Source: a virus | Lineage: Duplodnaviria > Heunggongvirae > Uroviricota > Caudoviricetes | Length of the DNA stretch: 36,183 nt | Direction: 5' to 3' (one strand) | Virus record (IMG/VR): IMGVR_UViG_2551306525_000009 | In this document: positions 1-36,183 of the stretch, piece after piece | Layout: each line of letters starts with the position of its first letter | Numbering within the stretch: the first letter of the stretch is position 1 | Position numbers and translations under genes: made by a program | Notes under the pieces: model-generated | The model's input: the letters and a program-made list of their open reading frames with translations, nothing else | The model's database searches: none | Told to the model about the DNA's origin: nothing

Positions 1-33
1 AAAGAGTTCCTTTCAAATTTAAATAAGCGTTAA

Positions 34-56
34 GCCCACCACTCTTACTGGTGGGC
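34..56 (-). terminator. stem-loop downstream of the hok-like ORF (GCCCACC-N9-GGTGGGC) followed by an A/T-rich tract on the minus strand
   Basis: perfect 7-bp inverted repeat read directly from sequence; T-rich stretch follows on the reverse complement. Confidence 0.4.
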
Positions 57-135
57 CTCAATTTAAATTTGGGTGCCACTTCGACCATACCCAGGCAACC
101 GATTGACGGGGGATTGCTCCCCCGTCGCGGTTTCC

Positions 136-276
136 TTACTGCTTACACTGTAAGAACGCCGCAAACTCCGCGCCCCAGAAGCTCATCCGTATTTCGCACA
201 GCGAACCATGCAATATCCAGATGATGAGGATTACCGTCACGCAGAACGTGATGGCTGTAAGCGATTTTTGCGACAT
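136..276 (-). CDS. Hok/Gef-family small membrane toxin (type I toxin-antitoxin), 46 aa; not in the ORF track because it is under 60 aa
   Basis: manual translation MSQKSLTAITFCVTVILIIWILHGSLCEIRMSFWGAEFAAFLQCKQ; one TM helix then SLCEIR...AAFLxCK, matching the conserved Hok tail (HokA ends SLCELH...AAFLACK, from memory); AAGGAG 8 nt upstream of ATG. Confidence 0.6.
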   Translation of the reverse strand: MSQKSLTAITFCVTVILIIWILHGSLCEIRMSFWGAEFAAFLQCKQ

Positions 277-466
277 AGCACTTGCTCCTTTTCCGGAGAG
301 GCGCTAACCTTTCACTTGCTTAGGGTAGACGGTTAGGGCCTCGGTTAAACAAAAGTGTTTTCCGGGGCCTTTCCACATCTGGCCTTCGGGTATTCCCTCC
401 GACCATCAGCCGAAAGGCACCCGCGCGTAATCTATCGCTTTTTTGTTACTCCGGCAATTCTGCCTG

Positions 467-727
467 TTAATTCTGAGGTAAAGGCAAACTCATCTGATTG
501 TTTCCCCTGTGTGAAGCTGGCAGCTCATGCCACGGGATACCTTCTGATGAGTGAACGCCGGAGGCGTGTTTCGATGTGAATTTATGGAAGGCTTCCAGTG
601 TTGAGAAGCATACGCCGCATTCCAGGTTGTTACACTGGTAATACTTTTGCCGCACGGTGTTTGAATCATTTTCCGGACGACTGGTGCGGATACGGGCAGA
701 TGCGCCACAAAGCGGACAACGGAACAT
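467..727 (-). CDS. ogr: late gene transcriptional activator Ogr/Delta family (zinc finger)
   Basis: MFRCPLCG...YQCNNLECG matches the Cys4 zinc-finger N-terminus of P2 Ogr / 186 B; position adjacent to D. Confidence 0.85.
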   Translation of the reverse strand: MFRCPLCGASARIRTSRPENDSNTVRQKYYQCNNLECGVCFSTLEAFHKFTSKHASGVHSSEGIPWHELPASHRGNNQMSLPLPQN

Positions 728-769
728 AGCGACCTCCCTTAACGTGGTGCTGCCGCTATTCTAAGTTCT

Positions 770-1870
770 TCACTCTGTTTCCGCTATCCATTCCGGGATT
801 TTTGCCTCAAGCTCAAGCTGCGTGGTAAAGCCGCTGTTATCAATGGTGTGCTCGGCTTTTGCAATAATCCAGTCCTGATTATCAATCTCGCTTTTAAATC
901 CTGTTACCGTGCCATGCATTTCGGGATAGAGTTCTGCGCGTCCACGCGCCAGCGTGATGGAGAATGATGCGGCTCCGCGTTGTAGCTGCTGCCACTTTGC
1001 CGCCGCTGCGCGTCTTGCTGCCTGCTCGTTCTGATAAGTCTTGCGTAACACAAACACATTGCCTTCCGCGCCCTCCATATAATCACCTTCACGGCTGCTG
1101 CTTTTCTCCTTTTTCGGTTTGCGGCGTTTCACGCTGACTTTTTTCTTTTTCCCGTAATTAAGATCAAGCCAGTAGGCGCGTACACCTGTATACGCCTCGC
1201 GGTCAGCAATGCGAAACTGATGGCGATCGCCGCTGCTGCGTGTGATGGCAAACGATGGCAATGGTTTTCCCTGCGCGTTCACGCCACCACCTGGCATAAT
1301 GAATAACAGATTACCGCTTTTTACCGTGGTGATTGCGCCCAGCATTTCCGCCATGCGCGTAAGGAAGGACATGTCACTTTCTTCGGTCTGGTCGGCGTGG
1401 TCGATTTCGATATCCATCAGCATTTCGCTGATTTGCGGTTTCAGACCGTACCGATGAGCGATGGCGGATACCACTCGCTCAACGGTCACATCATGCCAGG
1501 ACACTTCGCGCTTGACGTTAAATTCATCCCGAAAATCTGCGCTTCTGGCTGAAATGGTCAGTCTGTCGGGAGGTCCTTCATGAGCAATTTCATCAACAAT
1601 GTAAGTGCCTTTTTCTGTCAGCGGTTCGCCTTTCCAGCCAATGAGAACCGTCAGGCGAGCGCCCCGTGGCGGCAACTGCAACTGACCATCAGCATCATCC
1701 AGCGTGATGGTGAGCTGGTCTGCTTCAAATCCCCGGTTGTCGGTCAGTGACAGGCTCATCAGGCGCTCTGCCACGCCGGACAGCGTTTTACCCTCGGCGA
1801 GAATATCAAAATCCGGCATTTTCACGGGGTCTGTGCCCTGACTGAGCAATTGCATGGTGGTGTCGGTCAT
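770..1870 (-). CDS. D: tail protein D (late control gene D)
   Basis: similarity to P2 gpD (LSLTDNRGF, RLTISARSADFR, REGDYMEG, TIDNSGFTT blocks); start chosen at internal ATG with GGGAGGGA RBS (ORF track extends to 2002). Confidence 0.85.
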   Translation of the reverse strand: MTDTTMQLLSQGTDPVKMPDFDILAEGKTLSGVAERLMSLSLTDNRGFEADQLTITLDDADGQLQLPPRGARLTVLIGWKGEPLTEKGTYIVDEIAHEGPPDRLTISARSADFRDEFNVKREVSWHDVTVERVVSAIAHRYGLKPQISEMLMDIEIDHADQTEESDMSFLTRMAEMLGAITTVKSGNLLFIMPGGGVNAQGKPLPSFAITRSSGDRHQFRIADREAYTGVRAYWLDLNYGKKKKVSVKRRKPKKEKSSSREGDYMEGAEGNVFVLRKTYQNEQAARRAAAAKWQQLQRGAASFSITLARGRAELYPEMHGTVTGFKSEIDNQDWIIAKAEHTIDNSGFTTQLELEAKIPEWIAETE

Positions 1871-2027
1871 CTGCTCCCTCCCTGTGTGGCATGGTCGCAT
1901 GTGCGTGCGGAGGGGGTTACTGCTTTTTGTTGTCGCCGTGGCGGGAGAACGGCGCAGGGGTGAGATTACGCGCGTGGTGGGTGATGATTGTTGCCGAATC
2001 ATTTAACGGATACAAGGGGCTGAAGCT

Positions 2028-3212
2028 ATGAGTGAAACTCGTTTTCATGGTGCCCGTGTTACGGAAAATACCGACCTGGTAACAGCGATTAACGATGTTG
2101 ATTCCAGCGTTATCGGTATCGTGGCAACGGCGGATGATGCGGACGCGAAGCTGTTCCCGCTGAACAAGCCCACACTGCTGACCCGCGTCAATGACGTGCT
2201 GGGAAAATGCGGAACAACGGGGACGCTTTATCGTGCGCTTAAGGCCATCGCAGACCAGGTGAGCACAAAGGTGATCGTCGTTCGCGTGGCTGAACACAAA
2301 GAAGAAGACGAAAAGACGCAGGATCAACTGGTTATCGGTGGTTCTGAGGATGACGGCAGCTATACGGGGATGTATGCGCTGCTTGTTGCAGAGCAGGATG
2401 AAAGCATCGGATACCGTCCGCGTATTCTGGCCGCGCCGGAGCTGGACACGGAGGCGGTGACAAAATCCCTGTGCGTGATTGCGGGTAAACTGCGCGCATT
2501 TGTGTATGCCTCATGTCACGGCTGTAACACGATGGCTGAAGCGATTACCTACCGCCAGAAATTCAACGAACGTGAAGTGATGCTCTTATGGCCGGACTTC
2601 ATCGCCTACAACCCGAAAAGTGGCGAAAACGAAACGTTCCCCGCGCCTGCTTATGCGTGCGGCCTTCGTGCGTACATTGACCATGAGCAGGGCTGGCACA
2701 AATCGCTGTCCAACGTTCCGGTTAAAAATGTGCTGGGGATGTCGAGGCATGTGTTCTGGTCGTTGCAGGCCGAAGACAGCGATGCCAACAGCCTCAACAA
2801 CAAAGAAATCACGACCATTATTCGTCGCAACGGGTTCCGCTTCTGGGGCAACCGCACACCGGAAACGAACGCCTACATTTTTGAGGTGTATACCCGAACC
2901 GCACAGGTGCTGGCTGATTCAATTGCGGAAGCGCAGTTTGAAACCATCGACAGTCCACTGACGCCTGCGAACGTGAAGGATGTTATCAGTGCCATCAGGG
3001 CAAAACTGGATTCACTGGTGACTGCCGGGAAACTGATTGGCGCGGAGTGCTGGTATGACGTGGTGGATAACAGCACCACGGATTTACGTCAGGGGCGTGT
3101 GCGTATTCGCTACAAATATACGCCCGTTCCGCCACTGGAAGACATGGAGCTTTACCAGACGTTTACTGATGAATACTTTGAACCCGCATTTGCGGTGCTG
3201 GGAGGTGCCTGA
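2028..3212 (+). CDS. FI: contractile tail sheath protein FI
   Basis: 394 aa, size and sequence character of the P2 FI sheath family; followed by the tube gene with ATGA-type overlap. Confidence 0.9.
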   Translation: MSETRFHGARVTENTDLVTAINDVDSSVIGIVATADDADAKLFPLNKPTLLTRVNDVLGKCGTTGTLYRALKAIADQVSTKVIVVRVAEHKEEDEKTQDQLVIGGSEDDGSYTGMYALLVAEQDESIGYRPRILAAPELDTEAVTKSLCVIAGKLRAFVYASCHGCNTMAEAITYRQKFNEREVMLLWPDFIAYNPKSGENETFPAPAYACGLRAYIDHEQGWHKSLSNVPVKNVLGMSRHVFWSLQAEDSDANSLNNKEITTIIRRNGFRFWGNRTPETNAYIFEVYTRTAQVLADSIAEAQFETIDSPLTPANVKDVISAIRAKLDSLVTAGKLIGAECWYDVVDNSTTDLRQGRVRIRYKYTPVPPLEDMELYQTFTDEYFEPAFAVLGGA

Positions 3213-3724
3213 TGGCTGTGCCAAAACATCTTCGCTTTTTTACGCTGTTTGTGGATGGTGAAAACGAAGTGGGTAAGGTGACGTCCGTCACTCTGCCCAA
3301 ACTGACGCGCAAAACCGACAGCTACCGGGGTGGTGGCATGATGGGGGCGGTAAGTATTGATCTCGGTCTGGACGACTCCGCGCTTGATGCGAGCTTTGTC
3401 ATGGGGGGCGCAGTTCGTGAGCTGTTCCTTAAGTATGGCGGCACGATTGACGGCACGCTGCTGCGTTTTGCGGGTGAATACTACACCGATGCAGAAAGCG
3501 ACCTGTATGAAGTCGAAATGCGCGGACGTGTGACGGAAATTGATATGGGGGAAGCCAAACAGGGCGAAGCCACATCACACACTTACGCCATTAAAAACAC
3601 CTACTACAAGCTGAGTGTTAACGATCGTCCGTTGTGGGAGATTGACCTGCTGAACTTCATTTACCGGAAGGACGGCAAGGACATTGTGCCCGATCGCATC
3701 CGTTCCGCGCTTGGGCTTGGCTGA
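3212..3724 (+). CDS. FII: tail tube protein FII
   Basis: 170 aa, immediately downstream of sheath; P2 FII-like. Confidence 0.85.
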   Translation: MAVPKHLRFFTLFVDGENEVGKVTSVTLPKLTRKTDSYRGGGMMGAVSIDLGLDDSALDASFVMGGAVRELFLKYGGTIDGTLLRFAGEYYTDAESDLYEVEMRGRVTEIDMGEAKQGEATSHTYAIKNTYYKLSVNDRPLWEIDLLNFIYRKDGKDIVPDRIRSALGLG

Positions 3725-3778
3725 TAAGTAATATGCAGGCGGCGCAGTGCGTCGCCTCTGACTGAAAGGAGTTTCCTG

Positions 3779-4144
3779 ATGAAAGAGACGAAAAACATCG
3801 ATACCGAAAACACGGTAGTTGCTGACACTGTGAAAGAAACCAGTGAGCGTGGCGTAAAACTTACCCAACCCATTGAGCGAGGCGGCGAAAAAATCATGTA
3901 TGTGGAGATCACCGGGGCTATTGAGCAGGCTGGATCTCTGCGAGATTTGTCGCTGTCTGATGTGCTGAATCTGAAAGCGGAATCCATGTTTACGCTGCTG
4001 TCACGCGTGACATCACCGCGACTGGATGAAGTGACGATCAAAAAAATGGCATCCCGTGACTTTATTCAGTTATGTGTGGTTGCCGTAAATTTTTTGAGCG
4101 GTGCGGACTCTGGCGGGAAGAACGAACAGGCGACGGAAGCCTGA
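3779..4144 (+). CDS. E: tail assembly chaperone E
   Basis: 121 aa ORF between tube and tape measure; contains slippery heptamer near its 3' end. Confidence 0.8.
   Translation: MKETKNIDTENTVVADTVKETSERGVKLTQPIERGGEKIMYVEITGAIEQAGSLRDLSLSDVLNLKAESMFTLLSRVTSPRLDEVTIKKMASRDFIQLCVVAVNFLSGADSGGKNEQATEA
4090..4096 (+). other. programmed -1 ribosomal frameshift slippery heptamer T_TTT_TTG
   Basis: heptamer in the zero frame of E (codons TTT TTG); the -1 frame stays open to 4308. Confidence 0.7.
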
Positions 4145-4308
4145 TCACGGTTGTGTGCTTTGAGCACATAGAAGACTTTGTGGCAGATATTGCCGTTATT
4201 TTTAACTGGTCGCCCGCCGAAATCTTCATGATGACGCCCGGCGAAGTGGTTAGCTGGCGTGAGCGGGCGGCACTTCGCAGCGGGAATGCAGACAATGAAG
4301 ACTCTTGA
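4095..4308 (+). CDS. E': E' extension of the E+E' frameshift product (tail assembly chaperone fusion)
   Basis: -1 frame from slippery site translates ERCGLWREERTGDG...NEDS, equal to the ORF-track 4072..4308 frame; conserved E/E' (lambda G/GT-like) arrangement. Confidence 0.7.
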
Positions 4309-7102
4309 TATCCGGGTCGCTTTCAGCGCCGTTGACAGGCTGACCCGACCTGCCGAAAACGCCCGCCGCCTGATGGGGCAGTTTGGTGACTCCATCCAGC
4401 GAACGCAGGGGGCGATCAAAAATCTCGAGCGTCAGGCGCGTTCATTTGAGCGCGCCCGCGACGCTGTCAGTAAAGCGGATGCGGGTATCGTGAAAGCGCG
4501 ACGCCAGCTTAACGCCCTTAATCAGTTACAACGCACGGGTACAGTGCTCAGCGAAAAACAACAAAAGCTGATGCAGCAGTTAAGCACCCGGCTTGAACGC
4601 CTGAATGAATCGCGCACACGGGAAATTCAGAAAATGCGGGAGCTTGGCGGAGAGCTGAAACGCCACGGCATTTCCCTGACAGGCAGCGATAACACCATCC
4701 AGCAGGCCATCAGACGCACCGAACAGTACAACAACCAGCTTGAACGCGAACGGCAGGCGCTTGCGCGTGTAACGCGGGCGCGTGAGCGGTATTCGCGCGT
4801 GCAGGAAACCGCGGGAAAACTGAAAACAGGTGGTGCGCTGGCAATTGGTGCGGCAGCGGCTGGCGGCTATGCTGCCGGGCGTTTTTTGCAGCCTGCGATC
4901 GGGTTCGGCAAAGAGATGTCCCGCGTTCAGGCACTGACGCGAATCGACCAGAACAGCCCGCAGTTTAAGGCGCTGCGTGAGCAGGCGTTAAAACTTGGCT
5001 CTGAAACGCAGTTCACCGCAGGCGATGCCGCCAGTGGGCAGGCATTTCTTGCAATGGCTGGCTTCACTCCGCAGGCCATTCAGGCTGCGCTTCCCGGCGT
5101 GCTGAGCATGGCAACGGCTGGCGGCATGGATCTCGGCGAGACGGCGGATATTGGCTCAAATATCCTGACGCAGTTCGGCCTTTCTGCTGACCAGATGGAC
5201 CGGGTCGGTGACACACTCACCGCAGCGTTTACCCGTACCAACACTGACCTTCGCGCACTGGGCGAAACCATGAAATATGCAGGTCCGGTTGCGGGTAAGC
5301 TGGGAATATCGCTGGAGCAGGCCGCAGCGATGGCTGGCGTGCTGGCGAATATGGGCATCAGAGGGAGTGATGCCGGGACGGCAATGCGTGCCAGCCTGGC
5401 TCGTCTGGCATCACCGCCAAAGGCAGCAGCAGAGGCGCTGAAAGAGCTTGGTGTGGCAGTCTCTGACGCGAACGGCAAAATGCGCCCGATGGAGGATGTG
5501 CTGGCCGACCTTTATAAAGCCACCCGCAAATACGGGGAAGTTGACCGGGTATCGTTCTTTAAGGACATTGCCGGGGAAGAGGCTTTCACATCGTTTATGG
5601 CGCTCGTTGATGCAGCGGGTGACGGTTCCTTACCTAAACTGAGAAAAGAACTTGAAGGCGCGCGCGGTGAGGCTGAACGCACAGCAAAGGTCATGGCCAA
5701 CAACCTTGACGGCGATCTGAAATCACTCGGCAGTGCATGGGAAGGGTTGCGCATCCGCATTGCAGATCTGATTGACGGTCCGCTGCGTTCTGTCACGCAG
5801 TGGCTCACGCGGGTGGTATCAAGGGTGACGGCGCTGGCGCAGGCCCATCCGGCACTGACGCGCCAGCTACTGATAGCAGGCGGTGCGTTGCTGGCAATGA
5901 CTGCAACGGTTGGCTCGTTGTCGCTGGCTATTGGTGTGCTTGCTGGTCCGCTGGCAAAACTGCGTCTTGGTTTTTCTCTCCTGACCGGATCAATGAATGC
6001 TGTCAGGGTCCTGCCAGCACTATGGGGAATGGTGACGGGTTCCGTTTCTTTACTGGGAGGCGCTATCGGGGCGCTGTTCAGCCCGGTTGGTCTTATCGTG
6101 GCTGCGCTTGCCGGAGCTGCCGTCCTTATCTGGAAATACTGGGATCCCATCAGGGCATTTTTTGCCGGGGTGTTCAGCGGGATTATGGAAAGGCTGACCC
6201 CGTTGCGCGAAACCTTTGAACGGTTTGGTCCTGTTTTTGACGCAATCGGAAGCGGGATAAGCCAGGTGTTTAACTGGTTTAAATCGCTGCTGTCACCGAT
6301 GGAGTCCAGCAAGGAAACGCTGGATAAATGTACCAGTGCTGGCGAGATATTCGGTAACGTTCTTGGCGGTGCGTTACAACTTGTTCTGACACCTGCAAAA
6401 ATGTTGCTGGATACGCTGGCGTGGATACTTGAAAAGCTCGGTGTGCTTCCGGATGAAGCGGAAAGGGCGCGCAAGAAAATCGAAGACGCACAGCGTGCGG
6501 CCATTCTTCAGGACAAGGTTGCCTGGCTTCAGGGGGACCTGGCGAAAATCAATCCGCCGAAGCCTGTGGAAAATGGCAATGGCACCGGAGGTGATAAACC
6601 CAAAGACAACAAACCACTCACAGACAGCAATACCGGTACGCTACGCAGACTCAGCAAAATTGCTGATAACACAGGTAAGCTGGTTGATGAGACGAAAAAA
6701 CGCATTGGCCCCGGCGATATTGTCTTTAAGAACCTGCCCCGCGCACTTGCTGTTCGTGGGGAGTGGCAGGAGCGGAAGATTGCGCAGGTCAGTAAGCCTG
6801 CTTCCGCAATCAATATCACACCCGTGGTCCAGACTCCTCTTCCTCCGGCGCTGGTCCCTGTTGTTGCGGCCAGCTCCCGCCCGGTGGCGGAGGCCATACG
6901 ATCGCCAGTGGCATCAGTTCCTGCAACTTCCCGTAACCGGGAGCCTGTTGTCTCCGGATTTGGCGGTGAAATTCATGTTCATCTGCATAACGTTGTTACG
7001 CAGAATCCCCGCGAACTGGCGAAACTGGTCGGTGAAATGGTCAGGGCAGAGGTGGAACGGCGTGCTCGTGCCGGACGTGGCAGTTTTTACGATAAAGATT
7101 GA
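4286..7102 (+). CDS. T: tail tape measure protein T
   Basis: ~940 aa, coiled-coil N-terminal region, hydrophobic Gly/Ala-rich central segment; between E' and U; start uncertain (GTG 4259, ATG 4286 or 4295). Confidence 0.85.
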   Translation: MQTMKTLDIRVAFSAVDRLTRPAENARRLMGQFGDSIQRTQGAIKNLERQARSFERARDAVSKADAGIVKARRQLNALNQLQRTGTVLSEKQQKLMQQLSTRLERLNESRTREIQKMRELGGELKRHGISLTGSDNTIQQAIRRTEQYNNQLERERQALARVTRARERYSRVQETAGKLKTGGALAIGAAAAGGYAAGRFLQPAIGFGKEMSRVQALTRIDQNSPQFKALREQALKLGSETQFTAGDAASGQAFLAMAGFTPQAIQAALPGVLSMATAGGMDLGETADIGSNILTQFGLSADQMDRVGDTLTAAFTRTNTDLRALGETMKYAGPVAGKLGISLEQAAAMAGVLANMGIRGSDAGTAMRASLARLASPPKAAAEALKELGVAVSDANGKMRPMEDVLADLYKATRKYGEVDRVSFFKDIAGEEAFTSFMALVDAAGDGSLPKLRKELEGARGEAERTAKVMANNLDGDLKSLGSAWEGLRIRIADLIDGPLRSVTQWLTRVVSRVTALAQAHPALTRQLLIAGGALLAMTATVGSLSLAIGVLAGPLAKLRLGFSLLTGSMNAVRVLPALWGMVTGSVSLLGGAIGALFSPVGLIVAALAGAAVLIWKYWDPIRAFFAGVFSGIMERLTPLRETFERFGPVFDAIGSGISQVFNWFKSLLSPMESSKETLDKCTSAGEIFGNVLGGALQLVLTPAKMLLDTLAWILEKLGVLPDEAERARKKIEDAQRAAILQDKVAWLQGDLAKINPPKPVENGNGTGGDKPKDNKPLTDSNTGTLRRLSKIADNTGKLVDETKKRIGPGDIVFKNLPRALAVRGEWQERKIAQVSKPASAINITPVVQTPLPPALVPVVAASSRPVAEAIRSPVASVPATSRNREPVVSGFGGEIHVHLHNVVTQNPRELAKLVGEMVRAEVERRARAGRGSFYDKD

Positions 7103-7108
7103 GGAGTC

Positions 7109-7603
7109 ATGGCCATGATGATGATCTACGGCATGTTTGTTTTTGAGCTGCGCACATTGCCGCATCAGCAGTTACAGCAAAACAAAAGCTGGCGGCATGT
7201 GAAAAATGAGCGCGTAAACCGCTCAGCAAGCTGGCAGTATATCGGTGCAGGTGATGATCGCATCGTGCTTTCTGGCGTGCTTTATCCTGAAATTACAGGT
7301 GGCGAAGTGTCGCTTTCGCTGCTGACCACGCAGGCATATACAGGACGCCCCTGGCCTCTGATTGATGGTGTCGGGCAGATTTACGGCATGTATGTACTGA
7401 CTGAAACGAATACGACCCGCTCCGAGTTTGATCGCTACGGTAAGGCGAAAAAGATAGAGTTTTCACTGACTCTTGAACGCTGTGATGAGGATTTGCGGGA
7501 GCGCCTGCAATCCTCATCGTTCAGTGATATGCTGTCCGGCTTCAAAGATAAGGTCACATCATCCCTTAACAGCGCGGCCAGCTCCGTTAAAGGGCTGTTT
7601 TGA
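7109..7603 (+). CDS. U: tail protein U
   Basis: similarity to P2 gpU (LSGVLYPEITGG, WPLIDG..IYGMYV, KIEFSLTLER blocks). Confidence 0.85.
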   Translation: MAMMMIYGMFVFELRTLPHQQLQQNKSWRHVKNERVNRSASWQYIGAGDDRIVLSGVLYPEITGGEVSLSLLTTQAYTGRPWPLIDGVGQIYGMYVLTETNTTRSEFDRYGKAKKIEFSLTLERCDEDLRERLQSSSFSDMLSGFKDKVTSSLNSAASSVKGLF

Positions 7604-7610
7604 TTAACGC

Positions 7611-7640
7611 AAAACCGCTAATGGTCAGATTAGCGGTTTT
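7611..7640. terminator. bidirectional rho-independent terminator between U and the invertase (AAAACCGCTAAT-ggtcag-ATTAGCGGTTTT)
   Basis: perfect 12-bp stem with 6-nt loop, T-run on plus strand; overlaps the invertase 3' end. Confidence 0.65.
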
Positions 7641-8230
7641 CATTTTCCTGAGTCTGCCTGGTTGTTTCTTCAGCCTGTATATCGCCTACAGGGTGATAAC
7701 GATAAATCGTCGATATGCCGATGTCGTAAATGATCGCCAGTTGTTTCCTGTCATGACCGTTTTTGATCAGCCTTGCTATTTGCTCATGCTGTTCTTTTGT
7801 CAGCTTCGGGCGACGTCCGCCTGTGCGCCCCCCGTGCGCGCGCTGCCGCCAGTCCGGCCAGTGTACGTTCAACAATTAATTCACGTTCCATTTCAGCCAG
7901 GGCACCCATAACGTGGAAGAAAAAACGCCCCATTGGAGAAGATGTATCTATGCTGTCGGTCAGACTGCGAAAATTAATCCCTCGCTCCCGTAGTTCCCCG
8001 ACGAGAGAAATCAGATGTTTCATGCTTCGCCCGAGGCGATCCAGTTTCCAGACAACCAGCGTGTCACCTTTTTGAAGCCGCTTTAAAGCGCGTTTTAATC
8101 CCGGTCGGTCTGTCTTTGTCCCGCTTAATTTATCTTCAAATATTTGTTCACATCCTGCGCAAACAAGAGCGTTTCGTTGCAGGTCTGTATTCTGGTCATT
8201 TGTTGATATCCTTACATAACCAATCAGCAC
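7630..8230 (-). pseudogene. Hin/Gin/Cin-family serine DNA invertase, reading frame broken by a +1 shift in a G6 tract (plus-strand C run 7828-7833)
   Basis: ORF 7784..8230 encodes the catalytic domain (GYVRISTNDQ...) and ORF 7630..7875 encodes the HTH C-terminus (GGRRPKL...IIYDIGISTIYR) in another frame; removing one G restores ARG-RTGGRRPKL. Confidence 0.8.
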
Positions 8231-8284
8231 ACTGAATCTCCCGTCCCAAAGCGCAAATCATGCCATGCAGGCCGGAAACGGCCA

Positions 8285-8312
8285 TTATCTAAAACCTCGG
8301 TTTGCAGGAAAC
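8285..8312 (+). repeat. left inversion crossover site (gix/hix-like) TTATCTAAAACCTCGGTTTGCAGGAAAC
   Basis: 26/28 match to the inverted copy at 11235-11262; resembles Gin/Hin crossover sites (from memory). Confidence 0.75.
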
Positions 8313-9198
8313 AGTAAACAAGGCTGGTAACGCCGTTCAGCGTTCCGGCGATAAAATGACCGGAGAGCTGAAAATTGGCACGGTGAATGCGCTGCGAATT
8401 TTCAATGATGCCTTCGGTCTTATTTTCCGTCGTTCAGAAGATTTTCTTCATTTCATTCCGACGGCTGAAGGACAAGGCGAAAACGGTGATATCGGCCCAT
8501 TAAGGCCATTCGCTATAAATCTGAGAACAGGTGCTATATCTGTCAGCCACGGGGCCAAAATTGAAGGAGGTCTAGCTATTGGAGCTACTGATAACGCACT
8601 GGGTGAAAACTCCATTGTTCTGGGAGATAACGACACCGGATTTAGGCAAGATGGAGATGGTATTATTAGCTTCTATTCAAATGGTTCGCGCATCGGACAT
8701 ATTGATGAGTTAGGGTTACATATTTATAAAGATATTGAATCTAATGGCAGCAATTTTAGATTAAAAGGTAATTACCGCCACCACATTACATTCGCCAACG
8801 AAGACGGAAGTATTCGTATGTTTTTGTGGAAAGATAAAGATGGTGATGGTGTTCATATTAATAATGGTTCAAGCGGTGGCGGTGATTTCGTTTTTAAAAC
8901 AGATGGGGGATTTGCGCTGGGAAGTGGTGCGCAAGTTGCGTCTAATGGCGATATTTATGGTTCAGTGTGGGAAAACAACTGGTTAAGCACATGGCTGCAT
9001 AATCATGTCGTTCGGGATATTCGTCTTGGCAGCATTGAATATAAAAACGTATGGCGCGACTCCGGCTTTGGCGATGCGTCAGGTTATGTTTTAACAGCCG
9101 CAATTAACAGCAATGCGGATGATATTGTCGACACTGTTGCCAGAAGGCCAATTCAGAAATTGATTGGGGGAATATGGTATAACGTGGGGAGTGTTTAA
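8302..9198 (+). CDS. alternative tail fibre C-terminal cassette (Sv'-like), no own start codon in the current orientation
   Basis: frame open through left gix site; begins LGLQETVNK..., same junction as H (LGLQETVNQ); C-terminus [19 protein letters not shown] parallels the H C-terminus. Confidence 0.75.
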
Positions 9199-9199
9199 G

Positions 9200-9727
9200 A
9201 TGATGCACCTGAAAAATATTAAGGCCGGGAATCCGAAAACACCGGAACAATACCAGCTAACTAAAAAAGCGGGCGTGGTATGGCTCTTTTGTGAAGATGG
9301 CAAAAACTGGTATGAGGAACAAAAGAATTTTCAGCCAGACACCATAAAAATTGCTTACGATGAGAACAACATCATCGTTGCTGTCAGTAAAGACGTTTCA
9401 ACTATTAATCCTGAAGGGCTAAGCATAGTTGAAGTTCCTGATATTACGGCAAATCGTCGCGCAGACAATAACGGAAAATGGATGTTTCTGGATGGTAAAG
9501 TAGTAAAGAGGGAATATACAGAACAGGAACTGCAACAACAGGCCGAATCACAAAAGGCCGCATTGCTTTCCGAAGCTGAATCAGTCATCCAGCCGCTGGA
9601 ACGCGCTGTCAGGCTGAATATGGCAACAGACGAGGAACGCACACGACTGGAAGCATGGGAACGCTACAGTGTTCTGGTCAGCCGTGTGGATACGGCAAAT
9701 CCTGAATGGCCACAAAAGCCTGAATAA
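9200..9727 (+). CDS. alternative tail fibre assembly chaperone (Tfa')
   Basis: [14 protein letters not shown]... paralogous to the Tfa at 9756..10289; ATG 1 nt after the Sv' stop. Confidence 0.8.
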
Positions 9728-9732
9728 AAATT

Positions 9733-9752
9733 AAGGCCCGATATCGGGCCTT
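9733..9752. terminator. bidirectional hairpin between the convergent tfa genes (AAGGCCCGAT/ATCGGGCCTT)
   Basis: perfect 20-bp palindrome read directly. Confidence 0.6.
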
Positions 9753-9755
9753 CTC

Positions 9756-10289
9756 TCATTCTGGTTGTTCGGGAAACGTTACTGGCAGGCTGGAAGTGTC
9801 TGTAGATTCGACTTTCTGCGCAAAGAGCATCCACTCTGTTAATTTTTGTTTATTCTCGTCGGAAATGATGCCCAGCCGTAGCTGTGAGTCCCATAGCTGG
9901 GTTTTATCCCTGACAAGTTGCAACAGGCTTTGCTTTTCATTTTCCGCTTGTTGCCTCTGCTCTTCCTCGGTACAAGTTCGCTTTATCACTACGCCATCTT
10001 TGAACATCCATTTCCCCGAAATATCAGCCCGGCGATTTGCTGTAATATCAGGTAATTCAACGACGCTTGCCCCCTCTGGATTAATTGCTGAAACATCCTT
10101 TTCAATGCAAATAATAACGCCGTTATGGTCATAGACCATTTTCAAAGTGTCTGGCTGGAAATTCTTTTGTTCCTCATACCAGTTTTTTCCATCATCTGAA
10201 TAAAGCCACTTAATGTTAAATTGCTTTGTTAGCTGGTACTGCTCCACTGTTTTAGGATTACCAGCGGTAATGTTTTTTAAGTGCATCAT
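9756..10289 (-). CDS. G: tail fibre assembly chaperone
   Basis: 177 aa, MMHLKNITAGNPKTVEQYQLT...; immediately downstream of the fibre gene. Confidence 0.85.
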   Translation of the reverse strand: MMHLKNITAGNPKTVEQYQLTKQFNIKWLYSDDGKNWYEEQKNFQPDTLKMVYDHNGVIICIEKDVSAINPEGASVVELPDITANRRADISGKWMFKDGVVIKRTCTEEEQRQQAENEKQSLLQLVRDKTQLWDSQLRLGIISDENKQKLTEWMLFAQKVESTDTSSLPVTFPEQPE

Positions 10290-10291
10290 AA

Positions 10292-12394
10292 TTAAATACT
10301 TCCCGCGTTATACCAAGTCCCATTAATGCAATACTGAATTGGCCTTGCCTGAGTTGTATCAATTAATTCATCACGGTTTCCGTTAACTGAACCCGTAACG
10401 ACATAACCTGACCTGTCAGACCAGCCGGGACCATTCCATGTCTGAACAGATGACAGACCGCCAAGGCGAATACCTGTAATAAACCTTGAGTTACATTCTG
10501 CCTGCGTATATGCACCAACATCTCCCGCAGAGGGTTTGCGGGTTGTGGTGTAAAACTCTGACCAGTCAGCTTCAAAGCCATAACCATCACGCGCTGAACG
10601 ATAAAAGATACCGCCATTTCTGTAATTCACGCGGAACTGTGCAGCAGGGCAACTCCCCGTATTCATATTGAAGTGGAGGATTAATGTCGATGCGCCACCA
10701 ATATTTGCGTTATAGACCCCGCTATTCCAGTTCCAGCCAACAGCTTTATCATTTCCGACAGTGCTTCCTGTTTGCCCTAAAGCAAATGCAGGTTGTTGAT
10801 TTTTCGTGTTGTAGTCTCGTCGCCAGCCAGGAGCATAAGCATCACCATGATTAATATAAGTGAATTGAGCGTTAGTAATTCCGCCACCGCTGGACGTGCT
10901 CGGCGTAGTAACGCGTATGGTCATTGCGCCGCGAGTGCCAATAACTTCCACCACAGCACCTGCAAGACAAATATTTCCGCAACCTGTATCTGTAATGACC
11001 TTATTATTTGCATAAGCCCATGAGCCTTTGCACATCCAGTAAGGATGGTTAAATGCTCCCTGACTCTCCAGCCACGAAATAAATTGCGCGGTTGTCCAGA
11101 CCTGACTATCGCCACCAATATTCAGCCATGAGCTATATGCGCGGCAGGCACCAATATTTTTGGTGAAGGTATCTTTTCCTGGAATATCTGCGCCGTTCTG
11201 GTTTTTCTGTAATGCGCCAGAAGCCTGATTTACCGTTTCCTGCAAACCGAGGTATTCGATAACGGCAGCAACGTTCGATTTCGCAAGAATATCCCGCCCG
11301 ACTTTTGTCAGGGTTGCCAGGCTGGCGACATCATTCCCCGTAAAATACGGAAACTTGTCTGCCGCAGTAGCAAGCCCGGCCAGCGCCGTCAGGGTGGCAT
11401 CTTTCGGTTGCTTACCCGCAAGCGCGTTAGTCATGGTGGTCGCAAAATTCGGGTCGTTGCCCAGCGCCGCCGCCAGCTCGTTCAGCGTGTTCAGTGCGTC
11501 AGGTGAAGAGTCTACAAGTGCGGCAATCGCGGCCATAACGAAAGCCGTGCTTGCGATTTGGGTATTATTCGTTCCCTGTTGTGCAGTTGGTGTTGTTGGC
11601 GTTCCGGTCAGTGCCGGGCTGTTTAATGGGGCTTTCTTGTTCGTTTCATCCATTACCGCCTTAACTGCTTTTGGTGTCGCTGCCAGCGTTTCAGACGTGC
11701 TGTTGGTTGCACTGCTGAGCTGGACTATCCCTTTTCGTGCCGTCGTGGCGTCCTGAGCGGTATATTTTCCGTTAGCCAGGTCATACGCGGCCTTAACCGC
11801 TTTCGGCGTTGCGGCCAGCGTTTCAGAATCGCTGTTAGTGGCGCTACTGAGTTGAACAAAGCCTTTTGCGGTCAGCGAGGCGTCCGGGTGACGTCGTGAC
11901 TGTTCATGCTCTTTCAGTTTGTCATCCACGTAATCCACTGTGGCCATCACCATGGTGTTATCCACGGTAAGCGCCACGGTGGCAGTGCTGGATACGGTCA
12001 GAATGGTGCGAAATGTTTGTGCACGACCGGACCCTTCGGCAACGGCTGGCTTGTAACTTTCGGCAGTATTGCCCACCGCGATTAAATCGCCGTGCTCATC
12101 AAATACACCAATTTCCCGGATCCAGAATCCGCCCGTTTCAGGAGGAATAACCAGCTCCGCAATAATGCGGTTCTGATGTGTTGCGTCCAGGATGACGCGA
12201 TTAACAGTGTGTCGCCACACCTCATGCACCAGACGGGTCTGCTTACTGTCTGGTGTGGGCAACGTGCCGCCACCGTCGCCCACGGCCATATGAGTCAGGC
12301 GGACAGGCTTACCATCTGGCGCGGCTGCCTGAGCTAATTTTTTTGCACCCGTATCGGTGATAACGGTTTTAAATTTTCGTGTTGTGGTACTCAT
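10292..12394 (-). CDS. H: tail fibre protein (constant N-terminal part fused to the currently expressed variable C-terminal part)
   Basis: 700 aa; gix-like site embedded at the constant/variable junction (11235-11262). Confidence 0.85.
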   Translation of the reverse strand: MSTTTRKFKTVITDTGAKKLAQAAAPDGKPVRLTHMAVGDGGGTLPTPDSKQTRLVHEVWRHTVNRVILDATHQNRIIAELVIPPETGGFWIREIGVFDEHGDLIAVGNTAESYKPAVAEGSGRAQTFRTILTVSSTATVALTVDNTMVMATVDYVDDKLKEHEQSRRHPDASLTAKGFVQLSSATNSDSETLAATPKAVKAAYDLANGKYTAQDATTARKGIVQLSSATNSTSETLAATPKAVKAVMDETNKKAPLNSPALTGTPTTPTAQQGTNNTQIASTAFVMAAIAALVDSSPDALNTLNELAAALGNDPNFATTMTNALAGKQPKDATLTALAGLATAADKFPYFTGNDVASLATLTKVGRDILAKSNVAAVIEYLGLQETVNQASGALQKNQNGADIPGKDTFTKNIGACRAYSSWLNIGGDSQVWTTAQFISWLESQGAFNHPYWMCKGSWAYANNKVITDTGCGNICLAGAVVEVIGTRGAMTIRVTTPSTSSGGGITNAQFTYINHGDAYAPGWRRDYNTKNQQPAFALGQTGSTVGNDKAVGWNWNSGVYNANIGGASTLILHFNMNTGSCPAAQFRVNYRNGGIFYRSARDGYGFEADWSEFYTTTRKPSAGDVGAYTQAECNSRFITGIRLGGLSSVQTWNGPGWSDRSGYVVTGSVNGNRDELIDTTQARPIQYCINGTWYNAGSI
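11235..11262 (-). repeat. right inversion crossover site (gix/hix-like), reverse complement TTATCGAATACCTCGGTTTGCAGGAAAC
   Basis: inverted copy of the site at 8285-8312; lies inside the H reading frame at LGLQETVN. Confidence 0.75.
11658..11867. repeat. imperfect tandem duplication (period ~132 bp, 44 aa) within the constant part of the fibre gene
   Basis: GCCTTAAC(T/C)GCTTT...CCAGCGTTTCAGA... occurs twice; encodes the repeated VQLSSATNS.SETLAATPKAVKA motif. Confidence 0.6.
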
Positions 12395-12396
12395 GC

Positions 12397-12927
12397 TTAA
12401 TCGTCCGGATAAATGGTAATAACTTCACCGTCATAAGTTGCCGCCGCTGCGAAAATATCCCCCGGAATTTCCTGAATGATATTCAGCCCTGTCATGTGGC
12501 GGCTGACCGGACGGGCATCAGCAATCAACCGCTCCATTTCCAGATACATTTCCTCCGTCACGCCACTGTCCAGTGTGCCGACTTCAACGGTAAATGTTCC
12601 CGGTTCTCCGCCGAACTCCCACCACTCAGACACGCGAATGAGGTATCCCAGCGGCTCAATGGCCCTGCGCAGTGCGCTGATGGTCCCTTTGTGTCGGTGT
12701 ATCAGCCATGCATCACGAATCACCTGTCGCTTTGTCTCTTCCGGCCAGTTGCGATCCCAGCGGTCAACGGAAAACGCCCAGGCGAGATAAGGCAGCAGAT
12801 GCACCGGGCAGGTGTCCGGCGACCACAGCGTGTTGAGGTCTACCGGAATGTCTGTAATGCGTGTTCCGACGGCTTCGGCACAACGCATGAAATTGCTGGC
12901 TGATGGTGGTAACAACGAATTACTCAT
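12397..12927 (-). CDS. I: baseplate protein I
   Basis: similarity to P2 gpI (LLPPSAS, WLAWAFSVDRWD, HKGTI, MERLIADA blocks); start at internal ATG 12927 (ORF track 12960). Confidence 0.8.
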   Translation of the reverse strand: MSNSLLPPSASNFMRCAEAVGTRITDIPVDLNTLWSPDTCPVHLLPYLAWAFSVDRWDRNWPEETKRQVIRDAWLIHRHKGTISALRRAIEPLGYLIRVSEWWEFGGEPGTFTVEVGTLDSGVTEEMYLEMERLIADARPVSRHMTGLNIIQEIPGDIFAAAATYDGEVITIYPDD

Positions 12928-13816
12928 TGCGTCCACCTTCGCTGATGGTGAATGACTCACAGCGCGCCGCCTGTATGTCGCTGATGGCCATATTCTGTGT
13001 GGGTTCGATTATCTCCACGCGTTGCACACCGTGCACATGCAGTGCGGCAGCAATGGCGGACAACGCCACGTCCTGACCGATAAGCCCCTGTTCAGCCAGC
13101 CACTTCCTGAACGACGATTCAGCCGCGGCCAGAATAGGTTCGGATTCCGGGCCGGGGTAAAAGTACAGTTTTGCATTCAGCCGCCATGTCACGATGCTGG
13201 CGCTCTGTACCGTCAGGCGGTCGGCCACCGGGCGGGTATCCTCTGCATTCAGAACGGCGCGAACGGTATTAAGCAACGCCTCCGTTGCTGTGCCGTCGCC
13301 TTCAGTGGACAGGATGGAAACCGTCACACAGGCCGGAGACGGACTGATAGCCCGTGCATCGCGCACCAGACCGCTGGCGCTGCGGGCAAAATACTCGTAT
13401 GCGCCTGACGGGCCAGCAACACTCAGGCCGTCGTATGCCCGCTGCGCCCGCAATCTCAGCGAGGTGTCGCTCTCCATCACCGCGTCGGTGGTATCCGTTG
13501 CCGGAGTGATAACCAGGCGCTTTGTGTTCATATTGCCCGCGAGGTTGTCCAGGTCTGTCCCGGCGCTGTGGCTTAACATGCAGGCGCGTGCGCCCTCGTT
13601 AACCCGCTGGCGTAACAGCATTTCACGAAACGACATGGTTTGAGCGATAACGTTCAGGGGTTCTGATTCCAGCTCCAGCGCGGCGGAGACGGCTTCACGC
13701 TGTTCGGCAGGATAGGACGCAATCATCATGGCCTTTGTGTCAGCCAGAATTGCCTCAAAGTCAGGCTCCGCGATGATGGCGGGTTCCGGTAACTGTGAAA
13801 GGTCAACGGCGGGCAT
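12920..13816 (-). CDS. J: baseplate protein J
   Basis: 298 aa, position and size as P2 gpJ. Confidence 0.8.
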   Translation of the reverse strand: MPAVDLSQLPEPAIIAEPDFEAILADTKAMMIASYPAEQREAVSAALELESEPLNVIAQTMSFREMLLRQRVNEGARACMLSHSAGTDLDNLAGNMNTKRLVITPATDTTDAVMESDTSLRLRAQRAYDGLSVAGPSGAYEYFARSASGLVRDARAISPSPACVTVSILSTEGDGTATEALLNTVRAVLNAEDTRPVADRLTVQSASIVTWRLNAKLYFYPGPESEPILAAAESSFRKWLAEQGLIGQDVALSAIAAALHVHGVQRVEIIEPTQNMAISDIQAARCESFTISEGGRNE

Positions 13817-13819
13817 GAT

Positions 13820-14170
13820 TTACTCCCTCAGCGTGATGGTTAATTCAACATTCTGCATGGTCTGCATGACAGTGCCCGACAGCGTCACCCCGGCGCGGCC
13901 TCCCGCTTTCCAGACAACGTCGATGGCATCCAGGGCAATGCGGGGTTCCCATCGTGTCAGCGCAATCACGGCAGCACTCATGCATTGCAGACGCGTGGTG
14001 TTATTCATGGGTTCGTCAATCAAATCAGGCACAAGGCTGCCATATTCCCGTCGCATAACCCGGCTTGCCAGCGGGGTGGTCAGGATATCCCTGACTGACT
14101 GTTTCAGGTGCTCCATATCGTTCAGGTTTCCCGTCCCGTCCGGATTCATTCCTGTGTAGCGGGTTGTCAC
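13820..14170 (-). CDS. W: baseplate wedge protein W
   Basis: 116 aa; RVMRREYGSL block as in P2 gpW. Confidence 0.8.
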   Translation of the reverse strand: MTTRYTGMNPDGTGNLNDMEHLKQSVRDILTTPLASRVMRREYGSLVPDLIDEPMNNTTRLQCMSAAVIALTRWEPRIALDAIDVVWKAGGRAGVTLSGTVMQTMQNVELTITLRE

Positions 14171-14748
14171 TGCGGGCCTCCTGTCGAATCGCTGCCGCCT
14201 TTCACGCCACCGTGTTTATGCGTATGCACGGTAATGCCGTTTGAGGTGAAGTTGCCGCCGCTGTGCGTGATATTGCCGCTCATCTTTCCTCCTTTTGTGA
14301 CGTCAAGCGTCGCCGTTCTCAGAAGGTTTGTGCATTCCACGACGGGCGTATCCAGTTTCACGCTGACGGATGCCTGTAAAGTGGCCGTTTTCATGCCGCT
14401 GGCGCTCAGTGCGCCTGCGTCCGCGTCGTAGCGGAACACCGCGCCGTCCGGCGCGCTGATCACGATTTCTTTCAGGCTTTTGCCGGGTGCCGGATTGGCA
14501 TCACTCCACAGGCTGCCAATTATCATGGCGGTTTCCGGGTTGCCGCCAATGCAGGCAATTGCCACCTGTTCGCCTGGTGATGGCGGCAGCCACACATTGA
14601 AGGCTCCCGCGCGCGTGGTGTTCCAGCGCAACCAGCCTGTTTCCAGTTCGCCGCTGCGAACGCGCACGCACCAGGATTCCTCATCAACTTCAGAGATGAT
14701 CCCGGTGCGGATGATGTTGCTCAGCAGTCGCATGAGTTCTGCGCTCAC
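14167..14748 (-). CDS. V: baseplate assembly / spike protein V
   Basis: 193 aa; P2 gpV-like N-terminus (RTGII.E, W..RAG, P.GEQV). Confidence 0.8.
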   Translation of the reverse strand: MSAELMRLLSNIIRTGIISEVDEESWCVRVRSGELETGWLRWNTTRAGAFNVWLPPSPGEQVAIACIGGNPETAMIIGSLWSDANPAPGKSLKEIVISAPDGAVFRYDADAGALSASGMKTATLQASVSVKLDTPVVECTNLLRTATLDVTKGGKMSGNITHSGGNFTSNGITVHTHKHGGVKGGSDSTGGPQ

Positions 14749-15389
14749 CGTACAGCCTCCGCAATCCGGCCCAGCACCGTGTTATAAATCAGGCGCTCAT
14801 CTGCCTGACTGATGCCCAACAGCTCACGTACCGGGTAATCGGTGAAAATGCCCGGCGCAACCTGATCGCGCTCACCGAACTGATGAACGCGTGCAATACG
14901 TGCGGCCACGCCGCTGTAACCCACCGTCACACCGGAAGCATCTGCACGGGCTTTCAGGTAGCGGGCGGTGCGCAGTTTTACGAACATGGGGACGCGCTTT
15001 GTGCTGTCCTGGTTGATGCGTCGGGTGCGTATTTCCAGAAAACGGTCGATGTCATCCCGGTAAAACGTGCGGATATTGTTTTTATCCTCATCCCACCCGG
15101 TAATGGTTCGCCCGTATTTCCCCGTGTCGTGATGCCAGTTTTTCAGCGTGCGTGCTTCGTTATTCCAGATAAAGCGAATGCGTTCCTGTATCCGGGTTAC
15201 GCGGCGTCTGCGTGGTGTCCATGCGGTTCCGTCCGGCGCTTTCTGTGACCGGATACGCGCCTGCTGGGCGCGGCGTAAATCCTGTGCCAGCTTTCTGGCG
15301 ATGTTATTGATGGCCTGCTGATTCAGGCTGTCGCGGATGGCCTCAAAGGTTTCATCCACGCGGGTGAATGCCTTATCCATCGCTTTCAC
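14745..15389 (-). CDS. S: tail completion / virion morphogenesis protein S
   Basis: position between R and V; start may be internal. Confidence 0.65.
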   Translation of the reverse strand: MKAMDKAFTRVDETFEAIRDSLNQQAINNIARKLAQDLRRAQQARIRSQKAPDGTAWTPRRRRVTRIQERIRFIWNNEARTLKNWHHDTGKYGRTITGWDEDKNNIRTFYRDDIDRFLEIRTRRINQDSTKRVPMFVKLRTARYLKARADASGVTVGYSGVAARIARVHQFGERDQVAPGIFTDYPVRELLGISQADERLIYNTVLGRIAEAVR

Positions 15390-15840
15390 CCCACGTCACA
15401 TCCTGGAATACATGCGACCAGTCGCCTTCGGAAGATGGCAGGCGGGGTTTTGGCTCCGGCAGGTGTTCTGCCTGCGGCGTGCCCTGACTGCTGCGCGTGA
15501 TGCGAACGCGTTCCCGCAAGGGGAGCGTAAACAGGAGATCGGCGCTGTCATCGTCATTGATAACGGCGGAGAATTTGATGTCCTGATTACGCTCCGGATT
15601 GAGCAACAACTGTGGCTGATTTTCTGATAACCACGCCAGTAGCGGCAGCGTGAGGTCGTCCAGCTCCCCGGCGTAATCCATGACAAACATCACCATCTGA
15701 TAGCGGTAAACAAACGAGGGCGTTTCTCCGGTCGTTTCAATGTTGCCGCTCTCCACGAAAATGGTGAATTTTTCCGGGTTGGCCTGACACCATCGGCATG
15801 AACGGGTCATGGCTTCACGCAGGGAATCAGTTTTCAGCAT
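15373..15840 (-). CDS. R: tail completion protein R
   Basis: 155 aa, position downstream of lysis genes as in P2. Confidence 0.7.
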   Translation of the reverse strand: MLKTDSLREAMTRSCRWCQANPEKFTIFVESGNIETTGETPSFVYRYQMVMFVMDYAGELDDLTLPLLAWLSENQPQLLLNPERNQDIKFSAVINDDDSADLLFTLPLRERVRITRSSQGTPQAEHLPEPKPRLPSSEGDWSHVFQDVTWGESDG

Positions 15841-16117
15841 GGTTGTTGTCCTCGTTGTTCAGTCGTTGCAGTCTGCGCTGTTCCAGTAATTCAATGGCCC
15901 GTTTATCCGCGTTACAGGTTTCCAGTGCATCCAGAAGGCGGTCGCCCCATATACCGAGATTTCCCCATGTGGGAGTATCAGGGAAGGGGGGAGGCATTAC
16001 TGGTATGGTCAGCGTCTGCGGTATAAGCCGGACTGACGGCGCTGGCCGTGGCGCGTTCTGCGTGCCTGCGCAACCTGTCAGTAAAACGAGCGTCAGGCAA
16101 AGCGTGGGCGCATTCAT
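15827..16117 (-). CDS. o-spanin (Rz1/LysC-like outer-membrane lipoprotein), overlapping the i-spanin 3' end
   Basis: MNAPTLCLTLVLLTGCAG lipobox; Pro-rich; overlapped-spanin architecture. Confidence 0.7.
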   Translation of the reverse strand: MNAPTLCLTLVLLTGCAGTQNAPRPAPSVRLIPQTLTIPVMPPPFPDTPTWGNLGIWGDRLLDALETCNADKRAIELLEQRRLQRLNNEDNNHAEN

Positions 16118-16385
16118 CTTTTGCAATATCGTTGCGTAGCTGTTCACGTCTGGCCTCTCCGTCCTGATTTCGCTGTTGATTTTCCACGCGGAGTTGCGCC
16201 AGCACCTGCTGCATATCCTGTACCCCGGTGCTGATGATATTCAGGGTGTCGACGGTACTTTTCAGGGCGCTGGCCTGCGCTTCGTTTCTGGCGTTCTCCC
16301 GGCCCAGCGACCACGACAGACGCATGGATGTTCCCCATGCGGCAATCAGAAGGAAAGCGACGCCCAGCGTGGGCCAGAGCTTCAT
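15978..16385 (-). CDS. i-spanin (Rz/LysB-like)
   Basis: N-terminal TM segment then coiled-coil; start overlaps endolysin stop (ATGA). Confidence 0.7.
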   Translation of the reverse strand: MKLWPTLGVAFLLIAAWGTSMRLSWSLGRENARNEAQASALKSTVDTLNIISTGVQDMQQVLAQLRVENQQRNQDGEARREQLRNDIAKDECAHALPDARFTDRLRRHAERATASAVSPAYTADADHTSNASPLP

Positions 16386-16774
16386 GCCGGATAGGCTCCG
16401 TGTGGTAACTGAAAATGCGGTCCGTCTTTCAGGGTCTTCCAGTCGCCGCCCCATTCCACCGGAATATTCAGTTCCCGGCTGGCCTGTCTGAATGCTGCTG
16501 CGATTTTTTCGTACAGCGGCCATTCCCATGACACCTGGCTGCCGATATAAGCCACAACATCCACGGCATGCCCCGTAAGGTGGCGGCTGTTCATGGTCTG
16601 GCTCTTACCCGTGGCCACCAGTTGCTTCTGGCGGTAACGGCTGCGCAACCCTTCGGTGATACCAAAATCCACTTCCGAGATTTCCAGTGCCCGTCGGGTC
16701 ACTTTCACCAGATCAGGATTTACGCCCTGCAAATTCTTTTCGCTCCGGCTGCTGAATTTAAATGTGTTGCTCAT
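16382..16774 (-). CDS. endolysin, peptidase M15 family (metallo-endopeptidase type), in place of the P2 lysozyme K
   Basis: 130 aa with SRHLTGHAVDV...H metal-binding arrangement typical of M15 phage endolysins; sits between holin and spanins. Confidence 0.7.
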   Translation of the reverse strand: MSNTFKFSSRSEKNLQGVNPDLVKVTRRALEISEVDFGITEGLRSRYRQKQLVATGKSQTMNSRHLTGHAVDVVAYIGSQVSWEWPLYEKIAAAFRQASRELNIPVEWGGDWKTLKDGPHFQLPHGAYPA

Positions 16775-17094
16775 TCGTCCTTCTCCTTCACCCTGCGGTT
16801 AAAGGCCGCAATAACCTTGTCGCGTGCTTTCTCTGCACCCATAAAACCGATTGATGCGCCGATAAACGTCACGGCATCTTCAGGAAACCCGAAGAAGCGC
16901 AACGACCCGGCCACGGCCATGGCAAGAACGCCGCACGCCAGCGATCCCGTTACGGTCTGAACCAGTGTTCGTCCGTCATAAAGACTCATCAGCGCGGAAA
17001 TGCTGACCGCCGCGCCTACTGCATACACCGTTGGCAGGTGGTCAAAGAGCCACGCAATAACCTGCTCTGTGATCCCTGTTTGAATGGTGCTCAC
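16771..17094 (-). CDS. holin (putative), GTG start
   Basis: hydrophobic helices with charged C-terminus (RRVKEKDE); GGGGAG RBS before GTG at 17094; ORF-track 5' extension overlaps gene X. Confidence 0.55.
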   Translation of the reverse strand: MSTIQTGITEQVIAWLFDHLPTVYAVGAAVSISALMSLYDGRTLVQTVTGSLACGVLAMAVAGSLRFFGFPEDAVTFIGASIGFMGAEKARDKVIAAFNRRVKEKDE

Positions 17095-17096
17095 TG

Positions 17097-17297
17097 CTAC
17101 TCCCCCCACAACTGAATCATTTCTCGTTTCTTCTTCTCCGGCTCCGGCATCTCCACCTCCTGCCCGGCGTCCAGAAATACCTGCTGACAGAGTCCGGGGT
17201 TGGCATCCAGCACCTTTTCGGTGACGCCCTGCGTCGTGCCGTAGTACCGGAAACAGAGCGAATCCACGGTGTCGCCTTCCAGTGCCTTCACTTTCAT
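17097..17297 (-). CDS. X: tail protein X
   Basis: MKVKALEGDTVDSLCFRYYG... matches the P2 gpX N-terminus (from memory); GGAG RBS. Confidence 0.8.
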   Translation of the reverse strand: MKVKALEGDTVDSLCFRYYGTTQGVTEKVLDANPGLCQQVFLDAGQEVEMPEPEKKKREMIQLWGE

Positions 17298-17800
17298 CAG
17301 CACAACTCCGCAAAGATTCGCGGGCGGCACAGAATGTCAGAGATGGCCCAGCTCACATCGCGCCACAAATCCGATGTCTGTATATCCAGTGCGTCCGCCC
17401 GGCGGTCGCCCTTGTCCGTTGTGTCCGCATCGCGGTAACGCTCCAGAATCAGGGCGCGTGTGGCGGTGTAAACCGCATTGCGCCAGTGCCAGAGATTGAC
17501 GCTTTCTCCGTTAATTACGGGTGCCGGAACATCGGCCAGCGTCTGATGGCCAGCCGCCTGCTGTTCCTGCTGCCACGCTTCCAGCTCGCGGGTAACGTGT
17601 GCCACGGCCCCGGTGGCGGTATGCAGCAGGCGGGAGGTGGTCACGCGCCCCGGCAGTCGTACCGCCAGACGCAGCTCACGCAGCACAATATCCGGCCAGA
17701 ATGCACCTGCTGAAATACGGGTATCACCATCATCGGTATCGGTGATGTCGTCCTCTGCGGGTCCGGGGTTGGTTCTGGCAACCATACTCATGGGGTTCAC
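17297..17800 (-). CDS. L: head completion / stabilisation protein L
   Basis: 167 aa, position between M and X. Confidence 0.75.
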   Translation of the reverse strand: MNPMSMVARTNPGPAEDDITDTDDGDTRISAGAFWPDIVLRELRLAVRLPGRVTTSRLLHTATGAVAHVTRELEAWQQEQQAAGHQTLADVPAPVINGESVNLWHWRNAVYTATRALILERYRDADTTDKGDRRADALDIQTSDLWRDVSWAISDILCRPRIFAELC

Positions 17801-17892
17801 TCCTGAAAAAATCGGGCGGTGGGTGCGCGGTGTAAACGGTCACGGAGTCAGACCGGAACACCGCGCACGCCGCCCGCTGACGGGGTCAGTCG

Positions 17893-18693
17893 TTAACCGC
17901 GCTTCGCCTTCTGCGTCGCGGTGGTTTTTCGTGTTGCAGGCTTCCGCGTTGTCTTTTTACTTTTGCTGCTTTCGTCCTGCGCCTGCGGTGTGCTGGCATC
18001 TTCTGGTGCGGCTGCGGAATCGGCTTTTTTCAGGGCGCGGGAAAGGGTTGCAATCTCGCGTTTCACACCTGCGTTCGGGTTCAGGTGCATTGCTTCGCGC
18101 AGCAGCTTCAGTGACAGGGCCATGCTGTCCGCATCACTCAGACCACGACGGGCAAAGGCGCACGCCTTGCATAATTTGGCGCGCACTTCGTCCGGCATGT
18201 CCTGGTCGGTGACAATCTCCCGGAGGGTGTCCAGTGGTTCGATAAAGGCGGACAAATCCGCGTCGGCATCCGTCCCGGCCTGCGTCAGTACCGGGTTGCA
18301 GATTTCTTCGGTCAGTACCGTGGCAGCAGTACGGCCAAAGTTATCCGGCATGATGAGGTTGTGACGGACCACATATGCACCAATACGCAGCGCCAGCGGA
18401 AGATCGCCGCAGTCAATCGCCCACACCATCAGCGTGGCAATCACTTCATCCTGCTGCCCGCCGTCAGCCTCCAGCGTTCCCTCAATCCAGCCGGAAAAGT
18501 CCGGCAACAACTCTTTTTTGATGGCGGCTTTCGCGCTTCTGGCCTGTACGCCCTTAAGCCGGGCCTGTGCCAGACGCAGACGATACAGCACCTCTTCATG
18601 CGCGGTACGCGCGGCGTGGTCCACGCCTTCATTCGCCCGGCCTGCGCGCTGTGCCATCACGTTCTGCCAGTGTTGCTGTGCAGGAGTAATCAT
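17893..18693 (-). CDS. M: terminase small (endonuclease) subunit M
   Basis: similarity to P2 gpM (DMPDEVRAKL, KKELLP blocks), basic C-terminal tail. Confidence 0.8.
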   Translation of the reverse strand: MITPAQQHWQNVMAQRAGRANEGVDHAARTAHEEVLYRLRLAQARLKGVQARSAKAAIKKELLPDFSGWIEGTLEADGGQQDEVIATLMVWAIDCGDLPLALRIGAYVVRHNLIMPDNFGRTAATVLTEEICNPVLTQAGTDADADLSAFIEPLDTLREIVTDQDMPDEVRAKLCKACAFARRGLSDADSMALSLKLLREAMHLNPNAGVKREIATLSRALKKADSAAAPEDASTPQAQDESSKSKKTTRKPATRKTTATQKAKRG

Positions 18694-18710
18694 TTTTTCT
18701 CTCCGTTACA

Positions 18711-18729
18711 GGCGGGCATGATGCCCGCC
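18711..18729. other. intercistronic hairpin between N and M (GGCGGGCAT-g-ATGCCCGCC)
   Basis: perfect 9-bp arms read directly. Confidence 0.4.
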
Positions 18730-18738
18730 GTGATTTGA

Positions 18739-19791
18739 TTAGCTGTCGGCGAACTTCAGGCCAGTGACCATCGCGCACTTGCCATAGTCTTCAACGACAT
18801 AAGCGTCATTGATGGACTGGTAGGTGGCGATGCGGTTGTATTCCGGCTCGTCTTTCATCAGGCGACGCATTGTTCCTTTCTGCCAGTAAATCGACAGGTT
18901 GTTGAACGAGGTGATCAGCATCGTTGAATCCGGGAAGAACGGCGCAAGGAATACATCCAGTCCGCCAATGGCGCGCGATGACAGGATGAGCTGTCCGGCA
19001 AGTAATTCCGCATTGGGATTCTGGCCGCTGATGCTGTTCAGCACGGGCAGACGCAGCGAGTTAAACAGGTTGCGCCCCATAATCACCACGAGGTCGTCAG
19101 CTTCCTTGTGCCATTCATCCAGCAGGGATGAGCGCGCGTCCTGTACCAGTGCATCAGCGTTCGCATACTTACCCGCGTGCGCCACGGTGTTGTCCATGTT
19201 GCGGGAGGTCAGCGTCACGTCATTCATTACGCGCTCGCTGGCGTCGGTTCTGATGTGCTCCAGCCATCCCACGTTAACGTCCTGAAGCAGCTTGTTGGTG
19301 CTGAAGTTGGACTCATCTGCGTGAGACGTGCCGTTGAAACCGATCATGATGCGGTCAAGCGCCACCTGCCGGGCAATCTGTGTGCTGACGCGGGACTGAA
19401 AATCAGGGTGTGCCGCCCAGGCATCAAGCTGCGGATACGAAATAAACGTGTCGTAGTTCACCTGTTCGCACTGGTATTTGCGGTTTTTCAGATCAACCAC
19501 GTTATTCGGGTTACGGCGTTTTGTGCCGTCATAACTGGTATTCGTGCGCGCAATCGGCCCGGTGGTGTCCAGGAGGATTTTTTCGCCTTTCTGGTCGGTC
19601 ACACCGAACACGTTAATTTTTTTTGTAAATTCAGTGCTCTCCTTTACTGCGTTTTCAAAACGCTGCTGCACCGAGGGTTCCACGGTAAATCGCGATACCA
19701 GTGCAGATACCGGGATGTTGTTAAGCGACGCCTGCTGCGCCATATAGCAACCCAGCTTGTTGCGGGTAATATCTGACATCACCAGATTCAT
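18739..19791 (-). CDS. N: major capsid protein N
   Basis: similarity to P2 gpN (FTVEPSV, GEKI, MIGFNG, NLSIY, YVVEDY blocks). Confidence 0.9.
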   Translation of the reverse strand: MNLVMSDITRNKLGCYMAQQASLNNIPVSALVSRFTVEPSVQQRFENAVKESTEFTKKINVFGVTDQKGEKILLDTTGPIARTNTSYDGTKRRNPNNVVDLKNRKYQCEQVNYDTFISYPQLDAWAAHPDFQSRVSTQIARQVALDRIMIGFNGTSHADESNFSTNKLLQDVNVGWLEHIRTDASERVMNDVTLTSRNMDNTVAHAGKYANADALVQDARSSLLDEWHKEADDLVVIMGRNLFNSLRLPVLNSISGQNPNAELLAGQLILSSRAIGGLDVFLAPFFPDSTMLITSFNNLSIYWQKGTMRRLMKDEPEYNRIATYQSINDAYVVEDYGKCAMVTGLKFADS

Positions 19792-19813
19792 AAAAATTTG
19801 CTCCTTTGTCTTA

Positions 19814-20650
19814 TCAGAAGTCAGCCAGCTGGTCGGAGGCTGCGCCTGTTGCGGTGAAGCGGTTCTGCGGATCGCCGTCCTGCGTGCGCAGTTTTTCCTT
19901 CAGTGCTGCCAGCTCTGTGGTCAGTGACGTGATTTTCTGGCGGTCCTGCTGATGGCGGGTTTCCAGCACATTAAAACGGTCGATAATGTCGGCCTGTGAC
20001 GTTGCGACGCCTTCCACCGCTTCCTGAATACGGGAGAAACTGGCGTCATCCGCTTTGCGCCCACGACCAATAATCCCCATTACGCGGTTAAACCACTGGG
20101 TGCCTTCTTCCTGGCGTTGTTCTGCCATTTCGATGATTTCAGACTCGATGGCTTCGGAGATAAGCGGTGCTTCACCCTGGACACTGTTGAACGTCATCAC
20201 CGCCTGACGCTGCTGTGCCGTGAATTTCAGGCGCTCAGTGCCCAGGCTTGCCGGGGTGTCGGTCATCGCCAGCCCGACCAGATAGGCGCGCCCGTTAACG
20301 GAGAACTGCGGGTGCAGTTCGATACTGGAATAGATTTTCTTGCCGTCAGCGACAAGCTGCTTCATGCGCTCGGTCGGTTCGATTTCTGCATACAGCGCAG
20401 TACGTCCGGCCAGCGGGCCTTCCGTAATATCTTCCGTACTCAGCGCGGTGACATCGCCCATTGCGGAAAATTCGCTTGACGGGCATGGCGAGAGATAGTG
20501 CTCAACGTTCACGCGGGCAGCGTAAACATCCGGATTGAAGTTCTCGGCGGCTTCACGCAGATGTACCGGGCTGATTTCGCGGCCATCAACAGTTGATCCG
20601 GAGACAGCCACGCGAAACTTTTTGCGGGATGTCTTTTTTTCATTAGCCAT
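19814..20650 (-). CDS. O: capsid scaffolding protein O
   Basis: similarity to P2 gpO (AYLVGLAMTDTPASLGTE block); start at ATG with AGGGG RBS (ORF track 20683). Confidence 0.85.
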   Translation of the reverse strand: MANEKKTSRKKFRVAVSGSTVDGREISPVHLREAAENFNPDVYAARVNVEHYLSPCPSSEFSAMGDVTALSTEDITEGPLAGRTALYAEIEPTERMKQLVADGKKIYSSIELHPQFSVNGRAYLVGLAMTDTPASLGTERLKFTAQQRQAVMTFNSVQGEAPLISEAIESEIIEMAEQRQEEGTQWFNRVMGIIGRGRKADDASFSRIQEAVEGVATSQADIIDRFNVLETRHQQDRQKITSLTTELAALKEKLRTQDGDPQNRFTATGAASDQLADF

Positions 20651-20804
20651 AGTTTTTGCCCCTCTGACTGGTTCTTCTGTCATGATGGCAAAGCGTAACA
20701 GGCTGATACAAAGGGCTTTTGTTGTAAGAAAACGGCCAGAACAGGGGGTTAAGGAGAACAGTTTCGCGCGCGGGTAATCTTCCTGTAATTACTCAGGGGG
20801 AGCA

Positions 20805-22556
20805 ATGATTCAGGACGCTTTTGTGCGCCAGCGTGCGCGGCAACTTTACTGGCAGGGTTATCCGCCCGCAGAAATATCACGTCTGATGGGAATAAACCCG
20901 AACACGATTTATGCGTGGAAAAAACGTGACCAGTGGGATGAAACGCCACCCGTGCAGCGTGTCACGCAGTCCATCGATGCGCGCCTCATCCAGCTTACTG
21001 AAAAACAGAATAAAACAGGCGGTGACTTTAAGGAAATAGACCTGCTGACCCGGCAGCTTAAAAAACTGCATGATGGCCAGCCGGATGCGACGGCCACAGG
21101 AAAGAAAGGCCGGGCGAAAAAACTCAAAAATCATTTCACGCCGGAACAGATTGCCGCACTGCGGGAAAAAATCATCAGCAGGCTGGAGTGGCATCAGCGG
21201 GGCTGGTTTGACGCCCTGACCCTTTGCAGGGAAGCCGGGATACGTAACAGGATGATCCTGAAATCCCGACAGATTGGGGCGACCTGGTATTTTGCACAGG
21301 AAGCACTGCTGATGGCGCTGCGTGACGATGTGGCGCAACCTTACCAGCGTAACCAGATTTTTTTGTCTGCGTCGCGTCGTCAGGCGTTCCAGTTTAAAAG
21401 CATTATTCAGAAGGCCGCGGCTGAAGTTGATGTGGAGCTGAAAGGGGGCGATAAAATCATCCTCTCCAACGGCGCAGAGCTGCATTTTCTCGGCACTTCT
21501 GCTGCGTCGGCACAGTCCTATACGGGCAATTTTTATTTTGATGAATTTTTCTGGGTCAGTCGCTTTGCTGAACTGCGCAAGGTGGCTGGCGCTATGGCAA
21601 CCCTCAGCGGACTGCGGCGCACCTACTTCTCCACGCCATCCACCGAAACGCACGAGGCATACGCCTACTGGAACGGCGACCGCTGGAACGAGAAAAAGGC
21701 CTCGCATAAACGCCAGCGTTTTTCTGTGGACTGGGAAACGCTGCATAACGGACTTATCTGCCCTGACCGGACGTGGCGGCAAATTGTCACGCTGGAAGAT
21801 GTGGTTAATCACGGCTGGAAACACACCGATATTGATGAAATTCGTGATGAAAACACCGAAGACGAGTTCCGCAATCTCTATATGTGTGAGTTTGTCCGCG
21901 AAGGGGAATCGGCATTTAACCTGAATATCCTGATTGGCTGCGGTGTTGACGGATACGACGACTGGAAAGACTGGAAACCTTTTGCTCCCCGCCCGATGGG
22001 GAATCGTCCGGTATGGATTGGGTATGACGCAAACGGCAGCAGTGGCAACGGCGACAGCGGCGCGGTGTCCGTGGTGGTTCCTCCGGCTGTTCCTGGTGGC
22101 CGTTTTCGAACGGTGGAGACGCGACGCGTTCAGGGGCTGGAGTTTGAAGAACAGGCCAGAGTCATTGAAGAGTTCACGTGTCGCTACAACGTGGAACACA
22201 TCGGCATTGATGTGACGGGTGGGAACGGGGAGGCTGTTTATCAGATAGTGAAACGGTTTTTCCCTGCTGCTATTCCGTACACCTTCACGCTGTCATCAAA
22301 ACGGTCGCTGGTACTGAAAATGCTGCAAATAATGCGTGCCGGGCGGTGGGAATACGATCGCGCCGAACGCGAGCTGGTCGCGGCCTTTAACGCCGTGCGT
22401 AAGGTGAAAACACCGGGCGGCTTTATCACTTACGAAACGGACCGCGCGAGGGGGATCAGCCACGGCGACCTTGCGTGGGCAACCATGCTTGCTGTCATTA
22501 ACGAACCGATTGGCGGCGAAGGAGAAAACGAGCGTTTCACGGTTATGGAGTTCTGA
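20805..22556 (+). CDS. P: terminase large (ATPase) subunit P
   Basis: 583 aa; divergent from O as in P2. Confidence 0.9.
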   Translation: MIQDAFVRQRARQLYWQGYPPAEISRLMGINPNTIYAWKKRDQWDETPPVQRVTQSIDARLIQLTEKQNKTGGDFKEIDLLTRQLKKLHDGQPDATATGKKGRAKKLKNHFTPEQIAALREKIISRLEWHQRGWFDALTLCREAGIRNRMILKSRQIGATWYFAQEALLMALRDDVAQPYQRNQIFLSASRRQAFQFKSIIQKAAAEVDVELKGGDKIILSNGAELHFLGTSAASAQSYTGNFYFDEFFWVSRFAELRKVAGAMATLSGLRRTYFSTPSTETHEAYAYWNGDRWNEKKASHKRQRFSVDWETLHNGLICPDRTWRQIVTLEDVVNHGWKHTDIDEIRDENTEDEFRNLYMCEFVREGESAFNLNILIGCGVDGYDDWKDWKPFAPRPMGNRPVWIGYDANGSSGNGDSGAVSVVVPPAVPGGRFRTVETRRVQGLEFEEQARVIEEFTCRYNVEHIGIDVTGGNGEAVYQIVKRFFPAAIPYTFTLSSKRSLVLKMLQIMRAGRWEYDRAERELVAAFNAVRKVKTPGGFITYETDRARGISHGDLAWATMLAVINEPIGGEGENERFTVMEF

Positions 22557-23602
22557 TGAGCAGAAAAAATAAAAAAGTGCGCATGAGTTCACGCATTGAT
22601 CTCGCTGATGCGCTCAGGAAAGAATCATCGCTCAGTGCATTCACATTTGATGGTCCTTATCGCCTGACCGGGCATGACCTGCTGGACAATATGTACTGTG
22701 CTGATAACGGGCGGTGGTATGAAACCCCGGTGGACTGGTACGGTCTGGCAAGAGCCGCCCGGCAAACGTCCTGGCATCAGTCTGCGCTTTACTTTAAGCG
22801 CAATGTATTGCTCGGTTGCTACATCCCGCACCCGCTGCTTTCCCGGCAGGATTTCTCGGCGCTGGCGCTGGACTGGTTTGTGTTCGGTAACGCATTCCTT
22901 GAGCTTCGAAGCAATATGCTCAGCGAACCGCTAAAATTACGGCACGCCCTGGCGAAATACATGCGACGCGGAAGCGATCTTGAATCATGGTGGTATGTGC
23001 AGGATGGCAAGGATGCGTTTCAGTTTCGCCCAGGCAAAGTGTGCCACCTGATGAATCCGGATATTAACCAGGAAATCTACGGCATGCCGGAATATCTCGG
23101 CGCATTACTCTCGGCCAGCCTGTCTCATTCGGCGGACATGTTCAGAAAACTGTATTACGACAACGGATCCCACGCCGGGTGCATCATCTACATCGGTGCA
23201 GCGCAGGTAAACCGCGAAAGCATGGACTCCCTGAAAGAAACGCTACAGGGTGCGCGTGGTGGTGGTGCGTTTAAAAACGTGCTCATTCATGCGCCCAACG
23301 GGGGCAAAGAGGGGGTGCAAATTTTGCCGTTCCAGCAGATCACCGCAAAGGATGAGTTCATGAATGTTAAGGCGGCATCCCGTGATGATGTGCTGGCTGC
23401 GCACCGCGTTCCGCCGCAACTGATGGGGGCGATGCCGGGTGAAAAAAGTGCGTTTGGTGATGTGGAGAAGGCCGCGCGGGTTTACGCAATTAACGAGCTG
23501 ATGCCCGTCATGGAGGCCATGAAGCACATCAATGACTGGCTTGGCGAAGAGGTGATCCGCTTTAACCCTTATGCACTGCTGGACACCCAGCCCACATCCT
23601 GA
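22556..23602 (+). CDS. Q: portal protein Q
   Basis: 348 aa; start overlaps P stop (TGATG). Confidence 0.85.
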   Translation: MSRKNKKVRMSSRIDLADALRKESSLSAFTFDGPYRLTGHDLLDNMYCADNGRWYETPVDWYGLARAARQTSWHQSALYFKRNVLLGCYIPHPLLSRQDFSALALDWFVFGNAFLELRSNMLSEPLKLRHALAKYMRRGSDLESWWYVQDGKDAFQFRPGKVCHLMNPDINQEIYGMPEYLGALLSASLSHSADMFRKLYYDNGSHAGCIIYIGAAQVNRESMDSLKETLQGARGGGAFKNVLIHAPNGGKEGVQILPFQQITAKDEFMNVKAASRDDVLAAHRVPPQLMGAMPGEKSAFGDVEKAARVYAINELMPVMEAMKHINDWLGEEVIRFNPYALLDTQPTS

Positions 23603-23629
23603 CGCGCTTCGCTTGTCTGCTGCTTCGCC

Positions 23630-23652
23630 GGGGCATAAAAAATTTATGCCCC
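23630..23652. other. hairpin 28 bp after Q (GGGGCATAAA-aaa-TTTATGCCCC)
   Basis: 10-bp perfect stem read directly; no U-tract, function unknown. Confidence 0.4.
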
Positions 23653-23932
23653 GACTCTCCAGCTCCTGTATCAGTCAGATAATTTCACGACGCTTTCCTG
23701 CTTATTGCCATCATCGACGGTCAGATTCTTACGCAATCCCACCGCGTTAACTGCATGTTCTCGCCGCCTCAGTGCGATTTTGACGGCCTTACCTTTCACC
23801 CCATCAAATCAAAAGCCCTCACGTCTTTTTCACGCTCAGCGTGAGAAATACAGCCATTCTGTTGTGTTGCTGCGACATCGTTCAGGGGATGCTATTTACC
23901 CCCTGAAACGCGGGCTGTTCCCCCGTCACCTG

Positions 23933-23956
23933 CGCGCAGAAAAAGCGCGTTTTTTT
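23933..23956 (+). terminator. rho-independent terminator (CGCGC-agaaaaa-GCGCG followed by T7)
   Basis: GC stem plus seven T read directly; could stop read-through from the P-Q operon. Confidence 0.5.
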
Positions 23957-24026
23957 GTGCACGCACGGATCCTTGACGGATCCAGCCGCCATGCGGGCCG
24001 GAAGGGTAAAAAGTCGTTCAAAAAAA

Positions 24027-24053
24027 TTGTGCAAATTTGTGCACTATTGTGCA
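24027..24053. repeat. three direct TTGTGCA repeats at 10-bp phasing (TTGTGCAAAT TTGTGCACTA TTGTGCAAC)
   Basis: read directly; helical-turn spacing suggests a protein-binding array. Confidence 0.5.
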
Positions 24054-24070
24054 ACAGAGAAAGAAGGCCA

Positions 24071-24102
24071 GGAAGAAAGAAAAGCCGCCTTCAAAAGGCA
24101 GC
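24071..24102 (-). terminator. rho-independent terminator closing the leftward accessory operon
   Basis: minus strand reads GCTGCCTT-ttga-AGGCGGC then TTTTCTTTCTTCC, 43 nt after the 24145 stop. Confidence 0.6.
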
Positions 24103-24144
24103 TTTTCAGATTAGTAAGGGATTGATAGATAGTCGTCGCAAAAC

Positions 24145-24525
24145 TCAAAAAGAAGACTGGAACTCTTCTGCTCTGCGCTCAATTTCTGCCATGTAGGATG
24201 TACGGGCTAACTCATGCGCATTGGGTGTCATAATGCTGATTAGCTGATACTTATCTGGATATAAGAAATGGCGGGAGTAAACAAGATAACTGTTTGATTT
24301 ACGCGAGGCGGCAGGTAGCTTTGCAGGCCACGGCTGTTCATCAGGTAAACGAATGTGAATCTTAAAAACAAAAGAATCACGAAGACGCCCGCTATCTTCC
24401 CACTGCCCTTCGTTGCCAAAGACTGAGGGTAAAGATCCGCCGTTTTTCCATGACTGCAAAGCATGTGCATATTTGCGAGCAACTGCGGGGAGTTCTATGT
24501 CATTGTGGACAGAGACTTTAATCAT
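24145..24525 (-). CDS. YafO-like toxin-domain protein
   Basis: 126 aa; C-terminal LISIMTPNAHELAR...AEEF resembles E. coli YafO (LIAILKPEPHKLAR...AEAF, from memory); also SLPSVFG vs VLPDIFG and SYLVYS vs AHLVYC. Confidence 0.5.
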   Translation of the reverse strand: MIKVSVHNDIELPAVARKYAHALQSWKNGGSLPSVFGNEGQWEDSGRLRDSFVFKIHIRLPDEQPWPAKLPAASRKSNSYLVYSRHFLYPDKYQLISIMTPNAHELARTSYMAEIERRAEEFQSSF

Positions 24526-24534
24526 GGCCCTGCC

Positions 24535-25128
24535 TTAATGGAACGTTGGATCTTTAAGGCCCAGCTTTTTATGTTCACTGCGGATAAGTGCGCGAACCTG
24601 ATCGGCGGTAACACCCAGATCAGCATCTGAAGTTTTCTTCGGCACATGCGTGCTTTCAATGAAGGATAAAATATCTTCAATCGTATAGCGGAGCGTCGCA
24701 GCGGAACGAGCAAAAGCGACAATCTCTTTTCTCAGTTCCGCGTTACTTTCAGGTACGCTTTTCAGCGCAACCCTTGCAGCCTCGACAAAACTTGCACATA
24801 CCGCAATATGACGGAAAAGGCTTTCAAACCCTTCCTGAGTCTCTTTTTTCTGATTTTTCAGAATAATAGGGATCTGCTTTTCTTCCCATTCGATGCGAAG
24901 GTTTGCCCTGTGTGTCTTCATCCTATCAGCCAGGTTAAGCATATAACTGGTGGCCTCATCAATAGGAAGGTATGCCACAGAATCCTTTACGTCCTGGAGG
25001 GATAGCGTAGACGTACTGTGCCGGGAGATTGATAAGTCATGATGCACAATGCTACTGGCAGGAACAGGGGCGAGAGCCACCGCCAGCGCTGCGGCCATAG
25101 ATGTTATTTTATTTTTTTTACTGCTCAT
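24535..25128 (-). CDS. hypothetical protein, 197 aa, N-terminus resembles a signal peptide or TM anchor (MSSKKNKITSMAAALAVALAPVPASS)
   Basis: ORF with GGAAAGG RBS; 9 nt upstream of the YafO-like gene; not recognisable as YafN/RelB-type antitoxin. Confidence 0.55.
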   Translation of the reverse strand: MSSKKNKITSMAAALAVALAPVPASSIVHHDLSISRHSTSTLSLQDVKDSVAYLPIDEATSYMLNLADRMKTHRANLRIEWEEKQIPIILKNQKKETQEGFESLFRHIAVCASFVEAARVALKSVPESNAELRKEIVAFARSAATLRYTIEDILSFIESTHVPKKTSDADLGVTADQVRALIRSEHKKLGLKDPTFH

Positions 25129-25217
25129 AATTGCCTTTCCTGCCAATAATCGTGAACCACTGCCGGAATGATAGCGCAAAAAATCACCCGCTGAAACGAA
25201 TTATCCTTGCGGCAAAA

Positions 25218-25304
25218 CTAGCCCGCGTCAACCTCATACCACGCCAGCGTCGATTGATAGTTTTGTGCCGCCTCGCGTAATGCCTGATAGTCAATTTTGC
25301 TCAC
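25218..25304 (-). CDS. putative 28-aa micro-ORF (VSKIDYQALREAAQNYQSTLAWYEVDAG), GTG start overlapping upstream stop
   Basis: AGGAGG 7 nt upstream of GTG; GTGA overlap with stop of the 174-aa gene; identified manually. Confidence 0.3.
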   Translation of the reverse strand: MSKIDYQALREAAQNYQSTLAWYEVDAG

Positions 25305-25825
25305 TGGTTGCCTCCTTTGTGTTGCGTCAGCTCTTCCTGCGCCTGCATCATGCGATTGACCTGAATGCGTGTGCGTCGAACGGCAAAATTAAATTGAAAC
25401 ATGAGCCGGAACATTTCTGAGGCTTCCGTGTGAGCATCATGGAGAGGTGACAGGCGGTACAGTTCTGCCTCCGTAGCTTGTTGAATCAATGACAGATCAA
25501 ATTGAAGTGCGGGTCTGGTACATTTTGCACTTCTGGCAGCAAGCTCCGGCATCAGTTTCTTAACGAAGGTGTTTTGCACCGCTTTGTTGAGTTGTGTCTG
25601 CATCCAAATCGCAAATTTCAGCGAACGCATAAGTTTGATAGCCTCGGGCAGCGGCAGATAGATCATGCTGGTAGATTTGGGTGGTTGGTGAATCATCTTC
25701 ACGGATACGCGATTTCGCAGCGTTCGGAAAATCGTGTTCCCAACAACAGCTTCTACGGATACAGGACAGGGAGCCAGACCAGCCCGCAGTGCTTCTTTCA
25801 TTGGCATGTATTCGTATTTTTTCAT
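25301..25825 (-). CDS. hypothetical protein, 174 aa
   Basis: ORF with GAGGA RBS; no family recognised. Confidence 0.55.
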   Translation of the reverse strand: MKKYEYMPMKEALRAGLAPCPVSVEAVVGNTIFRTLRNRVSVKMIHQPPKSTSMIYLPLPEAIKLMRSLKFAIWMQTQLNKAVQNTFVKKLMPELAARSAKCTRPALQFDLSLIQQATEAELYRLSPLHDAHTEASEMFRLMFQFNFAVRRTRIQVNRMMQAQEELTQHKGGNQ

Positions 25826-25885
25826 CGTGTTTTCCTCGTGCGGGGCGACAGTGCACCCCGATAAAATTAAAAGCCGTCAAATTCG

Positions 25886-26221
25886 TCATTCATGCGTTTT
25901 TTCTTCATGGTCTGTCACTTCTCCCCTGATAATTTCATTGCACAAATCCACGCACTCATTGCAGATGTAAACAGACGGTCCGGCAATCACCTTTATGACT
26001 TCGTGCTGGGATTTATTGCAGAAGCTGCAATAAATCGTCTTCTTGCCTGAAGTCCATGTTTTGCTGATTTCGCCAGACATCAGTTGCTTGATGTCTTTTT
26101 CACGACGAAGAACTATCTGGCCACATTCAGCTATTTTTTGGATGTTGACATTTTCTTCTTTCGCCAGCGCTTCCATTCGCTCAATCAGTCGCTGCGCTTT
26201 TTCTCTGTCAATGTGTTGCAT
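25886..26221 (-). CDS. small protein with ClpX-type C4 zinc-binding domain (ZBD) at its C-terminus
   Basis: [39 protein letters not shown] is near-identical to the E. coli ClpX N-terminal ZBD ([39 protein letters not shown], from memory); GGGGG RBS. Confidence 0.8.
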
Positions 26222-26255
26222 TGTGTCCCCCTTGTTTATGTTCCCGGATTAAAGT

Positions 26256-26279
26256 CATCAGGGCGGATGCGCCCTGATG
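26256..26279. other. hairpin between parR and the ClpX-ZBD gene (CATCAGGGCG-gatg-CGCCCTGATG)
   Basis: perfect 10-bp stem read directly; may separate transcription units or stabilise mRNA. Confidence 0.45.
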
Positions 26280-26284
26280 TTGTG

Positions 26285-26596
26285 TTATTCGGGAAATAAC
26301 GCCCGGATATTTCTGGCCATCTGACTGGTTATCTGTGCGGTTGATACTGGCTGTGACGCGGGGCGTTCTGTCCTGGTTTGTGTCACCGATAACGCCTCAT
26401 CGTCAGCCCATGCAGCCAGTCGGTAAGCCTCTGCCGGATTCATTTTCAGAAGTGCCAGCCCGGCCAGAAAAGCCACGCGTTGGCCGCTTTTGCGGGCTTC
26501 TGGTGTAAGGCTGTCCAGCCAGGCGCATGCTTCGCCTTCGTTCTTGACGGCGGCGGGCTTCAGATAGAAACTTATCCGTCTGGTTGGTGTCGTCAT
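26285..26596 (-). CDS. parR: ParR-like ribbon-helix-helix centromere-binding protein
   Basis: RRISFYLKP...LDSLTPEARKSGQRVAFLAGLALLKMNP...IRALFPE parallels plasmid R1 ParR (from memory); AGGAG RBS. Confidence 0.7.
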   Translation of the reverse strand: MTTPTRRISFYLKPAAVKNEGEACAWLDSLTPEARKSGQRVAFLAGLALLKMNPAEAYRLAAWADDEALSVTQTRTERPASQPVSTAQITSQMARNIRALFPE

Positions 26597-26600
26597 TGGT

Positions 26601-27560
26601 TTACTCCTTGTCCATTGCGTACAGCCCATTAACCAGAGCAAACTGTGGCACCCCGTCCGCGATGAAAGTCGCATTAACTCCGCAGGCTTCGCGGATAGCG
26701 GGTGCCACAATCTCCGCCCCTCCACCGACAACCATCACCCGCCCGTAACCCGAAAAACCCGCCAGCGCGCGGATCACGCGTTGTTTCAGTGTTTCTTCCT
26801 TTTCACGAATAACCTCCATCAGGCTGGCGTAATGCGCGTCATTGTGGATGTGCTGGCGCAGCCAGGCTTCATTATGGCGATGTTCGATAATGGTATTGGC
26901 GATGTGGTGACTGGTGCGCATACCGTTAGTGGCCATCACCGACAGTACGGCATCGGCCATCAGAGAAACGCCTACGTGTGGATCGCAAAACACCTGGCTG
27001 ATACCTGCCAGTTGCCCCTGAACCTTTGCCACATCCAGCGTGGTTCCGCCCAAATCTACAATCAGCAGGGATTCAAACGGACTCATGTCAGCCAGTGCCT
27101 TAAAGCCAGCCGGAATGGATTCAGGCATAACCCGCACGTTACGGATAGTGAATGCTTCGCCGTTCTGGTACTCCACCGGGCGCATAACGTTCGCTTTTTT
27201 GCGGTTGATGTTGGCCATGTCCGGCTGTGCGTTTGTGTCGAAATACTCGCTCAGTGGCAGGGTGACAACCACATCCACCTCCTGTGGCGTGATGCCTGAT
27301 TTGACCAGCGCGTGATGAATGGCAATGACATTCACATCGCTGTACTGGTATTGCGTGTCGGTCGTCTGGACAAAGCGATCGCTGACCGGATCAAAACCAT
27401 AGCGCACGCCATCAAGCATGTAGTTCGCAGGCTGCGAGCCACCGAACGGCGCAGACCATTCCGACTTGAAGCTGTTCGGGCTGATGGCGTTGCGGCGTTC
27501 GCCGTTCTCAGTCCATGCCAGCTTGATGTTGGTGGAGCCGTCGTCGATACAAATTTTCAT
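26601..27560 (-). CDS. parM: ParM/StbA-family actin-like segregation ATPase
   Basis: MKICIDDGSTNIKL (phosphate-1), LIVDLGGTTLDV (phosphate-2), VVGGGAEIV (adenosine) motifs; 319 aa. Confidence 0.8.
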   Translation of the reverse strand: MKICIDDGSTNIKLAWTENGERRNAISPNSFKSEWSAPFGGSQPANYMLDGVRYGFDPVSDRFVQTTDTQYQYSDVNVIAIHHALVKSGITPQEVDVVVTLPLSEYFDTNAQPDMANINRKKANVMRPVEYQNGEAFTIRNVRVMPESIPAGFKALADMSPFESLLIVDLGGTTLDVAKVQGQLAGISQVFCDPHVGVSLMADAVLSVMATNGMRTSHHIANTIIEHRHNEAWLRQHIHNDAHYASLMEVIREKEETLKQRVIRALAGFSGYGRVMVVGGGAEIVAPAIREACGVNATFIADGVPQFALVNGLYAMDKE

Positions 27561-27596
27561 GTCGCTTTTCCTTATGTTGATTAATTAATCGTTTAC

Positions 27597-27627
27597 GGGA
27601 TTCTGAAATCCCGTTTTTGCCTGTTTT
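27597..27627. repeat. repeat unit 1: GGGATTctgaAATCCCGTTTTTGCCTGTTTT (internal 6-bp palindrome), between parM start and A stop
   Basis: read directly; second near-identical copy 74 bp away. Confidence 0.6.
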
Positions 27628-30463
27628 ATGCGCGCTTCATATATCGCGGCGCGTTTTTTTGCTCATTTATGGGATTTGTGAATCCCGTTTCTGTCTGTTT
27701 TTTGTTTCCACTGGTCAGGCCACCCCGCAGCAGGTCTGCTTTGCGGCGGGCGCGTTCAGTGGTTTCACTGATTCTCTGTGCGTGCTCTGCGTCGCGGATG
27801 GCGCGCAGCATGTCAGAAAGCACGGTAACGGGTGTTTTCATGGTGTTCTGGTCCTGCTGAAGTGTGGATGCCAGGCGTGCGGCGGCTTCAGGGTCTGATG
27901 CCCCCAGCTGTGCCAGATAGCTGGCGACCGGGTTATGGCGGATCTCCGTGCTGCTTACATCGTGATTACGGCTCAGGCGCTGCCAGAGCTGCGTGATTCG
28001 GCTGTCCGGGCGGGTATCCGGTTTGCGTACAATTTCAAATCCCTGCGGTGCAATGATGCTGCCGTCAACGTACAGACTGCCGCCCCGTAACAGGTGCTGC
28101 ATCTGTTGTTCACCGATATGCAGGCCAAGGGATTCAGCAGACTCCCGCCATTCTTTAGCGAGTAATTCGTGGTTATCAGGCAAAGGCCGCTGCTGTTTGC
28201 GGCTCTGTGTCCAGCTCTGCATTTCATCACTGTTGTTTTTTGCCTGTTTGTCACGCAGCGAACGCATCAGCGCCCGGCGTTCGTGCCGTTTCAGTGAGTG
28301 CAGCCATTCGTTCACTTCAACACCGTCAGGGATCTGCGGCCACGGTGCTGGCCGTTCTTCCGGCTGTTCTGTCCCGTTGTTGTCCGTTTCCTGTACACGG
28401 GGACAGTTATTGCCACGAGTCCAAGGGGCGGCAGGGCCGCCCTGAAGGTCAAAACCATTTTCGCGGGCGCTGTCTTCCGCTTCCGGTTTACGTCTTACCA
28501 GCTTCCAGTTATCCGGATGCGTGCACACACGGGAGGATTCCCCGATGAGTGGTGACCAGATCCCGTAAATCTGTACGCTCTGTTCGCCGTAATCGTTCAG
28601 CTCATCGGCGAGGTCGTAGGCGGTGCGAATCAGGTAGTCCTTGCGTGGAACAAGTACGCCGCCCTGTTTCTCTATATAGGTGGCAAAACATCCGGCATCA
28701 GCGGCAGCGAGTACCGCATCCATTGCGTCATCCTTCAGCCGTTGCGGGCCTTCCGGGTTGCGTGCCATCTGGCTGGCAAGGCGGCGGAGTTCACGCCACA
28801 CCTGACGGGAGGGGATGCCAAAGAACTGGAACTGGCGGACCCGGTGAAGGCGCGCCCAGCCGATGGCGCGCTCCACGCTCTCGGCCATTGATTTTCCGGT
28901 TTCGTGGTCAACGCGTGGTTTGCCCGTTTTCGGGTCGATGCCATCCACGGCGCGGCTGTCCAGGTTCTTTCCGATGTAGGTGGCGATGTAGCTGGTTGGC
29001 GTGCCTTTTGAGCCGTCTACATACTCCGCCTTAAAGCGCGGAGTAATATCATCACCCAGCTCGTGACGATCTTCCTGAATGGCAATATCGCGGGTGTGGG
29101 ACACAATGGTGTCGATTTCTTCCGGATGGGCAAAGACCATCATATGCCAGTGTACGGTGCCGTCATGGTGAGGCTCCACCGTGCGGATGCCATACCAGCG
29201 CAGGCCGTCGCGGTTCAGTTTTTTGCGGACCGCCGCAAAAAACGTGTTAACCAGGTAGTCGCTGGAGTCGCGCATGGTGGCCCCGTTCCATTTGGGGTTC
29301 GGATGACCGTTCTCCGTTGTTGCGTGGTATTTTGACGGGCAGGTGACAGTCAGAAACACCGCTTTGTCACCACGGGCTTCGGCCAGAAGTTCCAGCCCCT
29401 TCATGGTGGCCATCATTTCTGCCTTACGGTGAACCGGGTTACTTACTCCCGCGTAATACACTGTCTCGAGATCAATCGTGAACCCGTCTTCGTTTTCCAG
29501 CATGAAACTTTTCAGGAAATCGCGTGTTTTCTCGCGCTGTGCGCGAAACTCGCTTAACGCGTCCTGGCTCAGATAAGGCGATGTTTTTCTGGAAACCAGA
29601 CAGGCGGCGCGGAGTTGTTCTTCTCTCCACTCGCAACGTAACAGCCACAGTTTGCGTTTCCACCAGTCCGCACAGGTCAGGCGAAGGATTGCGCCCGGCA
29701 GCAGTTCCGTATCCGGTTCGCTCTTGTTCAGGGCTTCGTAATGTGGCGGCATGATGTGCAGGCGTAATGCGATACGAGCCAGCATCCGGTAAGCCTTCAA
29801 CATTACATCCATGGTCAGCTCGCCATCTCTGGCACCAAAGCCATCGCAGAGTGTTTCGAAGGTGCTGCTGAACATCGCCGCGGTCATGGTGGCCAGCGTC
29901 TGTATCTGGTGCTTGTTGAGCTGCGGCAGGTAAAGCAAATCGTCCAGGCGTTCGCGCCCGGCAAGGGAGCGATAACCCGGTGTCAGCCAGCGTCCGTCAG
30001 TGCGATCCAGACGTTCGAATATTTTGCGCAGGGGTCCGCGTGCATAGCGTTCCGCCTGCCAGCTCTTTTTACCTTTCTGGCGATCGGCTTCCTGTTTTTT
30101 GCGCAGGAAAGAGAGGTGGCGGCTCAGTGGTTCACGCAGATAAACAGGTAGTGCCTTTAGTGTGGCAAAGGCACGGGCTACCGGGTCTTGTTCTGTTGCC
30201 CGGCGCTTACTGATGATGCTCTGTGCCAGCTTTTCACGCTGTCCGGCTTCCTCAAGGGATGCCATGAGTTTTTTACCCATGGCGGATTGTGCGAAAAAGG
30301 CTTCTTCCTTCGCTTCCTGTTCTTCCTGTGCCCTTTTGTCCGCCTCAAGGTAGTAACGGATGGCGCGTTGCAGGTCGGTTTCAGTTTCCTGCCTGCGCTC
30401 CGTAAATCTGGCCGGATCAATGGCTGGCCGTGGTTCATTCCAGCTCCATGCAAACTCGCTCAT
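27626..30463 (-). CDS. A: replication initiation protein A (rolling-circle initiator, P2 gpA family)
   Basis: TVTCPSKYH, VEPHHDGTVHWHMMVF and YIATYIGKN active-site blocks as in P2/186 gpA; start either ATG 30463 (ATGA-coupled) or GTG 30490. Confidence 0.85.
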   Translation of the reverse strand: MSEFAWSWNEPRPAIDPARFTERRQETETDLQRAIRYYLEADKRAQEEQEAKEEAFFAQSAMGKKLMASLEEAGQREKLAQSIISKRRATEQDPVARAFATLKALPVYLREPLSRHLSFLRKKQEADRQKGKKSWQAERYARGPLRKIFERLDRTDGRWLTPGYRSLAGRERLDDLLYLPQLNKHQIQTLATMTAAMFSSTFETLCDGFGARDGELTMDVMLKAYRMLARIALRLHIMPPHYEALNKSEPDTELLPGAILRLTCADWWKRKLWLLRCEWREEQLRAACLVSRKTSPYLSQDALSEFRAQREKTRDFLKSFMLENEDGFTIDLETVYYAGVSNPVHRKAEMMATMKGLELLAEARGDKAVFLTVTCPSKYHATTENGHPNPKWNGATMRDSSDYLVNTFFAAVRKKLNRDGLRWYGIRTVEPHHDGTVHWHMMVFAHPEEIDTIVSHTRDIAIQEDRHELGDDITPRFKAEYVDGSKGTPTSYIATYIGKNLDSRAVDGIDPKTGKPRVDHETGKSMAESVERAIGWARLHRVRQFQFFGIPSRQVWRELRRLASQMARNPEGPQRLKDDAMDAVLAAADAGCFATYIEKQGGVLVPRKDYLIRTAYDLADELNDYGEQSVQIYGIWSPLIGESSRVCTHPDNWKLVRRKPEAEDSARENGFDLQGGPAAPWTRGNNCPRVQETDNNGTEQPEERPAPWPQIPDGVEVNEWLHSLKRHERRALMRSLRDKQAKNNSDEMQSWTQSRKQQRPLPDNHELLAKEWRESAESLGLHIGEQQMQHLLRGGSLYVDGSIIAPQGFEIVRKPDTRPDSRITQLWQRLSRNHDVSSTEIRHNPVASYLAQLGASDPEAAARLASTLQQDQNTMKTPVTVLSDMLRAIRDAEHAQRISETTERARRKADLLRGGLTSGNKKQTETGFTNPINEQKNAPRYMKRA
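27671..27701. repeat. repeat unit 2: GGGATTtgtgAATCCCGTTTCTGTCTGTTTT, inside the 3' coding end of gene A
   Basis: read directly; candidate parC-like centromere/operator or part of the replication origin. Confidence 0.6.
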
Positions 30464-30849
30464 GGCTGGTATCCCGTCACGCGCTGCCACTCCTGCGAGA
30501 AGATGGCGGAAAGGCGGTTAAATTCAGCGGTGTATTCACTCAGCGAGGCACACCCGCCAGCAGTGCGATGCGCCAGCATTGCCGCGAATACGGAGGCCGG
30601 GGAGTCGTAATACGCCAGCAGTGATTCGCCGTGTGGTGTCAGGCAGTGCAACGCCAGCCCGTGTGGTGTGAAGTCCACGCGGTAGCAGTCGTCTACTGTG
30701 AAATAAAGGGTGTCCGCATTCTCCGGTTTTGTAGTGCGTGCTCTGTTGTCACGACCACGGATGTAAAGATCAAATAATCCCTGAAGAACGGGAGCCAGAC
30801 GGGTGTCCTGTGTGCGCACCCATCTTGTGAAGTCATGAGCGTCAATCAT
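30460..30849 (-). CDS. hypothetical protein, 129 aa, stop overlapping A start
   Basis: ORF translationally coupled to A. Confidence 0.5.
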   Translation of the reverse strand: MIDAHDFTRWVRTQDTRLAPVLQGLFDLYIRGRDNRARTTKPENADTLYFTVDDCYRVDFTPHGLALHCLTPHGESLLAYYDSPASVFAAMLAHRTAGGCASLSEYTAEFNRLSAIFSQEWQRVTGYQP

Positions 30850-30921
30850 GCTGCAATTCTCTTTACTACAGATGTGCGAAGGCCTCCCGCCGCAAGGTGC
30901 AGGAAAGGCCCGGAACAGGAA

Positions 30922-31152
30922 TTAATGGAGTTTGTTTTGCTGCTGGATGAGCTGCTGAAGCTCGCGCAGATCATCCGCCAGATAGCTGAAAACAGCGGAT
31001 GAATAGAGGTTTGAAAGTTCGCAGCTACGCTCATGCAGCATATTGATGTGCATGATTTTAGCGACGCGGAATGCGCGGGAAAGTCTGCGGTTGATTTCAG
31101 TCTGGATGTGACGACGCTCCGCGATAGCGCGGTGCTGTTTGCGGTTTGCCAT
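30922..31152 (-). CDS. hypothetical basic small protein, 76 aa
   Basis: ORF with possible GAGG RBS; Arg/Lys-rich N-terminus. Confidence 0.4.
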   Translation of the reverse strand: MANRKQHRAIAERRHIQTEINRRLSRAFRVAKIMHINMLHERSCELSNLYSSAVFSYLADDLRELQQLIQQQNKLH

Positions 31153-31162
31153 GGTGTGGCCT

Positions 31163-31366
31163 CGTGTATAGTAAGTTTTGAAAACTCACCATCCAGAGGT
31201 GGAAAACTCGGGGTGGTGAGACGTACAGGGTTTCCACAACCGGCTATACACGAACCCGGCCCGACCGAAGTCGGCCCCATACGCCCCACCATAATTCTGA
31301 CGCGAAAAAGACGTGGCGATACGGTACGCACAAAAAAACCGCTGGCGCGGTTGTGCGCGTGTATAG
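31163..31366 (-). ncRNA. candidate cis-regulatory RNA region: 9-mer CGTGTATAG at 31163 and 31358 with its complement CTATACACG at 31244
   Basis: three copies read directly, allowing mutually exclusive pairings; located in the 5' UTR of the 76-aa ORF within a 367-bp non-coding gap. Confidence 0.3.
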
Positions 31367-31491
31367 TCAGCGGGGTGGAAATCCCGGCACCCGTTTTATG
31401 AGGTGCAGCGGAAATGTAACCTGACTGATTGCGGCATGGCAAGCGGTTTTTTTGTGAGAACGGCATACTAAAAAATCCTGATGCTGCTCCG

Positions 31492-31516
31492 GCCAGCGGT
31501 TTCCACTGGCCGGGTT
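31492..31516 (-). terminator. hairpin 3 nt after the SPFH gene stop (CCGGCCAG-cggtttcca-CTGGCCGG)
   Basis: 8-bp GC-rich stem read directly; T-tract on the minus strand only further downstream, so terminator assignment is tentative. Confidence 0.4.
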
Positions 31517-31519
31517 TAA

Positions 31520-32350
31520 TTACTTCACCGGAACAAACGGAACAGCGGTATTACTGGTCATGTATTGCGGCAGCGTGCCGTTCCATTTGTTGATAGCTTC
31601 CAGCTCCATAACGCCGGGGTTCTGGCGCAGAGCTTCACCGCGCAAACGAATGGCGTCGGCTTCAGCCTGGGCTTTTGTGCGAATGGCATCAGCCTGTCCG
31701 GCTGCTTCTGCGCGTAGCATGTTGGCTTCTGCTTCGCGCTGCTTGACTTCCTGTTCGCGTTGCAGAGTTTTCTGGTTTGCCGTGACTTTGGCATTAATGC
31801 TGTCGATAACGGTTGGTGGGTATTCCGGTTTACCGACATAAGAGAGGCTCATTACCTGAATGCCGATAGGTGTCATTTCTGCCTGAATGTCTTTAAGTGC
31901 TGAATCCAGCAGTTCAGACTTGCCACCGTCGATAAATTTATCGGTGGTCATTTTACTGGCCAGTCGGTTGAGTGCGTCGGCGATCTTCTGGCGCAGGTCA
32001 GTGTCGGTAATGTCATCCACGCCTTTGCGGTAGGTCTGAAACACTGTAGTAACTTTGGATGGATCAACCTTGTAGGCCACACCGATGTGATAGCCGATGG
32101 TTGTGCCGTCACTCATCTGAAAGCTGAACGGCTCATCGTAGGTCTTCATTTGTTTGAAGGTTGGGAAGATGTAAACCTCTGTATTCCAGCCTGTCCAGTA
32201 GCGGCCAACGCCAACCACTTCACCGACGCCTTTGTCGTCGCCCAGTTTGTTGACTTTGATGCCCACATTACCTGGCTCAACGCGATCGCAACCAACCAGC
32301 AGGATGGCAGCAAAAAGCGGGAGAATCTGAAAGAGTTTGAATCTCTTCAT
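31520..32350 (-). CDS. SPFH/band-7 (stomatin/HflK/C-like) lipoprotein
   Basis: lipobox LLVGC after signal peptide; SPFH-like core then Ala/Glu/Arg-rich coiled-coil tail (EADAIRLRGEALRQNPGVMELEAINKW), assigned by sequence character. Confidence 0.65.
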   Translation of the reverse strand: MKRFKLFQILPLFAAILLVGCDRVEPGNVGIKVNKLGDDKGVGEVVGVGRYWTGWNTEVYIFPTFKQMKTYDEPFSFQMSDGTTIGYHIGVAYKVDPSKVTTVFQTYRKGVDDITDTDLRQKIADALNRLASKMTTDKFIDGGKSELLDSALKDIQAEMTPIGIQVMSLSYVGKPEYPPTVIDSINAKVTANQKTLQREQEVKQREAEANMLRAEAAGQADAIRTKAQAEADAIRLRGEALRQNPGVMELEAINKWNGTLPQYMTSNTAVPFVPVK

Positions 32351-32550
32351 TGTTTGATTTCCTTGATGTACTTACTGAAAAGGCGAACAACGCCTGCCGG
32401 GTACAGCATGGCAATGAAAATGCCCAGCAATACCAGGAAGGAGCTGTCTGATGAAATCATTCGGGGGAGTAGTCCTGCATACAGAATGAGAGAAACGAGG
32501 ACGCATACCAGCGCCCACATGTATGCGCGAAACCAGGTCTTTTTGTTCAT
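32347..32550 (-). CDS. small two-TM membrane protein, translationally coupled to the SPFH gene
   Basis: 67 aa, two hydrophobic helices; stop overlaps SPFH start (ATGA). Confidence 0.55.
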   Translation of the reverse strand: MNKKTWFRAYMWALVCVLVSLILYAGLLPRMISSDSSFLVLLGIFIAMLYPAGVVRLFSKYIKEIKQ

Positions 32551-32561
32551 ATCGCGGTCCT

Positions 32562-32861
32562 TTACTGGTTAAGGAAGAAATCAAAAACCTTGTCGATGCG
32601 TTGCAGTAGCTCTCGTTGCATTGCTTCCGGCGTTTCTGGTTCACCAGGCGAACCCAGTGGTGCGCAGAAATCAGCGATTTCATGATGAAGCGCCAGGCGA
32701 ATGGCTGGAGACATGGTTCTGGCGTGCTCCAGCTCATCCAGCAGTGCCAGCACGGCAGACGGCGAGAGCATTGCGCGAAACGCCAGTAATTTTTGATGCG
32801 TTGCCATTCGTTGCAGGTCAATCGCCAGTTCGCGTAATTCCTGGAGGTTGATGGCGTTCAT
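32562..32861 (-). CDS. hypothetical protein, 99 aa
   Basis: ORF; start overlaps upstream stop (ATGA). Confidence 0.5.
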   Translation of the reverse strand: MNAINLQELRELAIDLQRMATHQKLLAFRAMLSPSAVLALLDELEHARTMSPAIRLALHHEIADFCAPLGSPGEPETPEAMQRELLQRIDKVFDFFLNQ

Positions 32862-33103
32862 GCTCTGGCTTCCTTCAGTAGCTGGTTAAACATGTTGGTA
32901 AGTGGATTGCCGCACCCGAACGGCATCGGGTTTATCTGGTAAGAAAAGCGACCGCCTGTTTTGCGTTCTTTTCTTATGACTGAACCGCTGCGCCAGAGTC
33001 GGCGTAACTCCGCATTAATGGCTGTGGTTGGGGTATTCAGTGCTGCGGCGATTTCTCCACCACTACACCCCGGATTGGCGGCGATATAGTCCAGAATGGT
33101 CAT
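32858..33103 (-). CDS. small winged-helix-like DNA-binding protein, 81 aa
   Basis: MTILDYIAANPGCSGGEIAAALNTPTTAINAELRRLWRSG resembles a MarR/ArsR-type recognition helix arrangement. Confidence 0.5.
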   Translation of the reverse strand: MTILDYIAANPGCSGGEIAAALNTPTTAINAELRRLWRSGSVIRKERKTGGRFSYQINPMPFGCGNPLTNMFNQLLKEARA

Positions 33104-33303
33104 CTGCGTGACTCCTGTACCTGTCGGATAAGGTTCACCCGCACCACATTCGTGGCGCAGAAGTAAGTGCCGTCAGTGAGATAGATGTGATGTGCATCCT
33201 TTTCTGAACGGTGTTTGTCGATTGTGGTAATCAGGCGTTCATCGACTTCGTATTCACGTCCTCTGGAGGTAAAACGAACGACAGGAAAATGCTTAATTGC
33301 CAT
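33100..33303 (-). CDS. hypothetical protein, 67 aa
   Basis: ORF coupled to downstream gene (ATGA). Confidence 0.45.
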   Translation of the reverse strand: MAIKHFPVVRFTSRGREYEVDERLITTIDKHRSEKDAHHIYLTDGTYFCATNVVRVNLIRQVQESRR

Positions 33304-33410
33304 TACGCCTCCTTGGCGTGTGCGAATACCTCCGCGAATGCGGATTGTTTTTACATTTTCTTATTTAACCTGTGGTTTTATTTGCTCTGTTATTCGCCAG
33401 TGAAAAAGCG

Positions 33411-33503
33411 TTCAATCTTTTTTACTGAATGAATAATTCGCATAATCCCAATGGCGCAGGCCACCGAAATAATCAGAACAAGCCATGAGATAAATATACT
33501 CAT
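33411..33503 (-). CDS. putative 30-aa hydrophobic micro-ORF (MSIFISWLVLIISVACAIGIMRIIHSVKKD)
   Basis: ATG overlaps the stop of the 80-aa gene (ATGA); single TM helix; identified manually. Confidence 0.3.
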
Positions 33504-33742
33504 GCGATATTCCCCAGCTTATACGGTTCAATATGTTCCCCGCATTCTGCGGCACAGATCAGCTCGGAAAGTTCGTTAAGTGCATCCAGATCATCAGCGT
33601 AAAAAGCGACGTCATACAAACTCCGGATTGCCCTGGTCAATGAGTCACGGGCTGCACGTTCAGCATGAGCGCCTGATGCACTTAAGCGAAAATAAAATCG
33701 TTCAAGTGCTTTGTTAATGAGAGTTTTATATTCTTTGCCCAT
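33500..33742 (-). CDS. hypothetical protein, 80 aa
   Basis: ORF in early operon. Confidence 0.45.
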   Translation of the reverse strand: MGKEYKTLINKALERFYFRLSASGAHAERAARDSLTRAIRSLYDVAFYADDLDALNELSELICAAECGEHIEPYKLGNIA

Positions 33743-33753
33743 CGCAACGCCCT

Positions 33754-34032
33754 TTAATCTGCTTTCTGAATTTCAGCTTCTGAATCCATACAAATAATTT
33801 CGATATATGGTTCATCGCCATTAACCTGACGTGCCTTTTCAGCTTCGCTAATGATTTCTCGCACGGTCTGGTACGGAAGCTCCACAGTCAGGCGCGTACC
33901 GTTCAGATAAACGTAAGTAGCTGCGTTTTTTTCGGATGGAACAACTCCGTCAATGGCTGATGCGCGTAATAACAGTTCACCGCGAAAATCAATAAAACGG
34001 ATAAATACACCTTGTGCATGCTCTTTGGTCAT
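33754..34032 (-). CDS. hypothetical protein, ~92 aa
   Basis: ORF; start at internal ATG (ORF track 34092). Confidence 0.45.
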   Translation of the reverse strand: MTKEHAQGVFIRFIDFRGELLLRASAIDGVVPSEKNAATYVYLNGTRLTVELPYQTVREIISEAEKARQVNGDEPYIEIICMDSEAEIQKAD

Positions 34033-34042
34033 AAAGCACCTG

Positions 34043-34384
34043 TTATAAATCAGCCTGTTTAATAAAACTTTGCCCACGAAGCAGACGATCAACCGTGCGA
34101 AGTGCTTCGTATAATGTGAAATCCTGCCCGAATTGATTGTCGCCGCAGCTCAATGCAAAAATGCGGTTTCCGGTAAACGGATTGCGTGGGCATTTGTGGA
34201 CCACGATTCCAGCTTTCTCAATCAGCCAGGCATGCTCGCCGATTTGTTTTACTGGGTAGCCATCCGGCGTTGCGTGTGTATCACTCAGGCTGTAGCGGAT
34301 GTTGCTGCGTGATGCACTGGTAGCGAAACGGTTAGCGTGGCGTTCAGCACCATTACGAAAGCGTGAATTACGTTGCTGTTTCAT
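34043..34384 (-). CDS. hypothetical protein, 113 aa
   Basis: ORF immediately downstream of cox. Confidence 0.45.
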   Translation of the reverse strand: MKQQRNSRFRNGAERHANRFATSASRSNIRYSLSDTHATPDGYPVKQIGEHAWLIEKAGIVVHKCPRNPFTGNRIFALSCGDNQFGQDFTLYEALRTVDRLLRGQSFIKQADL

Positions 34385-34402
34385 ATCAAAACTCCCTGCA
34401 TC

Positions 34403-34729
34403 TCATGCAGCAAAATTAAGAAAGCCTAATCCCAAATCTTCCGCCAGCTTCTTGGCTTTCTTAAGCCAGTGATTGCGCCAATCTTTACGCTCAGGAGGAA
34501 GCTGTTTCGTTGCGTCATAGACCATTTCGAGCCACTCATTCCAAAGGATGAGAAGACGGCGCGAACTCCCTTCCTCGCCTAAAACCTCGCGCTCAGTAGT
34601 TAGAGGGATGAGTTGACGCTCTACCAACTTTCTTACGGCTGATTCGGTCTTACCTGTGCGGCGGGAAAACTCATCGACGGTGATGGGGTCTGGGATCTTA
34701 AACAATGCCCTCAATAGTTCTTCATTCAT
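34403..34729 (-). CDS. cox: Cox-like excisionase / early repressor
   Basis: TVDEFSRRTGKTESAVRKLVERQLIPL parallels the P2 Cox HTH (from memory); divergent from C; GGGAG RBS. Confidence 0.7.
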   Translation of the reverse strand: MNEELLRALFKIPDPITVDEFSRRTGKTESAVRKLVERQLIPLTTEREVLGEEGSSRRLLILWNEWLEMVYDATKQLPPERKDWRNHWLKKAKKLAEDLGLGFLNFAA

Positions 34730-34824
34730 GTGATAATCTCCCTGTTTGGGGTATTTCTTGCGACGGATGCCCCAAATCAAACTCATTTGTATAAACATTA
34801 ATACAGACGTTGGAGAATTGCAAC
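34730..34824. promoter_or_regulatory. divergent early/repressor promoter-operator region (Pe/Pc) between cox and C
   Basis: 95-bp AT-rich intergenic region between divergent regulators; contains imperfect inverted repeat TTGGGGTAT...ATGCCCCAA. Confidence 0.5.
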
Positions 34825-35127
34825 ATGCGTATGACTATTGGAGAGCGCATAAAAATCATGCGTGAAAGCGAGAGACTTACTAGCCTCCCGGATACAGCAA
34901 AAATGCTTGGTTTAAACCGTGATGCTCTGTGGAGATATGAAAGCGGTAAAACTATCCCTAATGCTGAAGTAATTGAGCAAATACTAAACAACCCCAGATT
35001 TGAGAAATATGCGTTGTGGTTTATGACTGGAAAAATTGCGCCTGAATCCGGGCAGATAGCTCCGGCTCTCGCACACTATGGGCAAGAACCAACGGATTTA
35101 CCCCCATCCGAAAGGAAAATTGGTTAA
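34825..35127 (+). CDS. C: immunity repressor C
   Basis: WFMTGKIAPESGQIAPALAHYGQ near-identical to the P2 C C-terminal region (from memory); GGAG RBS. Confidence 0.85.
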   Translation: MRMTIGERIKIMRESERLTSLPDTAKMLGLNRDALWRYESGKTIPNAEVIEQILNNPRFEKYALWFMTGKIAPESGQIAPALAHYGQEPTDLPPSERKIG

Positions 35128-35193
35128 CCCTTTATTATTCTTACATTTTACAAACTGGAAATGTCTTTCCTCGTTTCACCGGAGGGCTTGCCA

Positions 35194-36183
35194 ATGGCAA
35201 TTAAAGCACTCGATGGTGGACGGTATAAAGTGGATGTTAGACCGCGTGGCCGAAGTGGACGTCGGATTCAGCGGATTTTTAAGAAAAAGGCAGATGCAGT
35301 GGCCTTTGAGCGTTATGTTCTCAGCCACATGCACGATAAGGAATGGCTTGAAAAGCCAACAGAGCAACGTCATCTCTCAGATCTGCTTCCGTTATGGTGG
35401 GAATTGGGTGGACGCAATAAGCCATATGCTAACGGCGTTCTAACCAGGTTGAAAAAAATCATCAAAGAAATGAATGATCCAAGGGTTAGCCAGATTAATG
35501 CTCGTTTCATGGCCGCTTATCGAAGCTCCCGTTTATCCTTGGGAGTAAAAGAGTCTACTGTTCGGCGTGATGAGTCGGATCTCGGAGGAATGTTTACACT
35601 CCTAGCAAATGCCGGGGAATTTCACGGAGAAAATCCGCTCCGCGCCCTCCCCTCTTTGAAACGAAAATCACCCGAAATGACGTATCTCACCACGGAAGAA
35701 ATCGCCAAATTACTGGATGCAGTAAGCGGTGATGCCCGGCGGATTACGCTACTTTGTCTCAGTACTGGGGCGAGATGGGGAGAAGCGAAAAATCTGCGCG
35801 CGGAACACATCATCAATAATCGCGTGACGTTTAACAAAACTAAAAACGGAAAAGTTCGAATTATTCCTGTCTCTGATGAAGTTGTTAGTGAGATCAAAAC
35901 AAAGAAATCCGGCCTTTTGTTTGACGTCAATTATGAGGAATATCGCAAGGTGCTTCGCAGTGTTAAGCCAGACCTACCAAAAGGACAGGCTGTACATGTT
36001 CTACGCCATACCTTTGCTGCTCACTTTATGATTAATGGAGGAAATATACTTACGCTCCAGCGAATTATGGGGCACGCCACGATCCAGCAAACTATGACCT
36101 ATGCGCACCTCGCTCCTGATTTCCTCCAGGATGCAATTTCACTTAATCCGTTAAAAGGAGGCATCCACATTTCATCCACATAA
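35194..36183 (+). CDS. int: tyrosine integrase
   Basis: LDGGRYKVDVRP, RVTFNKTKNGK, HVLRHTFAAHFMINGG, TLQRIMGH..IQQTMTYAHLAP blocks as in P2 Int; GGAGGG RBS. Confidence 0.9.
   Translation: MAIKALDGGRYKVDVRPRGRSGRRIQRIFKKKADAVAFERYVLSHMHDKEWLEKPTEQRHLSDLLPLWWELGGRNKPYANGVLTRLKKIIKEMNDPRVSQINARFMAAYRSSRLSLGVKESTVRRDESDLGGMFTLLANAGEFHGENPLRALPSLKRKSPEMTYLTTEEIAKLLDAVSGDARRITLLCLSTGARWGEAKNLRAEHIINNRVTFNKTKNGKVRIIPVSDEVVSEIKTKKSGLLFDVNYEEYRKVLRSVKPDLPKGQAVHVLRHTFAAHFMINGGNILTLQRIMGHATIQQTMTYAHLAPDFLQDAISLNPLKGGIHISST

Follow-up and report, generated by a model that had tools for sequence, protein, structure and literature searches.

A type II ParM/ParR partition cassette as a fixed accessory of P88-like integrative phages

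Introduction

Why should a phage that integrates into the chromosome of its host carry a plasmid-type, actin-like segregation machine? The question is raised by a stretch of 36,183 nucleotides (IMG/VR record IMGVR_UViG_2551306525_000009; hereafter the window), a prophage of E. coli resembling phage P88 (Xuanwuvirus, Peduoviridae), in which a parM/parR pair follows the replication gene A. The cassette is not new, being annotated in GenBank and RefSeq and remarked on in the literature. About a quarter of P2-like phages have been reported to carry a putative partition system, perhaps allowing maintenance as plasmids (Rousset et al., 2022; PMC9122126), and the 'putative plasmid partitioning system' that these authors place in the gpA-gpQ hotspot belongs to the same class of locus, between gene A and portal gene Q. 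Their share, roughly one quarter of E. coli P2-like prophages, may be set beside the 1308 of 5426 complete E. coli genomes in which the cassette was found here. The novelty implied by an earlier, sequence-only reading of this DNA has therefore to be withdrawn, as the same idea is in print. That report gives the system one sentence, to which the cis sites, the selection acting on the genes and the distribution beyond E. coli are added here, and the present work is one of confirmation and detail and not of discovery. Our literature search found no experiments on this cassette.

The phage and its replication gene

Phage P88 (NC_026014) is 92-98% identical in nucleotide sequence across most of the window, and the P2-type gene order int-C-cox-early genes-A ... 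Q-P-O-N-M-L ... tail genes-ogr is that of Xuanwuvirus. The features of first importance are the following.

Integrase gene: 35161..36183
Gene A: 27626..30490, minus strand; P2-type rolling-circle (HUH) replication initiator, a 954-aa ORF with a GTG start
Putative origin (nick-site) region: 28403..28451, minus strand; mapped within gene A through homology with the ori nick site annotated in P2

The gene A product matches Pfam Phage_GPA (E 1.8e-130) and is 31% identical to P2 A, and homologous copies are annotated at about 940 aa. The local nucleotide alignment that places the putative origin opposite the P2 rep_origin (at 29892) is identical at about 74% of aligned positions, whereas the proteins share only 31%. 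It had been proposed that the partition genes lie directly downstream of gene A, an order that the window confirms, and also that they lie next to the origin, which is too close: the putative origin is inside gene A, some 0.7-0.85 kb from the repeats upstream of parM.

A cassette of the plasmid R1 type

The two partition genes lie on the same strand as gene A.

parM: 26601..27560, minus strand; actin-like segregation ATPase, 319 aa
parR: 26285..26596, minus strand; centromere-binding adaptor by homology, 103 aa, ATG start at 26596

ParM is covered end to end by two Pfam matches (StbA_N, E 2.1e-82; ParM C-terminal domain, E 3.7e-68) and aligns over its full length with R1 ParM (PDB 1MWK/1MWM) at 47% identity (E 5.9e-93). 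The nucleotide-binding blocks DDGSTNIKL, VMPESIPAG, DLGGTTLD and GGGAE are identical in the two proteins (alignment to PDB 1MWK), which bears out the three actin-fold motifs reported earlier and supplies the phosphate-1, catalytic Glu, phosphate-2 and adenosine motifs of a type II ATPase. The parR gene starts 5 nt past the parM stop codon; the listed 148-aa ORF with a TTG start merely extends parR upstream, into parM. ParR, predicted to be the small ribbon-helix-helix adaptor directly downstream of parM that is typical of type II systems, is conserved at its N-terminus (MTTPTRRISFYLKPAAV) and again in a C-terminal motif, NI(R/Q)xLFPE, between which lie a helical core and a hypervariable linker. 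It matches Pfam PF10784 (E 1.6e-24), the family that also holds R1-type and pOXA-48-type ParR, and by BLASTP is 34% identical to R1-type ParR (56 aa aligned, E 2e-8). A profile of the family, this protein included, matches the solved ribbon-helix-helix ParR/StbB of pB171 (2JD3) at E 2.5e-15, and together with PF10784 this argues for the ribbon-helix-helix fold first suggested by inspection.

The closest known systems are the ParMRC (parA/stb) loci of R1/NR1, those of IncL/M plasmids of the pOXA-48 type, and par2 of pB171, all with the same order of repeats, parM and parR. The phage ParM shares 52% identity over its full length with the pOXA-48-type protein, against 47% with that of R1, and the ATP-binding motifs are identical. 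The phage ParR and pOXA-48-type ParR have in common a C-terminal motif, (R/K)xN(I/A)xxLFP, which is looser in R1-type ParR; in the more general form (K/R)xN..x(L)F it resembles the C-termini of both plasmid proteins, and its Asn is invariant in 11 sequences. Every sequence-level test thus agrees with the earlier identification of a type II ParM/ParR cassette on an integrative P2-like phage. The setting is nevertheless different, as R1-type loci serve low-copy theta plasmids and this one sits on a phage that integrates and replicates by rolling circle.

Distribution, synteny and selection

The cassette occupies 1454 chromosomal and 2 plasmid places in the complete E. coli genomes, some of which hold two or three copies, and related copies are integrated between the host genes pheL and raiA or beside yecA. 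Relatives of ParM at 54-62% identity are found in P2-like prophages of Hafnia, Plesiomonas, Serratia and Enterobacter, all after gene A and ahead of the portal gene, with one or two other genes between A and parM in Hafnia and Enterobacter. The ParM proteins of Escherichia, Hafnia and Plesiomonas form a clade with bootstrap support of 100/100. The module is a fixed accessory unit of one P2-like lineage (P88/Xuanwuvirus and relatives), directly downstream of the rolling-circle initiator gene A. It is also dispensable for the phage, since this type of gene A occurs at 1780 places and the cassette at 1456, leaving about 18% where no cassette is detectable.

Those empty places, and a frameshift in parM of one phage record (503458), would be expected if the cassette were a plasmid fragment captured once and now decaying. 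Such an inert passenger is scarcely credible, and is already contradicted by the data on selection and synteny. The ORFs are intact in 12 of the 13 copies sampled, and a dN/dS of about 0.07 for parM among these 12 indicates strong purifying selection. In ParR the constraint is specific to domains, with pN/pS of 0.10 in codons 1-17, 0.37 in codons 18-66, 0.79 in the linker and 0.25 in the last 10 codons; this is the pattern expected of a working adaptor, in which the predicted DNA-binding and ParM-binding ends are held and the linker is nearly neutral. Synteny is kept down to 54-62% ParM identity in other genera. The cassette is kept even in the heavily deleted prophage Sp13 of O157 Sakai, a defective element that has lost its head, packaging and lysis genes and in which int, the early genes, A, ParM (98% identical) and ParR are intact.

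A second possibility, and the one suggested by Rousset et al. (2022; PMC9122126), is that the cassette enables these phages to be kept over many generations as low-copy plasmids, in place of integration. In its favour, one entry among the plasmids of PLSDB, NZ_CP148288.1 (34,461 bp, circular), holds a whole P88-like genome in which the int and methyltransferase ends are joined as expected of an excised circle, and the toxin gene hok, of a type that stabilizes plasmids, is also present in the phage. The other PLSDB matches inspected were, however, a linear fragment and a chimera containing chromosomal genes, and the ratio of 1454 chromosomal to 2 plasmid places argues against stable plasmid lysogeny as the normal state. 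Integrase, repressor and cox are always present and copies are flanked by host genes, so that assignment to the phage-plasmid class (P1, D6, N15, SSU5) was rejected; there is no theta-type plasmid replicon, the replication protein being P2 gpA. Among 50,697 phage records an R1-type ParM was otherwise found only in the P1-like phage-plasmid D6, whose StbA/ParM-type locus encodes a ParM 47.5% identical to that of the present phage, but D6, a plasmid prophage of 91 kb, has to be partitioned at each generation, whereas the present phage integrates. We regard a true plasmid prophage as very improbable. Episomal maintenance was the first of three functions suggested earlier for this locus, beside stabilisation and an exapted role, and it needs qualification: long-term residence as a plasmid is not the normal state, and a role in a transient excised or replicating form fits better.

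Candidate cis sites upstream of parM

Two repeat units and an AT-rich block precede parM, and a hairpin follows parR.

Proximal 42-nt repeat: 27589..27630, no strand assigned; intergenic between gene A and parM, palindrome ACGGGATT-CTGA-AATCCCGT at 27595-27614; proposed first half of parC/operator
Distal 42-nt repeat: 27663..27704, no strand assigned; within the 3' end of gene A, palindrome (A/G)TGGGATT-TGTG-AATCCCGT at 27669-27688; proposed second half of parC
AT-rich block: 27577..27589, minus strand; sense strand ATTAATTAATCAA, 17-30 nt upstream of the parM ATG
GC-rich hairpin with a 10-bp stem: 26256..26279, no strand assigned; just beyond the parR stop codon

The repeats are direct, 79% identical and 74 nt apart, each with one 8-4-8 palindrome (ACGGGATT-N4-AATCCCGT). 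The presence of repeats with GGGATT/AATCCC palindromes had been recognized previously; their length had been put at 31 bp and their place just upstream of parM, and this needs correction, the units being 42 nt and the distal one falling inside gene A and not in intergenic DNA. In the 36-kb window GGGATT-N4-AATCCC occurs at these two places only, against a chance expectation of 0.07, and in 13 copies the arms are invariant and the spacer varies. The distances from the parM ATG are closely similar in prophages of three genera (-126/-52 in Escherichia, -128/-55 in Hafnia and -131/-59 in Plesiomonas), although their ParMs are only 60-62% identical. We propose the two palindromes as candidate ParR binding sites (parC/operator). 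R1 parC has ten direct 11-bp iterons flanking its promoter, whereas the phage has two palindromes of 16-20 bp, 74 bp apart, one of them in the preceding gene, and so small a putative centromere could be mainly an operator.

The AT-rich block is kept as TTAATCAA in three genera and could serve as a leader element or as a weak -10 element; in a simple pattern scan no consensus-grade sigma-70 promoter was found upstream of parM, a further difference from R1-type parC. At the other end, alignments to other prophages stop at about 26256-26285 of the window, and the hairpin marks the point where the conserved par module gives way to the variable A-to-Q cargo hotspot.

The nearness of that hotspot, which is rich in anti-phage systems (PMC9122126), raises the possibility that the prophage ParR and ParM act in lysogenic conversion, competition or some other defence, hindering incoming plasmids or related phages with centromere-like sites in common, by partition incompatibility or exclusion. 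In Clostridium perfringens plasmid incompatibility is reported to be set by ParR specificity (PMC9426499), and the multiple copies in some genomes may be read in the same direction. Yet none of ParM, ParR and the four ORFs downstream matched a defence model of PADLOC-DB 2.0, and, whereas the hotspot cargo varies, the cassette stays the same and keeps its synteny from genus to genus. The palindrome is unlike R1-type and pOXA-48-type iterons, so that common plasmids would not be targeted, and its arms have not diversified among ParR alleles. A role of this kind seems quite improbable.

Possible connections with gene A and the lytic cycle

In simple pattern scans of the window neither a consensus promoter nor a terminator on the sense strand was found to part gene A from parM, an indication that parMR is expressed together with gene A, although an isrK/C4 RNA module with a terminator upstream of gene A counts against regarding gene A-parMR as a settled transcription unit. 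The arrangement invites the view that ParMR organizes the lytic cycle, positioning or spreading replicating circles or stimulating the gene A nickase, and so serves replication or packaging efficiency and not inheritance. The genes follow A in the same orientation in five genera, and the putative origin is less than 0.9 kb away. R1 ParM and ParR stimulate the HUH-type relaxase TraI (PMC4949242), and the gene A product is likewise an HUH enzyme. A further parallel is AlpA/AlpC of the integrated Corynebacterium glutamicum prophage CGP3 (Donovan et al., 2015; PMC4446434), an actin-like filament protein with a DNA-binding adaptor that recognizes sites upstream of its own operon, both being induced early after excision and acting on circular phage DNA; they are needed for efficient CGP3 replication, and the role demonstrated is efficient replication or transport, not partition. 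AlpC is, however, a divergent protein of a Gram-positive host with the adaptor gene first, likened to the phage ParM by the shared actin fold only. P2 and most P2-like phages replicate well without ParMR, genes intervene between A and parM in Hafnia and Enterobacter, and this analysis gave no evidence that ParMR and gpA are linked physically or in function. This account is possible but unlikely, and is compatible with a partition role, since both can hold. In a stronger and similarly doubtful form, ParMR would not be a plasmid-maintenance device but a cytoskeleton of the phage that works together with rolling-circle replication by gene A, and the phage-specific ParM clade of Escherichia, Hafnia and Plesiomonas would have evolved jointly with gene A to that end. 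The monomeric circles made by gpA would be moved apart or positioned by filaments anchored at the two palindromes near the origin, and nicking by gpA might be stimulated as that of TraI is by R1 ParMR; if true, replication, packaging or the lysis-lysogeny outcome would be raised.

Proposed partition of transient phage circles

The products of P2 replication are double-stranded circles in monomeric form, substrates that resemble plasmids. On the homology, intact motifs, repeats, synteny and purifying selection set out above, we favour, with a probability of about 0.55, a functional type II (ParMRC) segregation module that partitions the short-lived, replicating circles of phage DNA present after infection or excision. 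ParR dimers would bind the two palindromes upstream of parM, growing ParM-ATP filaments would be captured by the conserved ParR C-terminus, and paired circular phage genomes would then be pushed apart. The module would lie idle during chromosomal residence of the prophage and act while a free circle exists, probably either on infection before integration or on spontaneous or induced excision with gene A replication. Delivery of copies to both daughter cells could benefit the phage through less abortive lysogeny and less curing. Against this reading, a complete P2-like phage that excises normally goes on to lyse its host, with few divisions in which partition would count, and the cassette is, as noted, dispensable.

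The nearest functional precedent for partition of such circles is srpMRC of SXT/R391 (Carraro et al., 2015; PMC4489591), likewise a type II system on a normally integrated element, which stabilizes the transient excised form replicating by rolling circle with an HUH enzyme and is expressed only on activation of the element. Its centromere, like the putative one here, lies ahead of the ATPase gene and is built from a small number of repeats, direct and inverted. Between SrpM and R1 ParM there is only a distant relationship, and homology of SrpR to ParR is not recognizable, whereas the phage proteins are close to the plasmid archetypes; srpMRC belongs to a conjugative element and its function is demonstrated, while that of the phage-borne cassette is proposed. 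A suitable phase may be seen in Sp13, which excises spontaneously into circles, gives about 30-fold more circular DNA after mitomycin C and has its early genes induced (PMC2669165; also PMC5931665).

With about a quarter of E. coli genomes holding the cassette in a prophage, what is at stake is the role of an actin-type segregation machine in an integrating virus. If transient circles are partitioned, the principle known from SXT/R391, by which integrative elements depend on plasmid-like inheritance while they are excised, would extend to phages. The cassette could then help to explain the lasting presence of defective yet excisable prophages such as Sp13 in O157:H7. As a close relative of the best-understood bacterial actin is found here in tractable phages (P88, phiSM), the question is one that can easily be tested.

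Identity of the cassette and its host element

The partition cassette is a genuine ParMRC module, intact and of the ordinary kind, carried by a host element that is unusual for such a module but already noted as one. Its genes form a tightly packed pair on the minus strand (window 26285-27705), and with the repeats and the preceding gene they are laid out as follows.

26285..26596, minus strand: parR, 103 aa, with its ATG at 26596, 5 bases past the parM stop; Pfam PF10784, E 1.6e-24
26601..27560, minus strand: parM, 319 aa; Pfam StbA_N (E 2.1e-82) and ParM C-terminal domain (E 3.7e-68), both matched end to end
27589-27630 and 27663-27704, upstream of parM: two direct repeats of 42 nt each, 79% identical and 74 nt apart
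27626..30490, minus strand: gene A, 954 aa, whose 3' end holds the distal repeat

The identification as a ParM/ParR cassette made in the sequence-only reading is borne out by these Pfam matches, including that to PF10784, a family also matched by R1-type and pOXA-48-type ParR, and by a full-length match of the window ParM to the crystallised ParM of plasmid R1 (PDB 1MWK/1MWM; E 5.9e-93). The nucleotide-binding motifs described there are intact and not degenerate, as on full-length alignment the phosphate-1 (DDGSTNIKL), catalytic (PESIPAG), phosphate-2 (DLGGTTLD) and adenosine (GGGAE) blocks are identical in R1 ParM and the window ParM. The R1-type ParR is 34% identical to the window ParR across the first 56 residues. 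A direct PDB sequence search with ParR alone returned no solved structure; a profile of 11 ParR sequences, the window ParR included, matched pB171 ParR/StbB (PDB 2JD3, E 2.5e-15), the ParR with a solved N-terminal ribbon-helix-helix structure.

A prophage of the phage P88 type (genus Xuanwuvirus, family Peduoviridae) makes up the window, with an integrase at its end. The cassette region is 98% identical to P88 at the nucleotide level, and the rest is collinear with P88, with exceptions in the immunity and tail-fibre regions and in the cargo that separates parR from the portal gene. The novelty that had been implied for the cassette does not hold: P88 records annotate the pair as 'plasmid segregation protein ParM' and 'partition protein', RefSeq gives the same annotation in E. 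coli chromosomes, PHROGs has families for both proteins, the phiSM paper presents the cassette as a 'plasmid stability' fitness gene (PMC6456863), and Rousset et al. (PMC9122126) remarked on it. No functional study of P88-type ParMR was found in the literature, searched mostly outside subscription journals, and one could exist.

Constraint on ParM and ParR

Among 12 intact parM copies, from phages and prophages of E. coli, E. albertii, Salmonella and Citrobacter, mean dN is 0.0076 and dS 0.106 (dN/dS about 0.07); one phage record (503458) has a frameshift in the gene. Constraint in parR is uneven, with pN/pS of 0.10 in codons 1-17, which hold the RRISFYL strand, 0.37 in the helical core, 0.79 and thus nearly neutral in the linker, which is wholly different between allele classes, and 0.25 in the last ten codons. 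These last encode a motif, (R/K)xNIxxLFPE, common to the window and pOXA-48-type ParR and with a looser likeness in R1-type ParR. As judged from codon variation, the pattern is that expected of a working adaptor. That the cassette is an inert relic is contradicted by these selection data and by the synteny described below, and is scarcely credible.

At least four ParR allele classes occur in E. coli and E. albertii prophages (window parR compared with loci L005, L006, L009 and L012), sharing the N-terminal 17 residues and the C-terminal motif while their linkers are unrelated, which is why many nucleotide matches, for example in ST131 and O157 strains, end near parR codon 18. A reading of the alleles as different centromere specificities within E. 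coli was rejected, since the palindrome arms are constant and the N-terminal 17 residues nearly invariant, just two copies having a substitution there, one apiece. That the cassette serves in incompatibility or exclusion is considered improbable.

The upstream repeats and expression of the pair

Each 42-nt repeat contains an 8-4-8 palindrome, ACGGGATT-N4-AATCCCGT. The core GGGATT-N4-AATCCC has two sites in the window, both in the repeats, against 0.07 expected by chance. The two palindromic repeats that had been placed upstream of parM are thus confirmed, with the correction that the distal one sits within the final gene A codons. Across 13 aligned copies the arms are constant and the 4-nt spacers variable; the lone arm change is a single base in the copy of the window itself, at the outer end of its distal arm. 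Despite diverged flanks and a different preceding gene, prophages of Hafnia and Plesiomonas have two GGG(A/T)..-N4-..(A/T)CCC palindromes. Relative to the parM ATG these are at -128/-55 and -131/-59, and those of the window at -126/-52. Serratia and Enterobacter cassettes, in which ParR starts NRKISFYL in place of TRRISFYL, have a different element, a large inverted repeat with ATTTTTCT like the pOXA-48 iterons. The repeats are putative ParR binding sites, for which this positional conservation and the co-variation with the ParR N-terminus provide the best basis. The parC site of R1 consists of ten direct 11-bp iterons flanking the promoter, an architecture unlike the two-palindrome element of the window; iteron-like repeats are visible in the plasmid sequence.

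Pattern scans between gene A and parM found no consensus sigma-70 promoter and no sense-strand terminator, which makes it likely that parM is co-transcribed with gene A. An AT-rich block conserved just upstream of parM, TTAATCAA, could still be a weak ParR-controlled promoter. The repeats were rejected as terminators, as their terminator-like score is antisense only and nothing lies there to terminate. Between the palindromes, at the end of gene A (27630-27660), is a GC-rich inverted repeat, GCGCGC...GCGGCGCG, followed by seven T (plus strand). The other 12 aligned copies have one T fewer, so that the frame of the last ten or so gene A codons shifts and the stop moves (TAA at 27626-27628 in the window, TGA further upstream in P88). 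The product of gene A exceeds its P2 counterpart by about 190 aa (954 vs 761 aa), the surplus being a C-terminal extension with no Pfam match that ends in the distal repeat. The homologous gene A of strain CFS3292 is annotated as frameshifted, yet its parMR region is 100% identical to the window. The cassette had been described as next to the origin; it is near it but not adjacent, as the nick site annotated in P2 maps by homology to approximately 28403-28451 in gene A.

Distribution and age of the association

Of 5426 complete E. coli genomes, 1308 have the cassette, at 1454 places in chromosomes and 2 in plasmids. The gene A type that accompanies it occurs at 1780 places in 1576 genomes, which makes the cassette a common though not constant companion of that gene. 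Host genes flanking close copies are pheL/raiA in strain CFS3292 and yecA/leuZ in O157 Sakai. Across 50,697 phage records, R1-type ParM was found only in P88-like phages (95-99% identical) and in D6, a P1-like phage-plasmid whose ParM is 47.5% identical to that of the window. The nearest true plasmid ParMs, on IncL/M plasmids of the pOXA-48 type, are about 52% identical.

Exact-peptide ParM patterns run on genome contigs were too narrow, returning only three near-identical loci, and the distant prophage relatives were obtained by protein search and genomic context. A search of a large protein collection yielded intermediates at 54-62% identity, and all four that were placed on contigs belong to P2-like prophages of Hafnia, Plesiomonas, Serratia and Enterobacter, where parM comes after gene A and before the portal and terminase genes. 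More distant chromosomal relatives belong to a conjugative element (Dickeya) and an integrated plasmid (Mangrovibacter). By neighbour-joining, ParMs from Escherichia, Hafnia and Plesiomonas group together in 100 of 100 bootstrap replicates, and a single clade of all phage-borne ParMs appears in only 52 of 100. The synteny across genera and the ParM clade point to an old link of ParMR with gene A in P2-like phages, with perhaps one or two origins. One contig assigned to a Gram-positive host, 'Vagococcus sp. WN89Y' (locus L007, NZ_JBQPOM010000071.1), carries a prophage region of this E. coli type, its ParM 97% identical, and is most likely contamination or a mislabelled assembly.

Integrated prophages and free circles

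Stable plasmid lysogeny is not the normal state of these phages, given the 1454-to-2 distribution, the constant presence of integrase, repressor and cox, and the chimeric or linear nature of the PLSDB hits inspected. One circular 34.5-kb PLSDB record is a whole excised phage genome. Plasmid lysogeny as the state that the cassette serves is very improbable. Two other PLSDB records do not speak for an episomal state. Salmonella pS2122_1 (locus L025, NZ_CP110658.1), a 272-kb 'plasmid' typed IncHI2A, has the prophage beside the core chromosomal genes pheL, pheA, tyrA, rplS, trmD and ffh and looks like a plasmid-chromosome chimera or misassembly; a Shigella record is a linear, IS1-disrupted fragment.

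The cassette could act on free circles only. Such circles are documented for Sp13 of O157 Sakai, a P88-type remnant lacking head, packaging and lysis genes. It retains int, the early region and gene A together with both partition proteins, a ParR and a ParM (annotated stbA) that shares 98% identity with the window ParM. Sp13 was shown to excise spontaneously into circular DNA, to have about 30 times more of this DNA after mitomycin C, and to induce early genes (Asadulghani et al., PMC2669165); excision was confirmed in another O157 strain (PMC5931665). No expression values for Sp13 stbA were found in the supplements of PMC2669165.

Two Rfam matches to small RNAs lie just upstream of ORF 30922..31152, the counterpart of a P88 gene annotated 'derepression protein', and upstream of gene A.

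31209-31296, minus strand: C4 antisense RNA (Rfam, 77 bits)
31332-31406, minus strand: isrK Hfq-binding RNA (Rfam, 63.5 bits), with its own promoter-like site and a terminator (31352-31337)

C4 antisense RNA acts in P1/P7 immunity. An antirepressor-type control module of this kind may explain the inducibility of the related Sp13, which responds to mitomycin though its repressor is without a peptidase motif (PMC2669165).

The neighbouring cargo region

26256-26279: strong hairpin just past the parR stop
25886..26221, minus strand: ORF of 111 aa, a ClpX-type C4 zinc finger and little else (Pfam E 1.3e-17; PHROG 6797)
24145..24525, 24535..25179 and 25301..25825, minus strand: cargo ORFs between parR and the portal gene, absent from P88
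136..276, minus strand: Hok/Gef-type toxin ORF, 46 aa (MSQKSLTAITFCVTVILIIWILHGSLCEIR...), annotated Hok/Gef in P88 and related prophages

Alignment with other prophages ends at the parR stop or just beyond it, where the hairpin lies, so that the cassette forms the constant inner edge of the variable cargo between genes A and Q. P88 has the zinc-finger ORF, directly downstream of parR, as do many related prophages though not all of them. Of the cargo ORFs, one is a toxin ORF of the YafO family (Pfam E 2.3e-27), and the other two, of 214 and 174 aa, match nothing in Pfam, PHROG or PADLOC. Being absent from P88 and within the known gpA-gpQ hotspot, the cargo ORFs are candidate uncharacterised defence or toxin-antitoxin genes. 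PADLOC defence models matched neither ParM and ParR nor the neighbouring ORFs, and a reading of the cassette as a known defence system was dropped. With the Hok/Gef ORF the phage has homologues of both plasmid R1 stability loci, parMRC and hok; among RNA families, neither Sok nor hok scored above the Rfam threshold.

Proposed role of the cassette in P2-like phages

To the existing annotation the present analysis adds a description of the upstream element, with its two palindromes and their conservation in several genera, an account of selection on parM and parR, a phage-specific ParM clade, the chromosome-to-plasmid count that argues against stable plasmid lysogeny, and the tie to the documented Sp13 circles. 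The explanation that we favour, with a probability of roughly 0.55, is that a standard ParMRC machine distributes transient circular phage genomes to daughter cells. It is favoured because such circles exist, as in Sp13, and because srpMRC of the SXT/R391 elements provides a close functional precedent, the closest there is: this partition system, also of type II, is expressed only when the element is activated, and it stabilises the excised form, which replicates by rolling circle (PMC4489591). The chief alternative is a lytic-cycle role in which ParMR organises or boosts replication driven by gene A; it has precedents in AlpAC of prophage CGP3 (PMC4446434) and in the stimulation of the TraI relaxase by R1 ParMR (PMC4949242), and we regard it as possible but unlikely. 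Under partition of transient circles, the preferred reading, ParMRC would act after infection or excision, and its activity would reduce both abortive lysogeny and curing.

Follow-up and report, generated by a model that had tools for sequence, protein, structure and literature searches.

The two direct repeats that straddle the stop codon of the replication gene A in this P88-like (P2-family) E. coli prophage probably constitute parC, the split centromere/operator of a type II ParMRC cassette; they span positions 27589-27704 of the window, the whole 36,183-nt stretch of DNA that was analysed. ParMRC is a textbook actin-like DNA segregation machine. An earlier note on this DNA had viewed the repeats as origin elements, as a parC-like centromere/operator for the neighbouring parMR genes, or as both; their position, their conservation across lineages, their co-occurrence with one type of ParR N-terminal strand and a mosaic boundary argue, at the level of sequence, for the centromere/operator. 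Most likely, the repeats are an unusual variant of a familiar type of element, into which gene A merely runs.

All genes in this region are located on the minus strand, and the parMR cassette closes the early operon, following a cox-like gene and gene A. The parM gene (26601..27560) encodes a 319-amino-acid protein that is annotated as ParM in phage P88, and its Pfam matches (StbA_N, 2.1e-82; ParM C-terminal domain, 3.7e-68) and its 47-52% identity to the ParM/StbA proteins of plasmids and of phage D6 mark it as the predicted actin-like partition ATPase of a type II system. Just downstream, parR (26285..26596) codes for a protein of 103 amino acids of the StbB family (Pfam PF10784, 3.9e-24), with the N-terminal strand TRRISFYLKP and a C-terminal tail ending in NIRALFPE, of which the N..LFP terminus is conserved in the alignment. 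The ParR family profile retrieved PDB entry 2JD3 (E=5.7e-16), deposited as 'STBB PROTEIN', which we take to be the ParR of pB171, and hhalign related the protein to R1-type ParR with a probability of 97.5%; a phmmer search of the PDB with the single ParR sequence gave no match, and it was the family profile alone that reached 2JD3. The AlphaFold2 model of the ParR monomer, calculated from an alignment of 30 sequences, has a mean pLDDT of 57 and a disordered N-terminal strand. These relationships identify the putative small ribbon-helix-helix adaptor of a ParMRC system with its C-terminal ParM-binding tail. In characterised type II loci, parC lies directly upstream of parM-parR (PMC2241845, PMC5016525, PMC9426499), and repeated DNA immediately upstream of parM is what is found here.

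The repeat pair, which ends 28 nt short of the parM ATG, consists of two 42-nt direct repeats on the minus strand (direct repeat family D2; 27589-27630 and 27663-27704) that are 79% identical and lie 74 bp apart from start to start. The units of 31 bp that had been reported at the gene A stop were thus correctly placed but too short. Within each 42-nt unit is a 16-bp palindrome, GGGATT-N4-AATCCC. The proximal unit of the proposed parC (27589..27630) overlaps the gene A stop by 2-5 nt, the remainder being intergenic; its palindrome (GGGATTCTGAAATCCC on the plus strand; 27597..27612), a proposed ParR site, is positioned 52 nt upstream of the parM ATG. The distal unit (27663..27704) falls within the last 26 codons of gene A, and its palindrome (GGGATTTGTGAATCCC on the plus strand; 27671..27686) is found 126 nt upstream of the same ATG. 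A 32-bp core on the minus strand (27631..27662), with an A7 run at 27654-27660, G+C-rich flanks and a central GATATAT, separates the units, which should face the same side of the helix, because 74 bp corresponds to about seven helical turns. The motif GGGATT-N4-AATCCCGTTT, which the earlier note had described as occurring twice, is indeed present in exact form at 27597-27616 and 27671-27690 on the plus strand, and its T-rich continuation CCCGTTTYTGYCTGTTTT is equally exact at 27610-27627 and 27684-27701. Four matches to the motif were counted, against 0.31 expected by chance, a number reached by none of 100 shuffles; the weaker matches on the reverse strand occur at the same places, since the motif is palindromic. 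The A-tracts of the window element are phased at 10.6 bp (0 of 500 shuffles), those of R1 parC at 10.5 bp (6 of 500 shuffles), and no such phasing was present in the corresponding loci of Hafnia L085 and Plesiomonas L088; a periodicity of 10.6 bp would allow cryptic sub-sites of 10-11 bp. Partial copies of the repeats also exist inside gene A, an exact one of 13 nt at 28237-28249 and a T-rich one of 23 nt (78% identical) at 28372-28394, the former suggested to be a chance occurrence by the fact that the protein around it is not conserved in the mosaic relative L050.

Conservation of the repeats in related prophages had been set as a check beforehand, and it was observed in the P88 clade, in L150/L151, in L085 and in L088. 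The 42-nt proximal unit is conserved in about 50 distinct P88-clade sequences as well as in L150/L151. Across four diverged lineages, namely the P88 clade, the Hafnia metagenome-assembled genome L151 (94% identity to the window in ParM, 73% in ParR), Hafnia L085 and Plesiomonas L088 (ParM 62%), the region ahead of parM contains two GGG-N10-CCC 16-mers with a spacing of 72-74 bp, one between -124 and -131 and the other between -51 and -59 relative to the ATG, whereas the sequences flanking them have diverged. The equivalents of the proximal palindrome are positioned at -55 (L085), -59 (L088) and -51 (L151), those of the distal palindrome at -128, -131 and -124, respectively. By our own estimate, such a 16-mer is expected by chance about 0.07 times per 300 nt, and not a single one was found upstream of approximately 40-44 other parM loci; further loci of the Hafnia or Plesiomonas type were sought in the viral collection, with essentially none recovered. 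Within the P88 clade, the repeats were no less variable, column by column, than their flanks among 65 distinct sequences, a comparison that is uninformative because the clade is too shallow. Concerted changes at the same position of both units were seen in the right half-sites of L028 and L057 and in the left half-sites of L050.

The company that the repeats keep is informative as well. In the mosaic L050, an unrelated ORF of 155 amino acids precedes the repeats, and homology with the window sets in at about 27705, which is the 5' edge of the distal unit; because this boundary coincides exactly with the distal repeat, the repeats travel with parMR and not with gene A. The gene upstream of the repeats in L085 is an ORF of 167 amino acids, and the genes downstream of parR differ among the relatives. 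Moreover, the 16-mers occur solely with ParR proteins whose N-terminal strand reads TRR(I/V)SFYL (four lineages, from the hosts Escherichia, Hafnia and Plesiomonas), while ParRs headed by NRKISFYLKP, RRKITFYLNP, NRKCSFYIYP, RRTIAFKLNP and others are accompanied by different repeats. ParR identity drops to about 55% within the P88 clade, yet the TRR(I/V)SFYL strand and the palindromes are constant. If ParR does bind the palindromes, this strand and the GGG…CCC element would form a minimal and readily testable recognition pair.

Helix-turn-helix dimers, too, typically recognise 16-bp palindromes whose half-sites are 10 bp apart, and the link between ParR and these sites is drawn from sequence; the 16-mers might therefore serve as operators for another DNA-binding protein, of phage or host origin, that controls read-through into parMR from the early operon, at whose end the cassette lies. 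We consider this unlikely. The motif is present nowhere else in the 36-kb window, so the 16-mer does not belong to a wider phage regulon, it specifically accompanies one type of ParR strand in hosts that range from Escherichia to Hafnia and Plesiomonas, and it moves with parMR in the mosaics.

With respect to replication, the P2 record annotates the ori nick at position 29892, inside gene A, and the distal repeat of the prophage is likewise contained in the gene A reading frame; in addition, the 23-nt partial copy, a weak third version of the T-rich part, is found near the homologue of the nick site. That homologue (CCTTGGACTCGTGGCAATAACTGT, 28403-28426, minus strand) was located by DNA alignment to P2 about 720 bp further into gene A, and the P2 nick sequence GCGCCTCG/GAGTCCTGTCAATAAC has no homologue within 27589-27704. 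Every gpA gene examined, including those with a differing parC or with parM apart from gene A, retains the nick motif in its DNA, and this motif is likely to represent the origin, separate from the repeats. The repeats follow parMR rather than gene A in L050 and L085 and persist without gene A upstream of them. The alignment of P2 gpA ends at residue 810 of the 954 in the window protein, and the gpA proteins that rank next in the phage collection, at about 44% identity and from records without a ParM match, align only to residue 806-812, so that they lack the gene A tail in which the distal repeat is embedded. An assignment of the repeats to the phage origin, either as accessory gpA-binding sites or as the nick region itself by analogy to the P2 ori in the 3' part of gene A, is in our view exceedingly improbable, and this part of the earlier proposal is not borne out by the alignment. 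What the P2 ori shares with the repeats is that it acts in cis and lies within the coding sequence of gene A, in its 3' half; it differs in sequence and in place, its homologue here being the site at 28403-28426.

Gene A itself (27626-30490, minus strand) comprises 954 codons when counted from the first GTG, although an ATG nine codons further in may be the true start, and it encodes a gpA-like replication endonuclease (Pfam Phage_GPA, 1.8e-130) that is 30% identical to P2 gpA over residues 107-810. It is longer than P2 gpA, as the earlier note had suggested (954 versus 761 amino acids). Its TAA stop codon (27626-27628, minus strand) is situated at the sense-strand 5' edge of the proximal unit. 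The peptide QTETGFTNPINE is encoded at the distal unit as described, but the reading frame continues for another 11 codons (QKNAPRYMKRA, then stop). In most relatives, gene A stops instead at a TGA inside the core, equivalent to 27637-27639. The dual coding and cis-element constraint that had been singled out at this position looks largely illusory from the aligned sequences: the gene A tail changes frame with the A6/A7 run among relatives, its substitutions are mostly nonsynonymous as judged by eye from the alignment, and another ORF reads through the equivalent DNA in L050 and L085. Coding within the repeat therefore looks incidental; gene A, having no stop codon ahead of the cassette, simply reads into the distal unit. 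If ParR binds the palindromes, annotators should be cautioned that the last ~25-26 codons of 'gene A' would be centromere DNA and not functional protein.

The palindromes could act in RNA rather than DNA, as intrinsic terminators or as a structure between the cistrons through which mRNA stability or the translation of parM is controlled. Both units look terminator-like on the plus (antisense) strand, with an 8-bp stem followed by a T-run, and the predicted fold of the sense RNA (27561-27720), in which the two palindromes pair with each other, is more favourable than the folds of shuffled versions (z = -3.9). Such a favourable fold is automatic, however, since the palindrome is present in two copies, and the transcribed (minus) strand shows no U-run downstream of the hairpins; nor is there a convergent gene end at this location. 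Among 49 distinct relatives, no base pair was changed on both sides and pair 31-38 was broken in 13; the Plesiomonas elements (GGGACAACAAAAACCC) pair through GGG/CCC only, terminator-like sites were not found in L085 and L088, and no Rfam family matched. The hallmarks of an intrinsic terminator were thus not recovered, the form being confined to the antisense strand, unsupported by compensatory changes and not conserved in L085/L088, and we regard an RNA hairpin function as very unlikely. A promoter is documented in R1 parC (PMC2241845). A scan for consensus promoters detected none in the window, L085 or L088, and was also blank across R1 parC; because it failed on this positive control, the scan is uninformative. 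By hand inspection, a candidate weak sigma-70 promoter can be discerned within the core and just past its edge, with ATGAGC (27661-27666) as the -35 and TATATG (27638-27643) as the -10 element, separated by a 17-nt spacer. A possible IHF site at AATCAACATAAGG was rejected by inspection, as it does not fit the consensus at TTR.

When the proposed parC is compared with known systems, R1 provides a frame of reference in architecture. The iterons of parC form arrays of direct repeats of 10-20 bp in R1, pB171, pSK41 and pCW3. Two repeat blocks flanking a core are found in plasmid relatives and in R1, where two blocks of five 11-bp iterons surround a 39-bp promoter core; the counterpart here is two 42-bp units around 32 bp. 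Both elements lie immediately upstream of parM-parR, are split in this fashion, have an A-rich sense strand with A-tracts phased at about 10.5 bp, adjoin the CATAAGGA ribosome-binding region with their last repeat, and belong to homologous ParRs, with homology extending to the N-terminal strand region and to the C-terminal tail. They differ in that the element conserved across lineages in the prophages is a 16-bp inverted repeat present in two units only, which are direct with respect to each other but form no direct-iteron array; in that the core lacks an evident strong promoter (by the scan that was blank on R1, too); in that the distal block is located inside an upstream ORF; and in that the replicon is an integrating prophage instead of a plasmid. 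A matrix built from the ten R1 11-mers matched everywhere when run over the whole window, with nothing special at the repeats, and was dropped. With pB171, the prophage element has in common a small number of repeats rather than a long array, along with the ParR family profile match to 2JD3 noted above; the repeats of pB171, according to PMC9426499, are direct 10-mers, in contrast to the two palindromes 74 bp apart. Other P2-like prophages with parMR (Serratia L089 and L100, Enterobacter-type L095 and L149) use the same slot ahead of parM-parR, where the early operon ends after gpA or intervening genes, and possess the string ACAGGCAAAAACGGGA in common with the window. They differ by an inverted repeat of about 20 nt (GGGAACGAAATAGAAAAAT … ATTTTTCTATTTC, separated by a spacer of about 26 nt), by an additional short repeat and by the ParR head NRKISFYLKP.

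On this basis, we envision that each palindrome would be occupied, probably by a dimer of dimers, with ribbon-helix-helix ParR dimers contacting the half-sites and perhaps extending cooperatively across the flanking phased A-tracts. Once both units are loaded, the core could be drawn into a loop in the manner described for R1 parC/ParR, and the complex would capture the growing ends of ParM filaments via the conserved ParR C-terminal tail and damp transcription entering parM. ParR binding, its stoichiometry, looping, autoregulation and partition activity are all inferred in this scheme. The ParRs characterised so far are said to bind arrays of direct repeats (PMC9426499), which weighs against the scheme, as the conserved element in the prophages is inverted and present in two units only.

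The prophage cassette is homologous to the plasmid systems, and its compact, two-palindrome proposed centromere is conserved across P2-like prophages of Escherichia, Hafnia and Plesiomonas, in a phage that integrates into the chromosome. To our knowledge, ParMRC centromeres have so far been described as direct-repeat arrays on plasmids, and a literature search for parC/parMRC in P88-like phages (P88/Xuanwuvirus) found no study. Binding of ParR to the palindromes, if it occurs, would offer a handle on the question of why an integrating phage keeps a partition system. As a tentative answer, to which we assign a rather low probability, the P88-like prophages may possess a stripped-down palindromic two-site centromere that has no strong promoter itself; expression of ParMRC would then depend entirely on read-through from the early (lytic) operon, and the system would act on the excised or newly injected circular genome, either for segregation before integration or for positioning replicating genomes in lytic growth, with the integrated copy silent. 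An actin-type partition machine would then serve a step of the virus life cycle and not plasmid inheritance. It should be noted that the almost exclusively chromosomal location of the element (1441 chromosomal versus 2 plasmid occurrences) counts against its interpretation as parC, the role of a centromere there being unexplained. The phage element is present in 1304 of 5426 complete E. coli genomes, about a quarter.

Between 26200 and 28400, the window shows 98% identity to the temperate, P2-like Escherichia phage P88 (Xuanwuvirus, Peduoviridae) and to 13 further phage records. Every gene around the repeats lies on the minus strand: gene A (27626-30490; encoding a gpA-like replication endonuclease, Pfam Phage_GPA at 1.8e-130), parM (26601-27560; StbA_N and ParM C-terminal domain) and parR (26285-26596; PF10784, Plasmid_stab_B). 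Since a Cox-like gene and other early genes are located upstream on the same strand and a tyrosine integrase is encoded at the end of the window, the par cassette is located at the far end of an integrating phage's early operon. A ParR family profile that includes the window protein matches PDB entry 2JD3 (E=5.7e-16), which was deposited under the title 'STBB PROTEIN' and is the ParR of pB171. By hhalign, the window ParR matches an R1-type ParR with 97.5% probability; the R1 sequence used has a 100% match in plasmid records. The C-terminal …N..LFP tail, in R1 ParR the ParM-binding part, is conserved. An AlphaFold2 model of the ParR monomer had low confidence and was left out of the analysis.

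The two copies of GGGATT-N4-AATCCCGTTT described in the earlier note are exact (27597-27616 and 27671-27690), as is their T-rich continuation, and the motif is found nowhere else in the window. A scan of the window gave four matches, a count that includes reverse-strand matches of the same palindromes, against 0.31 expected, and none of 100 shuffles gave four. The full repeated unit comprises 42 nt (27589-27630 and 27663-27704), with 79% identity between copies placed 74 bp apart. The TAA stop codon of gene A (27626-27628) falls at one edge of the proximal unit, …KQTETGFTNPINEQKNAPRYMKRA* is encoded by the distal unit, and gene A is indeed longer than that of P2 (954 versus 761 codons).

We consider it quite likely from the comparative data that these repeats form an unusual but recognisable parC, the centromere/operator DNA of the downstream parMR genes, one of the roles envisaged in the earlier note; the mosaic boundary, the 16-mers of four lineages and the co-occurrence with a ParR strand described below all speak for it. 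Three lines of sequence evidence indicate that the repeats belong to the par cassette rather than to gene A. In the mosaic relative L050 (IMG/VR UViG_2547132279_000014), gene A is 78% identical, codes for 871 aa and stops some 460 bp sooner; the gap between gene A and parC is filled by an unrelated 155-aa ORF (L050 3457-3924), which ends with the same parC-encoded tail. The DNA becomes homologous to the window abruptly, at the distal unit's 5' edge, and remains so without a break through both units into parM. In Hafnia locus L085, an unrelated 167-aa ORF reads into the repeats, and in the Enterobacter-type locus L095 gene A and parM are 1.2 kb apart. Furthermore, the window possesses a run of seven A residues (27654-27660) where most relatives have six, rarely five; this difference between A6 and A7 shifts the frame of gene A, whose stop codon elsewhere is a TGA in the core (equivalent to 27637-27639), and makes a 1-bp difference to the repeat spacing. 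Most substitutions in the distal unit, as read by eye from the alignment, change the amino acid (E to K, F to L, N to K, V to I or A). As coding sequence, the A tail seems to be under no constraint, and the notable combination of coding and cis-element constraint that had been proposed is not borne out by these frame shifts and substitutions.

The repeats had also been viewed as origin elements. Alignment with P2 placed the homologue of the P2 ori nick site (nick annotated at 29892 in the P2 record) elsewhere, at 28403-28426 on the minus strand inside gene A. Here the DNA agrees with P2 at 24 of 30 bases, although the proteins share only 30% identity, and every gpA gene retrieved (P88 clade, Serratia, Enterobacter, Hafnia, Plesiomonas, P2) has the motif CCT(T/C)GGA…TG(G/T)CAATAACTGT; this DNA is kept far better than the surrounding protein. 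Because the nick-site homologue lies elsewhere and the repeats follow the par cassette, the origin reading is not supported. The plus strand inside gene A holds two partial copies of repeat sequence, both no more than about 200 bp from the nick-site homologue: 13 nt from the T-rich part of the proximal repeat, reproduced exactly (TTTTTGCCTGTTT, 28237-28249), and a 23-nt stretch reproduced at 78% (28372-28394). In L050, the protein sequence surrounding the 13-mer is not kept, and both copies are probably chance matches.

Loci with parM were compared at increasing distance from the window; they came from viral contigs, plasmids, phages, a single genome for each species, and a large protein database whose entries were traced to contigs. 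Two 16-mers of the form GGG-N10-CCC, 72-74 bp apart, occur in four phage lineages at a near-constant distance from the parM ATG: the P88 clade (ParM 98-99% identical to that of the window; -126/-52), the Hafnia MAG loci L150/L151 (ParM 94%, ParR 73%; -124/-51), Hafnia L085 (ParM 62%; -128/-55) and Plesiomonas L088 (ParM 62%; -131/-59). L151 perfectly retains the half-sites GGGATT/AATCCC, and its 4-nt spacers, core and A-gene flank have diverged; L085 and L088 retain only the outer GGG/CCC and the spacing. Not one such 16-mer was present in about 44 other parM upstream regions. Among the loci compared, its presence coincides exactly with the ParR N-terminal strand TRR(I/V)SFYL. ParRs with NRKISFYLKP, from Serratia- and Enterobacter-type phages, have a different, roughly 20-nt inverted repeat upstream: the putative parC of four such P2-like prophages (L089, L100, L095, L149), about 40-130 nt upstream of parM, contains GGGAACGAAATAGAAAAAT … ATTTTTCTATTTC, separated by about 26 nt, and a second short repeat, ATTTCATGACC, twice. 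ParRs with RRKITFYLNP, NRKCSFYIYP or RRTIAFKLNP (plasmids, R1) go with classical 10-11-bp iterons flanking the promoter. Ribbon-helix-helix proteins place this N-terminal strand in the major groove (PMC5016525), and the co-occurrence of strand and 16-mer is therefore the pattern expected of a cognate protein-site pair. That the repeats serve another DNA-binding protein is improbable, given that the motif is unique within the window and tracks both the ParR type and the parMR module.

A role of the palindromes as terminators or RNA hairpins is more doubtful still. Although the sense RNA folds well (z = -3.9), this is an automatic consequence of two palindromes, and a terminator-like form exists on the antisense strand only. 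Across 49 distinct sequences, no base pair is changed on both sides and 13 break one pair; the Plesiomonas elements are unable to form the hairpin, L085 and L088 lack terminator-like sites, and no Rfam family matched.

The parC of plasmid R1 spans 159 bp, in which a 39-bp promoter core is flanked on each side by a block of five 11-bp iterons; both blocks are loaded with ParR, which folds the DNA into a U (PMC2241845). The phage element is shorter (116 bp; 42 + 32 + 42). Its repeat distance of 74 bp corresponds to seven turns of 10.5 bp, which puts both palindromes on one face of the helix. The window has A-tracts with a 10.6-bp phasing (none of 500 shuffles reaches the observed power), similar to those of R1 parC (10.5 bp; 6 of 500 shuffles); such phasing is absent in L085 and L088. 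We suggest that a ParR dimer would occupy each half-site, yielding a dimer of dimers per palindrome, that ParR may extend over the flanks, and that the core (27631-27662) would be looped out between the loaded units, so that ParM filaments could capture the complex. By eye, the core contains a weak candidate promoter (ATGAGC, 17 nt, TATATG; TATAAG in L151). A consensus promoter scan of the window found none, and the same scan misses the documented R1 promoter. The sense string ATTAATCAA (about 27572-27580), just before the ribosome-binding site and 11-14 nt downstream of the proximal palindrome, is common to the Escherichia, Hafnia (L085) and Plesiomonas (L088) lineages despite the divergence of the sequence next to it; it may serve as a -10-like element or belong to the region of translation initiation.

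In the P88 clade (loci L007, L009, L011, L013 and others), ParR varies far more than ParM does: its identity to the window protein ranges from about 96% down to about 50-55%, against 98-99% for ParM. ParR occurs as 103- and 104-aa types, with the first 17 residues invariant and the palindromes constant. Diversification of the ParR body might be related to the coexistence of several prophages; some E. coli genomes have up to three copies of the element. Of 5426 complete E. coli genomes, 1304 possess the parC-parM segment, O157:H7, O104:H4 and ST131 among them, and 1441 of its 1443 places are chromosomal, the other two being on plasmids. A 34.5-kb circular plasmid record (NZ_CP148288.1) is a complete P88-like phage genome, which may exist outside the chromosome or may have been assembled from induced phage DNA.

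Existing annotations of P88-like phages include ParM and ParR but not the centromere, on which our literature search yielded no paper. According to PMC9426499, the ParRs characterised to date bind direct repeats. The phage element differs from known parC sites in having only two units, in that its conserved part is an inverted rather than a direct repeat, in overlapping the upstream ORF, and in residing in an integrating, almost always chromosomal prophage. The reason for such a phage to retain a partition system is, in our view, a more interesting question than the repeats themselves.

Accessory genes with the transcription direction of the par cassette (minus strand) encode a YafO-type toxin homologue (24145-24525), an SPFH/Band-7 protein (31520-32350) and a small protein with a ClpX-type C4 zinc finger (25886-26221), which adjoins parR directly downstream; close relatives have DUF3800, SSB or an HTH/M78 peptidase pair downstream of parR. 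Near-identical enterobacterial parM loci were also encountered in assemblies labelled as Gram-positive, namely Vagococcus sp. (L098, NZ_JBQPOM010000071.1; 97% to the window) and Streptomyces morookaense (L118, with an R1-type ParR), and probably represent contamination of those assemblies.

Follow-up and report, generated by a model that had tools for sequence, protein, structure and literature searches.

The c4 RNA of the P1/P7 immI region is the founding member of the Rfam C4 family and controls icd-ant. In P1 c4, a segment termed b' occludes a ribosome binding site (RBS), a second segment, a', binds upstream, and RNase P processes the C4 RNA at a GGW motif (PMC5320573). The immunity region of the satellite P4 is laid out as PLE – seqA leader – CI RNA/seqB – seqC – eta – epsilon – ... 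– alpha. The P4 CI RNA causes transcription termination (PMC4825925), and in both P1 and P4 the C4/CI RNA is excised from the transcript and acts in trans (PMC5320573, PMC4825925). A third system is that of Gifsy-1, where read-through transcripts of IsrK, considered a structural homologue of P4 seqA, carry a translationally controlled antirepressor gene, with a processed RNA, STnc1160, downstream; IsrK in trans activates translation, and a CI-like role of the downstream RNA could not be confirmed (PMC4825925). Only for Gifsy-1 is IsrK known to bind Hfq, to be partly read through at its terminator and to activate the antirepressor in trans (PMC4825925).

Here we analyse a 36,183-bp stretch of DNA, hereafter the window, that represents a P88-like (Xuanwuvirus, P2-family) prophage integrated adjacent to pheL/pheA. 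Its gene set includes a C-type repressor (the C-like HTH repressor at 34810..35127), Cox, an integrase and gpA. We focus on a 367-bp gap flanked by a 76-aa ORF (30922..31152, minus strand) and an SPFH/Band-7 lipoprotein gene (31520..32350, minus), and conclude that this gap very probably encodes an RNA immunity module of the P1 c4/P4 CI type. In the literature searched we found no description of such a module in P88 or Xuanwuvirus. The original prediction, made from the sequence of the window, had described the gap as non-coding. This holds in so far as RefSeq annotates no CDS or other feature within it, but the gap is not empty, since it holds genes for two RNAs, isrK and C4. The GenBank/RefSeq record of P88 places a plus-strand 'hypothetical protein' over C4 and isrK (L001 6363-6551, about 31210-31400 of the window), which is probably a false gene prediction. 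The query stretch, which extends into parts of both flanking genes, has a relative in 1,509 of 5,426 complete Escherichia coli genomes, and the gap of E. coli ES4 is identical to that of the window over the 751 bp compared. In ES4, gpA is annotated as frameshifted (L002 1788-4614); the window gpA is intact.

The gap is marked by short repeats. As predicted, the 9-mer CGTGTATAG lies at 31163 and 31358 and its exact complement CTATACACG between them at 31244, with no further copies of either in the window, so that the C4 loop has no other 9-mer target there. When the gap was shuffled with its dinucleotides preserved, a 9-mer in direct–inverted–direct arrangement (W..rc(W)..W) came up in just 6 of 20,000 shuffles. 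A duplicated motif had also been proposed; GGTGGAAA indeed has copies at 31198 and 31374, with the complement TTTCCAC lying at 31231, within the middle element. This second set of three belongs to the same device as the 9-mers and forms its second determinant. We call the two determinants a and b, with upstream targets a1 and b1, antisense segments a' and b', and downstream targets a2 and b2.

An Rfam search of the whole window at gathering thresholds returned exactly two RNAs, isrK and C4, both on the minus strand and both in the gap; within 31100-31560 no other RNA family or cis-regulatory motif was found up to E = 1. The isrK match (RF01394, 31406..31332) scores 63.5 bits against a gathering score of 50 and covers model positions 1-77 of 77. 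From its 5' end it has a pair of hairpins and then a single-stranded linker, and its 3' end is formed by an intrinsic terminator (stem 31352..31337 followed by a U-run). The sole sigma-70-like site in 30800-31700 is a promoter-like site on the minus strand at 31442..31413 (-35 TTGCCA at 31442..31437, an 18-nt spacer, -10 TACATT at 31418..31413), which ends 7 nt ahead of the isrK 5' end. The score above gathering, the promoter-like site 5' and the terminator 3' all agree with assignment to RF01394. This 75-nt IsrK-type leader is the counterpart of the P4 seqA leader and of the P1 a1b1 element. It displays both upstream targets: a1 (UUUCCAC on the RNA, 31375..31381), the complement of a', in the hairpin-2 loop, and b1 (CUAUACACG on the RNA, 31358..31366) in the single-stranded linker, complementary to the C4 loop. 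The b':b1 duplex has 9 bp and a predicted energy of -11.6 kcal/mol.

The C4 match (RF01695, 31296..31209, minus) scores 77.3 bits against a gathering score of 45 and is likewise full length (model positions 1-87 of 87). A long closing stem encloses two internal hairpins, leaving an apical loop and a junction exposed, and a GGU motif is visible near 31290, at the 5' end of the closing stem. Folded alone, C4 takes the family consensus as its minimum free energy (MFE) structure (-44.1 kcal/mol, z = -3.4). The middle 9-mer is the b' segment (CGUGUAUAG, 31244..31252), situated in the 12-nt apical loop GUUCGUGUAUAG, and a' (GUGGAAA, 31231..31237) occupies the single-stranded junction. The full-length score, the fold, the covarying targets of a' and b' on the RNA's own transcript and the position of b2 on an RBS all agree with assignment to RF01695.

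Downstream of C4 the targets are met again. The loop of a hairpin at 31185..31220 (minus; inverted repeat I4, 14-nt arms, 86%) carries a2 (UUUUCCAC, 31206..31199). The 5' arm of this hairpin shares nucleotides with the 3' arm of the stem that closes C4, and after the hairpin comes a UUUU run (UUUUC). Beyond this, the RNA segment CUAUACACGAGG (31160..31171, minus) comprises b2 (CUAUACACG, 31171..31163) followed by AGG, and the resulting GAGG Shine-Dalgarno sequence stands 7 nt ahead of the AUG of the 76-aa ORF at 31152. The downstream pairing had been predicted to abut this RBS on the minus strand, and it goes further, overlapping the Shine-Dalgarno itself: the b':b2 duplex (11 bp, -14.4 kcal/mol) takes in the GAG of GAGG. 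The middle 9-mer had further been thought able to pair with either flanking copy in mutually exclusive fashion, and MFE folds show both alternatives. In the 267-nt leader a1/b1 pair with a'/b' in cis (z = -3.5), and in the fragment from C4 to the AUG b' pairs with b2 and a' with a2, also in cis (z = -4.2).

The closest likeness is to P4, which gives the same two Rfam matches in the same order on the same strand, isrK at 8692..8615 and C4 (the CI RNA) at 8507..8420. In the P4 sequence GUGAGAA stands in the hairpin-2 loop (a1) and UUCACAGG in the linker (b1); CCUGUGAA lies in the CI loop, followed by UUCUCAC; GUGAGAA returns (a2) in the loop of a hairpin after CI that shares an arm with the CI/C4 closing stem, as here; and UUCACAGGAGG is the eta Shine-Dalgarno (b2), the end of eta overlapping the start of epsilon. 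The placement of a1, b1, b', a', a2 and b2 thus matches that in the window, and in both an epsilon-type protein and a replication gene lie downstream. The differences are that P4 is a satellite, whereas the window holds a full P2-like phage that has a C repressor, Cox and integrase of its own; that the replication gene is a P2-type gpA in the window and the alpha primase in P4; that IsrK and C4 are separated by 35 nt in the window and by about 107 nt in P4; and that P4 has eta at the target site. The window has no eta, and therefore the epsilon homologue itself occupies this site.

P1 c4 resembles the module in its two short determinants, in having b' over an RBS and a' upstream, in its duplicate upstream targets, in the regulation of an antirepressor, and in heteroimmunity that a few changed bases create. 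P1 differs in its regulated genes (icd-ant1/2, with an unrelated antirepressor), in being a plasmid prophage and in the additional repression of the operon by C1; moreover, the upstream element of the window scores as isrK and not as Rfam c4-a1b1. The Gifsy-1 arrangement IsrK – orf45/STnc1160 – anrP shares an IsrK with its own promoter and terminator, a downstream RNA, an antirepressor gene, pairing in cis between the central part of IsrK and that RNA, and a pair of AUGs 12 nt apart at the C4-like start. By analogy the window may also share the leaky IsrK terminator, the processed RNA and the translational control. Gifsy-1 differs in being lambdoid, in its unrelated antirepressor AnrP and in a 45-codon ORF coupled to anrP; in the window the equivalent frame is 148 codons long, and at b2 the regulated gene is provided with a Shine-Dalgarno of its own.

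Relatives were collected by searching viral contigs for a DNA pattern built from the conserved core of C4 (120 loci) and by a protein scan using the 76-aa ORF in genome contigs (three loci). Among 109 distinct C4 loci, carrying 55 different loops, the locus's own C4 loop has an exact complement of at least 8 nt downstream in 84, upstream in 61 and on both sides in 57, while foreign loops reach an 8-nt complement in ∼1% of trials. The complements sit at fixed offsets. At other C4 loci the downstream genes encode Rha, ORF6N, AntA or Bro-N/P22_AR_C domains, or are eta-like; this Pfam check was limited to clear representative loci, because a first-ORF heuristic took spurious ORFs in many. The Rha, ORF6N, AntA and Bro-N/P22_AR_C domain families are commonly annotated as phage antirepressors. 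Some viral contigs carry tandem isrK–C4 modules about 660-870 bp apart (L016 4574-5421; L073 7050-7951), and in L073 the two copies have different loop sequences.

The original prediction proposed covariation of the pairings across relatives as a test, and this covariation is very strong: more than 99% of alignment cells are paired, and both partners have changed in 10–11 of 16 pairs. This was seen in a P88-like subgroup of 21 leaders with a mean identity of 89%, whose variation is concentrated in the six blocks a1, b1, b', a', a2 and b2. For the upstream pairings (a1:a' plus b1:b') 99.7% of cells are paired and 11 of 16 pairs are altered on both sides, against 27-52% paired in slid controls; for the downstream pairings (b':b2 plus a':a2) the figures are 99.4%, 10 of 16, and 39-49%. 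The 21 leaders were chosen by exact b1:b' complementarity, so the b1:b' helix is biased in this alignment; the other three helices played no part in the selection. Among these, a1:a' (35-42 with 180-186) is 99.3% paired and a':a2 100% paired, each with four of seven pairs altered on both sides. A set of 25 sequences defined by constant flanking blocks only gives the same pairing picture, the deviations in the four added sequences being G-U pairs and a single mismatch. Across relatives, each determinant co-varies in all three of its copies.

The structures that present these segments are preserved as well. Taken together, the internal stems of the two RNAs are 99.9% paired; in the 21 relatives those of IsrK are 100% paired and those of C4 99.7-100%, with compensatory and G-U changes. 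Where just one side of a stem has changed, G-U pairing accommodates the change only if the minus-strand RNA is read, and this settles both the strand and the RNA level. At least six a-types and at least 11 b-types occur in mixed combinations, and they reassort freely while the neighbouring proteins stay nearly constant; P88, for instance, has the a-type of the window and a different b-type. The predicted duplex energy of a C4 with its own a2/b2 is -24 kcal/mol; it is -9.3 kcal/mol if both the a and b types are foreign.

The 76-aa ORF matches the Derepression protein family of Pfam (PF25738) with 29.5 bits against a cutoff of 27, and it is labelled 'derepression protein' in P88 and RefSeq. A pairwise BLASTP comparison with P4 epsilon gives 29% identity over 66 aa (E = 1e-8). 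We regard it as a putative antirepressor of the P4 epsilon family, an assignment that draws on this 29% identity and on a Pfam score barely over the cutoff. The original prediction had a small ORF and then gene A downstream of the gap. Both are present, but a 129-aa ORF (30460..30849, minus; phrog_3237) lies between them. The 76-aa ORF ends 72 nt ahead of this ORF, without overlap, and the stop of the 129-aa ORF overlaps the gene A ATG (ATGA, 30460-30463). Gene A encodes a P2-type replication endonuclease, gpA (27626..30463, minus; Pfam PF05840, E = 1.8e-130), with its ATG at 30463 within a maximal ORF that opens at a GTG at 30490; it appears to be the last gene of the operon. In P88-like phages a ParM-type segregation protein and a partition/stability protein adjoin gpA on its downstream side (L001 1453-2728; L002 436-1711), which hints at plasmid-like maintenance functions in a P2-family prophage.

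A further frame of 148 codons (30846-31292, minus) starts at an AUG in the 5' arm of C4 (31292), spans the entire epsilon-like gene in a different frame and terminates within the AUGA at the start of the 129-aa ORF (30846-30849). It is open in all 19 distinct epsilon-like genes, where codon usage would lead one to expect 1.42 stops per sequence; synonymous resampling leaves it open in 7.4% of trials, and it is retained in three of four indel-bearing lineages. These figures are only suggestive of an analogue of P4 kil/eta or of Gifsy-1 orf45.

On the 5' side, homology among relatives of the RNA cassette starts at an A-tract just 5' of the -35 (about 31456-31470). From the A-tract and -35 onward the sequence is conserved across all relatives despite differing upstream contexts, at least four of which are unrelated, for example the SPFH gene or an Ead/Ea22-like gene (L003, L015, L023, L039, L091, L123). 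The SPFH gene is thus variable cargo beside a conserved module. A hairpin with a U-rich run at 31489..31513 (minus; CCGGCCAG..CUGGCCGG, inverted repeat I7) is likely the terminator of this upstream cargo gene and would lie outside the switch. Its loop contains a fourth copy of the a motif, GGTTTCCAC at 31498-31506, with GUGGAAACC identical to the a' segment of C4. We considered this copy as a part of the device and rejected it: P88 and other relatives of the same a-type have GUGAAAA there, nor does the site follow the a-type in relatives of other a-types, so that the copy is coincidental. A 28-nt inverted repeat, 82% complementary (I1, 31319-31346 versus 31439-31466), has one arm in the promoter A-tract/-35 region and the other running from the 3' half of the IsrK terminator into what follows it; no function was found for it. 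P88 was recovered following mitomycin C treatment. No LexA-box-like site was found near the module, and LexA/SOS control of it was rejected, the sole CTGT-N8-ACAG lying inside gene A and occurring at chance frequency.

How the module would work can be proposed by homology with P1, P4 and Gifsy-1, in steps that go beyond the complementarity and covariation described above. Some transcripts may read through the IsrK terminator, and from these RNase P would release C4 by cutting at the GGU of its closing stem. C4 would then pair with a2/b2 of new transcripts and block translation of the antirepressor-like gene, and polarity together with lost translational coupling would lower expression of the 129-aa ORF and gene A. 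The expected outcome is that the prophage is kept quiet and that phages of the same a/b type are excluded. The upstream a1/b1 segments would compete for the C4 segments, either in cis on the full-length transcript or in trans as short IsrK, and this competition would set the threshold for derepression. As the cis foldings are mutually exclusive, IsrK probably competes for C4 or acts as its decoy, whether in cis or in trans, a role that would fit the activating effect of IsrK in Gifsy-1. The balance between repression and activation may differ from that in P1 and P4, given the trans activation by Gifsy-1 IsrK and the unconfirmed CI-like role of its downstream RNA. The original prediction had named control of replication-gene expression. 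Gene A does belong to the presumed operon, but the gene directly controlled would be the putative epsilon-like antirepressor; control of gene A we infer from gene order and operon layout and from the ATGA overlaps alone.

With the same RNA parts, the main output might instead be premature termination in the style of P4, at the a2 hairpin and U-run or at downstream Rho sites, rather than occlusion of the RBS in the style of P1. We hold this as a tentative possibility. The layout is closest to that of P4, including the epsilon homologue and replication gene downstream, and the a2 hairpin is followed by UUUUC; termination is moreover what CI RNA causes in P4 (PMC4825925). Against it, b2 overlaps the GAGG 7 nt from the AUG, just as in the RBSs of P1 icd and P4 eta, and the U-run after the a2 hairpin has just 4 U and was not called by the terminator scan. 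Both outputs can go together, since Rho polarity follows when translation is blocked.

It is unlikely that the gap is purely a cis switch or attenuator, in which the leader toggles between b':b1/a':a1 and b':b2/a':a2 without a processed trans-acting RNA. The MFE folds of the 267-nt leader and of the C4-to-AUG fragment do give the alternative cis pairings, one arm of the a2 hairpin is also used by the closing stem of C4, UUUU follows this hairpin, and 'structure A/B' of Gifsy-1 is such a cis switch (PMC4825925). Yet C4 has conserved a stable, independent fold closed by a tRNA-like stem, of a kind excised and trans-acting in P1 and P4, the terminator of IsrK would yield a separate RNA, and a diversified a/b code is what trans immunity specificity predicts. 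Cis switching is probably one layer of the same system and not an alternative to it. The suggestion of an RNA switch or attenuator in the original prediction is accordingly right as to the RNA level, the minus strand and the pairing at the RBS, but the element is neither a ligand riboswitch nor a leader-peptide attenuator, because the alternative pairings belong to two known small RNA genes and, in 31100-31560, no cis-regulatory Rfam family was matched up to E = 1.

A protein operator array, the other option first offered, is highly improbable: three or four copies of two short motifs near a promoter and upstream of a replication gene could be DNA sites for a sequence-specific repressor or initiator, and a co-evolving binding protein would also make repeated sites co-vary, but every copy has a defined position (loop, junction or linker) in two Rfam RNA structures, the copies invariably follow the orientation target–antisense–target, where Watson-Crick pairing is lost the minus-strand RNA mostly has G-U, the a/b types reassort beside nearly constant proteins, and the homologous P1 and P4 elements are experimentally RNA-RNA sites (PMC5320573, PMC4825925).

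We thus return to the P1 c4/P4 CI-type immunity module as our reading of the gap. RNA immunity of this kind is well known, both RNAs are recognised by Rfam at curated thresholds, and the window is a clear but ordinary case of it in a P2-like prophage; the current understanding of the mechanism is unchanged. Mildly new are a full P2-like phage with a P4-style module, an epsilon homologue at the target site and gpA downstream, the combinatorial reassortment of a and b specificity types, and the long open reading frame through C4. An unannotated 367-bp gap becomes two RNA genes with defined targets, and a module best known from the satellite P4 is found in a P2-like phage beside a putative epsilon-type antirepressor.

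A wider and more speculative reading is that P88-like phages may run their own P4-style RNA immunity circuit, gating an epsilon-type antirepressor and gpA. If true, it would comprise a two-part specificity code in which all three copies of each determinant change together. The 148-codon frame may then be a kil/eta- or orf45-like 'ribosome transit' frame, which would couple translation to gpA while C4 is unfolded or unprocessed. P4 satellites and helper-type phages could also cross-regulate one another, through matching C4/target codes and through epsilon proteins. For the P2-family prophages themselves, the module offers a testable route for derepression and for mutual phage exclusion, and the a/b code a simple sequence-based predictor of RNA-level heteroimmunity.

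Follow-up and report, generated by a model that had tools for sequence, protein, structure and literature searches.

The window analysed here, a stretch of 36,183 nucleotides (IMG/VR record IMGVR_UViG_2551306525_000009), is a P88-like (P2-type) prophage. The two genes that the original prediction had proposed were found, on its minus strand: a partner gene of 67 amino acids (32347..32550), supported by its ORF, its phrog_1130 match, and its dN/dS, and an SPFH (band-7) lipoprotein gene of 276 amino acids (31520..32350), supported by its ORF, PF01145 and phrog_200 matches, AF2 and Foldseek results, and dN/dS. Both genes are also found in phage P88, with 94.8% nucleotide identity. Within the 4 bases ATGA (32347..32350, minus strand), the partner gene ends and the SPFH gene starts, an arrangement whose sequence indicates translational coupling, and the same −4 overlap was present at every P88-type locus and in phiP27. 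Each gene is preceded by an AAGGA ribosome-binding site on the minus strand, at 32558..32562 for the partner gene and at 32360-32364 (9 nt upstream of the ATG) for the SPFH gene, with a spacing of 8–9 nt to the ATG in both cases. The dN/dS values were 0.17–0.30 for the partner gene and 0.01–0.04 for the SPFH gene; these values indicate purifying selection on both, so that neither ORF has arisen by chance.

The pair sits within the C-repressed P2-type early operon. The partner ribosome-binding site and the stop codon of the Ead/Ea22-like gene before it overlap, and therefore a separate promoter has no room; a scan for a promoter-like site upstream of the pair also revealed none. The predicted placement of the pair in the early operon was thus correct, but the pair does not directly adjoin replication gene A, from which four features separate it: an isrK-like sRNA, a C4-like antisense RNA, a "Derepression" gene of 76 amino acids (30922..31152), and an ORF of 129 amino acids (30460..30849). 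The pair is absent from some close Xuanwuvirus relatives; in the P88-like early operon it fills a variable slot as optional cargo. The GC content (0.49–0.54) is close to that of the flanks, and horizontal transfer was accordingly rejected as a reading of the base composition.

An 11-bp GC-rich stem-loop (31489..31513, minus strand) lies 6 nt past the SPFH stop codon, in agreement with the hairpin that had been noted at the end of the unit. The 71-nt stretch containing it has a folding energy of −26.9 kcal/mol (z = −4.0), and none of 200 shuffled sequences folded as well. The U6 run (31470-31475) is displaced 13 nt beyond the stem, so the hairpin is probably not a canonical intrinsic terminator; it was not called in an intrinsic-terminator scan of the minus strand. 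The hairpin probably either stabilizes the 3′ end of the mRNA or serves as a leaky terminator. In the comparison with phage Shae_phiSM, the homology break leaves the hairpin on the cassette side. Stem-loops were also found 3′ of the SPFH gene in phiP27, the N4-like MY01, the rV5-like 4MG, and phiEa21-4, and in prophages of Salmonella and Epibacterium. The recurrence of this element in many phages and the extreme purifying selection on the SPFH gene suggest that its product is probably structural and abundant.

The translation of the SPFH gene starts with a lipoprotein signal peptide (residues 1–20, MKRFKLFQILPLFAAILLVG), followed by Cys21 and Asp22 (signal peptide and lipobox at 32288..32350, minus strand). 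The lipobox L-V-G-C satisfies the pattern [LVI][ASTVI][GAS]C, consistent with the predicted lipobox protein, and the lipobox Cys is kept in at least 90% of family members. In E. coli, Asp at position +2 is an inner-membrane retention (Lol-avoidance) signal, and a lipoprotein with Glu or Ser at +2 goes to the outer membrane; some enterobacterial relatives of the SPFH lipoprotein have Glu or Ser at this position. The SPFH domain occupies residues 23–209 (31724..32284, minus strand), as defined by the Pfam envelope and the strand/helix pattern of the AF2 model. The match to Pfam Band_7 (PF01145) was strong (E = 7.6e-31, 107.9 bits against a cut-off of 23.6, residues 23–209), as was that to phrog_200, "lipoprotein" (E = 8e-112). 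Structure prediction also returned a full-length SPFH fold, with a pLDDT of 86.9 for the AF2 monomer model, so that both the profile and the structural check bore out the predicted fold. The "coiled-coil tail" proposed earlier corresponds to a single 65-residue helix rich in Ala, Glu, Gln, and Arg (residues 179–243; 31622..31816, minus strand; DSSP on the AF2 model). The equivalent helix in solved SPFH complexes forms the wall of the cage. C-terminal of the helix is a conserved K-W-N-G-x-L-P segment in which W256, G258, and P261 are invariant. The last 14 residues have a pLDDT below 50 in the monomer, as would be expected if this segment folded only within an oligomer, but this is not evidence of assembly. 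No extra domain hinting at a function was found in the longer family members examined. The label "serine protease" in some GenBank records was rejected, as there is no protease domain; the label goes back to an old COG name, "membrane protease subunit."

A Foldseek search of the PDB gave prohibitin, erlin, HflK/C, and stomatin as the top matches (E 1e-13 to 1e-11), and near-full-length alignments were also obtained with flotillin and QmcA (E 1e-13 to 1e-8 and probability 1.00 for the whole set). The best structural matches were prohibitin and erlin complexes (PDB 9o9z, 8rrh, 9vvj), which resemble the phage protein in having an N-terminal anchor and a cage on the non-cytoplasmic side of the membrane (both predicted for the phage protein). 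However, these are eukaryotic hetero-oligomers that share 14–18% identity with the phage protein and partner with the m-AAA protease and ERAD ligases. By sequence, the nearest solved relative was HflK (E = 7e-4, aligned over residues 115–241). The HflK/HflC–FtsH cage of E. coli (PDB 7vhp, 7wi3, 9cz2) and the phage protein have in common the SPFH fold, the long wall helix, and attachment to the membrane through the N-terminus, most of the protein lying in the periplasm (predicted for the phage protein). They differ in that the phage protein has a predicted lipid anchor (lipobox) instead of a TM helix, and in that a single SPFH gene, from which a homo-oligomer would be expected, replaces the HflK–HflC heterodimer. 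Unlike HflK/HflC, the phage protein is also paired with a 67-residue hairpin protein, and a link to FtsH is proposed by analogy. The NCBIfam scores were far below the cut-offs (24.8 bits against 134.4 for hflC and 22.7 against 159.4 for hflK), and HflK/HflC orthology was rejected on these scores and on the single SPFH gene. The description of the protein as an HflK/C-like copy therefore holds for the fold and the nearest solved relative but not in the sense of an orthologue. Because the structural alignments to HflK/C show only about 16% identity, a common FtsH-binding surface cannot be assumed.

The partner contains two hydrophobic segments, at approximately residues 8–30 and 36–58, and its N- and C-termini are basic (hydropathy and charge analysis). 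Given basic termini around two hydrophobic segments, an N-in/C-in topology is predicted, with TM1 at ~8–30, a periplasmic turn at ~31–36, and TM2 at ~36–58, that is, an inner-membrane helical hairpin. Only about 10 residues follow TM2. In the AF2 model of a natural fusion protein (P0001), the corresponding region forms two helices, residues 5–38 and 43–68, separated by a 4-residue turn (secondary structure only), in line with the two-TM peptide originally predicted. The partner matched phrog_1130, "membrane protein" (E = 1.3e-22). In an alignment of 29 diverse partners, residues P29, S33, and G43 were invariant and the turn motif Pro-x-[LM]-[IV]-Ser was conserved. The partner family had no Pfam, NCBIfam, or PDB match, and the profile of the 29 partners gave nothing meaningful against PDB sequences or Pfam. 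The window proteins are direct members of phrog_200 and phrog_1130 and counterparts of P88 gp12 and gp11; the PHROG and GenBank entries give no function for these families and do not link them to each other. The partner has traits of a class II holin (small size, two TM segments, N-in/C-in topology, and a charged C-terminus), but these are generic and not holin specific. A holin identity was rejected because the gene is in an early operon, was coupled to the SPFH gene in all contexts examined, and has no lysis cassette or endolysin as a neighbour.

The association of the two proteins was assessed across the family. A coupled two-TM ORF was present in 81 of 83 close loci, and under strict criteria at least 71 of 86 distinct SPFH sequences had an adjacent or fused partner; most of the SPFH sequences beyond these 71 proved on inspection to have diverged partners. 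Among the best 150 representatives at 50% identity, the partner was fused to the SPFH protein in about 20, and in one representative the module was located C-terminally. The order in the fusions was TM1, TM2, basic linker, signal-anchor, and SPFH. This order is coherent only if the SPFH part is periplasmic and anchored in the inner membrane, a topology that is therefore predicted. The new point here is that the small partner is a conserved companion throughout the SPFH family.

A small membrane-protein gene that precedes an SPFH gene, is coupled to it, and is sometimes fused to it is also the arrangement of SPFH–NfeD operons (QmcA–YbbJ, PDB 8z5g; YqiK–YqiJ; Pyrococcus PH1511–PH1510), and the phage partner gene likewise adjoins the SPFH gene in a co-oriented and coupled manner. 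Unlike in those operons, the phage partner lacks an NfeD/OB-fold domain, and the phage SPFH protein is a predicted periplasm-facing lipoprotein, whereas QmcA faces the cytoplasm. An NfeD identity was rejected, since there is no OB-fold and none of the 29 diverse partners matches NfeD. The check on partner type thus indicated that the partner is not NfeD and matches no known family.

The SPFH family was found in 412 of 50,697 phage genomes, many of them from obligately lytic phages, including N4-like, rV5-like, Felix-O1-like, Bruynoghevirus, phiCbK-like, and jumbo phages. The carriers span myo-, sipho-, and podoviruses, with hosts among alpha-, beta-, gamma-, and delta-proteobacteria and Bacteroidota. 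The cassette was also present in about 10% of complete E. coli genomes. A genome locus search with a 5-sequence SPFH alignment gave 18 loci. In the contexts examined, the neighbours were always early or replication genes, namely gpA, DnaB, SSB with PolA, the pol III beta subunit, RNAP/dUTPase/DnaA, or ligase with exonuclease. In lambdoid phages (phiP27 and Stx2 phages), the pair lies close to int and xis in the leftward early region; the phiP27 neighbours scanned matched DUF4222, DUF5406, and an HTH repressor, but no characterised family. With carriers numbering in the hundreds, among unrelated phages both temperate and strictly lytic, the pair is a real and common phage membrane module rather than a prophage-specific lysogeny switch. 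In the literature, no functional study of any family member was found, only annotation-level mentions and one speculative paragraph.

The SPFH cages of HflK/C, prohibitin, and erlin all have their anchor on the non-cytoplasmic side of the membrane, and all gate the degradation of membrane proteins. By analogy with these cages, we propose that the pair is an early-lytic system that builds an SPFH cage over the inner membrane, on its periplasmic face, and controls a host membrane protein or proteolysis, a reading to which we assign a probability of roughly 40%. The pair would be a two-gene accessory phage module transcribed with the early (lytic) genes. The 276-residue product would be exported, acquire a lipid at Cys21, and stay attached to the inner membrane on its periplasmic side. 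The mature protein, comprising the SPFH domain, the wall helix, and a C-terminal cap segment, may form a homo-oligomeric dome or cage that covers a patch of membrane, as HflK/C, prohibitin, erlin, and stomatin do. The 67-residue hairpin would lie in the same membrane with only its Pro-x-[LM]-[IV]-Ser turn reaching the periplasmic surface, and as an obligate companion it may either seed the cage or be enclosed by it. During infection, the cage would fence off inner-membrane proteins, and its most likely effect, given that the related cages gate membrane-protein degradation, would be the control of host membrane proteolysis or quality control in favour of phage development. The target is the most conjectural part of this proposal. 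Modulation of FtsH, which the original prediction had raised, is the leading candidate mechanism, by analogy, and FtsH as the target, taken as a claim in itself, is doubtful.

Several observations count against the proposed early-lytic cage. Besides the remote similarity to HflK/C, the Glu or Ser at +2 of some enterobacterial relatives would direct these to the outer membrane in E. coli. The mature SPFH parts are 97–98% identical between phages whose partners share only 25–45% identity, which would not be expected of a tightly co-evolving complex; the SPFH parts of the P88, phiP27, and P1 types show this degree of identity. In addition, the Pasteurella multocida prophage protein PM0222 (OAZ06802.1), an HflK/C-like protein of 25–35 kDa that is possibly related to the family, was detected in lysogen cultures and their outer-membrane vesicles, and its deletion attenuated virulence (PMC9872710). 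These findings hint that such a protein may be expressed outside lytic growth and located elsewhere than in the inner membrane. The same precedent, together with the presence of the cassette in E. coli genomes, favours a lysogenic-conversion product made by the prophage, acting either in anti-phage defence or abortive infection or as a surface or vesicle lipoprotein on the animal host. Such a role is very improbable, since PM0222 is only possibly related, the pair lies in a repressed early operon without a promoter-like site of its own, and carriage by lytic phages would be left unexplained. Moreover, a search of both proteins and their neighbours against PADLOC-DB v2 gave nothing significant (no match for the SPFH protein and a marginal 14 bits over a TM segment for the partner). 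The exclusion or abortive infection suggested originally would, if expressed from the prophage, be a poor fit to this location. It is also highly unlikely that the pair is a phage mimic of HflK/C that sets the lysis–lysogeny decision through FtsH degradation of lysogeny regulators. The resemblance to HflK, the inferred early expression that would coincide with the time of decision, and the position of the pair near int and xis in phiP27 and Stx2 phages are in its favour. However, P2-type phages decide between lysis and lysogeny through C and Cox, and we know of no FtsH-dependent step in that decision; some close Xuanwuvirus relatives also manage without the pair. The frequent carriage of the family by obligately lytic phages makes a role specific to this decision unlikely as the family function, and the idea of an HflK/C-based effect on lysogeny had already been raised and doubted on that ground (PMC8540360).

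Two further explanations apply to lytic growth itself and are unlikely, but less so than the lysogeny-related ones. In superinfection exclusion of the T4 Imm/Sp or T5 Llp type, the pair would block the DNA entry of a second phage or lysis from without. Phage exclusion systems are exemplified by T4 imm/sp, T5 llp, phi80/N15 cor, and TP-J34 ltp; an early phage envelope lipoprotein with a small inner-membrane protein is the classical architecture, and optional cargo in a variable slot, carried by lytic and temperate phages alike, also suits this role. T5 Llp, phi80/N15 Cor, and TP-J34 Ltp are phage envelope lipoproteins, some made early in lytic phages, but they are small proteins without an SPFH domain, each directed at a specific receptor or tape-measure protein, and to our knowledge they have no sequence or fold kinship to the phage SPFH lipoprotein. 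The exclusion proteins known to us are narrow and fast evolving, unlike a single highly conserved family (SPFH dN/dS 0.01–0.04) spread over three virion types with differing entry routes and over hosts from four proteobacterial classes and Bacteroidota. A cage would also span only small patches of membrane, and neither protein has a significant PADLOC match. Stabilisation of the membrane, which we regard as quite unlikely, would have the SPFH scaffold rigidify or repair the inner membrane, sustain the proton-motive force, and prevent premature holin triggering, thereby lengthening the productive period. SPFH and flotillin proteins are generally tied to membrane organisation and stress, so universal a function suits the broad host range, and the product appears to be abundant and structural. 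On the other hand, the pair was never in a lysis cassette in the contexts examined, and the conserved turn motif of the partner is left unexplained.

A bolder form of the early-lytic cage proposal, possible in our view although we rather doubt it, is that the pair represents an unrecognised and widespread device for host takeover. In this form, a cage on the periplasmic face would capture or replace the HflK/C–FtsH compartment, or another universal inner-membrane machine, and reprogram membrane-protein turnover in both lytic and temperate phages, while a rapidly swapping partner would set the enclosed client.

As organisers of membranes, SPFH proteins are universal, and we know of no established clients for the majority of those in bacteria. 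The practical gain from the present results is modest: a better annotation than "serine protease," "transposase," or "lipoprotein," and a candidate determinant of phage fitness. The conceptual gain hinges on the target of the pair. The phage module is a compact, self-contained viral version of an SPFH system, with one SPFH gene and one partner of 60–80 amino acids under very strong selection. As the pair is dispensable in close relatives and of a size suited to a plasmid, it would be tractable for studying what an SPFH cage does at a bacterial membrane when it faces the periplasm and which membrane process phages of very different lifestyles control early in infection.

The results showed that the pair had been described correctly, well above chance, as a two-gene unit. 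Both ORFs lie on the minus strand at exactly the coordinates proposed, namely a 67-aa partner gene (32347..32550) and a 276-aa SPFH (band-7) lipoprotein gene (31520..32350). They overlap by ATGA, and an AAGGA ribosome-binding site is located 8-9 nt 5' of each ATG. The partner matched phrog_1130 ("membrane protein", E=1.3e-22) and contains two hydrophobic segments together with basic termini; its topology should therefore be N-in/C-in. The SPFH protein matched Pfam Band_7 (E=7.6e-31) and phrog_200 ("lipoprotein", E=8e-112), and its proposed lipobox was recovered as a lipoprotein signal peptide, MKRFKLFQILPLFAAILLVG, followed by Cys21 with Asp at +2. Among natural variants, the dN/dS values were 0.17-0.30 for the partner gene and 0.01-0.04 for the SPFH gene, indicating that both are genuine genes under selection. 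An 11-bp GC-rich hairpin was also present 3' of the SPFH stop codon (31489-31513; z=-4.0 vs shuffles). It was rejected as a textbook terminator because the U-run is 13 nt distant.

The predicted model of the SPFH protein, derived from 52 diverse relatives, had a pLDDT of 86.9 and comprised an SPFH alpha/beta domain followed by a 65-residue helix (179-243) and then a short helix, with a C-terminal tail modelled at low confidence. In Foldseek searches against the PDB, nearly the full chain matched prohibitin, erlin, HflK/C, stomatin, flotillin, QmcA, and the vault shoulder (E 1e-13 to 1e-7), all of which are cage-forming SPFH proteins, and the closest solved protein by sequence was HflK (E 7e-4). 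The predicted SPFH fold and the resemblance to HflK/C were thus borne out. However, the NCBIfam matches of the phage protein to HflC/HflK were only sub-threshold, and orthology to either was rejected. By sequence and model, the window protein belongs to the HflK/C-prohibitin type of SPFH proteins. In GenBank, the SPFH proteins of relatives are named "serine protease", "transposase", "high frequency of lysogenization C protein", "stomatin-like integral membrane protein", or "lipoprotein"; the first two labels had no sequence support.

An unannotated small two-TM ORF overlapping the SPFH gene start was found in phiP27 and in P1-like phage-plasmids, and a two-TM partner ORF was present at 81 of 83 close loci. 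When strict criteria were applied to 267 loci, 71 of the 86 distinct SPFH sequences had an adjacent or fused partner; inspection of this wider set showed diverged or mis-started partners in most of the remaining sequences, and DL54 and phiEa21-4 have a partner-like ORF located two genes upstream of the SPFH gene. P29, S33, and G43 were invariant across diverse aligned partners (n=29), and a proline in TM2 was common. In prokaryotes, the operon partner known for SPFH proteins is NfeD. The partner profile had no match in Pfam, NCBIfam, or PDB, and the partner is therefore not NfeD. A two-TM partner is conserved family-wide, and the phage pair resembles SPFH-NfeD operons in joining an SPFH gene to a partner gene but differs from them in the partner itself.

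An exhaustive search of 1.84 billion cluster representatives returned 2,879 SPFH relatives, including 221 at E<1e-30. Among the best 150 of the 2,879, the two-TM module was fused to the N terminus of the SPFH lipoprotein in ~20 proteins and to the C terminus in one (P0148). The order in the fusions was TM1, turn, TM2, basic linker, signal-anchor, Cys, and SPFH, a topology that can be reconciled only with an SPFH domain located in the periplasm, on the inner membrane. The internal lipobox Cys after the third hydrophobic segment was retained in the fusions P0143, P0150, P0154, P0155, P0157, P0313, P0001, and others.

The mature SPFH protein of the window shared 97% identity with its phiP27 counterpart and 98% with that of P1-like phages (phage-plasmid MH445380), whereas the partners were only 25% and 45% identical, respectively. 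Nucleotide similarity among these phages begins within the SPFH gene, at the signal peptide or immediately beyond it. These comparisons show that the two halves recombine independently of one another, the breakpoint falling at the signal peptide. In addition, the partner of phiP27 is similar to one from a Salmonella prophage, and the SPFH part of that prophage is only 53% identical to that of the window. Given such independent exchange, any contact between partner and SPFH protein must depend on the few residues that are conserved.

With tblastn, the SPFH family was detected in 412 of 50,697 phage records, including N4-like (MY01, Fifi011, OLB145), rV5-like (4MG, GAP31), Felix-O1-like (phiEa21-4), Bruynoghevirus (DL54), phiCbK-like, Lak, and jumbo phages along with temperate P2-, P1-, and lambda-like phages. 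The family was also found in 531 of 5,426 complete E. coli genomes (chromosomes and plasmids) and in Rhodobacterales and Rhodopseudomonas prophages. Wherever the genomic context was read, the pair lay amid early or DNA-metabolism genes: before gpA, beside DnaB, flanked by the genes for SSB and PolA, following pol III beta and dCMP deaminase, with RNAP on one side and the dUTPase and DnaA genes on the other, between ligase and exonuclease, after a DNA polymerase gene, or near RNR and homing endonucleases. In most phages examined, a stem-loop or annotated terminator directly followed the SPFH gene, with GC-rich stem-loops at L002 2405-2485 (phiP27), L089 3845-3925, L087 6833-6913, L090 3863-3935, L084 6855-6895, and L092 3895-3919. 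In unrelated phages these stem-loops are non-homologous in sequence, and some are canonical or annotated terminators. This arrangement fits an SPFH product made in large amounts. In MH445380 (locus L003), a tRNA-Met gene (anticodon CAT, L003 2898-2973) just 3' of the SPFH gene replaces the hairpin. A Salmonella enterica strain s1 chromosome record (L273) encodes a 100% identical SPFH protein, and the E. coli CDE6306 chromosome matches the 1,121-nt cassette at 100% identity, which points either to this prophage type having spread between genera very recently or to a record with the wrong label.

The window is a near-complete P88-like prophage (Xuanwuvirus, Peduoviridae, P2-type). Its structural genes are 96-97% identical to those of P88 and phage 520873, and its cassette is 94.8% identical to that of P88, where the pair is annotated as gp11 ("membrane protein") and gp12 ("lipoprotein"). 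On the minus strand, Cox is followed by several small early ORFs, a wHTH gene, and an Ead-like gene; next come the partner gene, the SPFH gene, and the hairpin, and after a gap of 367 nt a 76-aa "Derepression" gene and a 129-aa ORF lead to gpA. The pair therefore lies within the early genes and 5' of gpA, as the original prediction had it, but the gap and the two genes after it intervene. A variable cargo slot extends from the Ead-like gene to the ORF preceding gpA (~30850-32560 in the window; Xuanwuvirus loci L093, L094, L095, L096, and L097). In P88 and the window this slot is occupied by the SPFH pair; P884B11, PhiR44_2, and 705R2 have a 205-aa Ash-family protein there, Shae_phiSM has a 183-aa HTH protein, and the slot is empty in phage 520873. 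Alignment with Shae_phiSM placed the downstream cassette edge at ~31459-31465, and the hairpin therefore moves with the cassette.

The P2-type early promoter is repressed by C in the lysogen. Scanning of the window revealed no promoter-like site upstream of the pair, and the base composition of the cassette was not unusual; we therefore infer transcription of the pair from this early promoter. Within the 367-nt gap 3' of the SPFH gene, two minus-strand RNAs matched Rfam models above the gathering score, an isrK Hfq-binding sRNA (31332-31406; RF01394, 63.5 bits) and a C4 antisense RNA (31209-31296; RF01695, 77.3 bits). Together with the "Derepression protein" gene (30922-31152, minus strand; PF25738, E 6e-7), they look like a P1 immI-type (c4/ant) antirepressor module in a P2-like early operon. 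Citrobacter phage Shae_phiSM has this module as well but not the SPFH pair. The operon of the pair encodes a second tiny membrane protein, a 37-aa single-TM ORF (MSIFISWLVLIISVACAIGIMRIIHSVKKIERFFTGE; 33390-33503, minus strand; P88 gp07, "membrane protein"). Beyond gpA, 26601-27560 (minus strand) and its neighbours correspond to P88 genes annotated as a ParM-like segregation protein and a partition protein, putative plasmid-style maintenance genes in an integrating P2-like phage.

These results support the pair being an early-lytic, envelope-located structural assembly. The SPFH lipoprotein would form a lipid-anchored homo-oligomer on the periplasmic side of the inner membrane, with the small hairpin protein in the same membrane. 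The other SPFH cages anchored non-cytoplasmically, HflK/C, prohibitin, and erlin, all gate membrane-protein degradation. By this analogy, the pair would most likely control proteolysis or quality control at the host inner membrane, and FtsH would be the leading candidate. A role in excluding superinfecting phages in the course of lytic growth ranks second, and membrane stabilisation or lysis timing third. The original prediction, which was right about the fold, the partner, and the HflK/C resemblance, had raised tuning of the lysis-lysogeny decision through FtsH; this proved too narrow, since the function must suit lytic and temperate phages of many hosts. The same distribution argues against a prophage-expressed defence, which had also been considered and is poorly supported, the PADLOC scan for defence matches being negative.

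No functional study was found in the searched literature. According to one paper, why a phage should carry an SPFH gene "remains unclear" (PMC13239085), and in another a link between HflK/C and lysogeny had already been raised and doubted (PMC8540360). PM0222, an "HflK/C-like" protein of a P. multocida prophage and only possibly a relative here, was reported as a vesicle-borne virulence factor (PMC9872710). The SPFH gene alone is already annotated in many phage genomes. What appears new is that a small hairpin protein, distinct from NfeD and in some cases fused, accompanies the SPFH protein across the family, that the module is a mobile early-gene cassette common to lytic and temperate phages, and that its two halves shuffle independently. 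The pair belongs with SPFH-plus-partner operons.

Follow-up and report, generated by a model that had tools for sequence, protein, structure and literature searches.

In the early operon of phage P2 (cox-orf78-B-orf80-81-82-83-A), a divergent C/Cox switch is followed by small co-directional early genes and, distally, by gene A. The function of P2 B was reportedly treated by Odegrip et al. in 2000, as DnaB binding in lagging-strand synthesis. According to the P2 record, likewise, B is a DnaB-binding protein on which lagging-strand synthesis depends. The early operon of phage 186 is arranged as apl-cII-fil-dhr-CP79..CP84-A and has no B (none in the 186-like loci sampled); small regulatory or host-directed proteins are encoded next to its promoter, namely CII, Fil (a cell-division inhibitor) and Dhr (a host-replication inhibitor), followed by dispensable cargo and then A. 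Closest of all to the locus considered here are phage P88 and the Citrobacter phage phiSM, both functional and plaque-forming, in which the genes run in the order cox, DUF4761, a 92-aa gene, DUF4754, a 37-aa membrane protein, a 67-aa gene and a winged-helix gene (within gp03–gp12 of P88), continuing with an Ead/Ea22-like gene, a membrane protein, an SPFH lipoprotein, the derepression protein, a 121-aa gene, gpA and ParM. In the P88 and phiSM literature that we searched, the small genes of this series are not addressed and no functions are reported for them.

We compared with these systems the early region of a 36,183-nucleotide stretch of DNA (virus record IMGVR_UViG_2551306525_000009; hereafter, the window). 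Sequence comparison identifies the window as a P88-like E. coli prophage (genus Xuanwuvirus, family Peduoviridae) and its chain of small genes as ordinary early-operon genes. Specifically, P88 matches positions 31400–35200 at 94.2% nucleotide identity over 78% of the interval with identical gene order, and identity and synteny extend from gp03 to gp16; P88 differs in its immunity alleles (C and cox), in a p92 that is 81.5% identical, and in a longer Ead/Ea22-like p99. phiSM carries the same chain, with the same families in the same order. Among 80 P88-like viral contigs gpA is 88–98% identical, and many E. coli chromosomes match the same interval at 99.9% identity over 100% of its length, with the same gene set annotated. 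The chain has matches in 1400 of 5426 complete E. coli genomes, with at least 80% of it covered in 1290, so that by these alignments it is present, and annotated, in about a quarter of them, as a common prophage segment. The reading we consider likely is that the locus is the promoter-proximal portion of the early (lytic) operon, with small proteins that would most likely be non-replicative and accessory, and with no B-type loader.

Table 1. Features of the early region, in positions of the whole window
Feature	Coordinates	Strand	Size and assignment
C-type immunity repressor (HTH)	34825–35127	+	Pfam HTH_31, HTH_3; RefSeq CDS at the same position
Control region between C (+) and cox (-)	34730–34824	.	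Candidate minus-strand early promoter TTGCAA-N17-TAATGT
Cox-like excisionase/repressor	34403–34729	-	108 aa; first early-operon gene; phrog_272; RefSeq 'Cox family'
DUF4761 protein	34043–34384	-	113 aa; PF15958
p92	33754–34032	-	92 aa; phrog_3800
DUF4754 protein	33500–33742	-	80 aa; PF15946
tm37	33390–33503	-	37-aa single-pass membrane micro-protein
Intergenic gap	33304–33389	-	86 nt; boundary between conserved and mosaic blocks
p67	33100–33303	-	67 aa; phrog_3459
wHTH81	32858–33103	-	81 aa; stand-alone winged helix; MarR_2, HTH_24, phrog_1687
p99	32562–32861	-	99 aa; phrog_4144
Inserted accessory pair (moron)	31520–32550	-	67-aa membrane protein (tm67), 32347–32550; 276-aa SPFH/Band-7 lipoprotein, 31520–32350
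isrK-like leader and C4/CI-type antisense RNA	31209–31406	-	Leader 31332–31406, antisense RNA 31209–31296; Rfam 63.5 and 77.3 bits, both above gathering scores
P4 epsilon 'derepression protein' homologue	30922–31152	-	76 aa; PF25738, 29.5 bits
p121	30460–30825	-	phrog_3237; immediately upstream of gpA; conserved in deep relatives
gpA-type rolling-circle replication initiator	27626–30448	-	940 aa; Phage_GPA, E=1.7e-130

The seven tightly packed minus-strand small genes behind cox (Table 1) form a compact, co-directional, translationally coupled set in the early operon of a P2-family prophage. Several ATGA overlaps had been claimed in the first-pass annotation, and they occur at three chain junctions (DUF4754/tm37, p67/wHTH81 and wHTH81/p99) as well as at tm67/SPFH; the remaining chain junctions are gaps of 10–18 nt and one of 86 nt. 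A Shine-Dalgarno-like sequence precedes every chain start, and pN/pS is 0.06–0.27 for each chain gene (alleles across 80 related viral contigs). The chain of small ORFs previously proposed between cox and the SPFH pair is thus upheld by its coordinates, ribosome-binding sequences and pN/pS values, and its members are real genes under purifying selection, beyond chance ORFs. Some boundaries needed correction: the six or more ORFs of 67–113 aa that had been placed in 32858–34384 do number six, but the 99-aa gene lies outside that interval; the hydrophobic micro-ORF exists, but at its full 37 aa rather than as 30 aa at 33411–33503; and an ORF given as 112 aa, starting at an upstream TTG, is most likely the 92-aa p92, for which RefSeq, P88 and the PHROG profile all agree on the ATG at 34032. 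Among database clusters, some p92 variants carry a frameshift that gives them a different, basic C-terminus; as none occurred in the 65 viral contigs that carry p92, we took them for assembly errors or rare alleles. In the 86-nt gap there was no convincing minus-strand terminator and the RNA fold was marginal (z-score –2.5), so that an internal terminator or structured RNA at this point was rejected.

Ahead of the chain lies a P2-type switch: its C repressor is short and, unlike in 186, there is no CII. The motif TTGCAA-N17-TAATGT in the C/cox intergenic region is a putative early promoter, and a Pe/Pc arrangement is annotated in the P2 record. The cox gene lies where it is expected, as the first gene divergent from C, and is found by tblastn with P2 Cox at 1e-6; its match to Phage_Cox (PF10743; E=1.1e-5) spans profile positions 8–85 of 87 at 25.6 bits, against a cut-off of 27.5. 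Downstream of the chain, the SPFH protein matches Band_7 at E=7.6e-31, and the membrane/SPFH pair occurs in only 9 of the 80 P88-like contigs and is common to Stx2 phages at 92.8% nucleotide identity. The next segment, 30922–31406, has the same two Rfam matches in the same order (isrK, then C4) as the left operon of P4, followed by the epsilon homologue (29% identity to P4 epsilon, E=1e-8, BLASTP). Here, however, the P4-type cassette sits in a helper-type phage upstream of gpA, whereas in P4 it lies upstream of the alpha primase, and the window contains no homologue of P4 orf151, orf106, orf88 or the ORF annotated as cI. A sigma-70-like site upstream of isrK (31442–31413) suggests that gpA may have its own promoter, resembling PLE of P4, and consequently the chain and gpA need not share one transcript. 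gpA itself is found by tblastn with P2 A (1e-84) and 186 A (1e-93); it is 940 aa long in the window and 761 aa in P2.

Cox and A are the only proteins that the window was found to share with the P2 early operon, since orf78, B and orf80-83 have no homologue there by tblastn or hhalign; among 186 early proteins only A shows sequence or profile similarity. Every hhalign probability between the chain families and the P2, 186 and P4 early proteins was below 10%, and sensitive searches, which might have turned the chain into standard P2 early genes, thus left it distinct. For B in particular, the first-pass annotation had seen no homologue, and three methods agree with it. A tblastn search of the whole window with P2 B (166 aa) gave a best E of 0.17; P2 B itself matches phrog_235, which is its family, together with phrog_14551, phrog_602 and phrog_5349, and no chain ORF matches any of the four at E<=0.01; and in hhalign comparisons with B, the profiles of DUF4761, p92, DUF4754 and p67, as well as p99 and p121, all reached at most 0.4% probability. 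Sequence or profile homology to P2 gpB is absent from the chain.

The same annotation had treated B as expected in this operon, and this expectation did not survive a wider survey. Of 50,697 phage records just 76 carried B, every one of them P2-proper (75 at >=95% identity and one partial at 85%), and it was present in none of 80 gpA-bearing prophages from other Enterobacterales species, which makes its absence the rule. In 80 viral loci that carry P2 B the sequences are 99–100% identical; because homologues are this uniform, a B profile deeper than a single sequence cannot be built, which is itself informative. On this distribution we assign B specifically to P2's own genus, Peduovirus. A gene confined to that genus is not expected in the window, and the impression of a missing B arises when the whole family is measured against P2 itself; B is accordingly unsuitable as a completeness marker for P2-like prophages.

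A protein unrelated to B might nonetheless do its work, with p92, p67 or p121 recruiting or loading DnaB for lagging-strand synthesis. Non-homologous replacement of phage helicase loaders has precedent (PMC11087808), and the three proteins are the only small early genes retained with gpA and ParM in a distant relative, L165 (29–38% identity). The p92 homologue, at 34%, lies directly after cox in the deep relative that bears it; p67 homologues in distant relatives are 34–44% identical, and both p67 and p121 are also kept in L168 and L170. Against this stand the lack of any sequence or profile similarity to B, the evident dispensability of a phage-encoded loader in gpA prophages, all 80 of those sampled being without B, and the predicted structure of p92. 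In that model a helix and an acidic tail accompany a small beta-barrel (AlphaFold2 pLDDT 82.7, pTM 0.71), and Foldseek found only weak PH-like, Sac7d-like and LytTR-like matches in the PDB (E>=0.02, TM<=0.5). In a library of predicted viral structures, p92 resembles many unnamed 60–80-aa phage proteins (E from 4e-4, TM 0.5–0.6), a few of which are labelled 'flagellar and swarming motility protein', and the FlbD-like resemblance is weak; these matches were judged too weak for a functional call and none was made. Overall, we regard replacement of B by one of these proteins as highly improbable.

The remaining chain proteins had been called orphans apart from one winged-helix-like product, which is overstated insofar as they belong to DUF4761, DUF4754 and PHROGs 3800, 3459 and 4144, although these families are functionally uncharacterised and, as judged from their matches, taxonomically narrow. 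The DUF4761 protein covers its profile completely (232.7 bits against a cut-off of 27, positions 1–105 of 105), as does the DUF4754 protein (181.7 bits against 27, positions 1–80 of 80), which appears helical from its sequence; neither family was mentioned in any paper found by a literature search. In the DUF4761 model (AlphaFold2 pLDDT 70.9) the N-terminus is basic and disordered and leads into a small beta core and a helix; Foldseek found no PDB fold match for it. p99 is a mosaic protein whose N-terminal Ead/Ea22-like (PF13935) segment is confined to residues 21–48 and sub-threshold (18.7 bits against 27), and tm37 has no Pfam, PHROG or NCBIfam match and, by these profiles, no homology to small membrane toxins of the Hok, Ldr, TisB or Ibs types. 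p92 and p67 look alike by eye, but hhalign gives the pair a probability of 1% and all chain families less than 10% among themselves. When five ORFs were concatenated into one query and 1.84 billion representative proteins were searched exhaustively with HMMER, only 99 matches were returned for all five combined, mostly close relatives or fragments; the same query in a word-prefiltered search, where the prefilter favours long proteins, returned only two mis-called fusion ORFs. PDB sequence searches with DUF4761, p92 and DUF4754 yielded nothing below E=0.07. The searches proposed earlier for each ORF therefore delivered families and a winged helix, but no functional match in PADLOC, Pfam, NCBIfam, PDB sequence or fold searches (DUF4761 and p92 being the proteins modelled); functional homology was found for no chain protein other than the winged helix.

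That winged helix is confirmed in wHTH81, with 28.2 bits for MarR_2 against a cut-off of 27 and 25.9 bits for HTH_24 against 21.9. A typical MarR regulator is some 140 aa long and has dimerisation helices on both the N- and the C-terminal side of its winged helix-turn-helix; wHTH81 has 81 aa, aligns to positions 69–149 of the 162 in phrog_1687, and does not show the full-length MarR architecture. Its profile matches suggest that it is probably DNA-binding, which would suit a lysis-lysogeny control module in which wHTH81, perhaps together with p67, plays the part of 186 CII or serves as a secondary regulator of the switch or of late genes. In favour of such a module, p67-like and wHTH-like segments both match a single 246-position profile, phrog_19053, and a helix-turn-helix protein adjoins the p67 homologue in L165. 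However, wHTH81 has no similarity to 186 CII, the P2-type C/Cox switch works without CII, and the gene is inconstant: in 19 P88-like contigs no homologue could be detected although p67 is there, and across 80 related contigs its alleles form two classes. We therefore hold such a module to be distinctly unlikely.

Comparison across relatives reveals two parts in the chain, a conserved block near the promoter and a block of mosaic cargo. Among the 80 P88-like contigs DUF4761, p92, DUF4754, tm37 and p67 are near-universal, whereas wHTH81, p99 and SPFH are variable. Taken with more distant loci, this distribution points to DUF4761, p92, DUF4754 and tm37 as the core of the lineage, and to p67, wHTH81 and p99, followed here by the inserted membrane/SPFH pair, as mosaic cargo. 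The divergent L168 and L170 retain cox-DUF4761-...-DUF4754-tm41, then carry other cargo, and resume with derepression-p121-gpA; in relatives the cargo segment holds an exonuclease, a Dam methylase, a ParE-like gene and others, and its position would correspond to that of P2 orf80-83 and 186 CP79-84. By alignment, tm37 is the most conserved gene of the chain (70–76% identical in L168, L169 and L170, versus 41–63% for neighbouring genes) and is always coupled to the DUF4754 stop codon; DUF4754 homologues at 41–45% identity show the same stop/start coupling to a micro-protein. The promoter-proximal genes behave as a conserved lineage core and not as fast-turnover accessory genes.

This pattern also bears on whether some or all of the small proteins form an anti-defence or host-takeover cassette, inhibiting host defence or shutting down host processes early. 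The proteins are small, presumably early-expressed and taxonomically narrow, and relatives swap cargo (Dam methylase, ParE-like gene, exonuclease, SPFH pair) in the segment to which the distal half of the chain belongs. The promoter-proximal genes, by contrast, are conserved in order and sequence with pN/pS near 0.1 (0.06 for DUF4761; 0.27 for tm37) and show no island-like turnover. Nor is there a suggestive match in PADLOC, Pfam or NCBIfam: PADLOC reported none for the chain ORFs and two marginal matches beside them, to cox (E=0.0017) and the 67-aa membrane protein (E=0.0078), while the best anti-CRISPR fold match of the DUF4761 model, AcrIF24, was non-significant (E=0.68, TM 0.30). A cassette of this kind seems to us rather unlikely.

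Returning to the early-operon reading, relief of C repression would start leftward transcription from the candidate promoter in the C/cox intergenic region, so that Cox would be the first product, and the 10–18-nt gaps and ATGA stop/start overlaps would tie translation of the small genes that follow into a single tightly coupled unit; beyond the chain would follow the P4-type CI-RNA/epsilon cassette, p121 and the gpA initiator. By analogy with 186, whose cII, fil and dhr occupy matching positions, the small proteins would probably target host physiology, with tm37 working at the membrane, and regulation, through the winged-helix protein, and position together with this analogy makes early accessory or host-directed functions most likely. 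As B is specific to Peduovirus, no B-type DnaB loader would be encoded, and loading of DnaB would presumably be left to host DnaC. Phage 186 reportedly needs host dnaC. An essential phage function would also account for the strong purifying selection and for how deeply p92, p67 and tm37 are conserved. More ambitiously, either DUF4761-p92-DUF4754-tm37 could be an unrecognised host-directed early module of Xuanwuvirus, with tm37 or its 37–41-aa counterparts as effector, or one of p92, p67 and p121 a non-homologous substitute for B; we think it unlikely that one or the other is the case. Possible targets of such an effector are the host envelope, cell division and membrane proteolysis. What the locus does offer is a set of uncharacterised early genes, under purifying selection and carried by roughly one in four complete E. 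coli genomes, of which one encodes a 37-aa membrane micro-protein that is very well conserved; and since P88 and phiSM are cultivable, the genes of the chain are open to deletion one by one.

The segment at 31400-35200, which includes the chain of seven small genes between cox and the SPFH pair, aligned with Escherichia phage P88 (genus Xuanwuvirus, family Peduoviridae) at 94.2% identity over 78% of its length, and with several E. coli chromosomes at 99.9% identity over 100%. Gene order in P88 is identical to that in the window, and in the matching chromosomes, where the same genes are annotated, the prophage end adjoins pheL/pheA. The chain alone (32858-34384) was matched in 1400 of 5426 complete E. 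coli genomes, with at least 80% covered in 1290. Both P88 and its relative phiSM, a Citrobacter phage, are temperate and form plaques. We are highly confident that the element comprises the early genes of a P88-like prophage; the segment is a very common, annotated prophage stretch, with genes in existing families without assigned function. The whole chain also occurs, at 95.8% identity, in a 34,461-bp plasmid-collection record (NZ_CP148288.1); together with the ParM and partition genes directly downstream of the replication initiator gene gpA, this may point to phages of this type existing as episomes or plasmid-prophages.

Features of the early region and its surroundings, with junctions to the preceding gene (nt) and pN/pS of alleles in 80 related viral contigs against the window copy
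Feature	Coordinates	Strand	Junction	pN/pS	Remarks
Cox-like gene	34403-34729	-			one flank of chain
DUF4761	34043-34384	-	+18	0.06	113 aa; Pfam DUF4761, 232.7 bits
p92	33754-34032	-	+10	0.11	92 aa; ATG at 34032
DUF4754	33500-33742	-	+11	0.11	80 aa; Pfam DUF4754, 181.7 bits
tm37	33390-33503	-	-4 (ATGA)	0.27	37-aa membrane micro-protein
terminator-like hairpin and T-run	33331-33344	+			antisense to operon, in tm37/p67 gap
p67	33100-33303	-	+86	0.09	67 aa
wHTH81	32858-33103	-	-4	0.20	81 aa; MarR_2 28.2 bits, HTH_24 25.9 bits
p99	32562-32861	-	-4	0.25	99 aa; sub-threshold Ead/Ea22 segment
membrane protein	32347-32550	-	+11		67 aa; other flank of chain
SPFH gene	31520-32350	-	-4		other flank of chain
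sigma-70-like site	31442-31413	-			just upstream of isrK-type element
28-nt inverted repeat	31319-31346 / 31439-31466				brackets isrK-type element
isrK-type element	31332-31406	-			Rfam, 63.5 bits; directly downstream of SPFH gene
C4/CI-type antisense RNA	31209-31296	-			Rfam, 77.3 bits
"derepression protein"	30922-31152	-			76 aa; PF25738
gpA	27626-30448	-			940 aa
ParM	26601-27560	-			
partition protein	26285-26593	-			
zinc-finger protein	25886-26221	-			111 aa; ClpX-type C4 (PF06689, E=1.3e-17); downstream of partition genes

Synonymous changes lay well above the neutral level in the alleles of every chain gene, with pN/pS of 0.06-0.27, and the chain ORFs are therefore real genes. All have an ATG start with a Shine-Dalgarno-like sequence upstream on reading the sequence. 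The first-pass annotation of small, coupled ORFs holds in essence, including its ATGA overlaps; within the chain, two further -4 junctions accompany that of tm37. Three of its details do not: the micro-ORF, described as 30 aa ending at 33411, is longer and ends at 33390; a "112-aa" ORF had been read from a TTG upstream of the p92 ATG, the start that agrees with RefSeq, with P88 as annotated and with the PHROG profile; and a sixth ORF of 67-113 aa, placed within 32858-34384, falls outside that interval.

One of these ORFs had been called winged-helix-like and the rest orphans. The former reading is borne out by wHTH81, whose winged-helix core scores just over the cut-offs of both Pfam families; the latter is overstated. 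The gene without a match to any Pfam or PHROG family is tm37, which among phage records is found in Xuanwuvirus only. Besides the two Pfam families, PHROGs 2492, 3800, 2549, 3459, 19053/1687 and 4144 (no assigned function) take in all other chain genes. When the five soluble ORFs were concatenated and searched exhaustively with HMMER against 1.84 billion representative proteins, only 99 matches in total came back, most of them fragments or relatives above 50% identity, and the homologues listed for p92 and DUF4761 are nearly all from Enterobacteriaceae. By these sequence comparisons the chain families are therefore narrow, catalogued and without assigned function. Neither DUF4761 nor DUF4754 was mentioned in any paper found by literature search. 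An assembly named 'Vagococcus sp. WN89Y' is the recorded source of a DUF4761 protein; it also contains three different enterobacterial P2-family prophages (contigs L171, L205 and L249), one with a gpA 91% identical to the window's, and is probably mislabelled or contaminated. An anti-defence cassette, the reading nearest to the first-pass idea of host takeover or anti-defence, appears rather unlikely; NCBIfam and PADLOC profiles gave the chain no further assignment.

The p92 AlphaFold2 model (20-sequence alignment; pLDDT 82.7, pTM 0.71) comprises five strands, a helix at 54-71, two more strands and an acidic disordered tail. Against the PDB it gave nothing under E=0.02 and no TM-score over 0.5, the top fold resemblances being weak ones to PH-like, Sac7d-like and LytTR-like domains. 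In a viral predicted-structure library it resembled numerous phage proteins of 60-80 aa without names, with the label "flagellar and swarming motility protein" on a few of them (E from 4e-4, TM 0.5-0.6). The DUF4761 model (pLDDT 70.9) has a basic disordered N-terminus followed by a beta core and helix, with a best PDB match of E=0.68; PDB sequence searches with DUF4761, p92 and DUF4754 were empty. The predicted p92 and DUF4761 models, like the PDB searches, offer no basis for functional assignment.

Comparison with 80 P88-like viral contigs (gpA 88-98% identical) separates steady from variable genes. DUF4761, p92, DUF4754, tm37 and p67 are nearly always there, at 77-100% amino acid identity; wHTH81 falls into two allele classes and has no detectable homologue in 19 contigs with p67, and p99 is frequently alignable in part only. 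Several immunity types occur among int, C and cox. The membrane/SPFH pair (a 67-aa membrane protein and an SPFH/Band-7 lipoprotein), present in only 9 of the 80, is an accessory insertion; Stx2-converting phages share it at 92.8% nucleotide identity, under the annotation 'serine protease'. The divergent relatives L168 and L170 share a skeleton of int, C, cox, DUF4761 (52-63%), DUF4754 (42-45%) and a 41-aa micro-ORF overlapping the DUF4754 stop. Their cargo differs (Rv2179c-like exonuclease, ParE-like gene, D12 Dam methylase, DUF4406, HTH protein) and includes a homologue of p67 as well as a p99-like fragment; beyond it lie the derepression gene, a homologue of p121 (encoded just upstream of gpA) and gpA. 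The more distant L165 (gpA 56%, ParM 62% identity) keeps only p92 (34%, straight after cox), p67 (38%) and p121 (29%); in the equivalent gap it has a hydrophobic ORF of 34 aa, unrelated in sequence. Given these steady and variable genes and the shared skeleton, the chain divides into a conserved block next to the promoter and, behind it, a mosaic block of cargo, paralleling the annotated layouts of P2 (orf78-B, then orf80-83) and 186 (cII-fil-dhr, then CP79-84). The best-conserved chain gene is tm37, at 70-76% identity in L168, L169 and L170, where its neighbours reach 41-63%; its ATGA overlap with the DUF4754 stop is constant, and the C-terminal KRRK of its relatives is absent from the window copy.

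The first-pass annotation found no recognisable P2 B, the gene for the DnaB-binding replication protein, and our searches agree. When P2 cox, orf78, B, orf80-83, A and orf91, and 186 apl, cII, fil, dhr, CP79-84 and A, were queried by tblastn against the whole window, matches were confined to cox (1e-6) and to A (1e-84 and 1e-93); B, the remaining P2 queries and 186 apl, cII, fil, dhr and CP79-84 gave none. That the winged-helix protein is a CII-like regulator is a reading we consider improbable; in the main reading it would be a small DNA-binding accessory protein. P2 B has no Pfam family and belongs to phrog_235, with weaker matches to three other PHROGs; no chain ORF matches any of the four. 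Family alignments of DUF4761, p92, DUF4754 and p67, together with p99 and p121, gave hhalign probabilities below 10% against every early protein of P2 and 186, and likewise against P4 proteins. With tblastn, PHROG and hhalign all lacking a B match, B is, at the level of sequence, truly absent. A non-homologous substitute for it among p92, p67 and p121, the three genes that L165 keeps, seems very unlikely.

Nor was B to be expected in this operon, as had been supposed. It matched 76 of 50,697 phage records, all P2-proper (75 at ≥95% identity, one an 85% partial), and none of 80 gpA-bearing prophages sampled across different Enterobacterales species (gpA 31-91% identical to the window's), many of which have 186-type cII, fil, CP79 and CP80. 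B is specific to the P2 genus, so the missing-B anomaly dissolves: members of the family normally lack B. Phage 186 reportedly requires dnaA and dnaC of its host (Hooper and Egan 1981).

Downstream of the SPFH gene, the isrK-type element and C4/CI-type RNA precede the derepression gene, whose product is 29% identical to P4 epsilon (E=1e-8). In P4, too, these two Rfam matches occur, in unchanged order, a short way upstream of epsilon, and the same holds for L165, L168 and L170. The interval 30922-31442 is a P4-type immunity cassette within a helper-type P2-family phage, with the sigma-70-like site just ahead of its isrK-type element. The replication genes p121 and gpA, lying behind this cassette, may have their own promoter; the chain and gpA are therefore perhaps not one transcription unit. 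Spurious long ORFs across the isrK/C4 region have been called as proteins: a 206-aa ORF in the window (30846-31466), a 211-aa 'Phage_ASH' call in L165 (2952-3587) and, in public protein sets, 305-309-aa fusions of p99 with such an ORF (P0001, P0002). The gpA product is longer than those of P2 (761 aa) and 186 (694 aa); the P2 A alignment stops at ~28061, leaving a ~145-aa C-terminal extension without P2 counterpart and unlike the L165 gpA C-terminus.

On derepression, transcription from the early promoter would run through cox and the chain, whose coupled translation would supply lineage-specific early accessory proteins. The membrane micro-protein would be produced in fixed coupling with DUF4754, several of the small soluble proteins would probably bind host or phage partners, and replication would rely on gpA and host functions. 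We propose such a non-replicative accessory or host-directed role only tentatively, and the anti-defence, B-substitute and CII-like readings overlap rather than exclude one another; identity, anatomy and role taken together form an explanation that is probably correct. The finding is real but ordinary, and already known.
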